DNA from: Candidatus Aminicenantes bacterium
GTDB lineage: Bacteria; Acidobacteriota; Aminicenantia; Aminicenantales; Aminicenantaceae
Assembly (NCBI GenBank): GCA_041686095.1
Contig: JAWLEN010000004.1
Span: forward strand, 1 to 51,290
Direction of reading: 5' to 3'
Length of the DNA: 51,290 bases
The notes under the pieces were generated by a model that was given only the letters and a program-made list of their open reading frames with translations, had not been told where the DNA came from and did no database searches. This document shows, piece after piece, positions 1 through 51,290 of this stretch (its first letter is position 1; each line of letters begins with the position of its first letter). A program made the position numbers and the translations under genes.

Positions 1-5
1 AAGAG

Positions 6-127
6 TAAAAGATGCCTGCATATAATAATTTCTATGCATGAAAAAAGTAAAAAAACATTAGGCCTTGGCTGTAATTTCATAAGAGAATGAATCGTGTTTT
101 TGAAAATAGGTAAGCAGGCATCTTTTA
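6..127. repeat. Perfect 14-bp inverted repeat TAAAAGATGCCTGC / GCAGGCATCTTTTA separated by 94 nt
   Basis: The arms are 6..19 and 114..127, and the right arm contains the stop codon of the reductase-like gene. A nested 6-bp palindrome TGCATA/TATGCA lies at 17..22 and 33..38. Confidence 0.7.
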
Positions 128-1075
128 TGAATGATACACATCCCGCCAGTATTGGAGTAAATCCAAAAGAGTCTTTTCAAGGCCTATCTTTGGCTCCCAG
201 GATATCTCCTTCTTGATTTTTCGATTGTCCCCTGTTAAAACTGGAATATCAGCTTTTCTCATTTTTGATTCATCTGCCTTCACATCGATTTTAACTTTGG
301 CATTTTCCAAGAGCGTATTGAGTACTTGCTTTAAAGAAATCGATTTGCCTGATGATACATTATAGACATGTCCTTTTTTTCCATTTTTTATTAAAGAATA
401 ATAAGCTTTGACTATATCCCTGACATCCACGAAATCTCTTTTTACTTCTATATTTCCTACTTTTATCAAAGGAGGGGAGAGACCCTTTTCAATTCTAGCT
501 ATTTGGCTGGCCCAATCAGAACAAACAAAATCAGGGCTCTGACCCGGACCTGTATGAGGAAAAGACCTAACTGTGACAATATCCATATCATCGATTTGAG
601 TATAAAATTGGCACAGGCGTTCCCCACTCAGTTTAGTAAAGGCATAAGGACTCACCGGCTGAACTGGATCTGTTTCTCTCAAAGGCCTAGTTTCTGATTC
701 TGGAATACCATATACCTCTGAAGAGCTGATGAAAAGAATTTTGGCATGAGAAGCATACTTTCTCAATGCTTCAAAAAGGTTTAAAGTGCCCATTAGATTG
801 ACTTCAAAAGTTTCTTTTCTTTTTTTCCATGACTGACCCACATTAGATACAGCCGCTAAATGAAGGACAGAGTCCGGTTTAGAAAATTCAATGAATTCTT
901 CGGTGTCCTTATCGGAACGGATGTCTATCTTATGTATGGTGCATTTTGAAGTGACTTGACTTGGTTCGGGCTCATCAGGGTAACAAAATCCAAAAATATC
1001 GTCTTCTTTGTTTCTTAATAAATAAAGAAAATGCTTCCCTACAAATCCTGATGCTCCGGTTAAAAATATCCGCAA
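125..1075 (-). CDS. NAD-dependent epimerase/dehydratase (extended SDR), GDP-6-deoxy-D-mannose reductase (Rmd)-like
   Basis: ORF 125..1147. It has a Rossmann motif 'FLTGASGFVGKHF', a catalytic YxxxK in 'SPYAFTK', and 'FPHTGPGQSPDF' typical of GDP-sugar reductases. The ATG at 1147 would overlap the upstream gene by 70 nt. An in-frame TTG at 1075, 2 nt after the upstream stop, gives MRIFLTGASG, so the start is placed there; the 1147 alternative is not excluded. Confidence 0.8.
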   Translation of the reverse strand: MRIFLTGASGFVGKHFLYLLRNKEDDIFGFCYPDEPEPSQVTSKCTIHKIDIRSDKDTEEFIEFSKPDSVLHLAAVSNVGQSWKKRKETFEVNLMGTLNLFEALRKYASHAKILFISSSEVYGIPESETRPLRETDPVQPVSPYAFTKLSGERLCQFYTQIDDMDIVTVRSFPHTGPGQSPDFVCSDWASQIARIEKGLSPPLIKVGNIEVKRDFVDVRDIVKAYYSLIKNGKKGHVYNVSSGKSISLKQVLNTLLENAKVKIDVKADESKMRKADIPVLTGDNRKIKKEISWEPKIGLEKTLLDLLQYWRDVYHS

Positions 1076-1077
1076 TG

Positions 1078-2034
1078 CTAAACTCTTTCCCTCCAAAAAT
1101 CCAGCAGATCTTTTAAAGATTGACTGAACGGTATTTTCGGTTCCCATCCAGTGATTTTTCTAAACTTTGTGCTGTCAGAAAGAAGGACAGGAACATCAGA
1201 AGGTCTTAATCTATCAGGATCTACCTTGATCCTGATGTCATCTTCAGTCAAAGAAAGCAGCTTATCAAGTATTTCCTTAATCCGGTAAGTTTTTCCAGTC
1301 CCAATGTTATACACCTCCCCCTTTTTGCCTTTTTCTAAACTCAGCCAGTAGGCGCGAACCATATCTCTCACATCAGTAAAATCTCTTTTTGCATCAAGGT
1401 TTCCTACATACATAACTGGTTCCTGTTTTTTCTTCTCGATCATGGCGATCTGTTTAGCAAAATTAGAACAAATAAAAACATCACCCCTGCGTGGGCCAGT
1501 GTGATTAAATCCTCTGGTCCTTACGGTATGTAATCCATAGCTTTTAAAATATTGATAAGCAAGGAGGTCTTGAGCCACTTTACTCACCGCATAAGGACTT
1601 AAGGGCCTTAAATGATTATCCTCTTTCATGGGCACTTCATTAGGATGGACAAGGCCATATTCTTCACTGGAACCCGCAATTTGTATTCTGGGATTGATTC
1701 CAAGACTGAGCACAGCTTCGAATAAATTGATTTCTCCGACGGCATTGATTGAAAATGTTTCTGCAGGACAATTCCATGAAGTGGGCACAAAGCTTTGTGC
1801 GGCAAGATGAAATATGCGGTCAGGGAGAATCTGAGAAAGTGCTTTTTTTAGGGAAACAATATCCTTTAAATCTGCCTCATAAAGATTTATCTTATCTAAA
1901 ATATGATCAATGTTATCCCTTCGGCTCCTCCATCGTATAAAACCATAGATTTCCACATCCTTATGCTGCGACAAAATGTAATCAGCAAGATGGCTTCCTG
2001 CAAATCCTGTTATCCCAGTAATCAAAACTTTCAT
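1078..2034 (-). CDS. NAD-dependent dehydratase (extended SDR), GDP-mannose 4,6-dehydratase-like
   Basis: 318 aa with 'ITGITGFAGSHL' (Rossmann), 'SPYAVSK' (YxxxK) and 'FNHTGPRRG', which resembles the NHESPRRG motif of Gmd. AGGAGGG lies upstream of the ATG. Confidence 0.8.
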   Translation of the reverse strand: MKVLITGITGFAGSHLADYILSQHKDVEIYGFIRWRSRRDNIDHILDKINLYEADLKDIVSLKKALSQILPDRIFHLAAQSFVPTSWNCPAETFSINAVGEINLFEAVLSLGINPRIQIAGSSEEYGLVHPNEVPMKEDNHLRPLSPYAVSKVAQDLLAYQYFKSYGLHTVRTRGFNHTGPRRGDVFICSNFAKQIAMIEKKKQEPVMYVGNLDAKRDFTDVRDMVRAYWLSLEKGKKGEVYNIGTGKTYRIKEILDKLLSLTEDDIRIKVDPDRLRPSDVPVLLSDSTKFRKITGWEPKIPFSQSLKDLLDFWRERV

Positions 2035-2125
2035 CGTCCCTCCTTTTTTTAGTTTCTGTTTGACATCCTTATTGAACTCTTTTAACTGCGTTTTCTAATT
2101 CTTTCCCGCTCACTTTATCTTAAAC

Positions 2126-4267
2126 TTAAAATCCAAATCCACCTAGAAAATCCTCGGTTTTACTAATACCTCCTAATTCCAGTGTGAAACCAAATTGGAT
2201 CTCTGGTTTATCGCGGAAATAGAAAATCCTCAAGTCAGCCCCAAAATCAAGGCACTGATAATGATATATCAAAGAAACAGCAGAATAAAGAAGCTTTTTT
2301 TCTCGTATATTGTAATCCACCTCTGCTTCAGCTTCAAGAGCAAGTCTGGGTATCCTTCCCCCTCCAAAAAAGCTTATCTGGTGTCTGTTAAGCAGATAAT
2401 TTTCTCTGTAGGGATTTACACTTTTGTACCAATTGACTCTTAAAAACCAATCATCCGTCGGTACACCCAAATTAGCTCCGACTCTAATGCTGGAAAGGCT
2501 TTTGTAATAAGGATTGAATGATGCCGAGGCATCCAGACTATATTTTCTTGTGGGATAGAACCTAATGTTTCCGCTTATATCAGAAAATTCAGGTATTTCA
2601 TCATCAACCCTGTATCGACTAAGGGGTCCTTTTTCAGGGTTCAAATAAAAAGTCTGAGTTAATCCCAGAGAAATTATTTCTCTGGGCATATCATTTTCTT
2701 TGATAAGAAAACGATTAACAAGACCATATCGTAAATAATGATAAATATAAAAAGCTGTGGATGTGATGATTCTCTCTGAATTCTTTACAGGGCTTTCATA
2801 TCTATAGGTAAAGGTCGGTTCAATGATATGTTTTAATTTTGCCTTTTTATTCGAATCAAAAAAAATTCTATTAAAAACAGGTCCAATAAACTCAATATCA
2901 ACAGAATAATTCCTGGTTAAAACCGGTTCGTTAATGACCTCTTTTGTATCTTCTGACAAGCTTTTCAAGTAATAGGAAAAATTGGATAATAAATTTGTAT
3001 TGATAGTGAGCCACGGAATCTCATTAAAAGGAACACTGACTCTGGGAACAAACATTAAATACTGGTTGCTTTTCTGATTGCCTTGTTCAAACTGATAATC
3101 CCAACCTCGTTCCCATCTCTCAAATTTTGAAGAAAAAGAAAAGAAAACCGGAGAGAATAATTCAATTTTAGAAGAAGAAAAAGAAATCGAGGGGAAGCTG
3201 TGTTTTATGATAGACCTATCCATTGATCTATAATAGGTTTCAAAGCGGCCGGCCCGGGCATTAAAATTGAAATAGGACCAAGATTTTGTGAGGTAAACCT
3301 GTGAACGCCTATTGGCCACCACAGCCCGATTGAAATTATTGTCAAACTCTCTGAGAAAATCAAAAGAACTCTGATAATCGATATCACTCACTAAATTGAA
3401 ATTAAAAGGTAAACGCTGGTTGTGCTGCATACGAAAAATGTAAGCGTTATTTTCCTCTGTTTTTAAGTATTCCGTATCTGTAAAATTAAAATAAAAAAGG
3501 TCTATATTTCCACGAATATTATCTGAAAAAATATATCTGTACTGAAGACCCCCTCCATATCCTATGGCCGAATAATAGTTAATGTTAGCGGTAGCATCCA
3601 TGTTTCTCTTAATAGCCCAGTAGAAAGCTTGATCAAAAATCATGCCTTTATTTCCTGAGTATCCAAATCGTGGCATTAAAAATCCACTCGCTCTATCTTT
3701 AATCGGATATCTCATATAAGGAAGATATAAAACGGGTATTTTTTTTAGAGAAAACACAGAATTCCACATCTCAATATAATTATCTTTTTTATAATTTGCT
3801 TTTGAGCATGAAAATTTCCATCTTGGAACTTCTTGGGTGCATGTGGTGATCCAAGCTTTCTTCAACTTATAAAACTCTCCGCTTTCCCTTTTTACAGATT
3901 GAGCCTCATAGGTCATGGTAGGCTTTACCATCCCATATGCTTTCTCCATCTCTCCTTTTGTGGTATCGAGATTAATATCAATCTCTTTCACCCTTATCAC
4001 TTCTCCCGGCATATGGATACTTACATTTCCCTTAGCTGTAATATCTTTTGTTTCTATGTTTAATTCGGCCCAATCAGCAAAAAGTATAATATCTTTATAA
4101 CGGATCTCAACATTTCCTGAAGCTGTGACTTTATTATCAGTTTTTTCTTCATATCGAGCGATTATTTTAACTGAAGGCGGTTCATCTTTTTGATTTGAGC
4201 TTAAAACAACATTAATCATCATGAATAAAATAACAATGAATAAACAAATCCCTTTTCTTCCGTTCAT
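2126..4267 (-). CDS. lptD: LPS-assembly outer-membrane protein LptD (OstA family)
   Basis: 713 aa with an N-terminal signal peptide and an OstA-like N-domain ('VTASGNVEIRYKDIILFADWAELN', 'AKGNVSI'). The long C-terminal part is rich in alternating aromatic residues, consistent with a beta-barrel, and ends in ...GGFGF. Confidence 0.85.
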   Translation of the reverse strand: MNGRKGICLFIVILFMMINVVLSSNQKDEPPSVKIIARYEEKTDNKVTASGNVEIRYKDIILFADWAELNIETKDITAKGNVSIHMPGEVIRVKEIDINLDTTKGEMEKAYGMVKPTMTYEAQSVKRESGEFYKLKKAWITTCTQEVPRWKFSCSKANYKKDNYIEMWNSVFSLKKIPVLYLPYMRYPIKDRASGFLMPRFGYSGNKGMIFDQAFYWAIKRNMDATANINYYSAIGYGGGLQYRYIFSDNIRGNIDLFYFNFTDTEYLKTEENNAYIFRMQHNQRLPFNFNLVSDIDYQSSFDFLREFDNNFNRAVVANRRSQVYLTKSWSYFNFNARAGRFETYYRSMDRSIIKHSFPSISFSSSKIELFSPVFFSFSSKFERWERGWDYQFEQGNQKSNQYLMFVPRVSVPFNEIPWLTINTNLLSNFSYYLKSLSEDTKEVINEPVLTRNYSVDIEFIGPVFNRIFFDSNKKAKLKHIIEPTFTYRYESPVKNSERIITSTAFYIYHYLRYGLVNRFLIKENDMPREIISLGLTQTFYLNPEKGPLSRYRVDDEIPEFSDISGNIRFYPTRKYSLDASASFNPYYKSLSSIRVGANLGVPTDDWFLRVNWYKSVNPYRENYLLNRHQISFFGGGRIPRLALEAEAEVDYNIREKKLLYSAVSLIYHYQCLDFGADLRIFYFRDKPEIQFGFTLELGGISKTEDFLGGFGF

Positions 4268-4276
4268 TTGGAATAA

Positions 4277-4305
4277 AATTTAACACAACCCCCTTTACAA
4301 ATCAA
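4277..4305 (-). promoter_or_regulatory. Putative sigma70-type promoter of lptD (TTGATT-17-TAAATT), 9 nt from the ATG
   Basis: Read on the minus strand: TTGATT (4305..4300), a 17-nt spacer, TAAATT (4282..4277), then TTATTCCAA and the ATG at 4267. There is no Shine-Dalgarno. Confidence 0.4.
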
Positions 4306-4315
4306 TACAGAGCAC

Positions 4316-4344
4316 TTGACAGCTGCCTAGATTAAACAGATAAT
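4316..4344 (+). promoter_or_regulatory. Putative sigma70-type promoter of the atpZIBE module (TTGACA-17-GATAAT)
   Basis: A consensus TTGACA at 4316..4321, an exact 17-nt spacer, and GATAAT at 4339..4344. It lies about 60 nt upstream of atpZ, back-to-back with the lptD promoter. Confidence 0.5.
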
Positions 4345-4405
4345 AACGGAAAGTCAGGTCCCAACAGAAAAAACATTCGTTAAATAAATTAAACCGTAAA
4401 GTTTT

Positions 4406-4642
4406 TTGATGGATCAAAAAAAATCACCCCAGTCAAAAAAAGAAAGTACCCGTAAAATATTAGAACTCAGTTCCATTGGCCTGGCTCTTCCCTCTTCTAT
4501 AGCCATAGGTCTTTTTTTGGGTTATTATCTAGATAAATTGTTTGGAACCGATCCCTGGCTTCTTATTATTTTCCTTTTATTCGGTATCGCATCAGGTATA
4601 ATATCCCTTATCCGAGGAGTCAACAAATACAAAGACGAGTGA
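4406..4642 (+). CDS. atpZ: AtpZ/AtpI-like small membrane protein of F-ATPase operons (ATPase_gene1 family)
   Basis: 78 aa with two TM helices ('LALPSSIAIGLFLGYYLDKLFGTDPWLLIIFLLFGIASGI'), positioned first in the atp module. The start is TTG at 4406 or ATG at 4409. Confidence 0.6.
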   Translation: MMDQKKSPQSKKESTRKILELSSIGLALPSSIAIGLFLGYYLDKLFGTDPWLLIIFLLFGIASGIISLIRGVNKYKDE

Positions 4643-4664
4643 GTCTGGGTAAACATCCCGGGAT

Positions 4665-5069
4665 ATGAAAATGAATTCAAAGGACCAAAATTTTGAAGAA
4701 AAGATACTGAGACGAATACCCAAAGAGATCCTGGTGGTCTCTTTAATTCTAGCTATAGGGACTGTTTTTGTCTTTGATTTGATCACAGCCGTGCTGTTGT
4801 TTATCGGTGGGGCTATCGCAGCTATCAGTTTTATTTGGCTTAAAAAATCAATAACAAGGCTTTTATCTTTGGAGAAAAAAAAGGCGGTAAAATCAGCGGC
4901 TTTGTTTTACGGACTCAGGCTTGTATTGATTATTGCTGTGATATTTACTATAATTTTATTCTTTCAAAACAAAATATTAGCATTTGCGGCAGGCTTTTCG
5001 ACAATAATTGTCGTATTCCTGATTGAAGGTATTATTGCTGTTTCGAAAATGATGCGATGGAAAAATTAG
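4665..5069 (+). CDS. atpI: ATP synthase protein I (AtpI-like membrane protein)
   Basis: 134 aa, four predicted TM segments, located directly upstream of and overlapping atpB. Confidence 0.55.
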   Translation: MKMNSKDQNFEEKILRRIPKEILVVSLILAIGTVFVFDLITAVLLFIGGAIAAISFIWLKKSITRLLSLEKKKAVKSAALFYGLRLVLIIAVIFTIILFFQNKILAFAAGFSTIIVVFLIEGIIAVSKMMRWKN

Positions 5070-5803
5070 AACACAGTTTGTATATAGTAGAATTGTTCAA
5101 CAAAATATTTAGTAAACCTATAGCTTGGGTCCTATCTTTGTTTGGAATCCAAATTAAAAATCCAGAGCATTTCATTCCTGATTATGTCGTGATGAGTATC
5201 ATTGTAGCTATTGTCCTCATTGTGTTTTTCAAGCTCGCTTCAAGAAATTTAAAGCTGGTTCCCTCTAAACGACAAAGCTTGCTGGAATTATTGATCCAGA
5301 CTTTTGAAAACCAGCTGGTTGAAATTGTTGGTGAACAAGGAAGAAAATATGTGCCTCTTGTAGCTACCATCGGGATATTTATTTTTACCAGCAATATTCT
5401 GGGGCTCATTCCTGGTCTTATGTCTCCTACAAGCAAACTGAACGTGACCGCAGCCTGTGCTCTGGTTGTGTTTGTCTATTACCACTGGCAGGGAGTAAAA
5501 AGCCTGGGTTTTTTTAGATATCTCAAACATTTTTTGGGCCCTATTCCTCTTCTGGCTCCCCTCATGCTTCCCATAGAAATAATCAGCCATTTTTCTAGAG
5601 TGGTGTCTTTATCCATACGACTTTTTGGTAACATATTCGCTGAAGAACTTCTTATTGTGGTTATGATGTCTATCATCCCCTTCTTCCTGCCTCTTCCATT
5701 TATGGCTGTGGCTATTTTTACAGCCTTTATCCAAGCTTTTGTTTTTGTGCTGTTAACATGCATTTATCTATCAGGAGCCGTGGCCCAGGAGGAAGAACAT
5801 TAA
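5057..5803 (+). CDS. atpB: F0F1 ATP synthase subunit a
   Basis: 248 aa polytopic membrane protein carrying the invariant stator arginine motif 'LSIRLFGNIFAEE'. Confidence 0.95.
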   Translation: MEKLEHSLYIVELFNKIFSKPIAWVLSLFGIQIKNPEHFIPDYVVMSIIVAIVLIVFFKLASRNLKLVPSKRQSLLELLIQTFENQLVEIVGEQGRKYVPLVATIGIFIFTSNILGLIPGLMSPTSKLNVTAACALVVFVYYHWQGVKSLGFFRYLKHFLGPIPLLAPLMLPIEIISHFSRVVSLSIRLFGNIFAEELLIVVMMSIIPFFLPLPFMAVAIFTAFIQAFVFVLLTCIYLSGAVAQEEEH

Positions 5804-5820
5804 TCTAAAAGGAGAAAAAA

Positions 5821-6165
5821 ATGCCTAAAAATTTCAAACCATTGTTTTTACTTTTCTTTTTAATGATCATGATGAGTGCTCCACTTTTAGCTCAAGAAGC
5901 AGAGCTTTCTAACCAAAGAGCCTCGTTATTTAAACTGTCCTTGATCATAGGAGCAGCTGTGATAACTCTTGCTGCCGCCGCTGGTATTTTTGGTCAAGCC
6001 AAAGCTATAAGCAGCGCATGCGAAGGCATCTCCAGAAACCCGAATTCCGGACCTCATATCAGATTCTTGCTGATTTTTGGTCTAGTCCTCATCGAAACTC
6101 TGGTTATCTATGCTCTCCTTATTTCTATTATTATTCTTATGGTGAAGTGGGGGCAATACGTTTAA
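5821..6165 (+). CDS. atpE: F0F1 ATP synthase subunit c, with N-terminal signal-like extension
   Basis: It has the loop motif 'ISRNP' and the ion-binding Glu in 'LIETLVIYAL'. An AGGAG SD is present. At 114 aa it is longer than usual because of an about 35-aa hydrophobic N-terminal extension. Confidence 0.9.
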   Translation: MPKNFKPLFLLFFLMIMMSAPLLAQEAELSNQRASLFKLSLIIGAAVITLAAAAGIFGQAKAISSACEGISRNPNSGPHIRFLLIFGLVLIETLVIYALLISIIILMVKWGQYV

Positions 6166-6190
6166 ACAAAATAAATAACCGACCAAACCC

Positions 6191-7060
6191 ATGCACAAGT
6201 CTGTCTTCAATATTATTAAAACCACTTTTAAAAGATTTAATGAAGACAGATGTGGGAATTTTTCTATCATCGTTTCTTATTTTACATTACTGTGTGCTAT
6301 TCCTCTGGTTGCCCTTTTCGCTTTCATCACCACAAAAGTATTGGGAAGCTCTGAGCTTGCTTTCCGAAGCCTCAATATTCTATCCGATGAATTCTTTGCC
6401 CAATTAGATCCGCTCTTCTTCCAAAGAGTCCAATCTGTATCAAAAAACATAGGTAATCTCGGCTGGTTTGGGCTTGCCGGCTCTTTCATAGCTGCCAGCT
6501 TTTTGTTTTCCAACCTTATTTATTCTATCAATTTCATATTTAAAGCAAACTACCAAAAATCATTCTTTTACAACCGTCTTATGGAATACCTCATTATGTT
6601 CGTCTTAGGAATCATCATGCTCATTTCTCTCTCTATCACAGCCATATGGACAGCCCTTCATAGAACTTTAAAAGAAAGCGAGGCTATTGCTAACCATATA
6701 AATCCCAAAGTGGCCTCTCTTGCTGACAATTTTTTTCTTCAGTATCTCATCCCCCTTACGCTTACTTTTGTTGTTTTTTTTATTCTTTATAAGTTTATAC
6801 CTGAGGTTAAAGTCTACACTAAAGCCGCTGCCATTGCTGCTGCCATAAGTACTATATTATGGGAAGTATTCAAACGTCTTTTTGCTTTTTATGTGGCCCA
6901 TCTATCAGCGATTGGAATTGTTTTATCAAAGCTGCTCCAAGGAACTCTAACTTCTATTATATTCTTTCTATTGTGGATATCTTTTTCTCTGATGATTCTT
7001 TTCTGGGGTGCTGAATTAGCTGCTGTTCTTAATGAGAGGTTTCATGAAAAATCAGCCTAA
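6191..7060 (+). CDS. YihY/BrkB family inner-membrane protein
   Basis: 289 aa, about 6 TM segments, with an N-terminal '[20 protein letters not shown]' segment typical of the YihY/virulence factor BrkB family. Confidence 0.75.
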
Positions 7061-8114
7061 AAAACCAGTCCCTCCTCTGACAGTCAAAAAAATAGCTAAA
7101 TACTTGAATTGTTCCTTTGAAGGAAACGGTGAAACAGTCATAAAAGGAGTTTCCGGTCTTGAAAAAGCAGATAAAGGGGATTTGGTCTTTTTTTCTCAAA
7201 AAAAATACCGTAAATCACTCCAAAAAACCCATGCTTCAGCAGCTATCATTCCTATGGATGAGGAATTCGAACAACTTCCTGTGATTAAATCAGAAAATCC
7301 CCATTTAAGCTTTGTCAAAGTGATTGAACTTCTGCATCATTCTCAACTTCCTAAACCAGGGATCCACCCCAACGCTTCAGTCTCTCCTTTAGCTAGAATC
7401 GGAACTGATGTGTCCATAGGTGCGTTTGTTTCCATTGGTGATCATGCTGTTATCGGAGACAGAACCGTCATTTTTCCCCTAGTCACCATCTATCCTGATG
7501 TAAAAATCGGAAAAGACTGTGTCATCCATTCCAATGTGGCTATCCGCTCTTCAACTGAAATTGGAAGCAAAGTGATTCTTCACAATGGAGTCAAACTTGG
7601 CTCTGATGGGTTTGGATATGTTAAGAAAAAAGAGGGACCTTACGCCAAAATCCCTCAGATCGGAAAACTAATCATTAAAGATAATGTCGAAATCGGTGCC
7701 AATACCTCTATAGACAGAGCATCCTTGGACCAAACGGTTATTCACCAGGGGGTCAAAATAGATAATCTGGTTCAAATAGCTCATAACGTCATTATTGGAA
7801 AAGATTCAATTATTGCAGGGCAAGCAGGAATCAGCGGCAGTGTCAAAGTGGGAAAAAATGTCATAATGGGAGGACAAGTCGGCATTGCCGATCATATAGA
7901 AATTGGTGATAACACCATCATTGCCGCCAAAACCGGTGTTTCAGGAAACATCCCTCCAGATTCTATTATTGCAGGTTATCCCCACCGGACTATCACGGAA
8001 TGGAAAAAAATATGGGCCTCTTTATCCAGGCTCCGTCCTATGATGAAAGAGTTGAACAGACTAAAAAAACGCATAAAAAAATTGGAAAACAATAAAAATA
8101 ACACCCAAACCTAA
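7032..8114 (+). CDS. lpxD: UDP-3-O-(3-hydroxyacyl)glucosamine N-acyltransferase
   Basis: It has an N-terminal LpxD domain ('TVKKIAKYL...[16 protein letters not shown]'), left-handed beta-helix hexapeptide repeats and 'LGSDGFGY'. ATG at 7044 (MKNQ...) is an alternative start. Confidence 0.9.
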
Positions 8115-8117
8115 ATT

Positions 8118-9041
8118 CTATCTATTCTCTTCAATATATTTGTTAACAGCAAGACCAGCTTCAACTCCAGCTCCGACTGCTGTGGCCACCTGGTTGCTGC
8201 AGGTATCAGTCACATCTCCGGCTGCAAATATCCCTTGTTTAGATGTTTCCATGTTCTTCCCGACTATGACCTCCCCCTTCTCATTTAAATCAACCAGTCC
8301 TTTGACTATATTTGTATTGGGAACCATACCAATAGAGACAAATATCCCATCCAGATTTATTTCAAATTTATCCTTATTTTTGATATTCAGTATGTTTGCT
8401 TTTTGCACTTTTTGATCACCCTTTATCTCCGTTACCACTGAATTCAATGCCAGATTAATTTTCTTGTTTTCTTTGGTTCTTTTCTGGAGTAATTTCTCTG
8501 CTCGAAGGTGTTCCCGGCGGTGAATGATATGGACCATTTTTGCGAACTTTGTCAGAAACAAGGCTTCTGTTAAGGCATAGCTTCCTCCTCCTATTACGGC
8601 CACAACTTTATCTCTAAAAAAGGCGGCGTCGCAAGTGGCACAGTAGGAAACCCCTTTCCCAGTAAACTCACTCTCTCCAGGAACATCTAATTTTCTATGA
8701 CTTGATCCAGTAGCCACAATCACGACCCTGGCTGAATATTTGTTTTCCGCCGCAGTGATAACCCATACATCCTTTTCTCTTTCTATTTTCTTGATCTCTT
8801 CTTGATTTATTTCACATCCAAACTTTACAGCCTGAGATTTAAATTTATCTGCGAGAGAAAACGATGATACTGACTCAGAAAAACCTGGGTAATTTTCTAT
8901 TTTGTCTGTCAATAAGATCTGACCTCCGGGCACTCCCTTATCTAAAATAAGAGTTCTCAATAGAGCCCGTCCTGTGTAAATACCTGCTGATAAGCCTGCG
9001 GGCCCTGCTCCTACAATGACCACATCATAGATTTGTTTCAA
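8118..9041 (-). CDS. trxB: Thioredoxin-disulfide reductase
   Basis: It has an FAD motif 'VVIVGAGPAGLSAG', the redox-active 'CATCD', and an NADPH motif 'VIGGGSYA'. Confidence 0.95.
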   Translation of the reverse strand: MKQIYDVVIVGAGPAGLSAGIYTGRALLRTLILDKGVPGGQILLTDKIENYPGFSESVSSFSLADKFKSQAVKFGCEINQEEIKKIEREKDVWVITAAENKYSARVVIVATGSSHRKLDVPGESEFTGKGVSYCATCDAAFFRDKVVAVIGGGSYALTEALFLTKFAKMVHIIHRREHLRAEKLLQKRTKENKKINLALNSVVTEIKGDQKVQKANILNIKNKDKFEINLDGIFVSIGMVPNTNIVKGLVDLNEKGEVIVGKNMETSKQGIFAAGDVTDTCSNQVATAVGAGVEAGLAVNKYIEENR

Positions 9042-9070
9042 GACCGAATATTCCTTTCTGTTCTAATTCT

Positions 9071-9916
9071 TTACCCCCACCTGAGTTTTTCTTGAACCAG
9101 GTCAAAATAATTTCTCTTTGGAGATGAAATCAAAGAAAGTGCATAGTTGCTGTTTGTTATCTCCACTTTTTCGTTTTTCTTTATTAAATTCCCTCTCTGT
9201 CCATCCAGAGTCAGGTATGTTTTTTCTCCCCCAGAAAGAACCTTAATGGTGACCTTTGATTCTGAAGAAATGACCATGGGGCGAAAAGTGAGGGTGTGAG
9301 GACAGATAGGAGCAATAATGACAGCAGGAATATGCGGCTGTATAATGGGCCCTCCTGCAGAAAGAGAATAAGCTGTGGAACCCGTAGGGGTTGAAATGAT
9401 GATTCCATCCAAACGGGGGACGGCTATCTTCATCTCATTTATCCATATCTCACACCTGATCATCCTCGCAAGGGCCCCTTTATTTATGACAATATCATTC
9501 AAGCATAGGGATGTTTCACCCCGTTGACAAACCTCCAGCATTTGCCTGTGACTGACAATCGAATCATTTCCTTTCAAATATTCCTCTATGGTTAAAAACA
9601 TCTCGTCAAGGGGCACTTCCGTTAAAAACCCAAGGCTTCCCATATTCACTCCCATGACAGGCACTCCTGCCTTTGCCGCCAGATGAGAAATACTAAGCAT
9701 GGTCCCATCTCCTCCTAAAACAACCACCATGTCCACTAATCCGGGGACTTTTTCCCTTGGTATTCCTTTGTTCTTCCTTACTTTTTTGGCAGCAAAATTC
9801 TCCAAAACACACTTGATGCTCTTTTTCTCGAAATAATAAATAATCTCCTTTAAAATCTTTTCAATATTGGGTGCGTGAGGCTTTATAATAAATCCCACTT
9901 TTTTAATCTTTTTCAT
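9071..9916 (-). CDS. nadK: NAD+ kinase
   Basis: 'VVLGGDGTML' and 'TPTGSTAYSLSAGGPI' motifs. Confidence 0.95.
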   Translation of the reverse strand: MKKIKKVGFIIKPHAPNIEKILKEIIYYFEKKSIKCVLENFAAKKVRKNKGIPREKVPGLVDMVVVLGGDGTMLSISHLAAKAGVPVMGVNMGSLGFLTEVPLDEMFLTIEEYLKGNDSIVSHRQMLEVCQRGETSLCLNDIVINKGALARMIRCEIWINEMKIAVPRLDGIIISTPTGSTAYSLSAGGPIIQPHIPAVIIAPICPHTLTFRPMVISSESKVTIKVLSGGEKTYLTLDGQRGNLIKKNEKVEITNSNYALSLISSPKRNYFDLVQEKLRWG

Positions 9917-10727
9917 TCCAAACAGCCTCCTTAATCAATCTCTTTAATTTGTCTGGACTTATATTATTTCCATTATCAGAGCATAAAACAAAAAATTCCC
10001 TGTTCCCTTTCTGACCTTTTATGGGACTTTCTATTAAGCCCTGTACTTTTAATCCCAGTTTGAGGACCTGTTCCACTATTCTGTTCAAGACTCTCTCATG
10101 GATATGAGGTTCTTTTACGACTCCGTTTTTTCCCACCTGGCCTCTTCCTGCTTCAAACTGAGGCTTGACCAGTAAAATAATCTTTCCTTTGGTTAACAAA
10201 TCCTGGACAGCTGGAAGGACCTTTAAAATTGAGATAAAAGACAGATCCATGGTCACAAGCTGAATTTCCCTATCAAAATCTCCTTTTTCTAAATACCTTG
10301 CGTTTTTATTTATTAAAATGACTCTCGGATCATTTCTCAATTTCCAGTCTACCTGTCTTGTGTCAACATCAACAGCATATATCCTTTCAGCTCCCTTCTG
10401 AAGCAGACAATCTGTAAATCCCCCTATGGAAGCCCCTAGATCCAAAGCTGTCCATCCCTTTATGTCCAACTCAAATTTATCCAGAGCTTTTTCTAGTTTA
10501 AGACCTCCCCGCCCTACATAAGGAATCGTTTTTTTTATAGAGAGACCTGTGTCTTTGTCTATATAATCACCAGCTTTTTGCACCTTTTTCCCCGAAGCTC
10601 TTACCAGTCCGGCCATGATCAATGCCTTTGCTTTATTTCGGTTTTTGGCAAGTCCCTGGTCAACAAGAAGCTTATCAGCTCTTTCCTTGGTTTTGCTTTT
10701 TGGATTATTCATAATAACTGAAGACAT
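9903..10727 (-). CDS. tlyA: TlyA-family rRNA 2'-O-methyltransferase (hemolysin A-like)
   Basis: It has an N-terminal S4 domain ('RADKLLVDQGLAKNRNKAKALIMAG') and an FtsJ-type SAM motif 'ALDLGASIGGFTD'. Confidence 0.9.
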   Translation of the reverse strand: MSSVIMNNPKSKTKERADKLLVDQGLAKNRNKAKALIMAGLVRASGKKVQKAGDYIDKDTGLSIKKTIPYVGRGGLKLEKALDKFELDIKGWTALDLGASIGGFTDCLLQKGAERIYAVDVDTRQVDWKLRNDPRVILINKNARYLEKGDFDREIQLVTMDLSFISILKVLPAVQDLLTKGKIILLVKPQFEAGRGQVGKNGVVKEPHIHERVLNRIVEQVLKLGLKVQGLIESPIKGQKGNREFFVLCSDNGNNISPDKLKRLIKEAVWNEKD

Positions 10728-10745
10728 TTTATTGGATAAGAATTA

Positions 10746-12650
10746 TCAAGACTTATTATAATATCCTATATTTTCAGCCTCATATAAACTCTTTATTTGA
10801 TCAATAATCCCTTCCGGATCCAGTCCAAACAGTCTTCTTATCTGCTCTACTTTTCCTACAGGACATATCTTGTTGGGTATAGCAATTCTTTTGAATTTAA
10901 CATCAAAAATATACTGACTGTCTAAAAACTCTCTGACCGCACTTCCAAATCCTCCGGCAGCAATGCCTTCTTCAGCTGTGATGATGGTGCTTCCTTTTTT
11001 AGCAAAATCAAGGATCATTTTCTCATCCAATGGATAAGCAAATCGTGCATTCATCACAGCAAGGCTTATCCCTGCTTTTTCAAGTTTATCAGCTGCTTCC
11101 AAACAGGGATAGACCATATGACCATAAGCAATAAGTAGGTCTTTTCCTTGTTTTATCAGTTCTCCTTGGCCCAAAGAGATCTCTTTGAAATCCTCATCCA
11201 TGGGAACTCCGAATGCTTTCCCTTTTGGGAACCGGATTGCTACAGGATGACCATAAGAAAAAGCAGAACTCATCATATGCTGAAGCTCATTTTCATCCTT
11301 AGGAGCCATAACAATCATATTCGGAAGATGCCTGAGATAGACAATGTCATTGACTCCCTGATGGGTGGGTCCGTCATCAGGAACAATCCCAGCCCGGTCC
11401 AAAGCAAAGACTAAAGGAATATCCATTAAACTGACATCATGATAAAGCTGGTCATAAGCCCTTTGAAGAAATGTTGAATAAATGGCAACCACAGGCTTAA
11501 ATCCACTTAACGCCAGTGCTGAAGAAAAATCAACGGCATGCTGCTCAGCGATACCCACATCAAAAAATTGTTCAGGAAATTTTCGGGTAAAATCTCTAAG
11601 TCCAGTCCCTTCGGGCATGGCCGCTGTAACAGCCACTATTCTTTGATCTTTTTCAGCTAATTTTTCCATAGTGCTTCCAAAAACAGATGAAAAAGTGGGT
11701 CGTGAATTTTTGTTATTCATTTGACCTGTTTTTATGTCAAATGGATGAGCACTGTGAAACTTAGAAGGATCGTTTTGAGCGGGAAGATATCCCTTTCCTT
11801 TTTGAGTGGCACACAACACAATCACAGGACCGTCAAAGTGTTTGGCTTCATCAAAGGCCTCGATCAGGGACCTCAGACTGTGCCCTTCCACGGCTCCTAT
11901 ATAACGAATCCCCAGTTCCTCAAAAACCAAACCTGGGAAAAAAGTCTTTTTGATGGCTTCCTCAAAAGCTCTGCCCGCTTTAATCAAAGGCCATCCTACA
12001 ACAGGAATAGCTTTGAGAAAAGTCTTTGCATGATCTTTGAGTCTCAAGTAATGCTGGCCAGAAACAAGATAATTTAAATATCTGGACAAGGCTCCCACAT
12101 TTGGAGAGATAGACATCTCATTATAGTTAAGAACAATCACCATTTTCTCTCTATGATGGCCTATCTGGTTGAGGGCTTCCCATGCCACACCTCCGGTTAA
12201 TCCTCCATCCCCGACCACAGCTATTATGTTATGGTTCTGCCTTTTTCTGTCTCTTGCCACAGCCATACCCATAGCTGCTGAGAGTGCTGTAGAGGCATGC
12301 CCTGTATTAAAAACATCATGTTCACTTTCTTCTCTAACAGGGAATCCTGAAATGCCGTCCATTTTTCTGAGCTTGTGAAAACTTTCCTTTCTTCCTGTGA
12401 GTATTTTATGAGTGTAGCATTGATGCCCCACATCCCATATTATTTTATCCTTAGGTGAATCAAAAACATAATCAAGAGCCAGCGTCAGCTCTACCACTCC
12501 TAAGTTCGGGGAAAGGTGTCCTCCATTTTTTGATACTACCCTGATTATTAAACTTCTTATTTCTCCAGCAAGAATATAAAGCTCTTTTATAGAAAGCCCT
12601 TTTAAGTCCTGAGGGCTGTTTATTCGATCAAGGATACTTCTATTTCCCAT
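10746..12650 (-). CDS. dxs: 1-deoxy-D-xylulose-5-phosphate synthase
   Basis: 634 aa with 'GHQCYTHKILTGR', a TPP motif 'GDGGLTGG', and transketolase-like C-terminal domains. Confidence 0.97.
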   Translation of the reverse strand: MGNRSILDRINSPQDLKGLSIKELYILAGEIRSLIIRVVSKNGGHLSPNLGVVELTLALDYVFDSPKDKIIWDVGHQCYTHKILTGRKESFHKLRKMDGISGFPVREESEHDVFNTGHASTALSAAMGMAVARDRKRQNHNIIAVVGDGGLTGGVAWEALNQIGHHREKMVIVLNYNEMSISPNVGALSRYLNYLVSGQHYLRLKDHAKTFLKAIPVVGWPLIKAGRAFEEAIKKTFFPGLVFEELGIRYIGAVEGHSLRSLIEAFDEAKHFDGPVIVLCATQKGKGYLPAQNDPSKFHSAHPFDIKTGQMNNKNSRPTFSSVFGSTMEKLAEKDQRIVAVTAAMPEGTGLRDFTRKFPEQFFDVGIAEQHAVDFSSALALSGFKPVVAIYSTFLQRAYDQLYHDVSLMDIPLVFALDRAGIVPDDGPTHQGVNDIVYLRHLPNMIVMAPKDENELQHMMSSAFSYGHPVAIRFPKGKAFGVPMDEDFKEISLGQGELIKQGKDLLIAYGHMVYPCLEAADKLEKAGISLAVMNARFAYPLDEKMILDFAKKGSTIITAEEGIAAGGFGSAVREFLDSQYIFDVKFKRIAIPNKICPVGKVEQIRRLFGLDPEGIIDQIKSLYEAENIGYYNKS

Positions 12651-13506
12651 TATTCTTATTGACCTCCAAAAGCTTTAAAGCCAAATATCTCAATTCATCA
12701 GATTTTATGGAATTTCTATCAAGCGACTTTACCGCTGAGTTCACATATTTAAAAAGCTCTTTTTTTGCTCCTTCACGGCCATGAAAAAAAACTTCATTTG
12801 GACTGATCATTTTTCCATCCTGGATATCCTCATGTGAATCTAGGATATCATCTCTGATTTGAAATGCAAATCCTAAATTCTCAGCATATTCTGATACAGC
12901 TTTGATCTCATCAGAAGAAGCCTGCCCAAGCAAAGCACCCGTCCTCACCGAAGCTGAAATAAGACGGCCTGTCTTTTTCAGCGCCAAAGTATGATAATCT
13001 TCCCATTTAAAGTCTTCTGTTGATAATTTAATATCCAGGTATTGACCCCCTATCATCCCTGAAATCCCAGCTGACCGGCTTATTTCTTTAATAACTTCAC
13101 ATTTAGTTTCAATTCTTCCTCTTCCTACCGAAGATCCTGAGAGGACTTCAAAAGCCAAGGTCAGCAGCGCATCTCCGGCAAGAATGGCTACATCTTCTCC
13201 AAATGCTTTGTGACAGGACGGCTTCCCCCGTCTAAAATCATCATTGTCCATAGCCGGAAGATCATCGTGAATAAGCGAGTAATTATGAATAAACTCGACA
13301 GCACAAGCAAAAGGGAGGGTTTTCTCACTCTCACATCCAAAGCATTCACCTGTGGCGAGAACTAAGATGGGCCTAAATCTTTTTCCTCCAGAAAAAACAG
13401 CGTATTTCATAGAGCGGACTAATTCCCCCTCATACTTACCCAATATTCTCTTCAGTTCTCTTTCTACCAGATGTTTCTTGGCTTTAATCTTTTCTTCTGT
13501 TTTCAT
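12640..13506 (-). CDS. ispA: Farnesyl/geranyl diphosphate synthase (polyprenyl synthetase)
   Basis: First and second Asp-rich motifs 'LIHDDLPAMDNDDFRRG' and 'FQIRDDILD'. Confidence 0.9.
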   Translation of the reverse strand: MKTEEKIKAKKHLVERELKRILGKYEGELVRSMKYAVFSGGKRFRPILVLATGECFGCESEKTLPFACAVEFIHNYSLIHDDLPAMDNDDFRRGKPSCHKAFGEDVAILAGDALLTLAFEVLSGSSVGRGRIETKCEVIKEISRSAGISGMIGGQYLDIKLSTEDFKWEDYHTLALKKTGRLISASVRTGALLGQASSDEIKAVSEYAENLGFAFQIRDDILDSHEDIQDGKMISPNEVFFHGREGAKKELFKYVNSAVKSLDRNSIKSDELRYLALKLLEVNKNNGK

Positions 13507-13509
13507 TTC

Positions 13510-13788
13510 TTAAAAGGGGAGGGATTCATTCCCACCATTATCAGGGTCTTCTTCTTCATCATTTTCTTCGACGTCAAATGACTCTGCAGACACTTTTCCT
13601 TCCTCATCTTTAAGAAGAATTTCAACTTTTTTCTCTGCTTTTTCAAGCTCTTTTCTTAAAAACTTTGCCAGCTTAACTCCTTTTTCAAAAAGTTCCAATG
13701 ACTCATCTAAAGAAAGATTCCCTTGCTCTAACTTCTCTACCGTGGTCTCTAAATCCTTCAGTGCTTTTTCAAAATTAAGGTCTTTCAT
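13510..13788 (-). CDS. xseB: Exodeoxyribonuclease VII small subunit
   Basis: 92 aa with 'FEKALKDLETTVEKLEQGNLSLDESLELFEKG', typical of XseB, and an acidic tail. It is adjacent to xseA. Confidence 0.9.
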   Translation of the reverse strand: MKDLNFEKALKDLETTVEKLEQGNLSLDESLELFEKGVKLAKFLRKELEKAEKKVEILLKDEEGKVSAESFDVEENDEEEDPDNGGNESLPF

Positions 13789-13826
13789 TATATTCTCTCC
13801 TTTTTAGTTTCTATAACCCGATGGAG

Positions 13827-15164
13827 TCATTTTTTCTTATACCTGTCTTCAATTAATTTTTCTTTATCTACTGAATTCACTTGACAGTTGAACTCTCCTT
13901 TGAAAAAAGAAACTGTGATCCTCTTTCCCTTTTTAACCTGATCAATGGTTCTGATAAGAGAATCACTTCCCTCTTCCCAACACAATGAATAACCTTTTTT
14001 CAATATATTCAAGGGGCTTAAGCTGTGTAATTGAGAAGCTAACATCTCCCATCGGCTCTGGAAGTGACTCATTTTTTCTTTAATAAGAGAAGCCATTCTT
14101 TCTTGTATTAGCCTCACATTTGACCTATATTCTGCCATTTTATTCTGCTCAGCTCTCATGAAATTAACGGCTCTGATATCCAGGTCATCTACACTCTGTG
14201 ACAGTTGATATAAATGCTCCTTGAATCTCTGGAAAGCATGGTGTCTTATTAGATCCATAACCAGGCTTTTCCTTTCCTGAGTCATGTATTTCATCTGATG
14301 CTCCATTCTTCTGCCAAAACTCTCAATGCGCTCGAGGAAAGCTTCCTCTTTTTCTATAAGTATCTCTGCAGCAGCTGAGGGCGTGGATGCACGCTTATCC
14401 GCCACAAAGTCCGCTATAGTGAAATCTATCTCATGGCCTACCGCTGAAATAACGGGAATAGGACATTGAAATATGGCTCTGGCGACTTTTTCTTCATTAA
14501 ACGCCCACAAATCCTCTATTGAACCTCCTCCTCTTCCCACAATAATGACATCAATATCAGGAAGAGACCCCAAATAATCCAAAGCTTCGACTATTTCTTC
14601 TGAAGCTCCTTCTCCCTGAACCCTTACGGGGTATATGACGATATGAAGCTTTGCAAACCTCCTCTCTATAGTCTGCAAGATATCAATAATAGCGGCTCCT
14701 CTTGGAGAAGTAACAATCCCTACTTTTTTAGGGATTAAGGGAATTGGCTTTTTCTTTTCAGGATCAAAGAGTCCTTCTTTCTCAAGCTTTTTTTTCAACT
14801 GCTCAAAAGCAAGCTGAAGTGCGCCTTTGCCTTTAGGCTCAACTTCTTCCACTTGAATCTGATACTGACCTCTCTGAGGGTAAACACTGATAAATCCTTT
14901 ACAAACAATCTGAATTCCGTCTTCCATCTTGAAAGGTATCTTTGAAGCTTTGGACCGCCACATAACAGCATGCAGTTGACTGGAATCATCTTTCAAATCA
15001 AAATAAAGATGCTGGGAATAGGCCCGTTTAAAATTAGAAACCTCTCCCTCTACCCATACCAGTGGAAATTTAGTTTCCAGCTCATTCTTAATGATATTGG
15101 TGATATCTGTAACGGAATAAACCTTCTTTTTCTCTAGTGTGCTGTTACTTTTCACCTTCCCCAA
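13827..15164 (-). CDS. xseA: Exodeoxyribonuclease VII large subunit
   Basis: 445 aa with an N-terminal OB fold ('VWVEGEVSNFKRAYSQHLYFDLKD'), 'RGGGSIEDLW', and a coiled-coil C-terminus. Confidence 0.95.
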   Translation of the reverse strand: MGKVKSNSTLEKKKVYSVTDITNIIKNELETKFPLVWVEGEVSNFKRAYSQHLYFDLKDDSSQLHAVMWRSKASKIPFKMEDGIQIVCKGFISVYPQRGQYQIQVEEVEPKGKGALQLAFEQLKKKLEKEGLFDPEKKKPIPLIPKKVGIVTSPRGAAIIDILQTIERRFAKLHIVIYPVRVQGEGASEEIVEALDYLGSLPDIDVIIVGRGGGSIEDLWAFNEEKVARAIFQCPIPVISAVGHEIDFTIADFVADKRASTPSAAAEILIEKEEAFLERIESFGRRMEHQMKYMTQERKSLVMDLIRHHAFQRFKEHLYQLSQSVDDLDIRAVNFMRAEQNKMAEYRSNVRLIQERMASLIKEKMSHFQSRWEMLASQLHSLSPLNILKKGYSLCWEEGSDSLIRTIDQVKKGKRITVSFFKGEFNCQVNSVDKEKLIEDRYKKK

Positions 15165-15951
15165 CCATTTTTATTCTTTCTATGTACAGTGCTTTGCCTG
15201 TATGATAATCTATCTCCAGGTAAACAGCATTTAAGATGAATCCTTCCTTGGAAGGCCCAAATCTCTGCGGTCTTGACGTCAAAAATCTGTCCACAGCCTG
15301 TTCCTTTTTAATGCCTATGACAGAATAATATCCTCCCACCATCCCGATATCCGTAATGTAAGCGGTTCCCTGAGGAAGTATCCTTTCATCTGCAGTAGGA
15401 ACATGCGTGTGAGTTCCGCATACCGCTGATACTTTCCCATCAAGATACCATCCTAATGCTTGTTTCTCAGAAGTGGCTTCGGCATGAAAATCAACGATAA
15501 TAACATGAGTCTTTTTTCTTATGGCATCGATTTCCTGGTCAGCTTTTCTAAAAGGACAGTCTATAGGTTCCATAAACACTCTTCCCTGAAGGTTTAAAAA
15601 GGCCACTTTTCTCTCCTCAGCGTCTCTGACAATACAAGCTCCTCTTCCAGGACAAGGAGGAGGGTAATTGGCAGGCCTGATAAGCCTTGGTTCTACATCT
15701 AAATAATTCAACGCTTCTCTTTTATCCCAAATATGATTACCTGAAGTAAGAATATCAACACTTGTGAAAAGTTCTTTTCCTACTTTCTCGGTAATACCAA
15801 CCCCTCCAGCAGCATTCTCTCCATTGGCTGCAATGAGGGATGGTTTATATTTCTTCTTTAATTGAGGAAGAGAATTTTTCAAGCTTTTTCTTCCCGGCCT
15901 CCCAATGACATCACCCAAAAACAGCACACTTAACTTATCTTGCATATTCAA
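15145..15951 (-). CDS. ymdB: YmdB-family metallophosphoesterase (2',3'-cyclic-nucleotide 2'-phosphodiesterase-like)
   Basis: It has '[12 protein letters not shown]', 'GNHIWD' and '[10 protein letters not shown]' motifs and shows the conserved rny-ymdB linkage. Confidence 0.85.
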
Positions 15952-17512
15952 CAGCTCTCATTTCACGAATAACTGTAACTTTTATTTGGCCAGGATAATC
16001 CAGCTCTCCTTTTATCTTTTTTGCAATATCTTTAGCCACTGAAGAGGCTTGGTCATCAGTGATCTTTTGACTCTCTACGATAATCCTGACTTCACGACCA
16101 GCCTGGAGAGCAAAGGCCTTTGCTACTCCTTTAAAGGAATTGGCTATCTCTTCAAGCTTTTCCAGCCTCTTTACATATGTCTCTAAAAGTTCCCTTCTCG
16201 CTCCGGGCCGGGCAGCCGAGAGAGTATCCGCGGCTTGGACTAAAACAGCTTCTACAGAAGGAAATTCCACATCCCTGTGGTGAGATTCAATGGCATCTAT
16301 CACTGCCTTTGTTTCTCCGTATTTTTTTGTCAAAGATACACTGAGCTCTGTGTGTGTGCCCTCTACTTCTCTGTCCACAGCTTTTCCAATATCGTGCAGT
16401 AATCCAGCTCTTAAAGCAACTTTTTCATTTGCTCCCAATTCTTTAGCCATGAGAGCCGCAAGATAAGCCACTTCTTTGGAATGCTGAAGCACATTCTGTC
16501 CAAAACTGGTTCTGTATTTCAATTTGCCCAATATTTTTATGAGTTCAGGATGTAAATCTTGAATCCTGAGTTCCAAAGCTACTGACTCTCCTTCTTGTTT
16601 GATCTTCTCATCTAATTCTTCTTTTACTTTCTCCACCACATCTTCAACTCTTGCGGGATGGATCCGTCCATCAACAATAAGTTTCTCAATGGCCAATCGG
16701 GCTGTTTCCCTTCGGATAGGATCAAAACTAGATAGAATCACAGCTTCAGGAGTATCATCTACAATGATATCCACACCAGTCGCCATTTCTAAGGATCTGA
16801 TGTTCCTTCCCTCTCTCCCGATAATCCGTCCTTTCATGTCATCAGAAGGAAGATCAACCACAGATACAGTTGTTTCAACCACATGTTCAGCGGCTGACCT
16901 CTGTATGGCTTGACTGATAATATCTTTGGCCACATTTTGGCATTTCTCTTTGGTCTCTTCTTCTATTTTTTTTACTACTTGCACAGAGTCAAGCTTGGCC
17001 TCATCCTCAATTTGCCTTATCAATTCTCTTTTAGCTTCTTCCTGAGTCAAATTACCCACTCTCTCTAATTCAGCGATGGCTTTATTTCTTAATTTTTGAT
17101 TCTCCCTTTCTTTTTCTCCAAGTTCCTGTTCCTTGGAATACATTCTCTGTTCCTTATTGGAGATATTGCTTTCTTTGCGCTCCAAATTTTTAAACTTTCT
17201 TTCTAAATTTTCTTCTTTTTGGACAAGCCGTCTCTCCATATCACTAAGCTTCCTGCGCTTATTTCTAGTCTGATTCTCAAAATCAGACTTCAAGTTAATA
17301 AATTTTTCCTTGGCCTCTATGGAAGCTTCTCTTTTAATCTTACTCGCTTCCTCTTGGGCCTTTTCAACGATTCCTTTTGCTTCTTCTTTAGCTCTTAAAA
17401 TGGCTTGGACTCCGGACTTTTTCTTTATTAAGAAAAATACAATAAGCCCACTTAGGATCCCAAAAAGAGCAAAGGCAATGATTAAGCCCACATTCACTTC
17501 TATCACCTCCAA
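15935..17512 (-). CDS. rny: Ribonuclease Y
   Basis: It has an N-terminal TM helix, a coiled coil, a KH motif ('[15 protein letters not shown]') and an HD motif ('LLHDIGKA'). The ORF begins at TTG 17512. GTG at 17497, 8 nt after GGAGG, is the more likely start. Confidence 0.95.
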
Positions 17513-17663
17513 CTTAGGGCGTCAGAGGAGAAGAAAGTAAGGAGGTATATTGAAAATTAAAACATAGAATCAGCTGCCAAAACGATTACAAGAATCAGTA
17601 ATCTTAAAATCTTTTTCCAAATTAAACATCTCATCTATTCACTCTATATCCATTTTTCTATAT

Positions 17664-17993
17664 TTATTTTCTTGCATGACCTGCTTCTTTATATGTATTC
17701 ACATTCTTTAGAATACGTTCCTCCAAGCTCTCTATCTCTCTCTCCATCTGCCCTATAGCTTCATTTAATTTATCTAATTTCTTCTGTGAAAGAAAAAATT
17801 CGTCTGCAATATTTAAAGCGGCCAATACCGCTATTTTAACCGTATCATTAGACTTAGATTTTACAGCCACCTTACGCATTTTTTTGTCTACATAGGAAGT
17901 AAGATGACTGACGTATTTTTCATCCTCGGCTCCTTTTACTTTTATTCTAAATTTTTGGTCAAATATCTCGATTTCAATGACTTTATCAATCAT
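17664..17993 (-). CDS. zapA: Cell division protein ZapA
   Basis: 109 aa with 'IEIFDQKFRIKV...' and 'VAVLAALNIADEF', typical of ZapA, followed by a C-terminal coiled coil. Confidence 0.8.
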   Translation of the reverse strand: MIDKVIEIEIFDQKFRIKVKGAEDEKYVSHLTSYVDKKMRKVAVKSKSNDTVKIAVLAALNIADEFFLSQKKLDKLNEAIGQMEREIESLEERILKNVNTYKEAGHARK

Positions 17994-18250
17994 ATCCCAA
18001 TCTTATCGATCTGTTCTATTATCGATTCAATCCTTTTTTTTATCTCTTCCCTTTCCGTTTGGAAATCTTTTAAATTCTCACTCAACTTGCCTGCTTCTTT
18101 TGCTTTTAAGGTGAGATCCTTTCTTTCTTTCTTGACTTCCTCTAATTCCCGCCTCAACTTTTCGTTTTCGACAGAAAGTTCGTTGATATAATCGACGATC
18201 TTCCCGATTTTCCCTTCTAAAATTTTAATCCTTTCCAGCTCGCTTGTCAA
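17990..18250 (-). CDS. ZapB-like coiled-coil protein
   Basis: 86 aa, almost entirely heptad coiled coil, 4-nt overlap with zapA. The TTG start at 18250 follows GGGGAGGAGG by 6 nt and overlaps the pheT stop. Confidence 0.5.
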   Translation of the reverse strand: MTSELERIKILEGKIGKIVDYINELSVENEKLRRELEEVKKERKDLTLKAKEAGKLSENLKDFQTEREEIKKRIESIIEQIDKIGI

Positions 18251-20301
18251 TCTTGACCTCCTCCCCTTAGATTTAATCTAAACTCTGTACTTAAAGTCTT
18301 GATAATCTTTTCTTGGAAGCTGTCCGCTTCTTCTGCAAGCAGAGTTCTTTCAGGGTGTCGGAAAACAAAACGAAAGGATAGGCTCACCTTATCTTTGGAT
18401 ATTCCCTCCCCAACAAATCTGTCATACAGCACATAATCCTCAAGATATGGTATGTTCAACTTTTCAATACAGTTCTTAATTTCCTGATAACTTACATCCT
18501 GATCAGCCATAAAAGAAATATCACGGACAATTCCAGGATAACGGCTTACAGGTGAATACTTAAAAGGCTTAGGCTGTTTTTCCAGCAAACTCCCAAGATT
18601 TATTTCTGCAGCCCAGACTGGTTCCTGAATAGAATAAGCCTCCACTATAGACTCCCTGACCCCCCCTAAATTCCCAATCTTTTCTCCTTTAAAACGCAAA
18701 CAGAGCGAGTAATTTTTCTCAAAAAAAGGATGTTCTTCTCTAGAAAACGAAAAATCATCAAACTTTAGATACCTGAGTAGTTCCTCACAAGTTCCTTTTA
18801 AGTGGAAAAAATCTGATCTCTCAGGTTCTTCCTGCCAAAAAACTGGATCTAACTGTCCCATGCCTGCAAAACCTAAAAAATATCTTTCAAAACACTTCCC
18901 ATCTTTTTGAAAAAACACATTGCTTATTTCAAATACATGAACTCCTTCGGCCCCTCTGTTCACATTCCAGGCAATATTCCCAAGCAATCCTTCAATAAGG
19001 GTCGTCCTCAATAAGGACGCTTTTGAAGATATCGGATTTCTTATCTCAACAGCTTCTAATCCGGTCTCAAAAAGCTTTTCTTTCTCAGAATCCATAAAGC
19101 TGAAATTAACCACTTCATCAAATCCTTCATGAAATAAAAGTTCTCTAATATTGTCTTCGACCTCTTTTTTCTTATTGACCTCTAAGTCAATTCCTTGGAG
19201 TACAGGAATATGAGAGGGTATCTTGTCATATCCATAAAAACGTGCTATTTCTTCTATAAGATCAGCTTCCCTGTCAATATCCACCCTAAAATAGGGAACC
19301 TTAACTCTCCATATCCCTTCCCTCTGGTTCTCTAACTCAAATCCAATCCTCTTTAAAAAATCTATAATAAATCCTTCCTCTATTTCAATCCCCAGCAGTT
19401 CTGAGACACGGTGGTGTCGCAGGACAACAGTCTTCTTTTTTCTAGGCTTGGGATAAATGTCAATCATGCCCTTGAGCGCTTTCCCTCCTATCTGAGTTAA
19501 TAAAGAGGCTGTCATCCGAGCTGCTTCCGGAGGAAAAGAAATATCTGTTCCTCTTTCAAAGCGATAAGACGCGTCTGTTTGAATTCCTATTTTCTTCCAC
19601 GTCTTGCGAATAGAAACAGGATCAAAACAAGCGCTTTCAATGAATATATCTCTGGTTTCTTCTGTAACAGAGGTCTCTTCTCCGCCTATAACACCAGCAA
19701 GGGCTACAGGTCTTTTATCGTCTGCGATAACCAACATTTCATTAGTAAGGCTGATGGTATCACCAGTTAGCGCTTTCAATTCCTCTCCCTTTCGGGCTTT
19801 TCTAACCAATATTTTGTTTCCCTTGAGTCTATTTAAATCAAAAGCATGGATAGGCTGTGCCGTTGAAAATAAAACATAATTGGTTATATCAACAACATTA
19901 TTCACCGGAGATAACCCCATTGCCCGGATCATCCTCATCAACCATGGAGGAGAAGGGTCTACTGGGAAATCTTTAACAATCATGCCACAATATCTAGGGC
20001 TTAAGTCTACTTCTAATACCTGCACATCAAAGGCATCCGATATTTCTTCTGTGCTCTCAATCAAAGGAAATTTCCGTTCTGTTAAGGAAATCCCCAGGCA
20101 GGCAGCAATTTCCCTTGCTACTCCCAAATGCCCCAGGGTATCAGGCCGATTAGCATATGTTTCAAGTTCCAGCACCACATCTCCGTCTTGTTCCTCCCAA
20201 TGATCCACCAATAGACCAATATTATTCATTTCCTCTATGAGTTTTTCCGGGGATAATTTTATATTTAGATATTGTTTTAACCAATTTATGCTTATCTTCA
20301 T
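18247..20301 (-). CDS. pheT: Phenylalanine--tRNA ligase beta subunit (short form)
   Basis: 684 aa. It has the N-terminal 'MKISINWLKQYL' B1 helix, B3/4 and B5 regions, a B6/7 region and a C-terminal ferredoxin-fold anticodon-binding domain. It follows pheS directly. Confidence 0.95.
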   Translation of the reverse strand: MKISINWLKQYLNIKLSPEKLIEEMNNIGLLVDHWEEQDGDVVLELETYANRPDTLGHLGVAREIAACLGISLTERKFPLIESTEEISDAFDVQVLEVDLSPRYCGMIVKDFPVDPSPPWLMRMIRAMGLSPVNNVVDITNYVLFSTAQPIHAFDLNRLKGNKILVRKARKGEELKALTGDTISLTNEMLVIADDKRPVALAGVIGGEETSVTEETRDIFIESACFDPVSIRKTWKKIGIQTDASYRFERGTDISFPPEAARMTASLLTQIGGKALKGMIDIYPKPRKKKTVVLRHHRVSELLGIEIEEGFIIDFLKRIGFELENQREGIWRVKVPYFRVDIDREADLIEEIARFYGYDKIPSHIPVLQGIDLEVNKKKEVEDNIRELLFHEGFDEVVNFSFMDSEKEKLFETGLEAVEIRNPISSKASLLRTTLIEGLLGNIAWNVNRGAEGVHVFEISNVFFQKDGKCFERYFLGFAGMGQLDPVFWQEEPERSDFFHLKGTCEELLRYLKFDDFSFSREEHPFFEKNYSLCLRFKGEKIGNLGGVRESIVEAYSIQEPVWAAEINLGSLLEKQPKPFKYSPVSRYPGIVRDISFMADQDVSYQEIKNCIEKLNIPYLEDYVLYDRFVGEGISKDKVSLSFRFVFRHPERTLLAEEADSFQEKIIKTLSTEFRLNLRGGGQD

Positions 20302-20302
20302 T

Positions 20303-21331
20303 TTAAGAAAACTGCCTTATAAATCTTAAGTCGTTCTCATAAAAATTCCTGAGGTCAGGAATCCGAAAGGAAAACATGGCGGTTCTATCAATGCCCATTC
20401 CAAAAGCAAATCCCGAGTATTTCTCAGGATCAATATTGACATTCTTTAAAACTTGAGGATCAACCATCCCAGCTCCGAGAATCTCAATCCATCCGCTTCC
20501 ACCACATACTCGGCAATTCGGATCTTTGCCTCCGCAGACTGTACACACAATATCTACTTCAGCAGAGGGCTCAGTGAAAGGAAAAAAGCTGGGTCTGAAC
20601 CTAATTTTAATCTTTTCATTGTAGAGCGCTTTGAGAAAACACTCTAAGGTGCCTTTGAGATGGGCAAATGTGATACCTAAATCAACCACTAATCCTTCCA
20701 CTTGGAAAAACATAGGGATATGGGTGGGATCCGGCGTTTCCCTCCGATATACTTTGCCAGGATTTATCATTCTTATAGGAGGTTTCTTTTTTTCCATAAC
20801 TCTTATTTGAACTGGGGATGTATGAGTTCTCAGAAGCAAATCATCATTTATATAAAGAGTATCCCAGTCATCCCGGGCTGGGTGGTGAGGCGGGAAATTG
20901 AGAGCCCCAAAATTATAATAGTCTGTTTCAATTTCAGGACCATCTTCTATGGAAAAGCCCATCAATACAAAAATCTGTTCAATCTTCTTTTTATAAAGCA
21001 AAATAGGATGAGGCGCTCCCCTGTATCTTCTTTTGCCGGGAAGAGTCAGATCTACCTTAGATTTAATATACTTTGGTTCTTTGAGTTCTTTGGAATGTTC
21101 TTCCAGCTTTTTTTGAACATAATCCTTTAATTCATTAATCTGTTTCCCGATTTCTGGCCTTTCTCCAGGAGAAACATTTTTTAACTCTTTAAGAAGGAGT
21201 GTTACGCGGCCCTTTTTACGGCTTAAATATCTATTTCTCAGCTCTTTTAAAGCCTCTTCATCTTTAATTTGAACCAACCCTTCATCAAAGTTATTTTTCA
21301 GGACCTTGATCTTGTTTCTTATATTTTCCAT
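20303..21331 (-). CDS. pheS: Phenylalanine--tRNA ligase alpha subunit
   Basis: It has class II motifs including 'FFPFTEPSAEVD' and 'GFAFGMGIDR'. Confidence 0.97.
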   Translation of the reverse strand: MENIRNKIKVLKNNFDEGLVQIKDEEALKELRNRYLSRKKGRVTLLLKELKNVSPGERPEIGKQINELKDYVQKKLEEHSKELKEPKYIKSKVDLTLPGKRRYRGAPHPILLYKKKIEQIFVLMGFSIEDGPEIETDYYNFGALNFPPHHPARDDWDTLYINDDLLLRTHTSPVQIRVMEKKKPPIRMINPGKVYRRETPDPTHIPMFFQVEGLVVDLGITFAHLKGTLECFLKALYNEKIKIRFRPSFFPFTEPSAEVDIVCTVCGGKDPNCRVCGGSGWIEILGAGMVDPQVLKNVNIDPEKYSGFAFGMGIDRTAMFSFRIPDLRNFYENDLRFIRQFS

Positions 21332-21346
21332 CTAAAGCTATCTTTC

Positions 21347-21703
21347 TTAGCGATAAACTTCCTTTGCTTTTTTAACGATCTGAGAAAATGTATCAGGAGA
21401 AGTAACAGCAAGATCAGCCAATACTTTTCTATTCAGCTCTATTTTTTGCTTCTTTAAACCATTAATGAACTGGCTATAGGAAATATCGTGACGGTTGGCT
21501 GCAGCCTTAATCCTGGTGATCCACAATCGTCTTAAATCTCTTTTTCTGTTTCTTCGATCTCTATAAGAGTACTGAAGGGCTCTTTCTACAGCCTCTTTGG
21601 CGGTTTTATAATTATGACTTCTTGCTCCCCAATAACCTTTGGCCTGTTTAAGTATTTTTGATCTTCGCTTCCTTCTTTTTGTTCCTCTTTTAACTCTAGG
21701 CAT
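21347..21703 (-). CDS. rplT: 50S ribosomal protein L20
   Basis: '[19 protein letters not shown]...'; 118 aa. Confidence 0.97.
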
Positions 21704-21784
21704 TTTATTTCTCCCTCTAAAAAGTTTGTTTTCTTTTGCTCACCATTTGTTCAGATATAAGTCTCCTGTAAGTAATGGCTTGTA

Positions 21785-21985
21785 TTAGAAATCATAAGGC
21801 AGCATTCTTTTTATTCGATTCCGATCCGCAGTCTGTATCTGACCTGGTTTTCTTAACCTCCTTTTTCTTTTTGCCGACTTTTTAGTAAGTATATGCCCTC
21901 TACAGGCCTTACTATATATGATTTTCTTGTTTTTGGTTACCTTAAACCTTTTCTTTGCGCCTTTATGTGTTTTCAGTTTTGGCAT
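21785..21985 (-). CDS. rpmI: 50S ribosomal protein L35
   Basis: 'MPKLKTHKGAKKRFKVT'; 66 aa. Confidence 0.97.
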   Translation of the reverse strand: MPKLKTHKGAKKRFKVTKNKKIIYSKACRGHILTKKSAKRKRRLRKPGQIQTADRNRIKRMLPYDF

Positions 21986-22538
21986 CTCTTTCTCCTGATT
22001 TAATGGGACTCAACAAGGTAGAAACCGCCCAAGGCTGCCTCCTCACTTTCCCATCCTGTTTTCCAAGGTCTTTAACATCTTCAAAAACCCTCTCTATGAT
22101 TTTATCAGCAAGCTCTGGCTTTGCTTTTTCGCGTCCCCTCAGCATAACAGTTACCTTTACTTTATTCCCTTCTTTTAGAAATCTCTCTATATGTCTCACC
22201 TTAAAGCTATAGTCATGAATACTGATTTTGGGTCTGAATTTAATCTCTTTGGTTTGAACTTGTTTCTGATGCTTTTTTGCTTCCTGTTCTTTTTTATGTA
22301 GATCATAAAGATATTTTCCATAGTCAAGGACGCGGCATACTGGAGGTTTTGCATTGGGTGCCACTTCTACAAGATCTAAATCTTTTTCCTGAGCCAGTGA
22401 TAATGCTTTTTCTATGGGAACTATTCCGACTTGTTTTTTATTTTCATCTATGAGTCTCACTTTTCTAGCCCTGATCTTTTCATTAATCCTATGCGGTTTT
22501 TTATCCCTTTTTCTTGGATAAAACTTAGGTTTTACGAT
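21963..22538 (-). CDS. infC: Translation initiation factor IF-3 (non-AUG start inferred)
   Basis: It carries 'INEKIRARKVRLIDE', 'CRVLDYGKYLY' and 'KEIKFRPKISIHDY'. The conserved N-terminus lies upstream of the first GTG (22460). The frame stays open back to three ATC codons (22544..22536) placed just after AGGAGG (22550..22545). The exact start among the ATC codons is uncertain. Confidence 0.9.
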   Translation of the reverse strand: MVKPKFYPRKRDKKPHRINEKIRARKVRLIDENKKQVGIVPIEKALSLAQEKDLDLVEVAPNAKPPVCRVLDYGKYLYDLHKKEQEAKKHQKQVQTKEIKFRPKISIHDYSFKVRHIERFLKEGNKVKVTVMLRGREKAKPELADKIIERVFEDVKDLGKQDGKVRRQPWAVSTLLSPIKSGERDAKTENT

Positions 22539-22550
22539 GATGATCCTCCT

Positions 22551-24317
22551 TTAAAGAATGATTTCTAAGTCTTTATTTTCTTTTAAATCCAACATTTTTT
22601 CAAGAAGCTCTTTGAAATTATAGGAACCCTTATCTCCTTCTGTATGGACTCGAACAGAAACCGTTTCTCTCTCCATCTCTTTATCTCCCACCACAAGAAT
22701 AACCGGTATTTTGTCTTTCTCAGCATCTCTTATCTTGTAGCCTAATTTCTCTCTTCGTTTGTCTACTTCTGTTCTTATTTCTCTTTTCTTCAGTTCCTGC
22801 TTCAACTGGTCTGCATATGAATTATGCCTGTCAGCAATAGGAATAATTATGGCTTGAACTGGAGCCAGCCAGAAGGGAAAGTTCCCATTATAATGTTCTA
22901 TTAAAATCCCGAAAAACCTCTCTAAAGAACCGAGCAGGGCTCTGTGAATCATAAAAGGTCGGTGAAATTCACCGTCTTCGCCCACATAAGTTAAATCAAA
23001 TTTTTCTGACAGATTGAAATCCAGTTGAATGGTGGTGCACTGCCAGGATCTATTGAGAGCATCTTTGATCTTTATATCGATCTTAGGTCCATAAAAAACT
23101 CCTTCTCCTTCATCCACACTAAAGTCAATTTTTTCTTCTTGGAGTGCCTTTTCCAATGCCTTGGTGGCTTCATCCCAATCCTGCACAGAGCCGCTAAATT
23201 TTTTAGGGCGGGTTGAAAGATAAACATCAAATTCCTCAAATCCAAAAGTTTTCAGGACTCTTAGAGCCATTGAAATCGTTCTTCTGATTTCCTCTTCTAA
23301 TTGATCTGAGCGGCAAAAAATATGGGCATCATCTTGAGTGAAACCCCTGACCCTAAGCAGTCCATGCAGAACACCTCCCCGCTCATATCGATACACCGTA
23401 CCCAACTCAGCCCATCTTAAAGGTAGTTCTCGATAGCTTCTCTGGGAAGATTGATAGACCATAATATGAAAAGGACAGTTCATCGGTTTCAATTGGTATT
23501 CCACATTATCGCTTATTAAAGGCGGGTATAAGGCATCATAAAATTCAGTGTGACCACTTGTTCTCCAAACATCCAGTTTGGCTATATGAGGAGAGTAGAT
23601 AAGGTCATATCCCTCTTTTTGGTGTTCTCTCCTCCAAAAATCCTCTATAACAGCTCTTACAGCAGCTCCCTTAGGATGCCACAGGATCAGACCTCCTCCT
23701 AACCTTTCGTCAGTACTGAAAAGGTCCAATTCAGGCCCTAGTTTTCTGTGATCCCGTTTCTTTGCTTCCTCCAGCATCTGAAGATAATCCTTTAGATCCT
23801 TCTCCTTAAAAAAGACAGTGCCGTAAATTCTCTGAAGCTGTTGACCGCTTTCATCTCCTTTCCAATAGGCTCCTGATACAGAAAGCAGTTTAAAATGCTT
23901 TATGGCTCCTGTAGAAGGAACATGAGGGCCTAAGCAAAAATCAACAAAATCTCCCTGCTGATAACAGGTGACTTTGTCACCCCCTTTTTCTTTTATCAAT
24001 TCAACTTTTAAATCTTGACCTAAATCTTGAAAAAGTTCAACAGCTTCTTGTTTGGAGCAGGTGAATTTTTCTAAAGGGATATCCTGCTCTGAAATCTCTT
24101 TCATCCTCTTTTCTATGAGTTTCAAATCTTCCTGAGTAAACGGCTCATCTCTTAAAAAATCATAATAGAAGCCATCTTCCACAGCTGGACCTACTCCTGT
24201 TTGAGTCCCTGGGAATAGTCCTAGGACAGCATGGGCTAATAGATGAGAAGCGCTGTGTCTTAAAATATCCAAACTGTAATCAAATTCTTTGTTCTCTTTT
24301 TTATGCATCCTTAACAA
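22551..24317 (-). CDS. thrS: Threonine--tRNA ligase (no N-terminal TGS domain)
   Basis: 588 aa. It has editing-domain motifs 'RHSASHLLAHA' and 'CLGPHV', a class II core and an anticodon-binding C-terminus. ATG at 24308 (MHKKE...) is the likely true start. Confidence 0.97.
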   Translation of the reverse strand: MLRMHKKENKEFDYSLDILRHSASHLLAHAVLGLFPGTQTGVGPAVEDGFYYDFLRDEPFTQEDLKLIEKRMKEISEQDIPLEKFTCSKQEAVELFQDLGQDLKVELIKEKGGDKVTCYQQGDFVDFCLGPHVPSTGAIKHFKLLSVSGAYWKGDESGQQLQRIYGTVFFKEKDLKDYLQMLEEAKKRDHRKLGPELDLFSTDERLGGGLILWHPKGAAVRAVIEDFWRREHQKEGYDLIYSPHIAKLDVWRTSGHTEFYDALYPPLISDNVEYQLKPMNCPFHIMVYQSSQRSYRELPLRWAELGTVYRYERGGVLHGLLRVRGFTQDDAHIFCRSDQLEEEIRRTISMALRVLKTFGFEEFDVYLSTRPKKFSGSVQDWDEATKALEKALQEEKIDFSVDEGEGVFYGPKIDIKIKDALNRSWQCTTIQLDFNLSEKFDLTYVGEDGEFHRPFMIHRALLGSLERFFGILIEHYNGNFPFWLAPVQAIIIPIADRHNSYADQLKQELKKREIRTEVDKRREKLGYKIRDAEKDKIPVILVVGDKEMERETVSVRVHTEGDKGSYNFKELLEKMLDLKENKDLEIIL

Positions 24318-24490
24318 TCCATATAGAATATTTTCTTTTTGTTTTGTGTCCTGACTTAACCCCCAAAGAAGAGGACAGATTTTTCAAATTAGGCTTAATC
24401 TTTCTATATAACGGAAAAAATCAATCTTCATCTTAAGGTTGAGCAATTGGACTATGTTTTTTTCTGCAAAACATCATCTTTTTCCTAAAG

Positions 24491-24565
24491 TGGTAGGCGC
24501 GGAGGGTATCGAACCCTCGACCTCTTCCGCGTCAAGGAAGCACTCTCCCACTGAGCTACGCGCCT
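24491..24565 (-). tRNA. tRNA-Val (anticodon GAC), CCA encoded
   Basis: Reverse complement reads AGGCGCG-TA-GCTC-AGTGGGA-GAGT-G-CTTCC-TTGACGC-GGAAG-AGGTC-GAGGG-TTCGATA-CCCTC-CGCGCCT-ACCA. The acceptor has 7 perfect base pairs, the T-loop is TTCGATA, and the anticodon loop is TT-GAC-GC. Confidence 0.95.
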
Positions 24566-24639
24566 TCTTCCTATTCACAAGCTTATATATATTAAAGGTT
24601 TAAATTAACTCTGTCAATAAAAATAGACTGCCGAAAACC

Positions 24640-25122
24640 TCACAAATTTACGATCTCAGCTCTTAAATCTTTCAGGGAAAGAAGGGCTACTGAAAGCTTT
24701 CCAGTCAGCCACCCTCCGGCTTCACCGGGATTTATGATTAAGGTCTGTAAATCTTTATTTATCTTTGGCTTATGGGTGTGTCCATAGATGATGACATCAT
24801 AATCACCGGTGGCTTTGTACTCAGACACCTTAAAATGAGTGTGAGTGACTAAAAATTTCACTCCTTTATAAGTGAATTTAAGAGGTTCTTCCTTTATAGT
24901 TCCTATGGATTTAAAAGCCTTTCTCAGACCTTGTTTCTCTCCATCGCAGTTGCCAAAAACAGCTTTGACAGGACAGTTAAGTTCCTCCAGTTTTTTTGCT
25001 GCAAAAGGGGCGATAAAATCACCGGCATGGATAACAAGGTCGCATTTTGCGCTGTTAAAAAACATAACTGCTTTTTTTAGGGCATGACAATTATCATGAG
25101 AATCTGACATAATACCTATCAT
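24640..25122 (-). CDS. YfcE/MJ0936-family metallophosphoesterase
   Basis: 160 aa with 'MSDSHDN', 'HAGDF', 'GNCDG' and 'GHTHKP' metal-ligand motifs. AAGGAG SD upstream. Confidence 0.85.
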   Translation of the reverse strand: MIGIMSDSHDNCHALKKAVMFFNSAKCDLVIHAGDFIAPFAAKKLEELNCPVKAVFGNCDGEKQGLRKAFKSIGTIKEEPLKFTYKGVKFLVTHTHFKVSEYKATGDYDVIIYGHTHKPKINKDLQTLIINPGEAGGWLTGKLSVALLSLKDLRAEIVNL

Positions 25123-25252
25123 TTGTGATTTCTCCTTCTATATATTAATATTACAAACTCTAACCCGAATTTCAATACGGTGAGCTTGTATCCTGGTTCA
25201 TTCTATATTAAAATAAGTGATTCTTTTGGACTCTAAACATAAGGAGATAAAG

Positions 25253-26557
25253 ATGAAAAAAGCCATCATCATGGGAGCAGCCGGAAGAGACTTCCATAAT
25301 TTTAATGTTCACTTAAGAAAGAATGACAATTACAGAGTGGTTGCGTTCACAGCAACTCAAATACCTGACATTGAGGGAAGAAAGTATCCATCTGAATTAT
25401 CTGGAGAGCTTTACCCTGATGGGATTCCGATCCATCCTGAAGACAAGCTGACGGAATTGATAAAGGAAAACAACATAGATGAAGTCTTTTTCTCCTACAG
25501 CGATGTGCCTCATGAGTATGTGATGCATAAAGCTTCACAAGTGCAGGCAGCCGGAGCCAGTTTTTCTCTGCTCGGTCCTAAGGAAACCATGTTAAAAAGT
25601 CAGCGTCCTCTGATCTCAGTATGTGCTGTCAGAACAGGCTGCGGAAAAAGTCAGACCACCAGAAAAATCGCTAAGATGCTCAAAGAAAAAGGGAAAAAAG
25701 TAGTGGTGATACGGCACCCTATGCCTTATGGAGATTTAGCCAAACAAGCTGTCCAAAGGTTTGCCACTTATGAGGATATGATAAAGCATGACTGCACTAT
25801 CGAGGAAATGGAAGAGTATGAACCCCATATCAAAGAAGGAATCGTGGTCTATGCTGGTGTTGACTATGGGGAAATACTTAAAAAAGCAGAACAAGAGGCT
25901 GATATCATTTTATGGGATGGTGGAAATAACGACATTCCTTTTTATTGGTCTGATCCCGCTATCGTGGTGGCAGACCCTCATAGACCTGGACATGAACTTT
26001 TATACTATCCGGGTGAGACAAACTTCAGACTCGCTGATGTCATTGTTATAAACAAGATGGACACAGCTGAAAAGGAAAATGTAGAAAGCATCATAAAAAA
26101 TATTCAGAAGTTCAATCCTAAGGCAAAAATAATCAAAGCAAACTCAGTCATCAAAGTTAAAGACGAACAGGAAATTTCAGGCAAAAAAGTACTGGTTATA
26201 GAAGATGGCCCTACGCTGACTCATGGAGAGATGGAATACGGAGCTGGAATTGTGGCTGCTGAAAAATACGGTGCTTCGCAAATCATTGATCCAAGACCTT
26301 TTGCTGTGGGGAGCATCAAAAAAACTTTTGAAAAGTATTCCCATTTAGACAGAGTTCTCCCTGCCATGGGATACGGGAAAAAACAAATCGAAGAATTAGC
26401 CCAGACCATCGATAACAGCCAATGCGATCTAGTGGTCAGTGGAACTCCAATTGACCTGGGAAGACTCATAAAAACAAATAAGAAAATACTTCGTATCTCC
26501 TATGACCTAGAAGAAATCGGCTCACCTAACCTCACTGAAATCCTAAGCCAATTCTGA
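25253..26557 (+). CDS. Predicted P-loop GTPase, COG2403 / cyclic 2,3-diphosphoglycerate synthetase-like family
   Basis: It has Walker A 'RTGCGKSQTT', Walker B-like 'DIILWDGGNND' and the guanine-specificity motif 'VINKMD'. The N-terminal 'MKKAIIMGAAGRDFHNFNV' is recalled from COG2403-type proteins; this family call is from memory and unverified. AAGGAG lies 6 nt before ATG 25253. The GTG at 25217 is rejected. Confidence 0.6.
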   Translation: MKKAIIMGAAGRDFHNFNVHLRKNDNYRVVAFTATQIPDIEGRKYPSELSGELYPDGIPIHPEDKLTELIKENNIDEVFFSYSDVPHEYVMHKASQVQAAGASFSLLGPKETMLKSQRPLISVCAVRTGCGKSQTTRKIAKMLKEKGKKVVVIRHPMPYGDLAKQAVQRFATYEDMIKHDCTIEEMEEYEPHIKEGIVVYAGVDYGEILKKAEQEADIILWDGGNNDIPFYWSDPAIVVADPHRPGHELLYYPGETNFRLADVIVINKMDTAEKENVESIIKNIQKFNPKAKIIKANSVIKVKDEQEISGKKVLVIEDGPTLTHGEMEYGAGIVAAEKYGASQIIDPRPFAVGSIKKTFEKYSHLDRVLPAMGYGKKQIEELAQTIDNSQCDLVVSGTPIDLGRLIKTNKKILRISYDLEEIGSPNLTEILSQF

Positions 26558-27507
26558 TGAAAAGAAAAATAGCATTAATCGCTTTTGGCGGGAATGCCAT
26601 CTTACCTAAAGAACAGCGCGGACTTCAATCTGAACAGATGAAGAACGCCCAGAAGGCAGCCCGATTGATAAGCCATATTGTAAAAAAAGGATATGATCCG
26701 ATTGTTGTCCATGGAAACGGCCCACAAGTTGGAAACCTCCTGATCCAAATGGAGGAGTCAATAAATAAGGTCCCTCCTTTCTCTCTTGAAGTCTGCGATG
26801 CCATGACTGAAGGAAGCATGGGATTTATGCTTGAAAAAGCGATCATAAATGAACTTAGGAAAAATTCAATAGATAAGCACATCGCTTCATTAATAACTCA
26901 AGTCGTGGTTGATAAAGAAGACCCTGCTTTCAACAATCCTACCAAGCCTGTAGGACCTTTCTATTCCAAATACAGAGCTCAAATGCTTAAACGGCAAAAA
27001 AAATGGGAAATGGTCGAAGACGCTGGAAGAGGATACAGAAAAGTGGTCCCTTCACCCAAACCCATAGATATAGTTCCTAAAAAAGTATTATACGACCTCG
27101 TTCATTCAGGAAAAATTGTCATAGCTGCTGGAGGAGGGGGGATTCCAGTTATCATCAATGGACGAGGCCTATTCCAAGGAGTCGAAGCTGTCATTGATAA
27201 AGATTTTGCTTCAAGTTTGATAGCGAGAGAAGCGGCTGCAGATCTTTTTATCATCCTTACCAACACCAAATGTGTGTATTTAAACTTTGGCACTCCCCGC
27301 GAAAAACCACTAAAAAAAATAACAATGGAACAGGCTTTGAAACACCTAAAAGAAGGGCAGTTTCCTCCAGGTTCAATGGGTCCGAAAATAGAAGCAGCAA
27401 TAGAATATATCAAAAACGGCGGCAAAAAAGTCATTATCACCTCCGCAAATCACCTGAAAGCAGCTCTGATCAATCGTTCCGGAACCACCATCATCCCGTC
27501 TCCTTAG
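26557..27507 (+). CDS. arcC: Carbamate kinase
   Basis: 316 aa amino-acid-kinase fold with 'IALIAFGGNAIL', 'VHGNGPQVGNLL' and 'IAAGGGGIPV'. The start ATG overlaps the upstream TGA as TGATG. Confidence 0.9.
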   Translation: MKRKIALIAFGGNAILPKEQRGLQSEQMKNAQKAARLISHIVKKGYDPIVVHGNGPQVGNLLIQMEESINKVPPFSLEVCDAMTEGSMGFMLEKAIINELRKNSIDKHIASLITQVVVDKEDPAFNNPTKPVGPFYSKYRAQMLKRQKKWEMVEDAGRGYRKVVPSPKPIDIVPKKVLYDLVHSGKIVIAAGGGGIPVIINGRGLFQGVEAVIDKDFASSLIAREAAADLFIILTNTKCVYLNFGTPREKPLKKITMEQALKHLKEGQFPPGSMGPKIEAAIEYIKNGGKKVIITSANHLKAALINRSGTTIIPSP

Positions 27508-27515
27508 GAGGGTCA

Positions 27516-28427
27516 ATGATTGAAAATCTATTTTCTCTGGATAAAATTTCTGTCTATCAATTCAGCAGACTATTAGACCTTACTTTCAAGATAAAAGAAA
27601 AACCAAAGCAATTCAAAGAGAATCTTTCTGGGAAAATCATAGCCGGAGTGTTTGAAAAACCGTCTTTTTTCCCAAGTGTTAGTTTCCAGATTGCTGTTTC
27701 TTCTCTTAAAGGAGAAAATTTGTTTTTGAAATATTCTGATCTACAGACTAAAAACAAAAAATTATCCTTAGTGTCGTGCAAATGCCTTGAGCAGTGGGCG
27801 GATGGCATAGTCATAGAAGCAAACAATCATAAACATATTCTTGAAATGGGAGAAATGGTCAAAATTCCCATAATAAATGCGAATTCAGGAAGTTTCTCTC
27901 CCTGCCAGGCTTTAGCTGATTTCTTCACCATAAAAGAGCAGTGCAAAGACCTTACAGATATAAAATTAGCTTTCATCGGGAATCAAAAAAATATTTGTCA
28001 AAGCCTGCTTCTAGCCTCAGCTACAGCCGGGACATATATACATATCGCTGCTCCAAAAAAATACCAGCCCGAACATAAGGTCATGGATAGAGCTGAAGAA
28101 AAGGGGAAAGATACTCAATTTAACTACAAAATAACAGAAAACCCCTTAGAAGCCGCTTCAGATGCTGATATCATATATTATTCCTATAACGATTCAAATT
28201 CTTCCCCAACCAGTGAACAAAACTTCCTATTTAAAGACCAACTTCTCTCCTCTTCCAAAAAAGACATTCTCTTTATGTTCAGCCTTACCTCTGAGGAATG
28301 GGGAAAAAGTCTTTACAAAAAGATTCCTTCAAATCAGTCATTAATTTTCAGTCAGGCTGATAATAGGCTTCATATTACGAAAGCGATTATGGTATCATTA
28401 ATAAAAGAAAAGAAAAGAGAAATATAA
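27516..28427 (+). CDS. Aspartate/ornithine carbamoyltransferase-fold protein with degenerate active site (probable pseudoenzyme)
   Basis: 303 aa that aligns end to end with OTCases ('GKIIAGVFEKPS...', 'IPIINA', 'CQALADFFT', 'FSQADNRLHITKAIMV'). However, STRTR is replaced by SFFPS, HPxQ by SPCQ, DxW by SYN and HCLP by FSLT. AGGAGG lies 4 nt before ATG 27516. Confidence 0.8.
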   Translation: MIENLFSLDKISVYQFSRLLDLTFKIKEKPKQFKENLSGKIIAGVFEKPSFFPSVSFQIAVSSLKGENLFLKYSDLQTKNKKLSLVSCKCLEQWADGIVIEANNHKHILEMGEMVKIPIINANSGSFSPCQALADFFTIKEQCKDLTDIKLAFIGNQKNICQSLLLASATAGTYIHIAAPKKYQPEHKVMDRAEEKGKDTQFNYKITENPLEAASDADIIYYSYNDSNSSPTSEQNFLFKDQLLSSSKKDILFMFSLTSEEWGKSLYKKIPSNQSLIFSQADNRLHITKAIMVSLIKEKKREI

Positions 28428-28429
28428 AA

Positions 28430-30619
28430 ATGGCTAAGTCAAGCGAAAACACAAAAGTAATAAAAAAAGACCTCGATTTTATACAGGAAAAACTTTCAAA
28501 ACAAAACAATGTCCCTACTTTAGAAGAACTCACAGAAAGTCTCGCTTACAAAAAAAATGCAAGGCAGTTAAATCAAGAAGTCTTAAAATACGATCCAGAA
28601 TGCACCTATGAAGTCAATGACCTGATTTGTAAAAAATACGATGAACCTCTTGTAATAAGCAGCAAAGAAAAAAAACATTTTCAAGGTAGAGTTGTCCTCA
28701 AAGTCACGAACAAAATGAAATATCCTGATTTTAACTGTGAAATGCTCGAAGTGGATTACACCGGAGGAGGGATATTCCGCAAGCATATAGACTATATGAA
28801 AAGAAAAAACACCCAAGTGCTTCTCCCCGCAGCCCAAGGCAAGTGCAAAACTCCTGAAGTAATAAAAAAAGAAGACGACCCAAGACTTCATAGGCTCCCC
28901 ATGACAGAGAAAGACATGAAAACCTTGAGCGTAAATCTCAGAAAATCGATTTCAAAATCTGACGAATTCTTTGGTTGGAATGAACACTGGCAGCTAACTA
29001 AAAAGAAAATTGAAATTCCCGATGATAAAATAGAAAAAATAGAAAAACTTTTCAGAGAAAAAAAACAATCAGCTTCCACTGAAAAATTAATTGAAAAATT
29101 TTTCAACATAAAACCTGAAGATGACAAATTTGGCATATATTGTCTGAGTTTAAATCACATTTTAAATAAGAAATATAAGAAGATATTTGTTTGTGTTTCC
29201 ACTGATAAATGGGGCAAATGGTTTTTGAAAGAAATCCTTGACTCTTTTTTAAAAGACCTGCCCTTATCCGCAGAAAAAGCGGAACTTCCCCATCTAGAAG
29301 AAGAAACATATGAACCCATAAAAACAAAAGAACAAAAATTTCCTCTTAAAATTTATCTTTCATGGAGAGAAGTTTTATCAGGCGGCATAAAAATGCCACC
29401 AGCACTTAAAAAAGAACTCTCAGATACAAGAGAATATGTTTTCACAGATGAAGAGGAGGGTAAAGATTTCACAACCTTTTACTACCCTGACTTGAATATA
29501 TTTCTAGGGTTGGATGAATTCTACAATAAATACTTTATCCCTCAAGGAGCCAGTCTGACTTTAAAGAAAGAAGACTCAAACCATGTAAGCTTCCGTCTAA
29601 AAAAATCAAAAAAGAAGCTCACGCTTCCTTATCTTGGATACAATGCAAAAAAGGATGAATTTTCTATTTCTGAAAACGAAATATCAACATATGCTCTTCC
29701 CAATAAAATAATCTTTATCGAGCATGAATCACTTAAAAACCTACTTAAACTGTCAGAACAGATAAAAAAGAAGGATCTGCGGGAGCTCCTCATCATTGTA
29801 TTTAAAAACTTTGGCTTTGAAGGAGAAAGACAAACTCTACATTATAGAAAAGCATTCCACCTTGTTGACACACTCAAACACACCTCTCTCGAAGATATAG
29901 AAAAAACCTTATGTCTGTCGCCAGAGTTTGCCATGTCAGAGAAAAAGAAGGGCTTGTTTTTCTATCATGAAAAAATAAAAACCGAAGAAGATTTGGAGTT
30001 TGAAGAGCCATCTAAAACTGAGGAAGAGTTAAAAGCAGAAGAAAAAATATTGGAAGCCCAAGAGGAAGCCCTTCCTGAAATCGGCACAGTCGGGGAAATC
30101 AGCACTCCAGAAATACATCTTGAAGAAAAAAAAGAAATAAAACCCCCTGAGAAAAGGAAACCAGCAAAGAAAAAAGAAAAGAAAAAGCCCAAACCAAAAC
30201 CGAAACCTCCCCCAAGGGAAGAAGAAGAGATTGTTGTTGAAGAACCTCCTTTAGAGAAAAGACAAAGAAAAGCCGAAAAGAAGGAAGTTGAGTTTGCAAA
30301 ACCAGCCCGCAGTAAAAAAGGGAAAAAAAGAATAATCGAGGAACAGATCGAACAGGAAGAATCAGAATTAGAAGCTTTCTTTGCTGTGAAAACAGATGAA
30401 GAAAAAGAAATAGAAGAAGAGGGGATAGAGCACCTGAAACCCAAACCAGAAGAAAAAAAAGAATTTAAAAAACCTGAACAAAAAGAACCGCTGGCAGGAG
30501 GACTGTTTGGAGAAAAATTGAAGTCAGCCTTAAATAAATCAGCCCCAAATAAAAAAGAAGATAAAAAGCCAAAAAAGAAGGAAACAAAGGAAACATTAGA
30601 TAAAAAGAATAAGAAATGA
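28430..30619 (+). CDS. Hypothetical 729-aa protein with long Lys/Glu/Pro-rich C-terminal tail
   Basis: A long uninterrupted ORF that starts 2 nt after the preceding stop. The N-terminal about 520 aa have ordinary composition, while the C-terminal about 200 aa are low complexity ('KKKEKKKPKPKPKPPPREEEE'). I recognise no family motif. Confidence 0.75.
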   Translation: MAKSSENTKVIKKDLDFIQEKLSKQNNVPTLEELTESLAYKKNARQLNQEVLKYDPECTYEVNDLICKKYDEPLVISSKEKKHFQGRVVLKVTNKMKYPDFNCEMLEVDYTGGGIFRKHIDYMKRKNTQVLLPAAQGKCKTPEVIKKEDDPRLHRLPMTEKDMKTLSVNLRKSISKSDEFFGWNEHWQLTKKKIEIPDDKIEKIEKLFREKKQSASTEKLIEKFFNIKPEDDKFGIYCLSLNHILNKKYKKIFVCVSTDKWGKWFLKEILDSFLKDLPLSAEKAELPHLEEETYEPIKTKEQKFPLKIYLSWREVLSGGIKMPPALKKELSDTREYVFTDEEEGKDFTTFYYPDLNIFLGLDEFYNKYFIPQGASLTLKKEDSNHVSFRLKKSKKKLTLPYLGYNAKKDEFSISENEISTYALPNKIIFIEHESLKNLLKLSEQIKKKDLRELLIIVFKNFGFEGERQTLHYRKAFHLVDTLKHTSLEDIEKTLCLSPEFAMSEKKKGLFFYHEKIKTEEDLEFEEPSKTEEELKAEEKILEAQEEALPEIGTVGEISTPEIHLEEKKEIKPPEKRKPAKKKEKKKPKPKPKPPPREEEEIVVEEPPLEKRQRKAEKKEVEFAKPARSKKGKKRIIEEQIEQEESELEAFFAVKTDEEKEIEEEGIEHLKPKPEEKKEFKKPEQKEPLAGGLFGEKLKSALNKSAPNKKEDKKPKKKETKETLDKKNKK

Positions 30620-31690
30620 CAATATTTTATGAACAGAACCTTCTCTTCTTATCACCCCCTTTTCATTTAATAATTCTAAGAGAGGAATCGCGTACTTCCT
30701 GGATAAACCAGACATTTTTTTAAATTCAGCAACCGTTATTTCTTTAGATCCTGATTCTTGAAGAAAAGAAATCAATTGATCAAGCCAATCTGAAAAAAAA
30801 ATAAATCCATCCTTTCCATGAACAACTTTTCTTCTTCTTAACAGGATATCAAACAAGCGGTCAAATCTTTCTGAAGACACACCAAACATATCCTGTAATT
30901 TTTCAAAAGAATATTTCTTAAACTCACCTTTTTTACACATCTCTTCCATTTTTCTTAAGATTCTCTCGTCCGCTTTTGAAATATTCTCGCTGGGAGAAGA
31001 AAGGGCTAATTTATCATTTTTTTCATTGATTCTGTTTAAATATTTCAAATAGTTGATTGTTAAATCAACCACTTTAGGATGGGCATTGAGACTTTTTTTT
31101 ATCTCTTCAACACTCAAGCCTTTTCGCTTGGCGTCTGCCTTACAGCAGTCTTTGATTAAACGTATAATTTTTTTCCCAAAAAGATCCAAACTCATTCGGG
31201 GAATTATCATGATTGGATTAAAGGATACTATTCTTACTTTCTTTTCCTGCTCTAACCATTGACATAAAGTTATAATTTGTTTTTTGGAAAGCCCTGAAAA
31301 ATCTGATATTTCCTTTTGCCCTAATCCTTGAAATCCTTTTTTCTTGGCTAGAGCAAAGATCATGCTGTCTTCATTTTTATTCAGCTGTTTTAAAAACTCT
31401 TCATGCTCTCTCAGGTCTTCAGGAATCTCGTCTCCGGCCTCTGGGATAAGCACTTTTCCCTCTGCAATCAACTCATCAGTTTCAAGGTTATTAAGCATGA
31501 ATCTGTCTTTCCACTTAACTTGGATTTTTTTTCTGGTTTGAATCCGGACAAATTTTTCTTTAGCTTTCTTGTTAGCAAAGGGATAAAAAAATACTGAAGC
31601 TCTCAACCTCTTGTCAAAGACAACCACCGTATCTTCAGAGATGATTTCTTTTTCTCGGTCTCTTAAATTTAATACGGCTTCAAAATACAT
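30596..31690 (-). CDS. SelB-like protein consisting only of domain III plus winged-helix (SECIS-binding-type) domains; no GTPase domain
   Basis: The C-terminus 'ITVAEFKKMSGLSRKYAIPLLELLNEKGVIRREG' matches the terminal SelB winged helix. 'KDRFMLNNLETDELIAEGKVLIPE' resembles the end of SelB domain III (GDRFILR...TIGGG.VL.P). No G1-G5 motifs are present, and only 24 nt separate it from rnr. Confidence 0.65.
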   Translation of the reverse strand: MYFEAVLNLRDREKEIISEDTVVVFDKRLRASVFFYPFANKKAKEKFVRIQTRKKIQVKWKDRFMLNNLETDELIAEGKVLIPEAGDEIPEDLREHEEFLKQLNKNEDSMIFALAKKKGFQGLGQKEISDFSGLSKKQIITLCQWLEQEKKVRIVSFNPIMIIPRMSLDLFGKKIIRLIKDCCKADAKRKGLSVEEIKKSLNAHPKVVDLTINYLKYLNRINEKNDKLALSSPSENISKADERILRKMEEMCKKGEFKKYSFEKLQDMFGVSSERFDRLFDILLRRRKVVHGKDGFIFFSDWLDQLISFLQESGSKEITVAEFKKMSGLSRKYAIPLLELLNEKGVIRREGSVHKILSFLILFI

Positions 31691-31714
31691 TGGGATGTAA
31701 ATAACCTGTCTTTT

Positions 31715-33769
31715 TTATGCCAGCTGTAAGTTCATCCTTTTTTCTTCAGGATTTACAGAAACAATCACGACTTTTACTTTTTTTCCTATACTGTATTTTT
31801 TTCCAGTCATCCGTCCTGTTACCATTTTATCACCTTTTTTTAAATAATAATCCTCCTTCATATCATGATAAAGTATGATTCCAGTGACAAAATAACTGTC
31901 CAATTCCACCATGAGTCCAGATTTTGAAACTCCCACTATAAACCCCGTGAATACCTCTCCGATCTTCTCTTTCAGTATTCGGTAAATCCTCCATTCTAAT
32001 AAGTCTTTCTCTGCTTCTTCTGCATTCCTTTCTCTGTTAGAGCAGTGTTCGGCTAGGGACCCCAGATCAGAAAGAACAGTATTTGAACCATCAAGCACAC
32101 TTTTCAATATTCTGTGGACAATTAAATCAGGGTACCTTCTTATGGGAGAAGTAAAGTGAGTGTAATGCCTTTTCCCTAAACCAAAATGACCTGTGTTTTT
32201 TGGTGAATAAACAGCAAGTTGAAGGCTCTTCAACAATTCCAAGACAAGAAATTTCTCATCTGGCCGGCCTTTTATTTGTTTTAAAACCGACTGAATATCT
32301 TTGGGCTGGACCGGATACTTTGCCTGCATTGACAAACCAAAATAATCCAGCATCTCTCTTGATCTTTCTATATCTTTTTTTGCTGGAGGAGGATGGACTC
32401 TGTATAACACAGGCATATCCATACCTGAAATAAAAAGGGCCACAGCTTCATTAGCAGCCAGCATAAATTCCTCAATAAGCCAGTGGGCCTCATTCGGTTT
32501 AAAAGGAACCACTGAATCCAGCACGCCTCTTCTATAAACCAATTCTGGCTCAGCCAACTCAAAATCCAGACTTCCTGACTCAAGCCTCCTCTTCCTCAAA
32601 AGAGATGCCAATTTTCTCATATTCATCAAATCAGAGACAACAAAAGAATAATTTTTCTTCTCTTCTTCATCACCTAAAAAAATCTTATACACCGATTTAT
32701 AGGTCAATCTTGCTTGAGTCCGAATCACAGAACGGAAAAAATTTTTTTTCGTCACTTCTCCATTCCGGTTGATTTCAAGGACAACAGAAACGGTCATCTT
32801 GTCCTCTCTAGGTCTTAAGCTGCAAACCTGATTTGACAGCTTTTCAGGGAGCATGGGAAGAGTTGAATCAGGAAAATAAACACTGGTTCCTCTTAAATAA
32901 GCTTCCTTGTCTATAGGAGAACCTTTTTCAACATAATAAGAGACATCCGCAATATGAACTCCCAAACGATATCTTCCTTCATCGAGCATCTTGATGCTGA
33001 CCGCATCATCAAAATCTCTGGAATCTTCACCATCAATGGTTACAGAAATCCAATCCCGGAAATCCTTCCTGTTTTTGATTTCTTTAGAATCGAATTTTGT
33101 TTCTATCTGCTCTGCTTGTTGAAACGCATCAGATTGAAAAGAGGAGGGCAATCCATATTTTCTGATTATGACTTCTGTATCAACTCCCGGGTCACTTGGC
33201 CTTCCTAAGACTTTCACCAACTGATTCTTCGGGCGCTCTAACTCAATGATAACACCCTCTTCCAGCCCATGTCTGGACTCAGGTTTGAAGGGAATCCCTT
33301 CTTTAGAGGGAGAATCAAAAGGAAAACATAAATCCCGGCCCTTGATTCTCTTATAAACACCTAGGAGGGTCTTTTTCTCCCTTTTCACAATTCGGACAAT
33401 GCTTCCCTCTGGTTTTCCTTTTTTCTGATTATAAGAATACGCTACTTCCACTTCATCTCCCAACAGGGCACTTCCTGATTTTCCGGGAGGGATAAATATA
33501 TCTTTGAGTTGCTTGTGATGGGGTTTCACAAATCCATAATCCTTGACTACTGAAATCAATTTTCCTGTTATCAACTCTGTTCCCCGATGTAAATAATACT
33601 TCCCCCCCATTCTAAAAACCAAACCAGCTCGCTCTAGTTGTTTGAGCTTACTCCTGAGATTCTTTTTCTCCTGGGGATTCGTGTTCAGCTTTTGAGCTAT
33701 CTTATGGAATCTGATCCCATAACTGTGCTTTTTTAAAAGTTTAAGGATTTTTTCTATCATGAAATACAA
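31715..33769 (-). CDS. rnr: Ribonuclease R
   Basis: It has an N-terminal winged helix and cold-shock domains, an RNB catalytic domain ('SRDFDDAVS'), 'HFGL...YTHFTSPIRRYPDL', and a C-terminal S1 domain. The start is TTG 33769 or ATG 33760. Confidence 0.95.
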   Translation of the reverse strand: MYFMIEKILKLLKKHSYGIRFHKIAQKLNTNPQEKKNLRSKLKQLERAGLVFRMGGKYYLHRGTELITGKLISVVKDYGFVKPHHKQLKDIFIPPGKSGSALLGDEVEVAYSYNQKKGKPEGSIVRIVKREKKTLLGVYKRIKGRDLCFPFDSPSKEGIPFKPESRHGLEEGVIIELERPKNQLVKVLGRPSDPGVDTEVIIRKYGLPSSFQSDAFQQAEQIETKFDSKEIKNRKDFRDWISVTIDGEDSRDFDDAVSIKMLDEGRYRLGVHIADVSYYVEKGSPIDKEAYLRGTSVYFPDSTLPMLPEKLSNQVCSLRPREDKMTVSVVLEINRNGEVTKKNFFRSVIRTQARLTYKSVYKIFLGDEEEKKNYSFVVSDLMNMRKLASLLRKRRLESGSLDFELAEPELVYRRGVLDSVVPFKPNEAHWLIEEFMLAANEAVALFISGMDMPVLYRVHPPPAKKDIERSREMLDYFGLSMQAKYPVQPKDIQSVLKQIKGRPDEKFLVLELLKSLQLAVYSPKNTGHFGLGKRHYTHFTSPIRRYPDLIVHRILKSVLDGSNTVLSDLGSLAEHCSNRERNAEEAEKDLLEWRIYRILKEKIGEVFTGFIVGVSKSGLMVELDSYFVTGIILYHDMKEDYYLKKGDKMVTGRMTGKKYSIGKKVKVVIVSVNPEEKRMNLQLA

Positions 33770-34408
33770 TCAATAATAAAATAATGAAACATAAGGTATT
33801 TTATACTTCTCTCTAGCCGTCTTAATGAGTTTTTTTTCAGCAATCTGATTTTTTTCTGACTCTTGGTTTATATTATACTCATCTATGGCTTTCTGTCTAT
33901 GTCTTTCCATCTCATGAGGAGCCGCATGCTCTAATAATAATCGGTTGACTTGCTCGTCCCTTCTTTCAAGAGCATCTTCATCAACTTCATCCAAAGATAA
34001 ATCCTCCAGGATATCCAAATAAATCTCCTTAAGATAAGACACCTCTTTTGAGATATTTTTTATAAAGGTCTTGATTTCAGCTTTGACTATTTCAACTCTT
34101 TCGCTACTTGTCTGACCCACATTCTTCTTTCCCACTTTCCTTTCTTTGTAGAGATCATAAGCTGTGGATACAAAACGCCTGCAAAAAGTCAGAGTGAAAT
34201 TTTTTCGTGATCCGGTGTTCTTCCGGAAATATTCATAAGCTGTTTTTATTCCTTCCAACACTGTGTCCAATTGAATATGACGCTCCTCCCATTCCTCAAT
34301 AATATCTATTTCTCTGGGGGAAAGAATGAAAGGAGCTCCTCTTAAGCTGAATAAAAGGCGGGCAATGGTTTGATAATAGTGTTCTGGCTGGGAATCGTAC
34401 TTATTCAT
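33770..34408 (-). CDS. Hypothetical protein (helical, acidic/basic C-terminal half)
   Basis: 212-aa ORF packed tightly between coaX and rnr. 'LSPREIDIIEEWEERHIQLDTVLEGIK' loosely resembles DnaD-type repeats, but no firm family assignment is possible by eye. Confidence 0.6.
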   Translation of the reverse strand: MNKYDSQPEHYYQTIARLLFSLRGAPFILSPREIDIIEEWEERHIQLDTVLEGIKTAYEYFRKNTGSRKNFTLTFCRRFVSTAYDLYKERKVGKKNVGQTSSERVEIVKAEIKTFIKNISKEVSYLKEIYLDILEDLSLDEVDEDALERRDEQVNRLLLEHAAPHEMERHRQKAIDEYNINQESEKNQIAEKKLIKTAREKYKIPYVSLFYY

Positions 34409-34422
34409 TTTTTTTCAATTGT

Positions 34423-35205
34423 TCAATCCTTGGTGAATTGTTTTCTGTTTATGTCGTATATCAACCTAAGCCCTTGAAGAACAAGTTCGGAATCATGATA
34501 ATCAATGCTTTCAAGTTCATCAAAAATAAGAGAAGAAAATCCCCCTGTCCCAACAACCTTAACATTTTCACCCAGTTCCTTTTTCATTTCCTTGATAATA
34601 TTGGAGATAAGGCCCACATAGCCAAAATAAAGCCCTGAATGCATACTGGAAACAGTGCTTTTCCCGATGCATTTTTTTATTTTTTTAATCTCTATTCTGG
34701 GAAGCTTTGCTGTTTTGTGATAAAGCGCTTCAGCTGATATCTGAATTCCAGGCGCAATAGCCCCTCCCAGATATTCCCCCTTATTAGACACAGCATCAAA
34801 AGTGGTGGCTGTGCCAAAGTCAACCACAATGCAGGGGGATCCATAGCGATGTCGAGCCGCCACCGCTGATGCGATTCGATCCGCTCCCACTTCATGAGGA
34901 TTATCATAGAGAATAGGCATCCCTGTTTTTATGCCGGGACTGACTTCAAATGCTCTCTTTTTAAACAGTCTTTGGATTAATTTTTGGAAAACTGGATTGA
35001 GAGGAGGCACAACACTCGATATGATAACTCCCTTTACCTCAGATATCTTGAGTCTGGAAAGAGAAAACAAATTCATGAGAGTCACTTGATACTCATCACA
35101 AGTTTTCTCCCTTTCTGATCGGATCTGCCATTTTTGAACTAAATCACTTCCTCTAAATACGCCTAAAGCAATGCTCGTGTTTCCAATATCAACGGCTAAA
35201 AGCAT
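34423..35205 (-). CDS. coaX: Type III pantothenate kinase
   Basis: 'LLAVDIGNTSIALGVF', 'VGADRIASAVAA' and 'VDFGTATTFD' motifs. AAGGAG SD upstream. Confidence 0.95.
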   Translation of the reverse strand: MLLAVDIGNTSIALGVFRGSDLVQKWQIRSEREKTCDEYQVTLMNLFSLSRLKISEVKGVIISSVVPPLNPVFQKLIQRLFKKRAFEVSPGIKTGMPILYDNPHEVGADRIASAVAARHRYGSPCIVVDFGTATTFDAVSNKGEYLGGAIAPGIQISAEALYHKTAKLPRIEIKKIKKCIGKSTVSSMHSGLYFGYVGLISNIIKEMKKELGENVKVVGTGGFSSLIFDELESIDYHDSELVLQGLRLIYDINRKQFTKD

Positions 35206-35240
35206 CTTTAATCTCCTTTTTCAAATCCTCACCTTAGGGT

Positions 35241-35249
35241 ATTGTATCA
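35241..35249 (-). promoter_or_regulatory. Putative extended -10 promoter of coaX (TGATACAAT)
   Basis: The minus strand reads TGaTACAAT about 36 nt upstream of the coaX ATG, with the AAGGAG SD in between. Confidence 0.35.
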
Positions 35250-35284
35250 ACAACCTGACGTTTGTGGAAGTATTTCACCCAGAC

Positions 35285-35311
35285 CTATTCATAAAAAAAT
35301 GACGATGTTTT
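35285..35311 (-). repeat. Dispersed 27-nt element, copy A (AAAACATCGTCATTTTTTTATGAATAG on minus strand)
   Basis: 26/27 identical to 45794..45820 (plus strand). In both loci it points toward the downstream gene (coaX here, apgM there) and ends 33-39 nt upstream of the predicted -10. Confidence 0.7.
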
Positions 35312-35320
35312 TATTATAAC

Positions 35321-35333
35321 CGCCATTTTTTTA
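35321..35333 (+). repeat. Partial plus-strand copy of the same element (CGCCATTTTTTTA)
   Basis: 13/13 identical to 45801..45813. It forms an imperfect inverted repeat with 35293..35304 (AAAAAAATGACG versus AAAAAAATGGCG). Confidence 0.55.
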
Positions 35334-35458
35334 CCATTGTGGCGAGCCGATCTGAAATTCAGATATGGCTTGTGCTCCGTTCAGATTTTTAACGCCGTTC
35401 TTCTTCAAAGTCGCTTCAGCCACACCTGAATTTCATCAGGCTCATAAAACATTGACTC

Positions 35459-35535
35459 GTGAATAATCCAGGTTAACTAGACTAACCGGGGCTAATCTAA
35501 AAATTTCATGATATAAAGGAGCCTGGATTATTCAC
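35459..35535. repeat. Perfect 14-bp inverted repeat GTGAATAATCCAGG / CCTGGATTATTCAC with 49-nt spacer
   Basis: The arms are 35459..35472 and 35522..35535. The left arm and its flank (TGAATAATCCAGGTTAACTAGACT) resemble 45814..45837 (TGAATAGTCCAGGTTGATTGACT). The right arm overlaps the candidate -35 of the arginase-like gene. Confidence 0.8.
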
Positions 35536-35569
35536 AAAAAAGTCTGTTTCATATAATATAAAGGATAAA

Positions 35570-36484
35570 ATGTCTGGATTGAATATAAGTCTAGTGCTTC
35601 AGCCTTATACAGGAAACAAAAGACCGCATGAATTGTCTACGGCCCCTGAACTTATTTATAGGGAGGCTGCAAAAATTCTCAAACAGGAAGGAGTCAGGGA
35701 ATTCTCAAAAAAGACTATCCAGCTAACAGACAAGGAAAAAAATGAGTATGGAGTTTGGAACCGGATGGGACTTGCCAACGGGCATTTGAGTTGTGAGGTC
35801 GCTCCTTTGATAAGAAAAAAAGTATTTGTCCTAGGTCTATTGGGAAACTGCAACAGCCTAAGCGGAATGCTCGCTGGACTGCAGAATTCTGGAAAACCAA
35901 GAAAACCGATATCTGTAGGACTCATATGGTTTGACGCCCATGGAGATTTCAATACTCCTGAGACCACTTTAAGCGGTTGGCTGGGAGGAATGCCAGTGGC
36001 TGTGGCTGCAGGAAAATGCCTCCACCGCCTCAGGAAACAAGCTGGGCTCGACCCCCCTATATCCACCCGAAATATAATTATGATGGGAGTCCGGGATGTG
36101 GATCCTCTGGAGCAGGAGCTTATCCTCAAATCATCTATCACCACCCTATCCACAAAACAAATCATAGAGAAAAACAAAATCATCACAGATTCTCTAGCCC
36201 AGCTTTCAAATAGAGTGGAAATGCTTTACGTGCACATTGACCTGGATGTTCTGGATGCCGCTTATATTCCAGGACATAATTTTGAGGTATCCGGCGGCCC
36301 GACCCCTACTCAACTCTCTGCAATCCTTAAACTTATAATGAAATTAGAAAAAGTTAAAGCTCTTGGGATCGCCTCTTTCCCTACGGTTAAATACGGCCGG
36401 AAAAAAAGCATGGATTCCACAAAAATACTCATCAAAGGAGCCGTCCAAGGCCTGAAGAATCGAACCTGTATGAATTCTATATAA
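35570..36484 (+). CDS. Arginase/agmatinase/formiminoglutamase-family (ureohydrolase fold) protein, divergent
   Basis: 'LIWFDAHGDFNTPE' (DAHxD), 'GWLGGMPVA', 'GVRDVDP' and 'VHIDLDVLD' (DxDxxD) are present. The first metal motif GGDHS is replaced by 'LGNCNS'. Confidence 0.8.
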   Translation: MSGLNISLVLQPYTGNKRPHELSTAPELIYREAAKILKQEGVREFSKKTIQLTDKEKNEYGVWNRMGLANGHLSCEVAPLIRKKVFVLGLLGNCNSLSGMLAGLQNSGKPRKPISVGLIWFDAHGDFNTPETTLSGWLGGMPVAVAAGKCLHRLRKQAGLDPPISTRNIIMMGVRDVDPLEQELILKSSITTLSTKQIIEKNKIITDSLAQLSNRVEMLYVHIDLDVLDAAYIPGHNFEVSGGPTPTQLSAILKLIMKLEKVKALGIASFPTVKYGRKKSMDSTKILIKGAVQGLKNRTCMNSI

Positions 36485-37214
36485 TACGCATTTCCCCTGA
36501 TAAGAACCGCTTTTCCTCTCCATTAATATCCAGGATGAGTCTTCCCTGCTTATCCAATCCTTTAAACAAACCATGCAAAGAACTTCCTTCTGCTTCAACC
36601 TCTAATTCATCTCCAATACAGAAATAAGAAGCCTTCAAGTATTGCCTCAATATTTTGCAATCCTCTTTATTAAGAAAAATTCTGTACCACTTATCCATAA
36701 AACGACACACAGCTTGCAAAAGCTTGTTTATGTCAATATTTTTTTTATAGAACATTTCTAGAGAACCTGCGCTTTTTCTCAGCTCTTTGGGAAAATCAAG
36801 CTGTTTATTCTTCACATTGATCCCTATCCCTATAATAGTGTGATTCAGCTTCTTTCCTGAAAAGCTGCTTTCACAAAGAATCCCCCCTATTTTTCGTCCT
36901 TCACACACTAAATCATTTGGCCACTTCAGGTCTATTAAAACATTCAGTTCATTTAAAACAGCTTCCCTCACCGCCAAAGCCCCAGTGAGTGGGAGAAGCG
37001 ATAGATCTGACCTAGAGGGAAAAAGAATAACAGAAAAATAAAGTCCTTTTCCCGGCATAGAATACCATGTTCTTCTTTGGGTTCCCTTTCCTTTTGTCTG
37101 CTCATCACACACCACCACTTCCCCTTGTTCAGCTTGTTTCCCAGCCAAGTGTTTGGCCAGGTCGTTAGTTGAAGAACAGCTCTTGAATCGATGAAGTTTT
37201 CCTCCGATTTTCAT
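36477..37214 (-). CDS. birA: Biotin--[acetyl-CoA-carboxylase] ligase (no N-terminal HTH)
   Basis: 245 aa with 'KGKGTQRRTWYSMPGKGLYFS' (the GRGRxGRxW-type biotin loop) and 'KWPNDL'. It has a BPL_C-like end. Confidence 0.9.
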   Translation of the reverse strand: MKIGGKLHRFKSCSSTNDLAKHLAGKQAEQGEVVVCDEQTKGKGTQRRTWYSMPGKGLYFSVILFPSRSDLSLLPLTGALAVREAVLNELNVLIDLKWPNDLVCEGRKIGGILCESSFSGKKLNHTIIGIGINVKNKQLDFPKELRKSAGSLEMFYKKNIDINKLLQAVCRFMDKWYRIFLNKEDCKILRQYLKASYFCIGDELEVEAEGSSLHGLFKGLDKQGRLILDINGEEKRFLSGEMRII

Positions 37215-37274
37215 CTCTCTGATGTTACCCGCAAATCCTTTAAAAAAATTATCGCCCTCTCTTTGCTCCTCTAT

Positions 37275-39929
37275 TTAAGAGGCTTCAGAAGACCAGTCAT
37301 TTATCTGCTTAAGATTCTGTTCGAGTTTAGTCCTTTTTTCTTTCAACTCTTTCAATCCCTGTTTTGTCTCATTAATGACTTTTTCCGGGGCTCTTTGGAT
37401 AAAATTCTTATTTTCAAGCCTTTTTTGCAGTTTTTCGCTGTCCTCTTTTATTTTTCTCAATTCTTTTTCTAGACGTTTTTTCTCCACTGAAAAATCTATG
37501 AGCCCCGGCTCAACAGGAATCCCTACCTCTAAATTTCCGGCAACTCCTTTGATTAGTTTCTTTTTTGAGGGAAATTGGCCCAAAACCTCTATCTCTTTAA
37601 CCGAAGCAAGAAATTGGATATACTTTTTATGTTCCAATATCCTCTCTCTGAGGGTCTCATCATCGACTTTGATGGCAAGAGATATGTTTTTCTGGGGGGC
37701 TATATGGTTTTCTGAGCGAATGGTCCTTACCTCAACTATGATATCTTGTAAAGTATTGACCAACTTTTTAGAATCTTTGTCTTCCCACGATTTATCCAAC
37801 TTTGGATACTCGGCCACGACCAAGGCTTCTCCCTTTACCGGAAGATCCTGCCATATTTCTTCAGTCACAAAGGGCATAAAAGGATGAAGAAGTCTTAATA
37901 TTTTATCTAGAGTTTTTATCAGCACTCCAAGGCTTGAACTATTTTCTTCCTTTAAATCAGGTTTCACCAATTCTAAATACCAATCACAAAATTCATGCCA
38001 AATAAAGTGATAGATTTTATCAGCGGCTTCATAAAAATTATATTTTTCTAAAGAATCATTCATTTCTCGGACTATATCATTGGTCCTGGTCATAATCCAT
38101 CTATCAATCAAAGTGATTTCATTTTTATCGATTTCTGGAATCTTGTCTTGTATGTTCATCAAGACAAATCGTGAGGCATTCCATATCTTATTGACAAAAG
38201 CCCTGTAACCGGCCATTCTTTCCTCAGAAAGAGATATATCCATCCCAGGCACGGCCAGAGCCGCTAAGGTGAACCGAAGAGCATCTGTCCCGTATTTTTT
38301 GATCATATCTAAAGGATCGATTATGTTTCCTTCTGACTTGCTCATTTTTTTCCGTTTGAAATCTCTCACTAATCCGTTTATATAGACTTCCTTAAAAGGA
38401 ATATCTCCCATGAATTTGAGTCCCATCATGATCATCCGAGCAACCCAGAAAAATATGATATCAAATCCAGTTGCCATGAGGTCTGTGGGATAAAACGTGT
38501 TTAAATCATCTGTTTTCTCCGGCCAACCCATGGTTCCGAACGGCCATAGGGCTGAGCTGAACCAAGTGTCCAGCACATCTTCATCCTGTTTGAGTTTCGT
38601 GCTTCCGCATTTATCACATTTTTTAGGAGCTTGTTCAGCAACAATTGTGTGGTTGCATTCCTGACAGTACCAAGCCGGAATCCTGTGTCCCCACCATAAT
38701 TGTCTTGAAATACACCAGTCATGAATGTTGTACATCCACTCAAAATAGGTCTTGCTCCAATTGGCAGGGATAAACCGGATCTTTCCCTTTTTGACCACTT
38801 TAATAGCCTGTTTTGCCAGAGGCTCTATTTTGACAAACCACTGCCAGGAAAGATGAGGCTCTATGACTGTTTTGCAGCGGTAACAGTGTCCCACAGAATG
38901 AACATAATCCTCTGCCTTTTCAATAAGTCCCTGTTCTTCCAAATGAGAGATGACCAATTCTCTGCATTCATACCGATCCAGCCCTTTATATTCTTCACCG
39001 GCAGCCTCAGTCATTCGCCCTGCGCCATCTATGACTATGATCTGCTCCAGACCGTGTTGCTTCCCCATCTCAAAATCAGCGGGATCATGAGCCGGAGTGA
39101 CTTTAACCGCACCCGTGCCAAATTCTCTGTCCACTGATTTATCTTTAATCACCAGGATTTCCCTCTGCGCTAAAGGGAGAACAGCTTTCTGGCCATGATA
39201 TTTTTTAAATCTCTTGTCCTTGGGATGGACAGCTAAAGCCGTATCTCCGAGCATGGTCTCCGGTCTGGTGGTGGCCACCACTATATAATCGCCAGTATCT
39301 TTAACCGGATATTTAATATAATAAAGCTTTGAATGCATCTCCTTATGCTCGATTTCAATATCAGATAGAACTGTGCTGCATTTCGGACATCTATTGACAA
39401 GATAGTAATCTCTATAAATCAGCTTTTCTTTATATAGATCCACAAATACTTTATTGATAGCTCTCGAGAATCCTTTATCCAAGGTAAATCTTTCTCGAGT
39501 CCAGTCTAAAGAAAAACCTAATTTCTTTAATTGATGGATAATTTTCCCGCCGTATTTTTTCTTCCAATTCCAGGCTATCTTTAAGAATTCTTCACGACCT
39601 ATATCTTCCTTTTTTATGCCTTCTTTATCCAGTTTCCTTTCGATAACATTATGCACGGCAATACTGGCATGATCTGTTCCGGGCAGCCACAGCACATTAT
39701 AACCCTGCATCCTTTTCCATCGAGCTATGATATCAGGAAGGGTAAAACACAAGGCATGCCCCATATGAAGAGAACCTGTCACATTAGGAGGAGGTAAGAC
39801 CATAGAAAACTTCTTTTTTGAAGAAGGGACCTCCGGAGTAAAAAGTTGATGGTCAATCCAGAAATCCGCCCACTTCTTTTCGACTGGATCTGGATCATAC
39901 GATTTTTTCAATATTTTTTTGTCGTTCAT
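37275..39929 (-). CDS. valS: Valine--tRNA ligase
   Basis: 884 aa with HIGH ('PPPNVTGSLHMGHAL'), KMSKS ('KMSKSEGN'), a CP1 editing insert and a C-terminal coiled coil. Confidence 0.97.
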   Translation of the reverse strand: MNDKKILKKSYDPDPVEKKWADFWIDHQLFTPEVPSSKKKFSMVLPPPNVTGSLHMGHALCFTLPDIIARWKRMQGYNVLWLPGTDHASIAVHNVIERKLDKEGIKKEDIGREEFLKIAWNWKKKYGGKIIHQLKKLGFSLDWTRERFTLDKGFSRAINKVFVDLYKEKLIYRDYYLVNRCPKCSTVLSDIEIEHKEMHSKLYYIKYPVKDTGDYIVVATTRPETMLGDTALAVHPKDKRFKKYHGQKAVLPLAQREILVIKDKSVDREFGTGAVKVTPAHDPADFEMGKQHGLEQIIVIDGAGRMTEAAGEEYKGLDRYECRELVISHLEEQGLIEKAEDYVHSVGHCYRCKTVIEPHLSWQWFVKIEPLAKQAIKVVKKGKIRFIPANWSKTYFEWMYNIHDWCISRQLWWGHRIPAWYCQECNHTIVAEQAPKKCDKCGSTKLKQDEDVLDTWFSSALWPFGTMGWPEKTDDLNTFYPTDLMATGFDIIFFWVARMIMMGLKFMGDIPFKEVYINGLVRDFKRKKMSKSEGNIIDPLDMIKKYGTDALRFTLAALAVPGMDISLSEERMAGYRAFVNKIWNASRFVLMNIQDKIPEIDKNEITLIDRWIMTRTNDIVREMNDSLEKYNFYEAADKIYHFIWHEFCDWYLELVKPDLKEENSSSLGVLIKTLDKILRLLHPFMPFVTEEIWQDLPVKGEALVVAEYPKLDKSWEDKDSKKLVNTLQDIIVEVRTIRSENHIAPQKNISLAIKVDDETLRERILEHKKYIQFLASVKEIEVLGQFPSKKKLIKGVAGNLEVGIPVEPGLIDFSVEKKRLEKELRKIKEDSEKLQKRLENKNFIQRAPEKVINETKQGLKELKEKRTKLEQNLKQINDWSSEAS

Positions 39930-40047
39930 TTAAAATCCTATTTTTTTTATTATAATAACAAAGGAGTTCTATTTTATCACCCTAAGGAATCAAATGTCAT
40001 GGACTGAGCGCATGAACCGCTTATAAAACCCATGAATTGAATTTTTT

Positions 40048-40056
40048 ATTATAACA
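40048..40056 (-). promoter_or_regulatory. Putative extended -10 promoter for valS (TGTTATAAT)
   Basis: The minus strand reads TGtTATAAT about 120 nt upstream of the valS ATG and 12 nt after a T12 tract that follows the REC-like gene. Confidence 0.3.
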
Positions 40057-40082
40057 AATCAAGCCGCAAAAAAAAAAAACAG

Positions 40083-40676
40083 TTATTTGTTTTTGTTGGA
40101 TCTGTCTAAATCCTTAATTTCCCTCAGAACAGCCGCTTTAACTCTCTTTTCAAATTCTTTGATCGCTTCATAGATCTCTTTTTTCACAATGTTTCTCATC
40201 TTACCGGTCATATTCTTTTCTATAGCATCCAACCGTTTCTGGAATTTCCTTTCCAACTCTGCTGTTTCATCCATAGCCGGCTCCTCAGGAAGGGTATCTA
40301 ATCCATTATCCCCTTGTATAAGGCTTTTAAGTTTTCGCACCACTTCCTCTGAATCAAAAGGTTCCCGGAATATCCCTTGATTAGGAATCTTTGACAAATT
40401 CTGCATATCCAGCTCTTTATAGGCTCCGATAAGAAATACAATGGGGATGTCTTTATAATCCTCTGACTCTCTAATATACTTGCCGATCTCAAGCCCCCCT
40501 TTTTCTTTAAGAGACAGTCCGAGGATAAACGCGTCCGGTTCTATATGGGGTATACTTTTGATCACTTCTTCTCCATTGGTAAAAGTGTAAACATCATAAC
40601 TGGAATCTATAAAAGCCATACGGAGCGTTTCTAAGGCAGCAGGGCTGTTATCAGCAATGATCAGTTTATAAGCCAT
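40083..40676 (-). CDS. CheY-like receiver-fold protein lacking the phospho-acceptor residues (pseudo-receiver) plus C-terminal helical tail
   Basis: It shows an alternating beta/alpha REC pattern ('KLIIADNSP', 'PDAFILGLSL', 'IPIVFLIGA', 'GIFREPF'). Four of the five conserved positions are substituted: CheY D12, D57, T87 and K109 are A, G, G and E here. D13 is retained. Confidence 0.65.
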   Translation of the reverse strand: MAYKLIIADNSPAALETLRMAFIDSSYDVYTFTNGEEVIKSIPHIEPDAFILGLSLKEKGGLEIGKYIRESEDYKDIPIVFLIGAYKELDMQNLSKIPNQGIFREPFDSEEVVRKLKSLIQGDNGLDTLPEEPAMDETAELERKFQKRLDAIEKNMTGKMRNIVKKEIYEAIKEFEKRVKAAVLREIKDLDRSNKNK

Positions 40677-40736
40677 TTTGATTACATCCTATCATACAAG
40701 CTCAACATCCGTATCCATATCTTTTCCCTGGCCTTT

Positions 40737-43700
40737 TTAATACTGGATGACCACAGAATTCTCCCCCAGTAAATACTCTAAATTTTTTGTGAGTTCTTCT
40801 GAGGGAGTGACTCCCTGGATATCCACTGACTTGACCACTATCTTATAAGAGTTTCTTGTTTCAAGTTCAAATAACAAGGGACATTCCCCTGGGCAAGCTC
40901 TTAAAAGACTCTTCAAGTCCTTAAAAACAGATTCTTCCATAGCCTGAAGAGGAATTCTCAGAACCATTCGTTTAGCAAGGTTCTGGATAGCTTCAGATAA
41001 AACATAGATGGAAGACAAAATTAAACGCTGGTTATCATTCTCGGTCATAAACTGAGCTTTTATAAAAACCAAAGCATCTTCATGGATATATTCATAACTC
41101 TTTTTATAACTGTCAGGAAAGGCCACCACTTCGCATCGGCCGCTCATATCCTCAAGAATAAAAGTAGCCATTCTTTCATCTCTTCGTGTTTTCAAGGGCT
41201 TGACCGAGGTAATAATGCCCGCTAGCCTGACTTCCATATTTGTGTTCTTTTCCTGACCCAACTGGCTGATAAAATGTGAAACGAGACTCTTTATTCCTCT
41301 ATCATATCGAGCCAAAGGATGCCCTGTGAGGTAAAAACCTAATACTGATTTCTCATTAGCCAGGAGTTCTGCCTTATCCCATTCCGGCATCCTCTTGATT
41401 TCAGGAGGAATGGGCGGAGGGTCCAGCTGTTTCGCCCCAAAAAGCATTTCCTGGTCAGAAAATCTAATCTTGTATATATCATGAGTGTATTTGATGATGC
41501 TGTCTATTAAGCTGTAGAGCTGGGATCTTTTTAAACCAAAATTATCCATGGACCCTGACTTTATCAAACTCTCTATGGCTTTTTTATTAAAAGATTTCGG
41601 GCTTATGTTGCGGCAAATGTCGAAAGGAGAGTTAAACTTTCCAACTTTTTTCCTTGCCTCTATGATTTCTTTAACTGGATTACTTCCTAAATTCTTAACA
41701 GCAGACAATCCAAAACGAATATCATTTCCTTTAACAGTAAATGTCAATTCACTCTCGTTAATATCAGGAGGCAAAACTTTAATTCCAATCTTGTGACATT
41801 CATCAATATATTTGACCACTTTGGCTGTATCACCCTTCTCAGCTTCAGATGTCAATAAAGAGGCCATAAAATAAACAGAATAATGTGCCTTCAAATAAGC
41901 CGTATGATATGCAAGGTAGGCATAAGCTGCGCTGTGAGACTTGTTAAAGCCATACCCGGCAAAGAATTTAATCTTTTCAAATATCTCTTTGGCTTTCTCT
42001 TTGCTGACTCCTTTATTTTTTGCGCCTTCCATAAATCTTTTCTTCATGTCTCTCATTACTGAATGCTTTTTCTTCCCCATAGCCTTGCGCAGTAGATCTG
42101 CCTCAGCCATAGAGAAGCCAGCGATATCCGTGGCTATCCTCATCACTTGTTCCTGATAGACTATAAGTCCCTTGGTTTCCTTGAGTATAGGTTCAAGTTC
42201 AGGGATATCGTACTTAACATTCTCCGGGTAATTCTTATTTTTGATGAAATCCTCGGTCATTCCACTCTGTAAAGGACCAGGTCTGTGCAAGGCGTTTAAT
42301 GCAATAAGGTCACGAAAATTATCAGGTCTGTATCTTCTCAACAGATCTTTCATGCCAGAACTTTCGAACTGGAAAACTCCATCTGTACTCCCAGCTTGGA
42401 AAAGCTGAAAAGTTTTTTCATCATCCAAAGGAAGGTTCTCAATGTCAATCTCCTCTCCTAAATCCTTCTTTACAATATCGACTGTATCTTGAATGACCGT
42501 TAAATTCCTTAATCCCAGAATATCCATTTTAAGAAGACCTAAAGCTTCGATATCCTGCATAGGAAATTGAGTGGTGACTTCGTCCTTGGCTGATTTGTAT
42601 AATGGCAGAAATTCCACCAGCGGTTTTGGGGTAATGACAATTCCGGCGGCATGTATGGAAGGATGTCTTATCTGTCCTTCAAAATTTTTAGCCACGGACA
42701 GAAGTTCTGAAACCACAGGGTCTTCTTTTTTTAATTTCTCCAATTGAGGTATTTTTTTGGATGCGGCTTCTATAGAGGCATCATCTCCAAAAGGAGGAAT
42801 CATTTTAGCCACTTTATCTACTTTGGATAGGGGAATGTCCAAAGCTCTCCCTGCATCCCTGACTGCTTGTCTTGCCGCCATGGTGCCGAAAGTAATGATC
42901 TGGCATACATTTTCTTTTCCATATCTATTTCTTATGTAAGAGATGACTTCATCTCTCCGTCGTCCACAGAAGTCTATATCTATATCTGGGAGACTTATTC
43001 TCTCCGGATTTAGAAATCTTTCAAACAAAAGGTCATATTCCAGAGGATCTAAATCTGTGATTCCTAAAGAGTAAGCCAGCAGGCTTCCTGCTGCAGAACC
43101 CCTTCCCGGCCCTACAGGAATATTTTTTGATTTAACTTCTCTAATAAGGTCCCATACAATTAAAAAGTAACCTTCAAAGCCCATTTCCCTGACCAGTTTC
43201 ATCTCTTTTATCAATCGCTTCTCATACTCTTCTCTGCTCGAAAGCTCTCCTTTCTCTATTCGGGGCTGAAGTAATTCCATCTTTTTCTCAAATCCTTCTT
43301 TAACCACTTTTTCAAAATAATCATCCAGGCTGAGACCTTTAGGCGGCTCAAAGTTAGGCAAATGATATCCGCTGGAAACCAAATTGAAGTCACATTGTTC
43401 AGCTATCCTATGAGTATTTTCCAGTGCTTCAGGAACATGGCTGAACAACTCAGACATCTCATCAGGAGACTTCAAATAAAACTCCTCTGAACCAAACCTG
43501 ATCCGATCTCTGTCTTTAACTTTCTTATTGGTTTGGATGCAAAGCAAAACATCATGGCTTTCGGCATCTTTTTTTTCTAAATAATGAATATCATTTGTTG
43601 CCACCAGCGGGATATTCATTTTTTCTCCCATCCGGATAATTTTAGGGTTGATTTTCTTCTGGTCTTTCAAACCATGGTCCTGTATTTCTAGGAAAAAATT

Positions 43701-44213
43701 TCCCTCACCAAAAATAGACAGATAATCTTTTGCTGCCTGTTCCGCTTCCAAATCTAAGTCCTGAGCCAAATACTCATTGATCTCTCCCTTTAAACATGCT
43801 GAAAGGCCAATGAGACCTTCCTTATGTTTGGAAAGAAGCTTTTTGTCTATTCTGGGTCTGTAGTAAAATCCTTCCAGATAACTTAAAGTTATGAGTTTGC
43901 AAAGATTTCTGTAGCCAGTCTCATTTTTTACCAATAATAAAAAATGATGATGGTTGGGGCCGTTAGGGGATGGTTTTTTATGTTTTCGGCTTTTAGGTGC
44001 CACATACATTTCGCATCCCAGAATAGGTTTTATCCCTATTTCTCTGGCTAAATTAAAAAATTGAACGGCTCCAAAAATATTGCCGTGGTCAGTCATGGCC
44101 ACTGCATCCATTTTAAATTCCTTGGCTTTTCTAAGAAGAGACTCGATCTTCATGGCTCCGTCCAGGATACTGTATTCTGTATGATTGTGAAGATGTATGA
44201 ATTTATCTGCCAT
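40737..44213 (-). CDS. dnaE: DNA polymerase III alpha subunit
   Basis: 1158 aa with a PHP domain ('FIHLHNHTEYSILDG'), a polymerase core, HhH and a C-terminal OB fold. Confidence 0.97.
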   Translation of the reverse strand: MADKFIHLHNHTEYSILDGAMKIESLLRKAKEFKMDAVAMTDHGNIFGAVQFFNLAREIGIKPILGCEMYVAPKSRKHKKPSPNGPNHHHFLLLVKNETGYRNLCKLITLSYLEGFYYRPRIDKKLLSKHKEGLIGLSACLKGEINEYLAQDLDLEAEQAAKDYLSIFGEGNFFLEIQDHGLKDQKKINPKIIRMGEKMNIPLVATNDIHYLEKKDAESHDVLLCIQTNKKVKDRDRIRFGSEEFYLKSPDEMSELFSHVPEALENTHRIAEQCDFNLVSSGYHLPNFEPPKGLSLDDYFEKVVKEGFEKKMELLQPRIEKGELSSREEYEKRLIKEMKLVREMGFEGYFLIVWDLIREVKSKNIPVGPGRGSAAGSLLAYSLGITDLDPLEYDLLFERFLNPERISLPDIDIDFCGRRRDEVISYIRNRYGKENVCQIITFGTMAARQAVRDAGRALDIPLSKVDKVAKMIPPFGDDASIEAASKKIPQLEKLKKEDPVVSELLSVAKNFEGQIRHPSIHAAGIVITPKPLVEFLPLYKSAKDEVTTQFPMQDIEALGLLKMDILGLRNLTVIQDTVDIVKKDLGEEIDIENLPLDDEKTFQLFQAGSTDGVFQFESSGMKDLLRRYRPDNFRDLIALNALHRPGPLQSGMTEDFIKNKNYPENVKYDIPELEPILKETKGLIVYQEQVMRIATDIAGFSMAEADLLRKAMGKKKHSVMRDMKKRFMEGAKNKGVSKEKAKEIFEKIKFFAGYGFNKSHSAAYAYLAYHTAYLKAHYSVYFMASLLTSEAEKGDTAKVVKYIDECHKIGIKVLPPDINESELTFTVKGNDIRFGLSAVKNLGSNPVKEIIEARKKVGKFNSPFDICRNISPKSFNKKAIESLIKSGSMDNFGLKRSQLYSLIDSIIKYTHDIYKIRFSDQEMLFGAKQLDPPPIPPEIKRMPEWDKAELLANEKSVLGFYLTGHPLARYDRGIKSLVSHFISQLGQEKNTNMEVRLAGIITSVKPLKTRRDERMATFILEDMSGRCEVVAFPDSYKKSYEYIHEDALVFIKAQFMTENDNQRLILSSIYVLSEAIQNLAKRMVLRIPLQAMEESVFKDLKSLLRACPGECPLLFELETRNSYKIVVKSVDIQGVTPSEELTKNLEYLLGENSVVIQY

Positions 44214-44216
44214 TGT

Positions 44217-45749
44217 TTATTCCCATTCAATAGTTCCTGGAGGCTTTGACGTTATATCGTACACAACTCGATTGACCCCTTCAACCTCATTAACAATTCT
44301 GGTTGATATTCTGGATAATAAAAAAGGATCTGCCTGAAACCATCCAGCGGTCATACCATCAACACTCTGCACCAGTCTCACCACAACAACCCGTTGATAA
44401 GTCCTTTTATCCCCCATAACTCCTACTGATTTAACCGGAAGCAGCACAGCAAATGCCTGCCATAAATCATTATAAAGCCCTGCTTTTCGTACCTCATCGA
44501 TCACAACAGCATCCGCATCCCTGATAGTTTTTAAGCGGTCTTTTGTGACTTCACCTACGATTCGCACAGCTAAACCCGGCCCTGGAAAAGGATGCTGATA
44601 AATAAAATCTCTTTTAACTCCTAACTTAATTCCGAGTTTTCTCACTTCATCCTTAAAAAGTTCTTTAAGAGGCTCCACCAGTTTAAAAGACAGCCTTTCA
44701 GGAAGGCCCCCGACATTGTGGTGGGACTTGATACTGGAGGAAGGTCCTGTAACTGGATTGCTCTCAATAACATCAGGATAAATAGTGCCCTGAGCCAGAT
44801 ATTTGGCCCCACCTATTTTCTCAGCCTCCTCCTCGAATATCTTTATAAATTCCCTGCCGATAATTTTCCTTTTTTCCTCTGGTGGAATCACTCCTTTCAG
44901 CTTTTCCAAAAATATATCAGTGGCATCCACAGCTGCGACTTCAAGCTTAAATTCTTTTCTGAATTTGTGAGATAGATTTTTATACTGACCCTTTCGTAAA
45001 AGGCCGTTATTAACAAACACGCACGTTAGGTTCTTTCCTACAGCTTTTTTTACCAGAAGAGATGTCACCAGAGAATCCACTCCTCCACTAAGACCGCATA
45101 TCACCTTTTGATTTCCTATTGATTCCCTCATTTCCTGTACTTTTTTATCAATAAAAAATCCCATATTCCATTTTGGTTTCATTTCAGAAATTTTAAAAAG
45201 AAAGTTTGATAGAATTTTTTGACCTTGATGAGTGTGAATGACCTCAGGATGAAACTGCACTCCAAAAAGCCTATCCTCGGTATTTTCTATCACCGCTTTA
45301 TCACAATTTTCTGTCACACCGGTTACTGTAAATCCTGGAGGAATTTTTAACACTTGATCCCCATGACTCATCCACACTTGACTTTGATTGTCCAGCCCTT
45401 CCAGGATTCCATCTCCTTTTATTATCTCAAGAGAGGCAAAACCATATTCTCTTTTTTGTGATGGGATGACCTGACCCCCCAATGAATCAGACATGAATTG
45501 AAGTCCATAGCATATTCCCAATACAGGAACTCCTAGTTCCTTGATATCAAAGGATGATTTAGGGGCATTCCTATCATAAACACTCTGAGGTCCTCCTGAA
45601 AGAATAACCGCTCCAGGATCTTCTTTTTTTATCTCTGAAAGTTCTGCAAAAAAAGGATAAATCTCTGAAAAAACGCCTAGCTCTCTTATCTTTCTGGCAA
45701 TGAGTTGAGTGTACTGTGAACCAAAATCAAGGATGACGACTTTCTTCAT
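44217..45749 (-). CDS. guaA: GMP synthase (glutamine-hydrolysing)
   Basis: It has the GATase 'GICYGLQFM', the ATP-PPase 'SGGVDSLV', and a C-terminal dimerisation domain ending 'PPGTIEWE'. Confidence 0.97.
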   Translation of the reverse strand: MKKVVILDFGSQYTQLIARKIRELGVFSEIYPFFAELSEIKKEDPGAVILSGGPQSVYDRNAPKSSFDIKELGVPVLGICYGLQFMSDSLGGQVIPSQKREYGFASLEIIKGDGILEGLDNQSQVWMSHGDQVLKIPPGFTVTGVTENCDKAVIENTEDRLFGVQFHPEVIHTHQGQKILSNFLFKISEMKPKWNMGFFIDKKVQEMRESIGNQKVICGLSGGVDSLVTSLLVKKAVGKNLTCVFVNNGLLRKGQYKNLSHKFRKEFKLEVAAVDATDIFLEKLKGVIPPEEKRKIIGREFIKIFEEEAEKIGGAKYLAQGTIYPDVIESNPVTGPSSSIKSHHNVGGLPERLSFKLVEPLKELFKDEVRKLGIKLGVKRDFIYQHPFPGPGLAVRIVGEVTKDRLKTIRDADAVVIDEVRKAGLYNDLWQAFAVLLPVKSVGVMGDKRTYQRVVVVRLVQSVDGMTAGWFQADPFLLSRISTRIVNEVEGVNRVVYDITSKPPGTIEWE

Positions 45750-45755
45750 GACCTG

Positions 45756-45784
45756 ATTTTATCAGACTCGATTTTGGTTGTAAA
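45756..45784 (-). promoter_or_regulatory. Putative guaA promoter TTTACA-17-TAAAAT, 6 nt from the ATG (leaderless geometry)
   Basis: The minus strand reads TTTACA (45784..45779), a 17-nt spacer, TAAAAT (45761..45756), CAGGTC, then ATG (45749). There is no SD. Confidence 0.45.
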
Positions 45785-45793
45785 TTAATAATG

Positions 45794-45839
45794 AAAACAT
45801 CGCCATTTTTTTATGAATAGTCCAGGTTGATTGACTTAG
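45794..45839 (+). repeat. Dispersed element, contiguous copy B (AAAACATCGCCATTTTTTTATGAATAGTCCAGGTTGATTGACTTAG)
   Basis: The first 27 nt match 35285..35311 (inverted) at 26/27. Nucleotides 8-20 match 35321..35333 at 13/13. The last 26 nt resemble 35460..35485 at about 21/27 with one gap. Confidence 0.7.
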
Positions 45840-45859
45840 TTACTTAAATTTTTTATAGT
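45831..45859 (+). promoter_or_regulatory. Putative apgM promoter TTGACT-17-TATAGT, 9 nt from the ATG
   Basis: TTGACT at 45831..45836, a 17-nt spacer, TATAGT at 45854..45859, ATG at 45869. No SD lies between. Confidence 0.45.
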
Positions 45860-45868
45860 TGATTTATT

Positions 45869-47071
45869 ATGGATAGAGAAGAATTAATCAAAGAATTATG
45901 CATGGAGACTGATTCAAAAATCGTTCTTTTGATCATGGACGGACTGGGGGATCTGCCTGTCAATGGGGCCACAGCCCTTGAAGCAGCTTCAACACCAAAC
46001 CTCGATCATCTTGCAAAATCAGGCTGCTGTGGACTCACGGATCCGGTTTTTAGAGGAGTCACCCCAGGGAGTGGACCTGCACATCTGTCAATTTTTGGAT
46101 ATGATCCCACAAAATATATCCTAGGAAGAGGAATACTCGAAGCCTTAGGGATTGACGTGGAAGTCAAAAAGAATGACCTGGTGGCAAGAGGTAATTTCGC
46201 TACTCTAAAGCAGGGCAAGATTGTAGATAGAAGAGCAGGGAGGATCTCAACAGAAAAAAATCGTTCTCTCTGTCAAAAACTGAATAAATCTGTCCAAGAA
46301 GTTGAAAACACAAAAATTTCCTTTTACACGGGAAAAGAACACCGCTTTGTGGTCAAATTCACCGCTGAAGGTCTTTCCGATCAATTGTCCGATGCTGACC
46401 CTCAGAGAGAAAATAAACCTAAAGTATATCCTAAACCACTCTCATCAGAAGCCAAAAATACGGCACAAATAGTCAATAAAATCATGGATAAAGTCACAAA
46501 TGTTCTCAGTGACGAAGATAAAGCCAACACCATACTGCTGCGGGGATTCTCAAAATTTCCTTCCATTCCCAGTATGAAAGCTCTCTTTAAGTTGAAAACC
46601 GCGGCTATTGCCAACTATCCCATGTACAGAGGCTTAGCTAAATTAGTGGGAATGGATGTATTAGAGGTTGGTTCTGAAATGGACGATCTGTTTGTTACTC
46701 TGAAAAAATCATACTCTGAGTATAATTTTTTCTATGTCCATGTTAAAAAGACCGACTCTTATGGGGAAGATGGAAATTTCGAAGCAAAAAAAGAAATCAT
46801 CGAAAAAACAGACTCTTTCATCCCTGTTATCCTTGATCTAAAACCCGAAGTTCTTGTGGTGACCTCTGATCATTCCACTCCCTGCGTTTTGAAATCACAT
46901 TCATGGCATCCCAATCCATTTCTCATCTATTCACAGACAGCCCAAGTAGATAAAGTTGAAAAATTCACTGAAAAAGAATGCAGCCAGGGATATCTGGGCC
47001 GCTTCCCTTCATTGTATGCCATGCCGCTCATGCTGGCTCACGCAGGTAAAATGGTGAAATTCGGTGCATGA
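45869..47071 (+). CDS. apgM: 2,3-bisphosphoglycerate-independent phosphoglycerate mutase, archaeal-type (ApgM family)
   Basis: 400 aa with 'LLIMDGLGD' and 'VTSDHSTP' metal/phosphoserine-region motifs. Length and ends are typical of ApgM. Confidence 0.88.
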   Translation: MDREELIKELCMETDSKIVLLIMDGLGDLPVNGATALEAASTPNLDHLAKSGCCGLTDPVFRGVTPGSGPAHLSIFGYDPTKYILGRGILEALGIDVEVKKNDLVARGNFATLKQGKIVDRRAGRISTEKNRSLCQKLNKSVQEVENTKISFYTGKEHRFVVKFTAEGLSDQLSDADPQRENKPKVYPKPLSSEAKNTAQIVNKIMDKVTNVLSDEDKANTILLRGFSKFPSIPSMKALFKLKTAAIANYPMYRGLAKLVGMDVLEVGSEMDDLFVTLKKSYSEYNFFYVHVKKTDSYGEDGNFEAKKEIIEKTDSFIPVILDLKPEVLVVTSDHSTPCVLKSHSWHPNPFLIYSQTAQVDKVEKFTEKECSQGYLGRFPSLYAMPLMLAHAGKMVKFGA

Positions 47072-47093
47072 TTCTCATAGAAATAGGAATAAA

Positions 47094-47121
47094 TTGACTA
47101 ATTTTATAGATATTATATAAT
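47094..47121 (+). promoter_or_regulatory. Putative promoter TTGACT-16-TATAAT, 9 nt from the amidase ATG
   Basis: TTGACT at 47094..47099, a 16-nt spacer, TATAAT at 47116..47121, ATG at 47131. Confidence 0.45.
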
Positions 47122-47130
47122 TTAAGAAAA

Positions 47131-48279
47131 ATGAAAAGCAAGATATTAACAGCCATTTTCTTAACCTTAGGTATTTTCACTCAACTTTTTTCCCAATCTC
47201 CTGAAGATAACCGGATTGAAATATACAACCTCCGCTACCATACTCATCCTTCTTTTACCAGGATAGTCATCGATGTGGGAGAATTAAGAGAATATTTTTT
47301 TGACGAACTCAAATCTCCTGACAGAGTGTTCGTTGATGTATTCCAGGCTAAACTCAATCCCATCCTCCACACTAAAACAGTCAATCTTAACAATGAATAC
47401 ATTCACGAAATTAGAATCGCTCAAAAAAACCACACCACTGTCAGAACCGCTGTTGATCTGGAATTCTCAAAAATAGATCAATATCGGGTCTGGCATCTTC
47501 CAGATCCCTTTCGAATCATTATTGACATCTACCCTGTAAAAAATTCTTCCACACCAAAACCCACTGATTCGGGATACTCTATGGCCAGGCAGTTAGGTCT
47601 TGGCATAAAACGGATCGTCATTGATCCTGGTCATGGGGGAAAAGATCCCGGATGCATAGGAAGCCAAAACACTCAGGAAAAAAATATTGTTTTAGACATA
47701 GCAACCCGACTCAAAAATCTACTCAGCGCCAAGCAGGGCCTGGAAGTCATAATGACAAGGGAGACAGATATATTTGTGCCTGTCGAAAACAGGCCTGTCA
47801 TTGCCAATCAAAAGAAAGCAGATCTTTTTGTCTCCATCCACGCTAATGCGAATCCCAGAAAAAACTACTGCGGCACAGCCACATTTTTTCTTAACTTCAG
47901 TACGGATCCTTCTGTTAACGCCATTGCGGCAAGGGAAAACGCCACTTCCACCAAAAATATCGGCGACATGAAAGAAATCATCACAAAAATCGCACAGAAC
48001 AGCAAAATAAAAGAATCAAAGGAGCTGGCTGAAAATATTCAGCAATGCCTGACATCTAATTTAAAAAAATCCTATAAATACACCCAGGATTTAGGGGTTA
48101 AAGGAGGGCCTTTCTGGGTCTTGATCGGAGGAGAAATGCCCTCTGTACTGGTCGAAACACTGCATCTATCCAATTCAAGAGAAGAGGCCCTACTCAGGAC
48201 TGCTGAATACCGTCAAAAAATAGCTGAAGGGATATACCAAGGCCTTATTCAGTATATCCATTCTTTAGGAAAAGGATAA
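47131..48279 (+). CDS. N-acetylmuramoyl-L-alanine amidase with N-terminal AMIN domain (AmiC-like)
   Basis: It has a signal peptide, an AMIN-like region ('FTRIVIDV...RTAVDL...FRIIIDIYP'), and an Amidase_3 domain ('IVIDPGHGGKDPG', 'VSIHANA'). Confidence 0.9.
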   Translation: MKSKILTAIFLTLGIFTQLFSQSPEDNRIEIYNLRYHTHPSFTRIVIDVGELREYFFDELKSPDRVFVDVFQAKLNPILHTKTVNLNNEYIHEIRIAQKNHTTVRTAVDLEFSKIDQYRVWHLPDPFRIIIDIYPVKNSSTPKPTDSGYSMARQLGLGIKRIVIDPGHGGKDPGCIGSQNTQEKNIVLDIATRLKNLLSAKQGLEVIMTRETDIFVPVENRPVIANQKKADLFVSIHANANPRKNYCGTATFFLNFSTDPSVNAIAARENATSTKNIGDMKEIITKIAQNSKIKESKELAENIQQCLTSNLKKSYKYTQDLGVKGGPFWVLIGGEMPSVLVETLHLSNSREEALLRTAEYRQKIAEGIYQGLIQYIHSLGKG

Positions 48280-48283
48280 AAAA

Positions 48284-49171
48284 ATGAAGAGAAGAGATTT
48301 TTTAAAAAATATTGCTGTGGGAAGTATTGTTTTAAACATTAAACCAAACATTTTAGCACAGGAAAAAAAATACCCTGATCTGGCAGTAGTCCAGGGAGAA
48401 TCTCCATCTGAAATCACTAGAGAGGCTTTATCGGTTTTAGGTGGGATGAACCGTTTTATTTCAAAAGGAGATGAAGTTTTGATAAAGCCCAACATAGGAT
48501 GGGACAGAACTCCTGAGCAGGCTGCTTGCACAAATCCTCAAGTGGTTAAAACTCTGGTCGAGCTCTGTTTTGAAGCAGGAGCCAAAAAAGTTAAGGTCAT
48601 GGATAATACCATCAATCCAGCAAGAAGAACCTATGTCCGCTCGGGTATTGCCGAAGCGGCTAAGGAAGCAGGAGCAGACGTCCCTTACCCCAATGAGCAT
48701 AAACTGAAAAAAGTTCCCATCAATGGACAAAAGCTCAAAGAATGGGAGGTGTTCAGAGATTTCTTAGAAACAGATAAACTCATCAATGTTCCCATTACCA
48801 AACATCACAGTCTGTCCCGGCTGACTTTAGGTATGAAAAACTGGTTGGGCGCTTTGGGAGGAAATCGAAACCAGCTCCATCAAAGCCTCGACTATGCTAT
48901 GGTGGACCTGGCTGCTTTTTTTAAACCAACTCTGTCATTTATGGATTCATACCGAATCCTTCACAGAAACGGACCTCAAGGGGGAAGGCTCTCAGATGTG
49001 AAGCTCCATAAAACAGTTGCGGCAGGAGTGGATTATGTAGCCGTAGATAGTATAGGAGCCCATTTTATGGATATGAATCCAGGGGAACTTATGTTTCTCA
49101 AGATAGCAAATGAAAGAGGTCTTGGAGAAATTGACCTAGAGAAACTAACCATTGAAAAAAGAAAGATCTAA
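48284..49171 (+). CDS. Tat-signal DUF362 domain protein
   Basis: It has a twin-arginine signal 'MKRRDFLKNIAVGS' and a DUF362 core ('VLIKPNIGW...TNPQVVKTLVELCFEAGAKKVKVMDN', 'TKHHSL'). Confidence 0.8.
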   Translation: MKRRDFLKNIAVGSIVLNIKPNILAQEKKYPDLAVVQGESPSEITREALSVLGGMNRFISKGDEVLIKPNIGWDRTPEQAACTNPQVVKTLVELCFEAGAKKVKVMDNTINPARRTYVRSGIAEAAKEAGADVPYPNEHKLKKVPINGQKLKEWEVFRDFLETDKLINVPITKHHSLSRLTLGMKNWLGALGGNRNQLHQSLDYAMVDLAAFFKPTLSFMDSYRILHRNGPQGGRLSDVKLHKTVAAGVDYVAVDSIGAHFMDMNPGELMFLKIANERGLGEIDLEKLTIEKRKI

Positions 49172-50747
49172 AAAATACAGAGCTGTACAAATACTTAGGA
49201 TCCTCAGCCAAACATTATTCTTTGCTCTGTTTTTCTATCTTTTACTGGGGACTCATTTCCCCGGGAAAGACTATATAGGAAACGTGGAAATCTTTTTTCA
49301 TTTTGATCCTCTGCTGGCCTTGACCACTCTGATCGCCGCCAGGGCTGTGTTTTTATCCTTTGTGTTTGCTACCATAACCATTGTCTTGACCTTTGTGTTT
49401 GGACGATTTGTGTGCGCATGGGTGTGTCCCTTGGGCTCCATCCACCAATTCTTTTCTTTTATCTTTAAAAAAAGCAAACTCTTGAAGCCAAAGTTAATTA
49501 AAAACAAGCTTCCCACATTAAAATACTATATTTTAATTTTCATCCTGGTAGGCACTATTTTCTCTTTAAACCTGGTGGGAATCTTGGATCCGCTTTCCCT
49601 GCTTTACCGTTCCTTTGCCGTAGGGGTGTTTCCTGTATTGAATCATACCTTTTCAAATGTGCTCGGTCTTCTTTATCAAGCTGAGTTTTATTCCATCGCT
49701 GATCCCATTGCCCAGTTTTTGACCACCCTTGATATAAACTCCATCTTCACCCAAGTGTTTTTTATAGGCTTTTTATTTTTGGTGATTGTGCTCCTGAATA
49801 TTCACCGGGAAAGATTCTGGTGCCGATACTTGTGTCCTTTGGGCGCATTACTAGGTCTTTTCTCAAGATGGAATGTCCTGCAGCTTGAAATTGATTCCAA
49901 AAAATGCATTGAATGCAATCTCTGCAACCTTCACTGTGAAACACAGGCCAATCCTTTTCCTGATGATGAATGGAAAAGTTCTGAATGCATCTACTGTTTC
50001 ACCTGTTCCTCTATATGCCCTACCAATGCCATCCGATTCCCGCTTAAAACCAATCTGGAAAAAATAGAAACAGTGAATCTTTCCCGAAGAAAACTTCTTC
50101 TGACTTCCATTACCGGGGCTGTGCTGGCTCCTTTTTTCCGATTATCTCCTGAATCAAAGAGAGCTTCTGAGAAATTGATCCGTCCACCGGGCGCCCTCCC
50201 GGAAAAGCAGTTTCTCGAAAAATGTGTGAAATGCGGAGAATGCATGAAAGTCTGTCCCACTAATGCTCTCCAGCCTGTTCTTAAAGAAGCTGGTCCAGAA
50301 GGTCTATGGACACCTATGCTGGTCCCTAAAATCGGGTACTGCGAGTACTACTGCTCTCTATGCACTCAAGTCTGCCCCACAGGTGCCATAAAAGAGCTGA
50401 CTGTGCCGGAGAAAACTCAGGTCAAAATCGGAACTTCCTGGATAAACAAAAACCGATGCATCCCCTGGAAATTTGGTGACCCCTGCATTGTGTGTGAAGA
50501 ACACTGTCCGGTCTCCCCTAAAGCCATCAAGCTCATAAAAGCAGAGGTGAAAACCCCGGAAGGAGAGATAAAAACTCCCCTGGCTCCGGTTATAGATATT
50601 GATCTTTGTATTGGGTGCGGGATTTGTGAGAATAAATGCCCTGTGATGGATAAACCAGCCATTTATGTCACAAGTGTGGGGGAATCCCGCTCAGAAGAAA
50701 ATCAGCTCAAACTTGACTTGATTTCCGGAAGCGGAGGCATTTATTGA
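49152..50747 (+). CDS. Membrane-anchored polyferredoxin (NapH/MauN-like N-terminal module plus six 4Fe-4S motifs)
   Basis: There are two membrane-proximal CxxxCPxG motifs ('CAWVCPLGS', 'CRYLCPLGA'). Six ferredoxin-type cysteine clusters follow: 'CIECNLCNLHC', 'CIYCFTCSSICP', 'CVKCGECMKVCP', 'CEYYCSLCTQVCP', 'C...CIVCEEHCP' and 'CIGCGICENKCP'. The only available start is TTG 49152, which overlaps DUF362 by 20 nt. Confidence 0.85.
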   Translation: MKKERSKKYRAVQILRILSQTLFFALFFYLLLGTHFPGKDYIGNVEIFFHFDPLLALTTLIAARAVFLSFVFATITIVLTFVFGRFVCAWVCPLGSIHQFFSFIFKKSKLLKPKLIKNKLPTLKYYILIFILVGTIFSLNLVGILDPLSLLYRSFAVGVFPVLNHTFSNVLGLLYQAEFYSIADPIAQFLTTLDINSIFTQVFFIGFLFLVIVLLNIHRERFWCRYLCPLGALLGLFSRWNVLQLEIDSKKCIECNLCNLHCETQANPFPDDEWKSSECIYCFTCSSICPTNAIRFPLKTNLEKIETVNLSRRKLLLTSITGAVLAPFFRLSPESKRASEKLIRPPGALPEKQFLEKCVKCGECMKVCPTNALQPVLKEAGPEGLWTPMLVPKIGYCEYYCSLCTQVCPTGAIKELTVPEKTQVKIGTSWINKNRCIPWKFGDPCIVCEEHCPVSPKAIKLIKAEVKTPEGEIKTPLAPVIDIDLCIGCGICENKCPVMDKPAIYVTSVGESRSEENQLKLDLISGSGGIY

Positions 50748-50769
50748 GCTTAAAAAAAGGGGGTAGAGT

Positions 50770-51180
50770 ATGAAAAAATTTGTCCTGAGCATCATCGTCA
50801 CATGGAGCTTTGCCTATATACTTAAAATCATATTCATCCTGATAAAAGAAGGCCGACTGAATAAAGAAATGCTGGTGATGAATGGAGGGATGCCTTCAGG
50901 ACACACTGCCTTATCAGGATCGTTAACCATGGCTCTTCTCTTGGAGACTGGTTTTTCTCCTTATTTTTTTATCGGTGTGGTTATGACTATTCTGGTTATC
51001 TATGATGCAGTCAATGTACGCACCATCATTGAAAAACAGTCCAGAGCCATAAACAAACTGATCCAAGAGAGAAAAGACATTCCTCCATTGGAGGAAAAGG
51101 TAGGTCATACCATATGGGAAGTGGTAGTCAGTCTGGGGATGAGTGCTGTCATTCCTTTACTGGTCTACACTATCATTTAA
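50770..51180 (+). CDS. Divergent PAP2 (DUF212/YuiD-like) membrane protein
   Basis: 'GGMPSGHTA', 'YDAVNVR', 'AINKL' and 'VGHTIWEV' parallel the YuiD-family motifs. Confidence 0.85.
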   Translation: MKKFVLSIIVTWSFAYILKIIFILIKEGRLNKEMLVMNGGMPSGHTALSGSLTMALLLETGFSPYFFIGVVMTILVIYDAVNVRTIIEKQSRAINKLIQERKDIPPLEEKVGHTIWEVVVSLGMSAVIPLLVYTII

Positions 51181-51200
51181 TAAGACCCTTTGTTCTCTTC

Positions 51201-51290
51201 TTAAAAAAATAATTTTCCCAGAGTCAACATTCCAAGAATCAGGGTTGATATCCCCACAATCAGCTTGAGCCTTCCCATCTTAAACTTCTT
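51201..51290 (-). CDS. Possible 3' end of a minus-strand gene running off the window (or a 25-aa hydrophobic micro-ORF from ATG 51278)
   Basis: The frame is open to the window edge and reads ...KKFKMGRLKLIVGISTLILGMLTLGKLFF*. The tail is hydrophobic and TM-like. It is too short to assign. Confidence 0.25.
   Translation of the reverse strand, partial: KKFKMGRLKLIVGISTLILGMLTLGKLFF

Follow-up and report, generated by a model that had tools for sequence, protein, structure and literature searches.

A P-loop protein gene recurrently linked to carbamate kinase, and a degenerate ornithine transcarbamylase, in an Aminicenantes operon

Architecture of the operon

The window analyzed here is a 51 kb stretch (51,290 nucleotides) from a Candidatus Aminicenantes bacterium. 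Four open reading frames (ORFs) follow one another closely on its plus strand, encoding a P-loop protein (ORF1), a carbamate kinase (CK), a degenerate ornithine transcarbamylase (pseudo-OTC), and a large protein denoted ORF4 (Table 1). The original prediction described these genes as tightly coupled through a stop-start overlap, a stop codon embedded in the next Shine-Dalgarno sequence, and a 2-nt gap, and all three junctions are present as described. Comparable spacing is found elsewhere. The P-loop gene and CK also overlap by 1–4 nt in L001, L003, L005–L007, L017, L052, L063, L070, and L072, and the orthologous loci L001, L003, L005, L006, and L088 repeat the tight packing, with 6–10 nt between CK and OTC and −11 to +12 nt between OTC and ORF4. 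Because the same spacing is seen again in orthologous loci, the close packing is more than chance. The four genes probably constitute a single translationally coupled operon of the Aminicenantes chromosome, and it is their spacing that suggests co-transcription.

Table 1. Features of the operon and its junctions, in window coordinates.
Feature	Position	Strand	Basis or content
Divergent intergenic region upstream of operon	25123..25252	+	Contains Shine-Dalgarno AAGGAG 25241-25246, before ATG 25253
ORF1, cDPGS-like two-domain P-loop NTPase, 434 aa	25253..26557	+	Walker A RTGCGKS, WDGGNND, G4 motif NKMD
ORF2, carbamate kinase (CK, arcC), 316 aa	26557..27507	+	TIGR00746 and Pfam AA_kinase
ORF3, pseudo-ornithine transcarbamylase (pseudo-OTC), 303 aa	27516..28427	+	Pfam OTCace_N and OTCace; catalytic motifs lost in alignment
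ORF4, Aminicenantes-specific protein, 729 aa	28430..30619	+	Homologs, AlphaFold2 (AF2) model, Foldseek
P-loop gene/CK stop-start overlap TGATG	26555..26559	+	TGA 26555-26557, ATG 26557-26559
CK stop within pseudo-OTC Shine-Dalgarno, TAGGAGGGTCAATG	27505..27518	+	TAG 27505-27507 inside TAGGAGG, 4 nt before ATG 27516
Pseudo-OTC/ORF4 junction TAA-AA-ATG	28425..28432	+	TAA 28425-28427, 2-nt gap, ATG 28430

A promoter-like site at 25084-25113 (ATGACA-18-CATAAT with extended TG) is a consensus match of a kind that does not exceed shuffled sequence in this region, and no Rfam element was found in the region upstream of the operon. The set had been said to resemble an arginine deiminase cluster without being one, with a single member of transcarbamylase fold. 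This is borne out, as the window contains no arcA (arginine deiminase), no arcD (antiporter), and no further transcarbamylase gene; the search took in ORFs of at least 120 aa, which were Pfam-scanned or recognizable as overlapping alternative-frame ORFs, save one (6018-6407, 129 aa). Both arcA and arcD are also absent from the syntenic loci. The locus shares with the arcABCD operon a genuine CK beside an OTC-family gene, which in sister lineages is an active OTC, but differs from it in having no arcA or arcD, an OTC that is predicted to be dead, a P-loop enzyme in first place, and the nucleic-acid-binding-like ORF4 in last. An arginase-family gene lies 5 kb downstream, within the window.

The P-loop protein and carbamate kinase

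ORF1 was modeled with AF2 (pLDDT 93.4), and Foldseek comparison of the model with the PDB gives cyclic 2,3-diphosphoglycerate synthetase (cDPGS; 8oru, E 1e-17), LpxK, and HypB as top matches. The two-domain fold is of the cDPGS type, with 8oru and 8ork matching best (E 1e-17, ~490 alignment columns, TM 0.44–0.47) at 16% identity in the structural alignment. Sequence searches of the PDB also return cDPGS (9sxb, E 1e-9; 8oru, E 1e-5). No NCBIfam model matches ORF1 above cutoff (HypB, 23 bits vs 121; ZigA, 21.5 vs 600), and Pfam cobW aligns at 24.9 bits with residues 252–294 only. At least 592 species-level genomes encode a member of the family, which at 50% identity divides into at least 3,544 clusters; it ranges from Bathyarchaeia to Bacteroidota with a third of its positions nearly invariant (151 of 446 conserved at 95% or more among 87 orthologs). 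RTGxGKSQ is almost invariant in these orthologs and [IVL]NK[IVM]D occurs in most of them, while bacterial and archaeal proteins are 61–66% identical. One homolog carries an intein inserted exactly in the P-loop.

The name GTPase, given to ORF1 in the original prediction, is apt for its Walker A and NKMD motifs but not for its fold, which it shares with cDPGS and LpxK, enzymes that act on small molecules. Given this two-domain fold, ORF1 looks like an enzyme rather than a switch in the predicted structure, which would make an enzymatic ("ligase-type") role no less likely than a regulatory one. The G3E/SIMIBI GTPases (HypB, UreG, MeaB, CobW) likewise have a P-loop core with NKxD, and ORF1 resembles them in its weak cobW/HypB matches and in the structure of the core domain. 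However, these matches extend over only ~45 residues, with scores well short of the HypB and ZigA cutoffs; ORF1 possesses an additional domain at its N terminus together with many invariant motifs of the sort expected in a substrate pocket, and no metallocenter client is encoded nearby. In NCBI and JGI records, homologs are called 'GTPase' or 'cyclic 2,3-diphosphoglycerate synthase', so a widespread enzyme is probably misnamed in databases.

ORF2 is an intact CK, as had been proposed, and exceeds the arcC equivalog cutoff (TIGR00746, 368.1 bits vs 358.25, residues 7–313). Its dN/dS in the window clade is 0.02–0.04, a rough value because dS is saturated in most comparisons. Of 80 loci from species-level genomes, 27 have a CK gene directly downstream of the P-loop gene and on the same strand. 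These comprise all seven Aminicenantes loci and 20 of the 73 outside, the latter spread over about ten further phyla (among them Neomarinimicrobiota, Calditrichota, Nitrospina, KSB1, Zixiibacteriota, Fidelibacterota, Ignavibacteria/Melioribacteraceae, Bacteroidota, WOR-3, Myxococcota, and Acidobacteriota). Every linked CK tested passes the carbamate-kinase subfamily cutoff, and against the arcC equivalog model these proteins either reach the cutoff or miss it by no more than ~30 bits. Conserved linkage had been anticipated for the GTPase, arcC, and an OTC-like gene together. The unit conserved across phyla is the P-loop gene and CK only, and the third partners vary, being an active OTC, an OTC with an ATCase, or P5C dehydrogenase/SucCD/Ndk. 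In L065 the order is P-loop-argF-arcC-pyrB, which places CK between both consumers of carbamoyl phosphate (CP).

The P-loop enzyme may also have a function independent of CK, since 53 of the 80 loci have no adjacent CK and show argS, obg, nusB, glmS, and other genes as neighbors. In L004, a complete Aminicenantes genome, the P-loop gene stands beside only a 92-aa CK fragment. Only one CK::P-loop fusion (P0364) is seen, and the contig that carries it is just 2.8 kb long. The module had been put forward as undescribed, and no publication on the P-loop/CK pair was found in the literature that could be searched. The recurrent, codon-overlapping linkage to CK offers a concrete handle on the function of the P-loop family.

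The pseudo-OTC and ORF4

The pseudo-OTC retains both domains of its family (Pfam OTCace_N, E 1.7e-24; OTCace, E 2.8e-22), and its nearest PDB sequences are the OTCs 4nf2 and 1a1s. It scores under every NCBIfam OTC cutoff (best 199.9 vs 306 for NF001986; 195.5 vs 280.85 for TIGR00658), whereas active OTCs of related loci reach 414–448 with the OTC models. In the alignment, the CP site has SFFPS for STRTR, Lys/Asn at Arg-106, and SPCQ for HPxQ, while the ornithine site has YSYNDSN followed by a 7-residue deletion for DxxxSMG, and FSLT for HCLP. Profiles and alignment thus confirm the loss of the CP site that had been predicted, and with all CP and ornithine binding motifs gone the protein is, as read from its residues, catalytically dead. 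Public records call it "ornithine carbamoyltransferase", from which metabolic reconstructions would wrongly infer arginine/citrulline metabolism.

The original prediction treated the pseudo-transcarbamylase as intrinsic to the module. Most Aminicenantes instead have an intact OTC in its place; an active-type enzyme occupies the position in the sister lineages L005–L007, L009–L013, and L087, and the dead form is restricted to one clade. Judged by gene order, the pseudo-OTC is the positional ortholog of the active OTC of sister lineages and did not belong to the module from the start. One member of the dead clade, L008, has deleted the gene, so at least one lineage can do without the pseudo-OTC. 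Trees group L008, L088 (whose OTC is differently degenerated), and the window clade, and most parsimoniously the OTC was probably inactivated once and later deleted in one descendant. The locus would then record the history of an OTC within one bacterial class: first active, then dead but still kept, and finally deleted.

The pseudo-OTC evolves 3–4 times faster than its neighbor genes, whereas the OTC of the active clade keeps the neighbors' pace; dN within the window clade is 0.20–0.31 for the OTC vs 0.065–0.083 for the P-loop gene. The dN/dS is 0.09–0.16 vs 0.02–0.05 for the P-loop gene and CK, rough figures because dS is mostly saturated. The positions of the lost motifs vary freely within the dead clade; pN remains well below pS, and the OTC fold is still recognizable at 33% identity between sublineages. 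These substitution patterns indicate purifying selection on an intact ORF of ~300 aa, and the protein is therefore best regarded as a pseudoenzyme. We know of no earlier description of a catalytically dead OTC retained in this way.

ORF4, described originally as a Lys/Glu-rich orphan, is no orphan. It has ~704 homologs, and all those with a source name are from Aminicenantes or Acidobacteriota; no sequence match was found in Pfam, NCBIfam, or the PDB. Its N-terminal ~500–515 residues are confidently folded in the AF2 model, where Foldseek suggests a B3-like barrel and winged-helix-like domains, and the disordered tail is the Lys/Glu-rich part, with three short motifs conserved in the alignment. 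As a candidate DNA-binding pseudobarrel of B3/EcoRII-N type, the ~100-residue barrel matches 1yel, 6j9b, 5yzy, and 6c5d with a Foldseek probability of 0.99–1.0 but an E of 0.008–0.08 and a TM of 0.5–0.63 on target length, and sequence profiles give no support. These predicted domains look like nucleic-acid-binding folds. In Aminicenantes loci, ORF4 always comes after P-loop-CK-(OTC).

Possible roles at the carbamate/CP node

CK interconverts CP and ADP with carbamate and ATP. The best explanation overall, which we hold with about even confidence, is that the P-loop protein and CK are partners at the carbamate/CP node and that the dead OTC is kept as a non-catalytic subunit. The two proteins would work together, probably as the complex that their gene spacing suggests, with the P-loop enzyme adding a GTP-dependent step to, or control of, the CK reaction. 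Our preferred guess is that GTP-driven chemistry turns CK into an effective source of CP; a regulatory or assembly role of the P-loop protein ranks just below it and is nearly as likely. In Aminicenantes, the pair has been extended by an OTC, which would exchange CP with CK, and by the lineage-specific ORF4. The direction of CK is ambiguous, since P5C dehydrogenase, SucCD, Ndk, and AckA as neighbors suggest catabolic ATP harvesting and L065 suggests CP synthesis. For organisms that lack CarAB, the pair bears on the question of anabolic CK, namely how CKs can supply CP or how CP is dealt with.

Precedents make it plausible that the dead OTC persists as a subunit of a CK complex. A physical CK-OTC complex that channels CP, with an anabolic CK, is described for Pyrococcus furiosus (PMC6022934). 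The present loci resemble it in joining CK with OTC, and in L065 also with ATCase, although here the association is one of gene adjacency and coupling; no P-loop partner is described there, and the window OTC, from the loss of its motifs, should be unable to bind CP. Some ATCases (class A) likewise keep a dead paralog of the CP pathway, an inactive dihydroorotase, as a structural subunit, but it has another fold and another partner, and the complex containing the pseudo-OTC is presumed.

Other readings have to be weighed against this partnership. It is highly improbable that ORF1 is a genuine cDPG synthetase whose product is a compatible solute with no connection to CK. cDPGS gives the best full-length Foldseek match as well as the sequence matches to 9sxb and 8oru, and shares with ORF1 an N-terminal domain and a P-loop kinase-fold domain, but the structural identity is only ~16%, no NCBIfam model matches, and ORF1 carries the NKxD GTP motif whereas cDPGS uses ATP. 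The P-loop Lys145/Arg146 that binds 2,3-DPG in cDPGS (GTGKRVGKT) (PMC10690619) is replaced by Thr-Gly in ORF1 (VRTGCGKS), and cDPG is reported to occur only in hyperthermophilic methanogens (PMC10690619), while the host here is an Aminicenantes bacterium and the ORF1 family is spread over many phyla of anaerobic bacteria and archaea. The family is linked to CK and not to 2-phosphoglycerate kinase, which is not encoded in the window. We also think it unlikely that the P-loop protein serves arginine/ornithine/proline catabolism as a small-molecule kinase or ligase that acts on a substrate other than carbamate or CP and merely shares a catabolic regulon with CK. Several neighbors fit such a role: a P5C/glutamate-semialdehyde dehydrogenase (TIGR01236, 777 bits), the recurrent OTC, a 2,4-diaminopentanoate dehydrogenase in L029, argS upstream in Anaerolineae, OCD-family and Pro_racemase-family genes in Aminicenantes, and the downstream arginase-family gene of the window. 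Yet none of them extends beyond one or a few lineages, nothing can be put forward as the substrate, and CK is by far the commonest and closest neighbor, often codon-overlapping. An ordinary catabolic citrulline/arginine operon of arc type, with the P-loop gene as a passenger beside CK and the OTC as a relic held open by downstream translational coupling, is similarly improbable. The genes for amino-acid catabolism (DAO-family oxidase, OCD-family, and Pro_racemase-family) that follow the active OTC in sister lineages, the deletion in L008, the free variation of the lost motifs, and the 2-nt ORF4 junction, which has no strong Shine-Dalgarno, are what a relic would predict. A passenger is ruled out, however, by the adjacency of the two genes, often with overlap, across some ten further phyla, and the constraint on the pseudo-OTC exceeds the need for an open ORF because its rough dN/dS (0.09–0.16) is low, pN is well below pS, and its fold is retained.

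Partnership at the carbamate/CP node also has a more specific version, which we consider doubtful. The P-loop enzyme would use GTP to activate bicarbonate or form carbamate, and CK would phosphorylate the carbamate, the two replacing CarAB and feeding OTC and ATCase. Such a split, GTP- and ATP-dependent CP synthetase, with the pseudo-OTC as a subunit from a former channelling complex, would be a fourth CP route and, if it exists, one serving many anaerobic, as yet uncultured bacteria and archaea, with the P-loop protein as a hitherto unrecognized enzyme; we offer it as speculation. Phosphorylation of an oxyanion is the chemistry of BioD, adenylosuccinate synthetase, and cDPGS, and the fold of ORF1 is of the small-molecule kinase/synthetase type, but we know of no P-loop enzyme that forms carboxyphosphate. 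The gene order of L065 and the strong selection on CK in a lineage whose adjoining OTC is dead favor the synthetase, whereas the many P-loop loci without CK and the excess of catabolic-looking neighbors (P5C dehydrogenase, SucCD, Ndk, AckA) over anabolic ones count against it. Anabolic CKs exist and require non-enzymatic carbamate and high ammonia (PMC6022934), a gap that a partner enzyme could fill. Thermococcus kodakarensis is said to depend on an anabolic CK (PMC6022934), and, as a lead only, it has a gene annotated as cDPGS, TK1039.

Operon anatomy and surroundings

The four forward-strand ORFs are real and lie exactly where the original prediction placed them. For ORF1, which encodes the P-loop protein, 25253 is a better start than an upstream GTG at 25217, given that AAGGAG occurs 6 nt ahead of it and that homologs share the same first residue. 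The four genes form a coupled unit, and their tight junctions are likewise as first described. The TGA of ORF1 (26555-26557) shares a base with the ATG (26557-26559) of ORF2, the carbamate kinase (CK) gene; the CK stop codon, TAG (27505-27507), is within a TAGGAGG located 4 nt before the ATG (27516) of ORF3, a gene of the ornithine transcarbamylase (OTC) fold; and the TAA of ORF3 (28425-28427) is followed, after 2 nt, by the ATG (28430) of ORF4, termed gene 4.

Features of the operon, its surroundings, and related loci from other genomes (handles beginning with L)
Locus	Feature	Position	Strand	Remark
Window	ORF1, P-loop protein	25253-26557	+	
Window	ORF2, CK	26557-27507	+	
Window	ORF3, dead OTC	27516-28427	+	
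Window	ORF4, gene 4	28430-30619	+	729 aa
Window	tRNA-Val(GAC) gene	24491-24565	-	Divergent, upstream of operon
Window	YfcE-type metallophosphoesterase gene	24640-25122	-	Divergent, upstream of operon
Window	Convergent gene	30596-31690	-	24-nt overlap of its 3' end with the end of ORF4 (30619)
Window	212-aa ORF	33770-34408	-	Flanked by RNase R and type III pantothenate kinase
Window	Arginase-family gene	35570-36484	+	Pfam Arginase, E 2e-26
L004 (complete genome CP070757.1)	92-aa CK fragment	9305-9581		Beside P-loop gene, then HD-domain gene
L008	P-loop-CK-gene 4	7305-10617		OTC deleted
L065 (Bacteroidota)	P-loop-argF-arcC-pyrB	5425-9577		
L088	Second dead OTC	6090-6998		

A 130-bp region divides the operon from the upstream metallophosphoesterase gene, whose position is shared with L003, L006, L087, and L088 and which in L004 is on the strand of the P-loop gene. 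No Rfam elements or riboswitches are found upstream of the operon, and scanning for consensus promoters and terminators gives no enrichment of matches relative to shuffles. The convergent gene at the other end, which keeps its position in most Aminicenantes loci examined, encodes a product of 364 aa in which only a C-terminal SelB winged-helix domain can be recognised; identification as SelB is ruled out by the absence of the GTPase domain.

The remaining window is housekeeping chromosome (pheST, rplT, rpmI, infC, thrS, RNase R, valS, dnaE, guaA, dxs, and others). The arginase-family gene lies ~5 kb downstream of the operon and is conserved there in L001-L003; its product scores 120 bits, far below the arginase equivalog cutoff of 228. 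The 212-aa ORF has no match in Pfam or NCBIfam, and a gene of equal size is found at the equivalent position in L001-L003, a match by size and position.

The P-loop protein and carbamate kinase are a cross-phylum gene pair

The P-loop protein matches no curated family. Its sole sequence relatives in the PDB are cyclic 2,3-diphosphoglycerate synthetases (cDPGS), with E values of 1e-9 to 1e-5 and partial coverage of ORF1. The AlphaFold2 model (pLDDT 93.4) has cDPGS as its best full-length match (E 1e-17), followed by LpxK and HypB, and shows a predicted fold of the cDPGS/LpxK type carrying a GTP-type G4 motif. cDPGS is a dimer composed of an N-terminal domain and a P-loop kinase-fold domain, in which the P-loop residues Lys145 and Arg146 bind 2,3-DPG (PMC10690619). 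In ORF1 these two residues are replaced by Thr-Gly, and the G4 motif NKMD is present in ORF1 but not in cDPGS. Given the cDPGS-like fold, the Thr-Gly replacement, and NKMD, ORF1 is a member of the cDPGS superfamily and not a cDPGS. Assignment as a G3E metallochaperone is rejected since profile matches fail.

The family numbers 3,544 clusters at 50% identity (E <= 1e-3), and at least 592 species-level genomes carry a relative. Identity to the window protein is 61-76% for the best 80 relatives, whose hosts belong to Aminicenantes, Anaerolineae, Neomarinimicrobiota, Calditrichota, Nitrospina, WOR-3, Cloacimonadales, Bacteroidota, Ignavibacteria, Myxococcota, Spirochaetota, Thermoplasmata, Aciduliprofundum, Bathyarchaeia, Heimdallarchaeota, and others. 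An alignment of 87 orthologs shows at least 95% conservation at 151 of 446 positions. The motifs GAAGRDFHNFN, RHPMPYG, and WDGGNND show no or almost no variation. Small differences occur in RTGxGKSQ and EDGPTxTHG at sites other than x, and for G4 the usual form is [IVL]NK[IVM]D. Among long P-loop homologs other than the CK::P-loop fusion P0364, the only informative extra domain is in P0444 (806 aa), which contains an intein bearing a LAGLIDADG homing-endonuclease domain. The intein is inside Walker A, at a site corresponding to K132|S133 of the window protein (about 25646-25651); the C-extein begins at the Ser of GKS, and the N-extein is not clearly present in the sequence.

ORF2 reaches 368 bits with TIGR00746, whose cutoff is 358, and is a genuine carbamate kinase. 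The scores of four CKs tested span 330-374 bits on the same arcC scale, with two above the cutoff of 358, one at the cutoff, and one ~28 bits below, and all four are above the carbamate-kinase subfamily cutoff. The CK gene is directly downstream of the P-loop gene on the same strand in 27 of 80 loci (7/7 in Aminicenantes, 20/73 in other lineages), a frequency that holds for the orthologous group of the query and not the whole superfamily, as the 80 loci are those closest to it. Overlaps of 1-4 nt join the two genes in several loci. The P-loop protein and CK form the conserved core, a gene pair that crosses phyla. The original prediction put forward all four genes as a candidate for an undescribed module; its observations are confirmed and its interpretation is partly supported. 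The dead OTC is a lineage-specific pseudoenzyme, and well documented as one; the wider P-loop/CK pair is the more interesting object. Literature on COG2403, on cDPGS with carbamate kinase, and on Aminicenantes carbamate kinase was not found to describe the pairing. A sole CK::P-loop fusion, P0364, is weak evidence because it occurs once, on a contig of 2.8 kb.

The partners of the pair vary. Active OTC genes follow P-loop/CK in L058, L062, L063, L066, and L072, and in L024 the OTC gene directly follows the P-loop gene. In L065 the gene order P-loop-argF-arcC-pyrB means that CK is flanked by both transcarbamylases that consume carbamoyl phosphate (CP). A glmS-like gene lies upstream in L065, L063, L064, and L072. 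A P-loop-CK-sucC-sucD operon recurs in ten loci of the FCB group and relatives (L015, L016, L017, L028, L036, L038, L048, L052, L054, and L056), with hosts in Neomarinimicrobiota, Calditrichota, Nitrospina, KSB1, Zixiibacteriota, Fidelibacterota, and Ignavibacteria. An aldehyde dehydrogenase gene is upstream in seven of the ten, that of L015 scoring above the P5C/glutamate-semialdehyde dehydrogenase equivalog cutoff, and ndk follows sucCD in three (L015, L016, and L052). The order in L070 is P-loop-CK-ndk-ackA.

Loci without an adjacent CK have unrelated housekeeping neighbours (argS, obg, nusB, glmS, fab cluster), with the exception of L029, which has 2,4-diaminopentanoate dehydrogenase. The argS neighbour is counted in ten Anaerolineae loci; it is directly upstream of the P-loop gene on that gene's strand, and CK is not nearby, in L022, L031, L032, L040, L059, L067, L075, L078, and L083. 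In L081 (Bathyarchaeota), an argS-like ORF is found on the opposite strand only, ~2.7 kb downstream.

The inactive transcarbamylase and gene 4

ORF3 contains both OTCase Pfam domains and falls under every NCBIfam OTC cutoff. Alignment with active OTCs bears out the claim of a dead transcarbamylase: S-x-R-T-R has become SFFPS, Arg-106 is lost, HPxQ has become SPCQ with loss of the His, HCLP has become FSLT, and the DxxxSMG loop is lost and followed by a 7-residue deletion. The losses are common to ~15 database clusters at 56-97% identity; because the substituted positions vary among these clusters, a new motif has not replaced the old site.

The dead OTC descends from an active OTC. Loci L001, L002, and L003 have the same four genes and flanks with a dead OTC, and intact OTCs occupy the same P-loop-CK-OTC-gene 4 order in other Aminicenantes (L005, L006, L007, L009-L013, and L087). 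The active-OTC loci often continue with a variable set of genes for a DAO-family oxidase, an OCD/mu-crystallin-family protein, and a Pro_racemase-family protein; the idea that OTC death tracks loss of these genes is rejected, as they are missing from L009, L012, and L013, whose OTC is active. The OTC of L088, whose host is of the sister lineage of the window clade, is also dead and 33% identical to ORF3, with replacements at all five catalytic motifs entirely unlike those of the window. In L008 the OTC is deleted and CK is ~150 nt from gene 4. Neighbour-joining trees of P-loop plus CK and of gene 4 both place the window clade together with L008 and L088. Most simply, the OTC was inactivated once, kept for a long time, and then deleted in one lineage. 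In L004, only a CK fragment remains beside the P-loop gene.

Divergence of the operon genes (Nei-Gojobori method; dN/dS ratios are approximate because dS saturation affects most pairs)
Comparison	P-loop	CK	OTC	Gene 4
Dead clade, dN	0.065-0.083	0.049-0.074	0.20-0.31	0.16-0.19
Dead clade, dN/dS	0.034-0.048	0.022-0.039	0.09-0.16	0.05-0.09
L005 vs L006 (active-OTC genomes), dN	0.164	0.147	0.201	0.328
Window vs L088, amino-acid identity	79%	79%	33%	53%
L006 vs L009 (active pair of similar P-loop divergence), identity	74%	82%	68%	57%

The dead OTC evolves ~3-4x faster than its neighbours and is clearly non-neutral (pN 0.47 and pS 0.76 between the window and L088). Since every member also keeps an intact ~300-aa ORF, these rates fit a pseudoenzyme, not a decaying pseudogene.

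Gene 4 had been called an orphan, a description that does not hold, as ~704 homologs are found. Those with a source name are all from Aminicenantes or Acidobacteriota, with ~50% identity across the class. Sequence-profile searches against PDB, Pfam, and NCBIfam give nothing. In the AlphaFold2 model, residues 10-515 are confidently folded and the Lys/Glu-rich tail, which holds three conserved short motifs, is disordered. A barrel of ~100 residues has weak-to-moderate Foldseek matches to the B3/LlaJI-N/BfiI DNA-binding pseudobarrel, and other parts match winged-helix proteins. Gene 4 probably encodes a nucleic-acid-binding protein, an assignment of low confidence.

Possible roles of the pair

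To CP/carbamate-kinase genes the cluster adds a pseudo-transcarbamylase and a conserved partner enzyme not described before. The P-loop enzyme and CK may act jointly at the carbamate/CP node, and the chances are about even that they are a functional pair with a non-catalytic subunit, the retained pseudo-OTC. In one form of this proposal, a GTP-dependent P-loop step would form or activate carbamate, making CK an effective CP synthase. Related P-loop enzymes activate an oxyanion by phosphorylation, for example dethiobiotin synthetase (a carbamate), adenylosuccinate synthetase (with GTP), and cDPGS, which makes the step chemically plausible. The step would also account for the strong selection on CK after the death of its OTC partner. 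This form of the proposal has a low probability. A CP-synthesis direction for CK is suggested by its place between both CP consumers in L065 and by the anabolic CKs of Pyrococcus, where CK and OTC form a physical complex (PMC6022934).

The commoner CK neighbours (P5C dehydrogenase, SucCD, Ndk, and AckA) look like catabolic substrate-level phosphorylation, and the P-loop protein could instead be an enzyme of Arg/Orn/Pro catabolism without relation to carbamate. Another explanation makes the P-loop gene a passenger in an ordinary arc-like operon, with the OTC ORF held open solely by translational polarity. The original prediction denied that this is an arc operon, and rightly so: arcA, arcD, and a second transcarbamylase are absent from the 51,290-nt window and the arcB equivalent is dead. 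The Aminicenantes genomics literature covered by the analysis offered nothing usable on arginine or CP metabolism. A true cDPGS is rejected, since neither the substrate-binding residues nor the genomic context fit. Functionally, the nearest parallels are the CK-OTC channelling complex of Pyrococcus and, in class A ATCases, the inactive dihydroorotase subunit.
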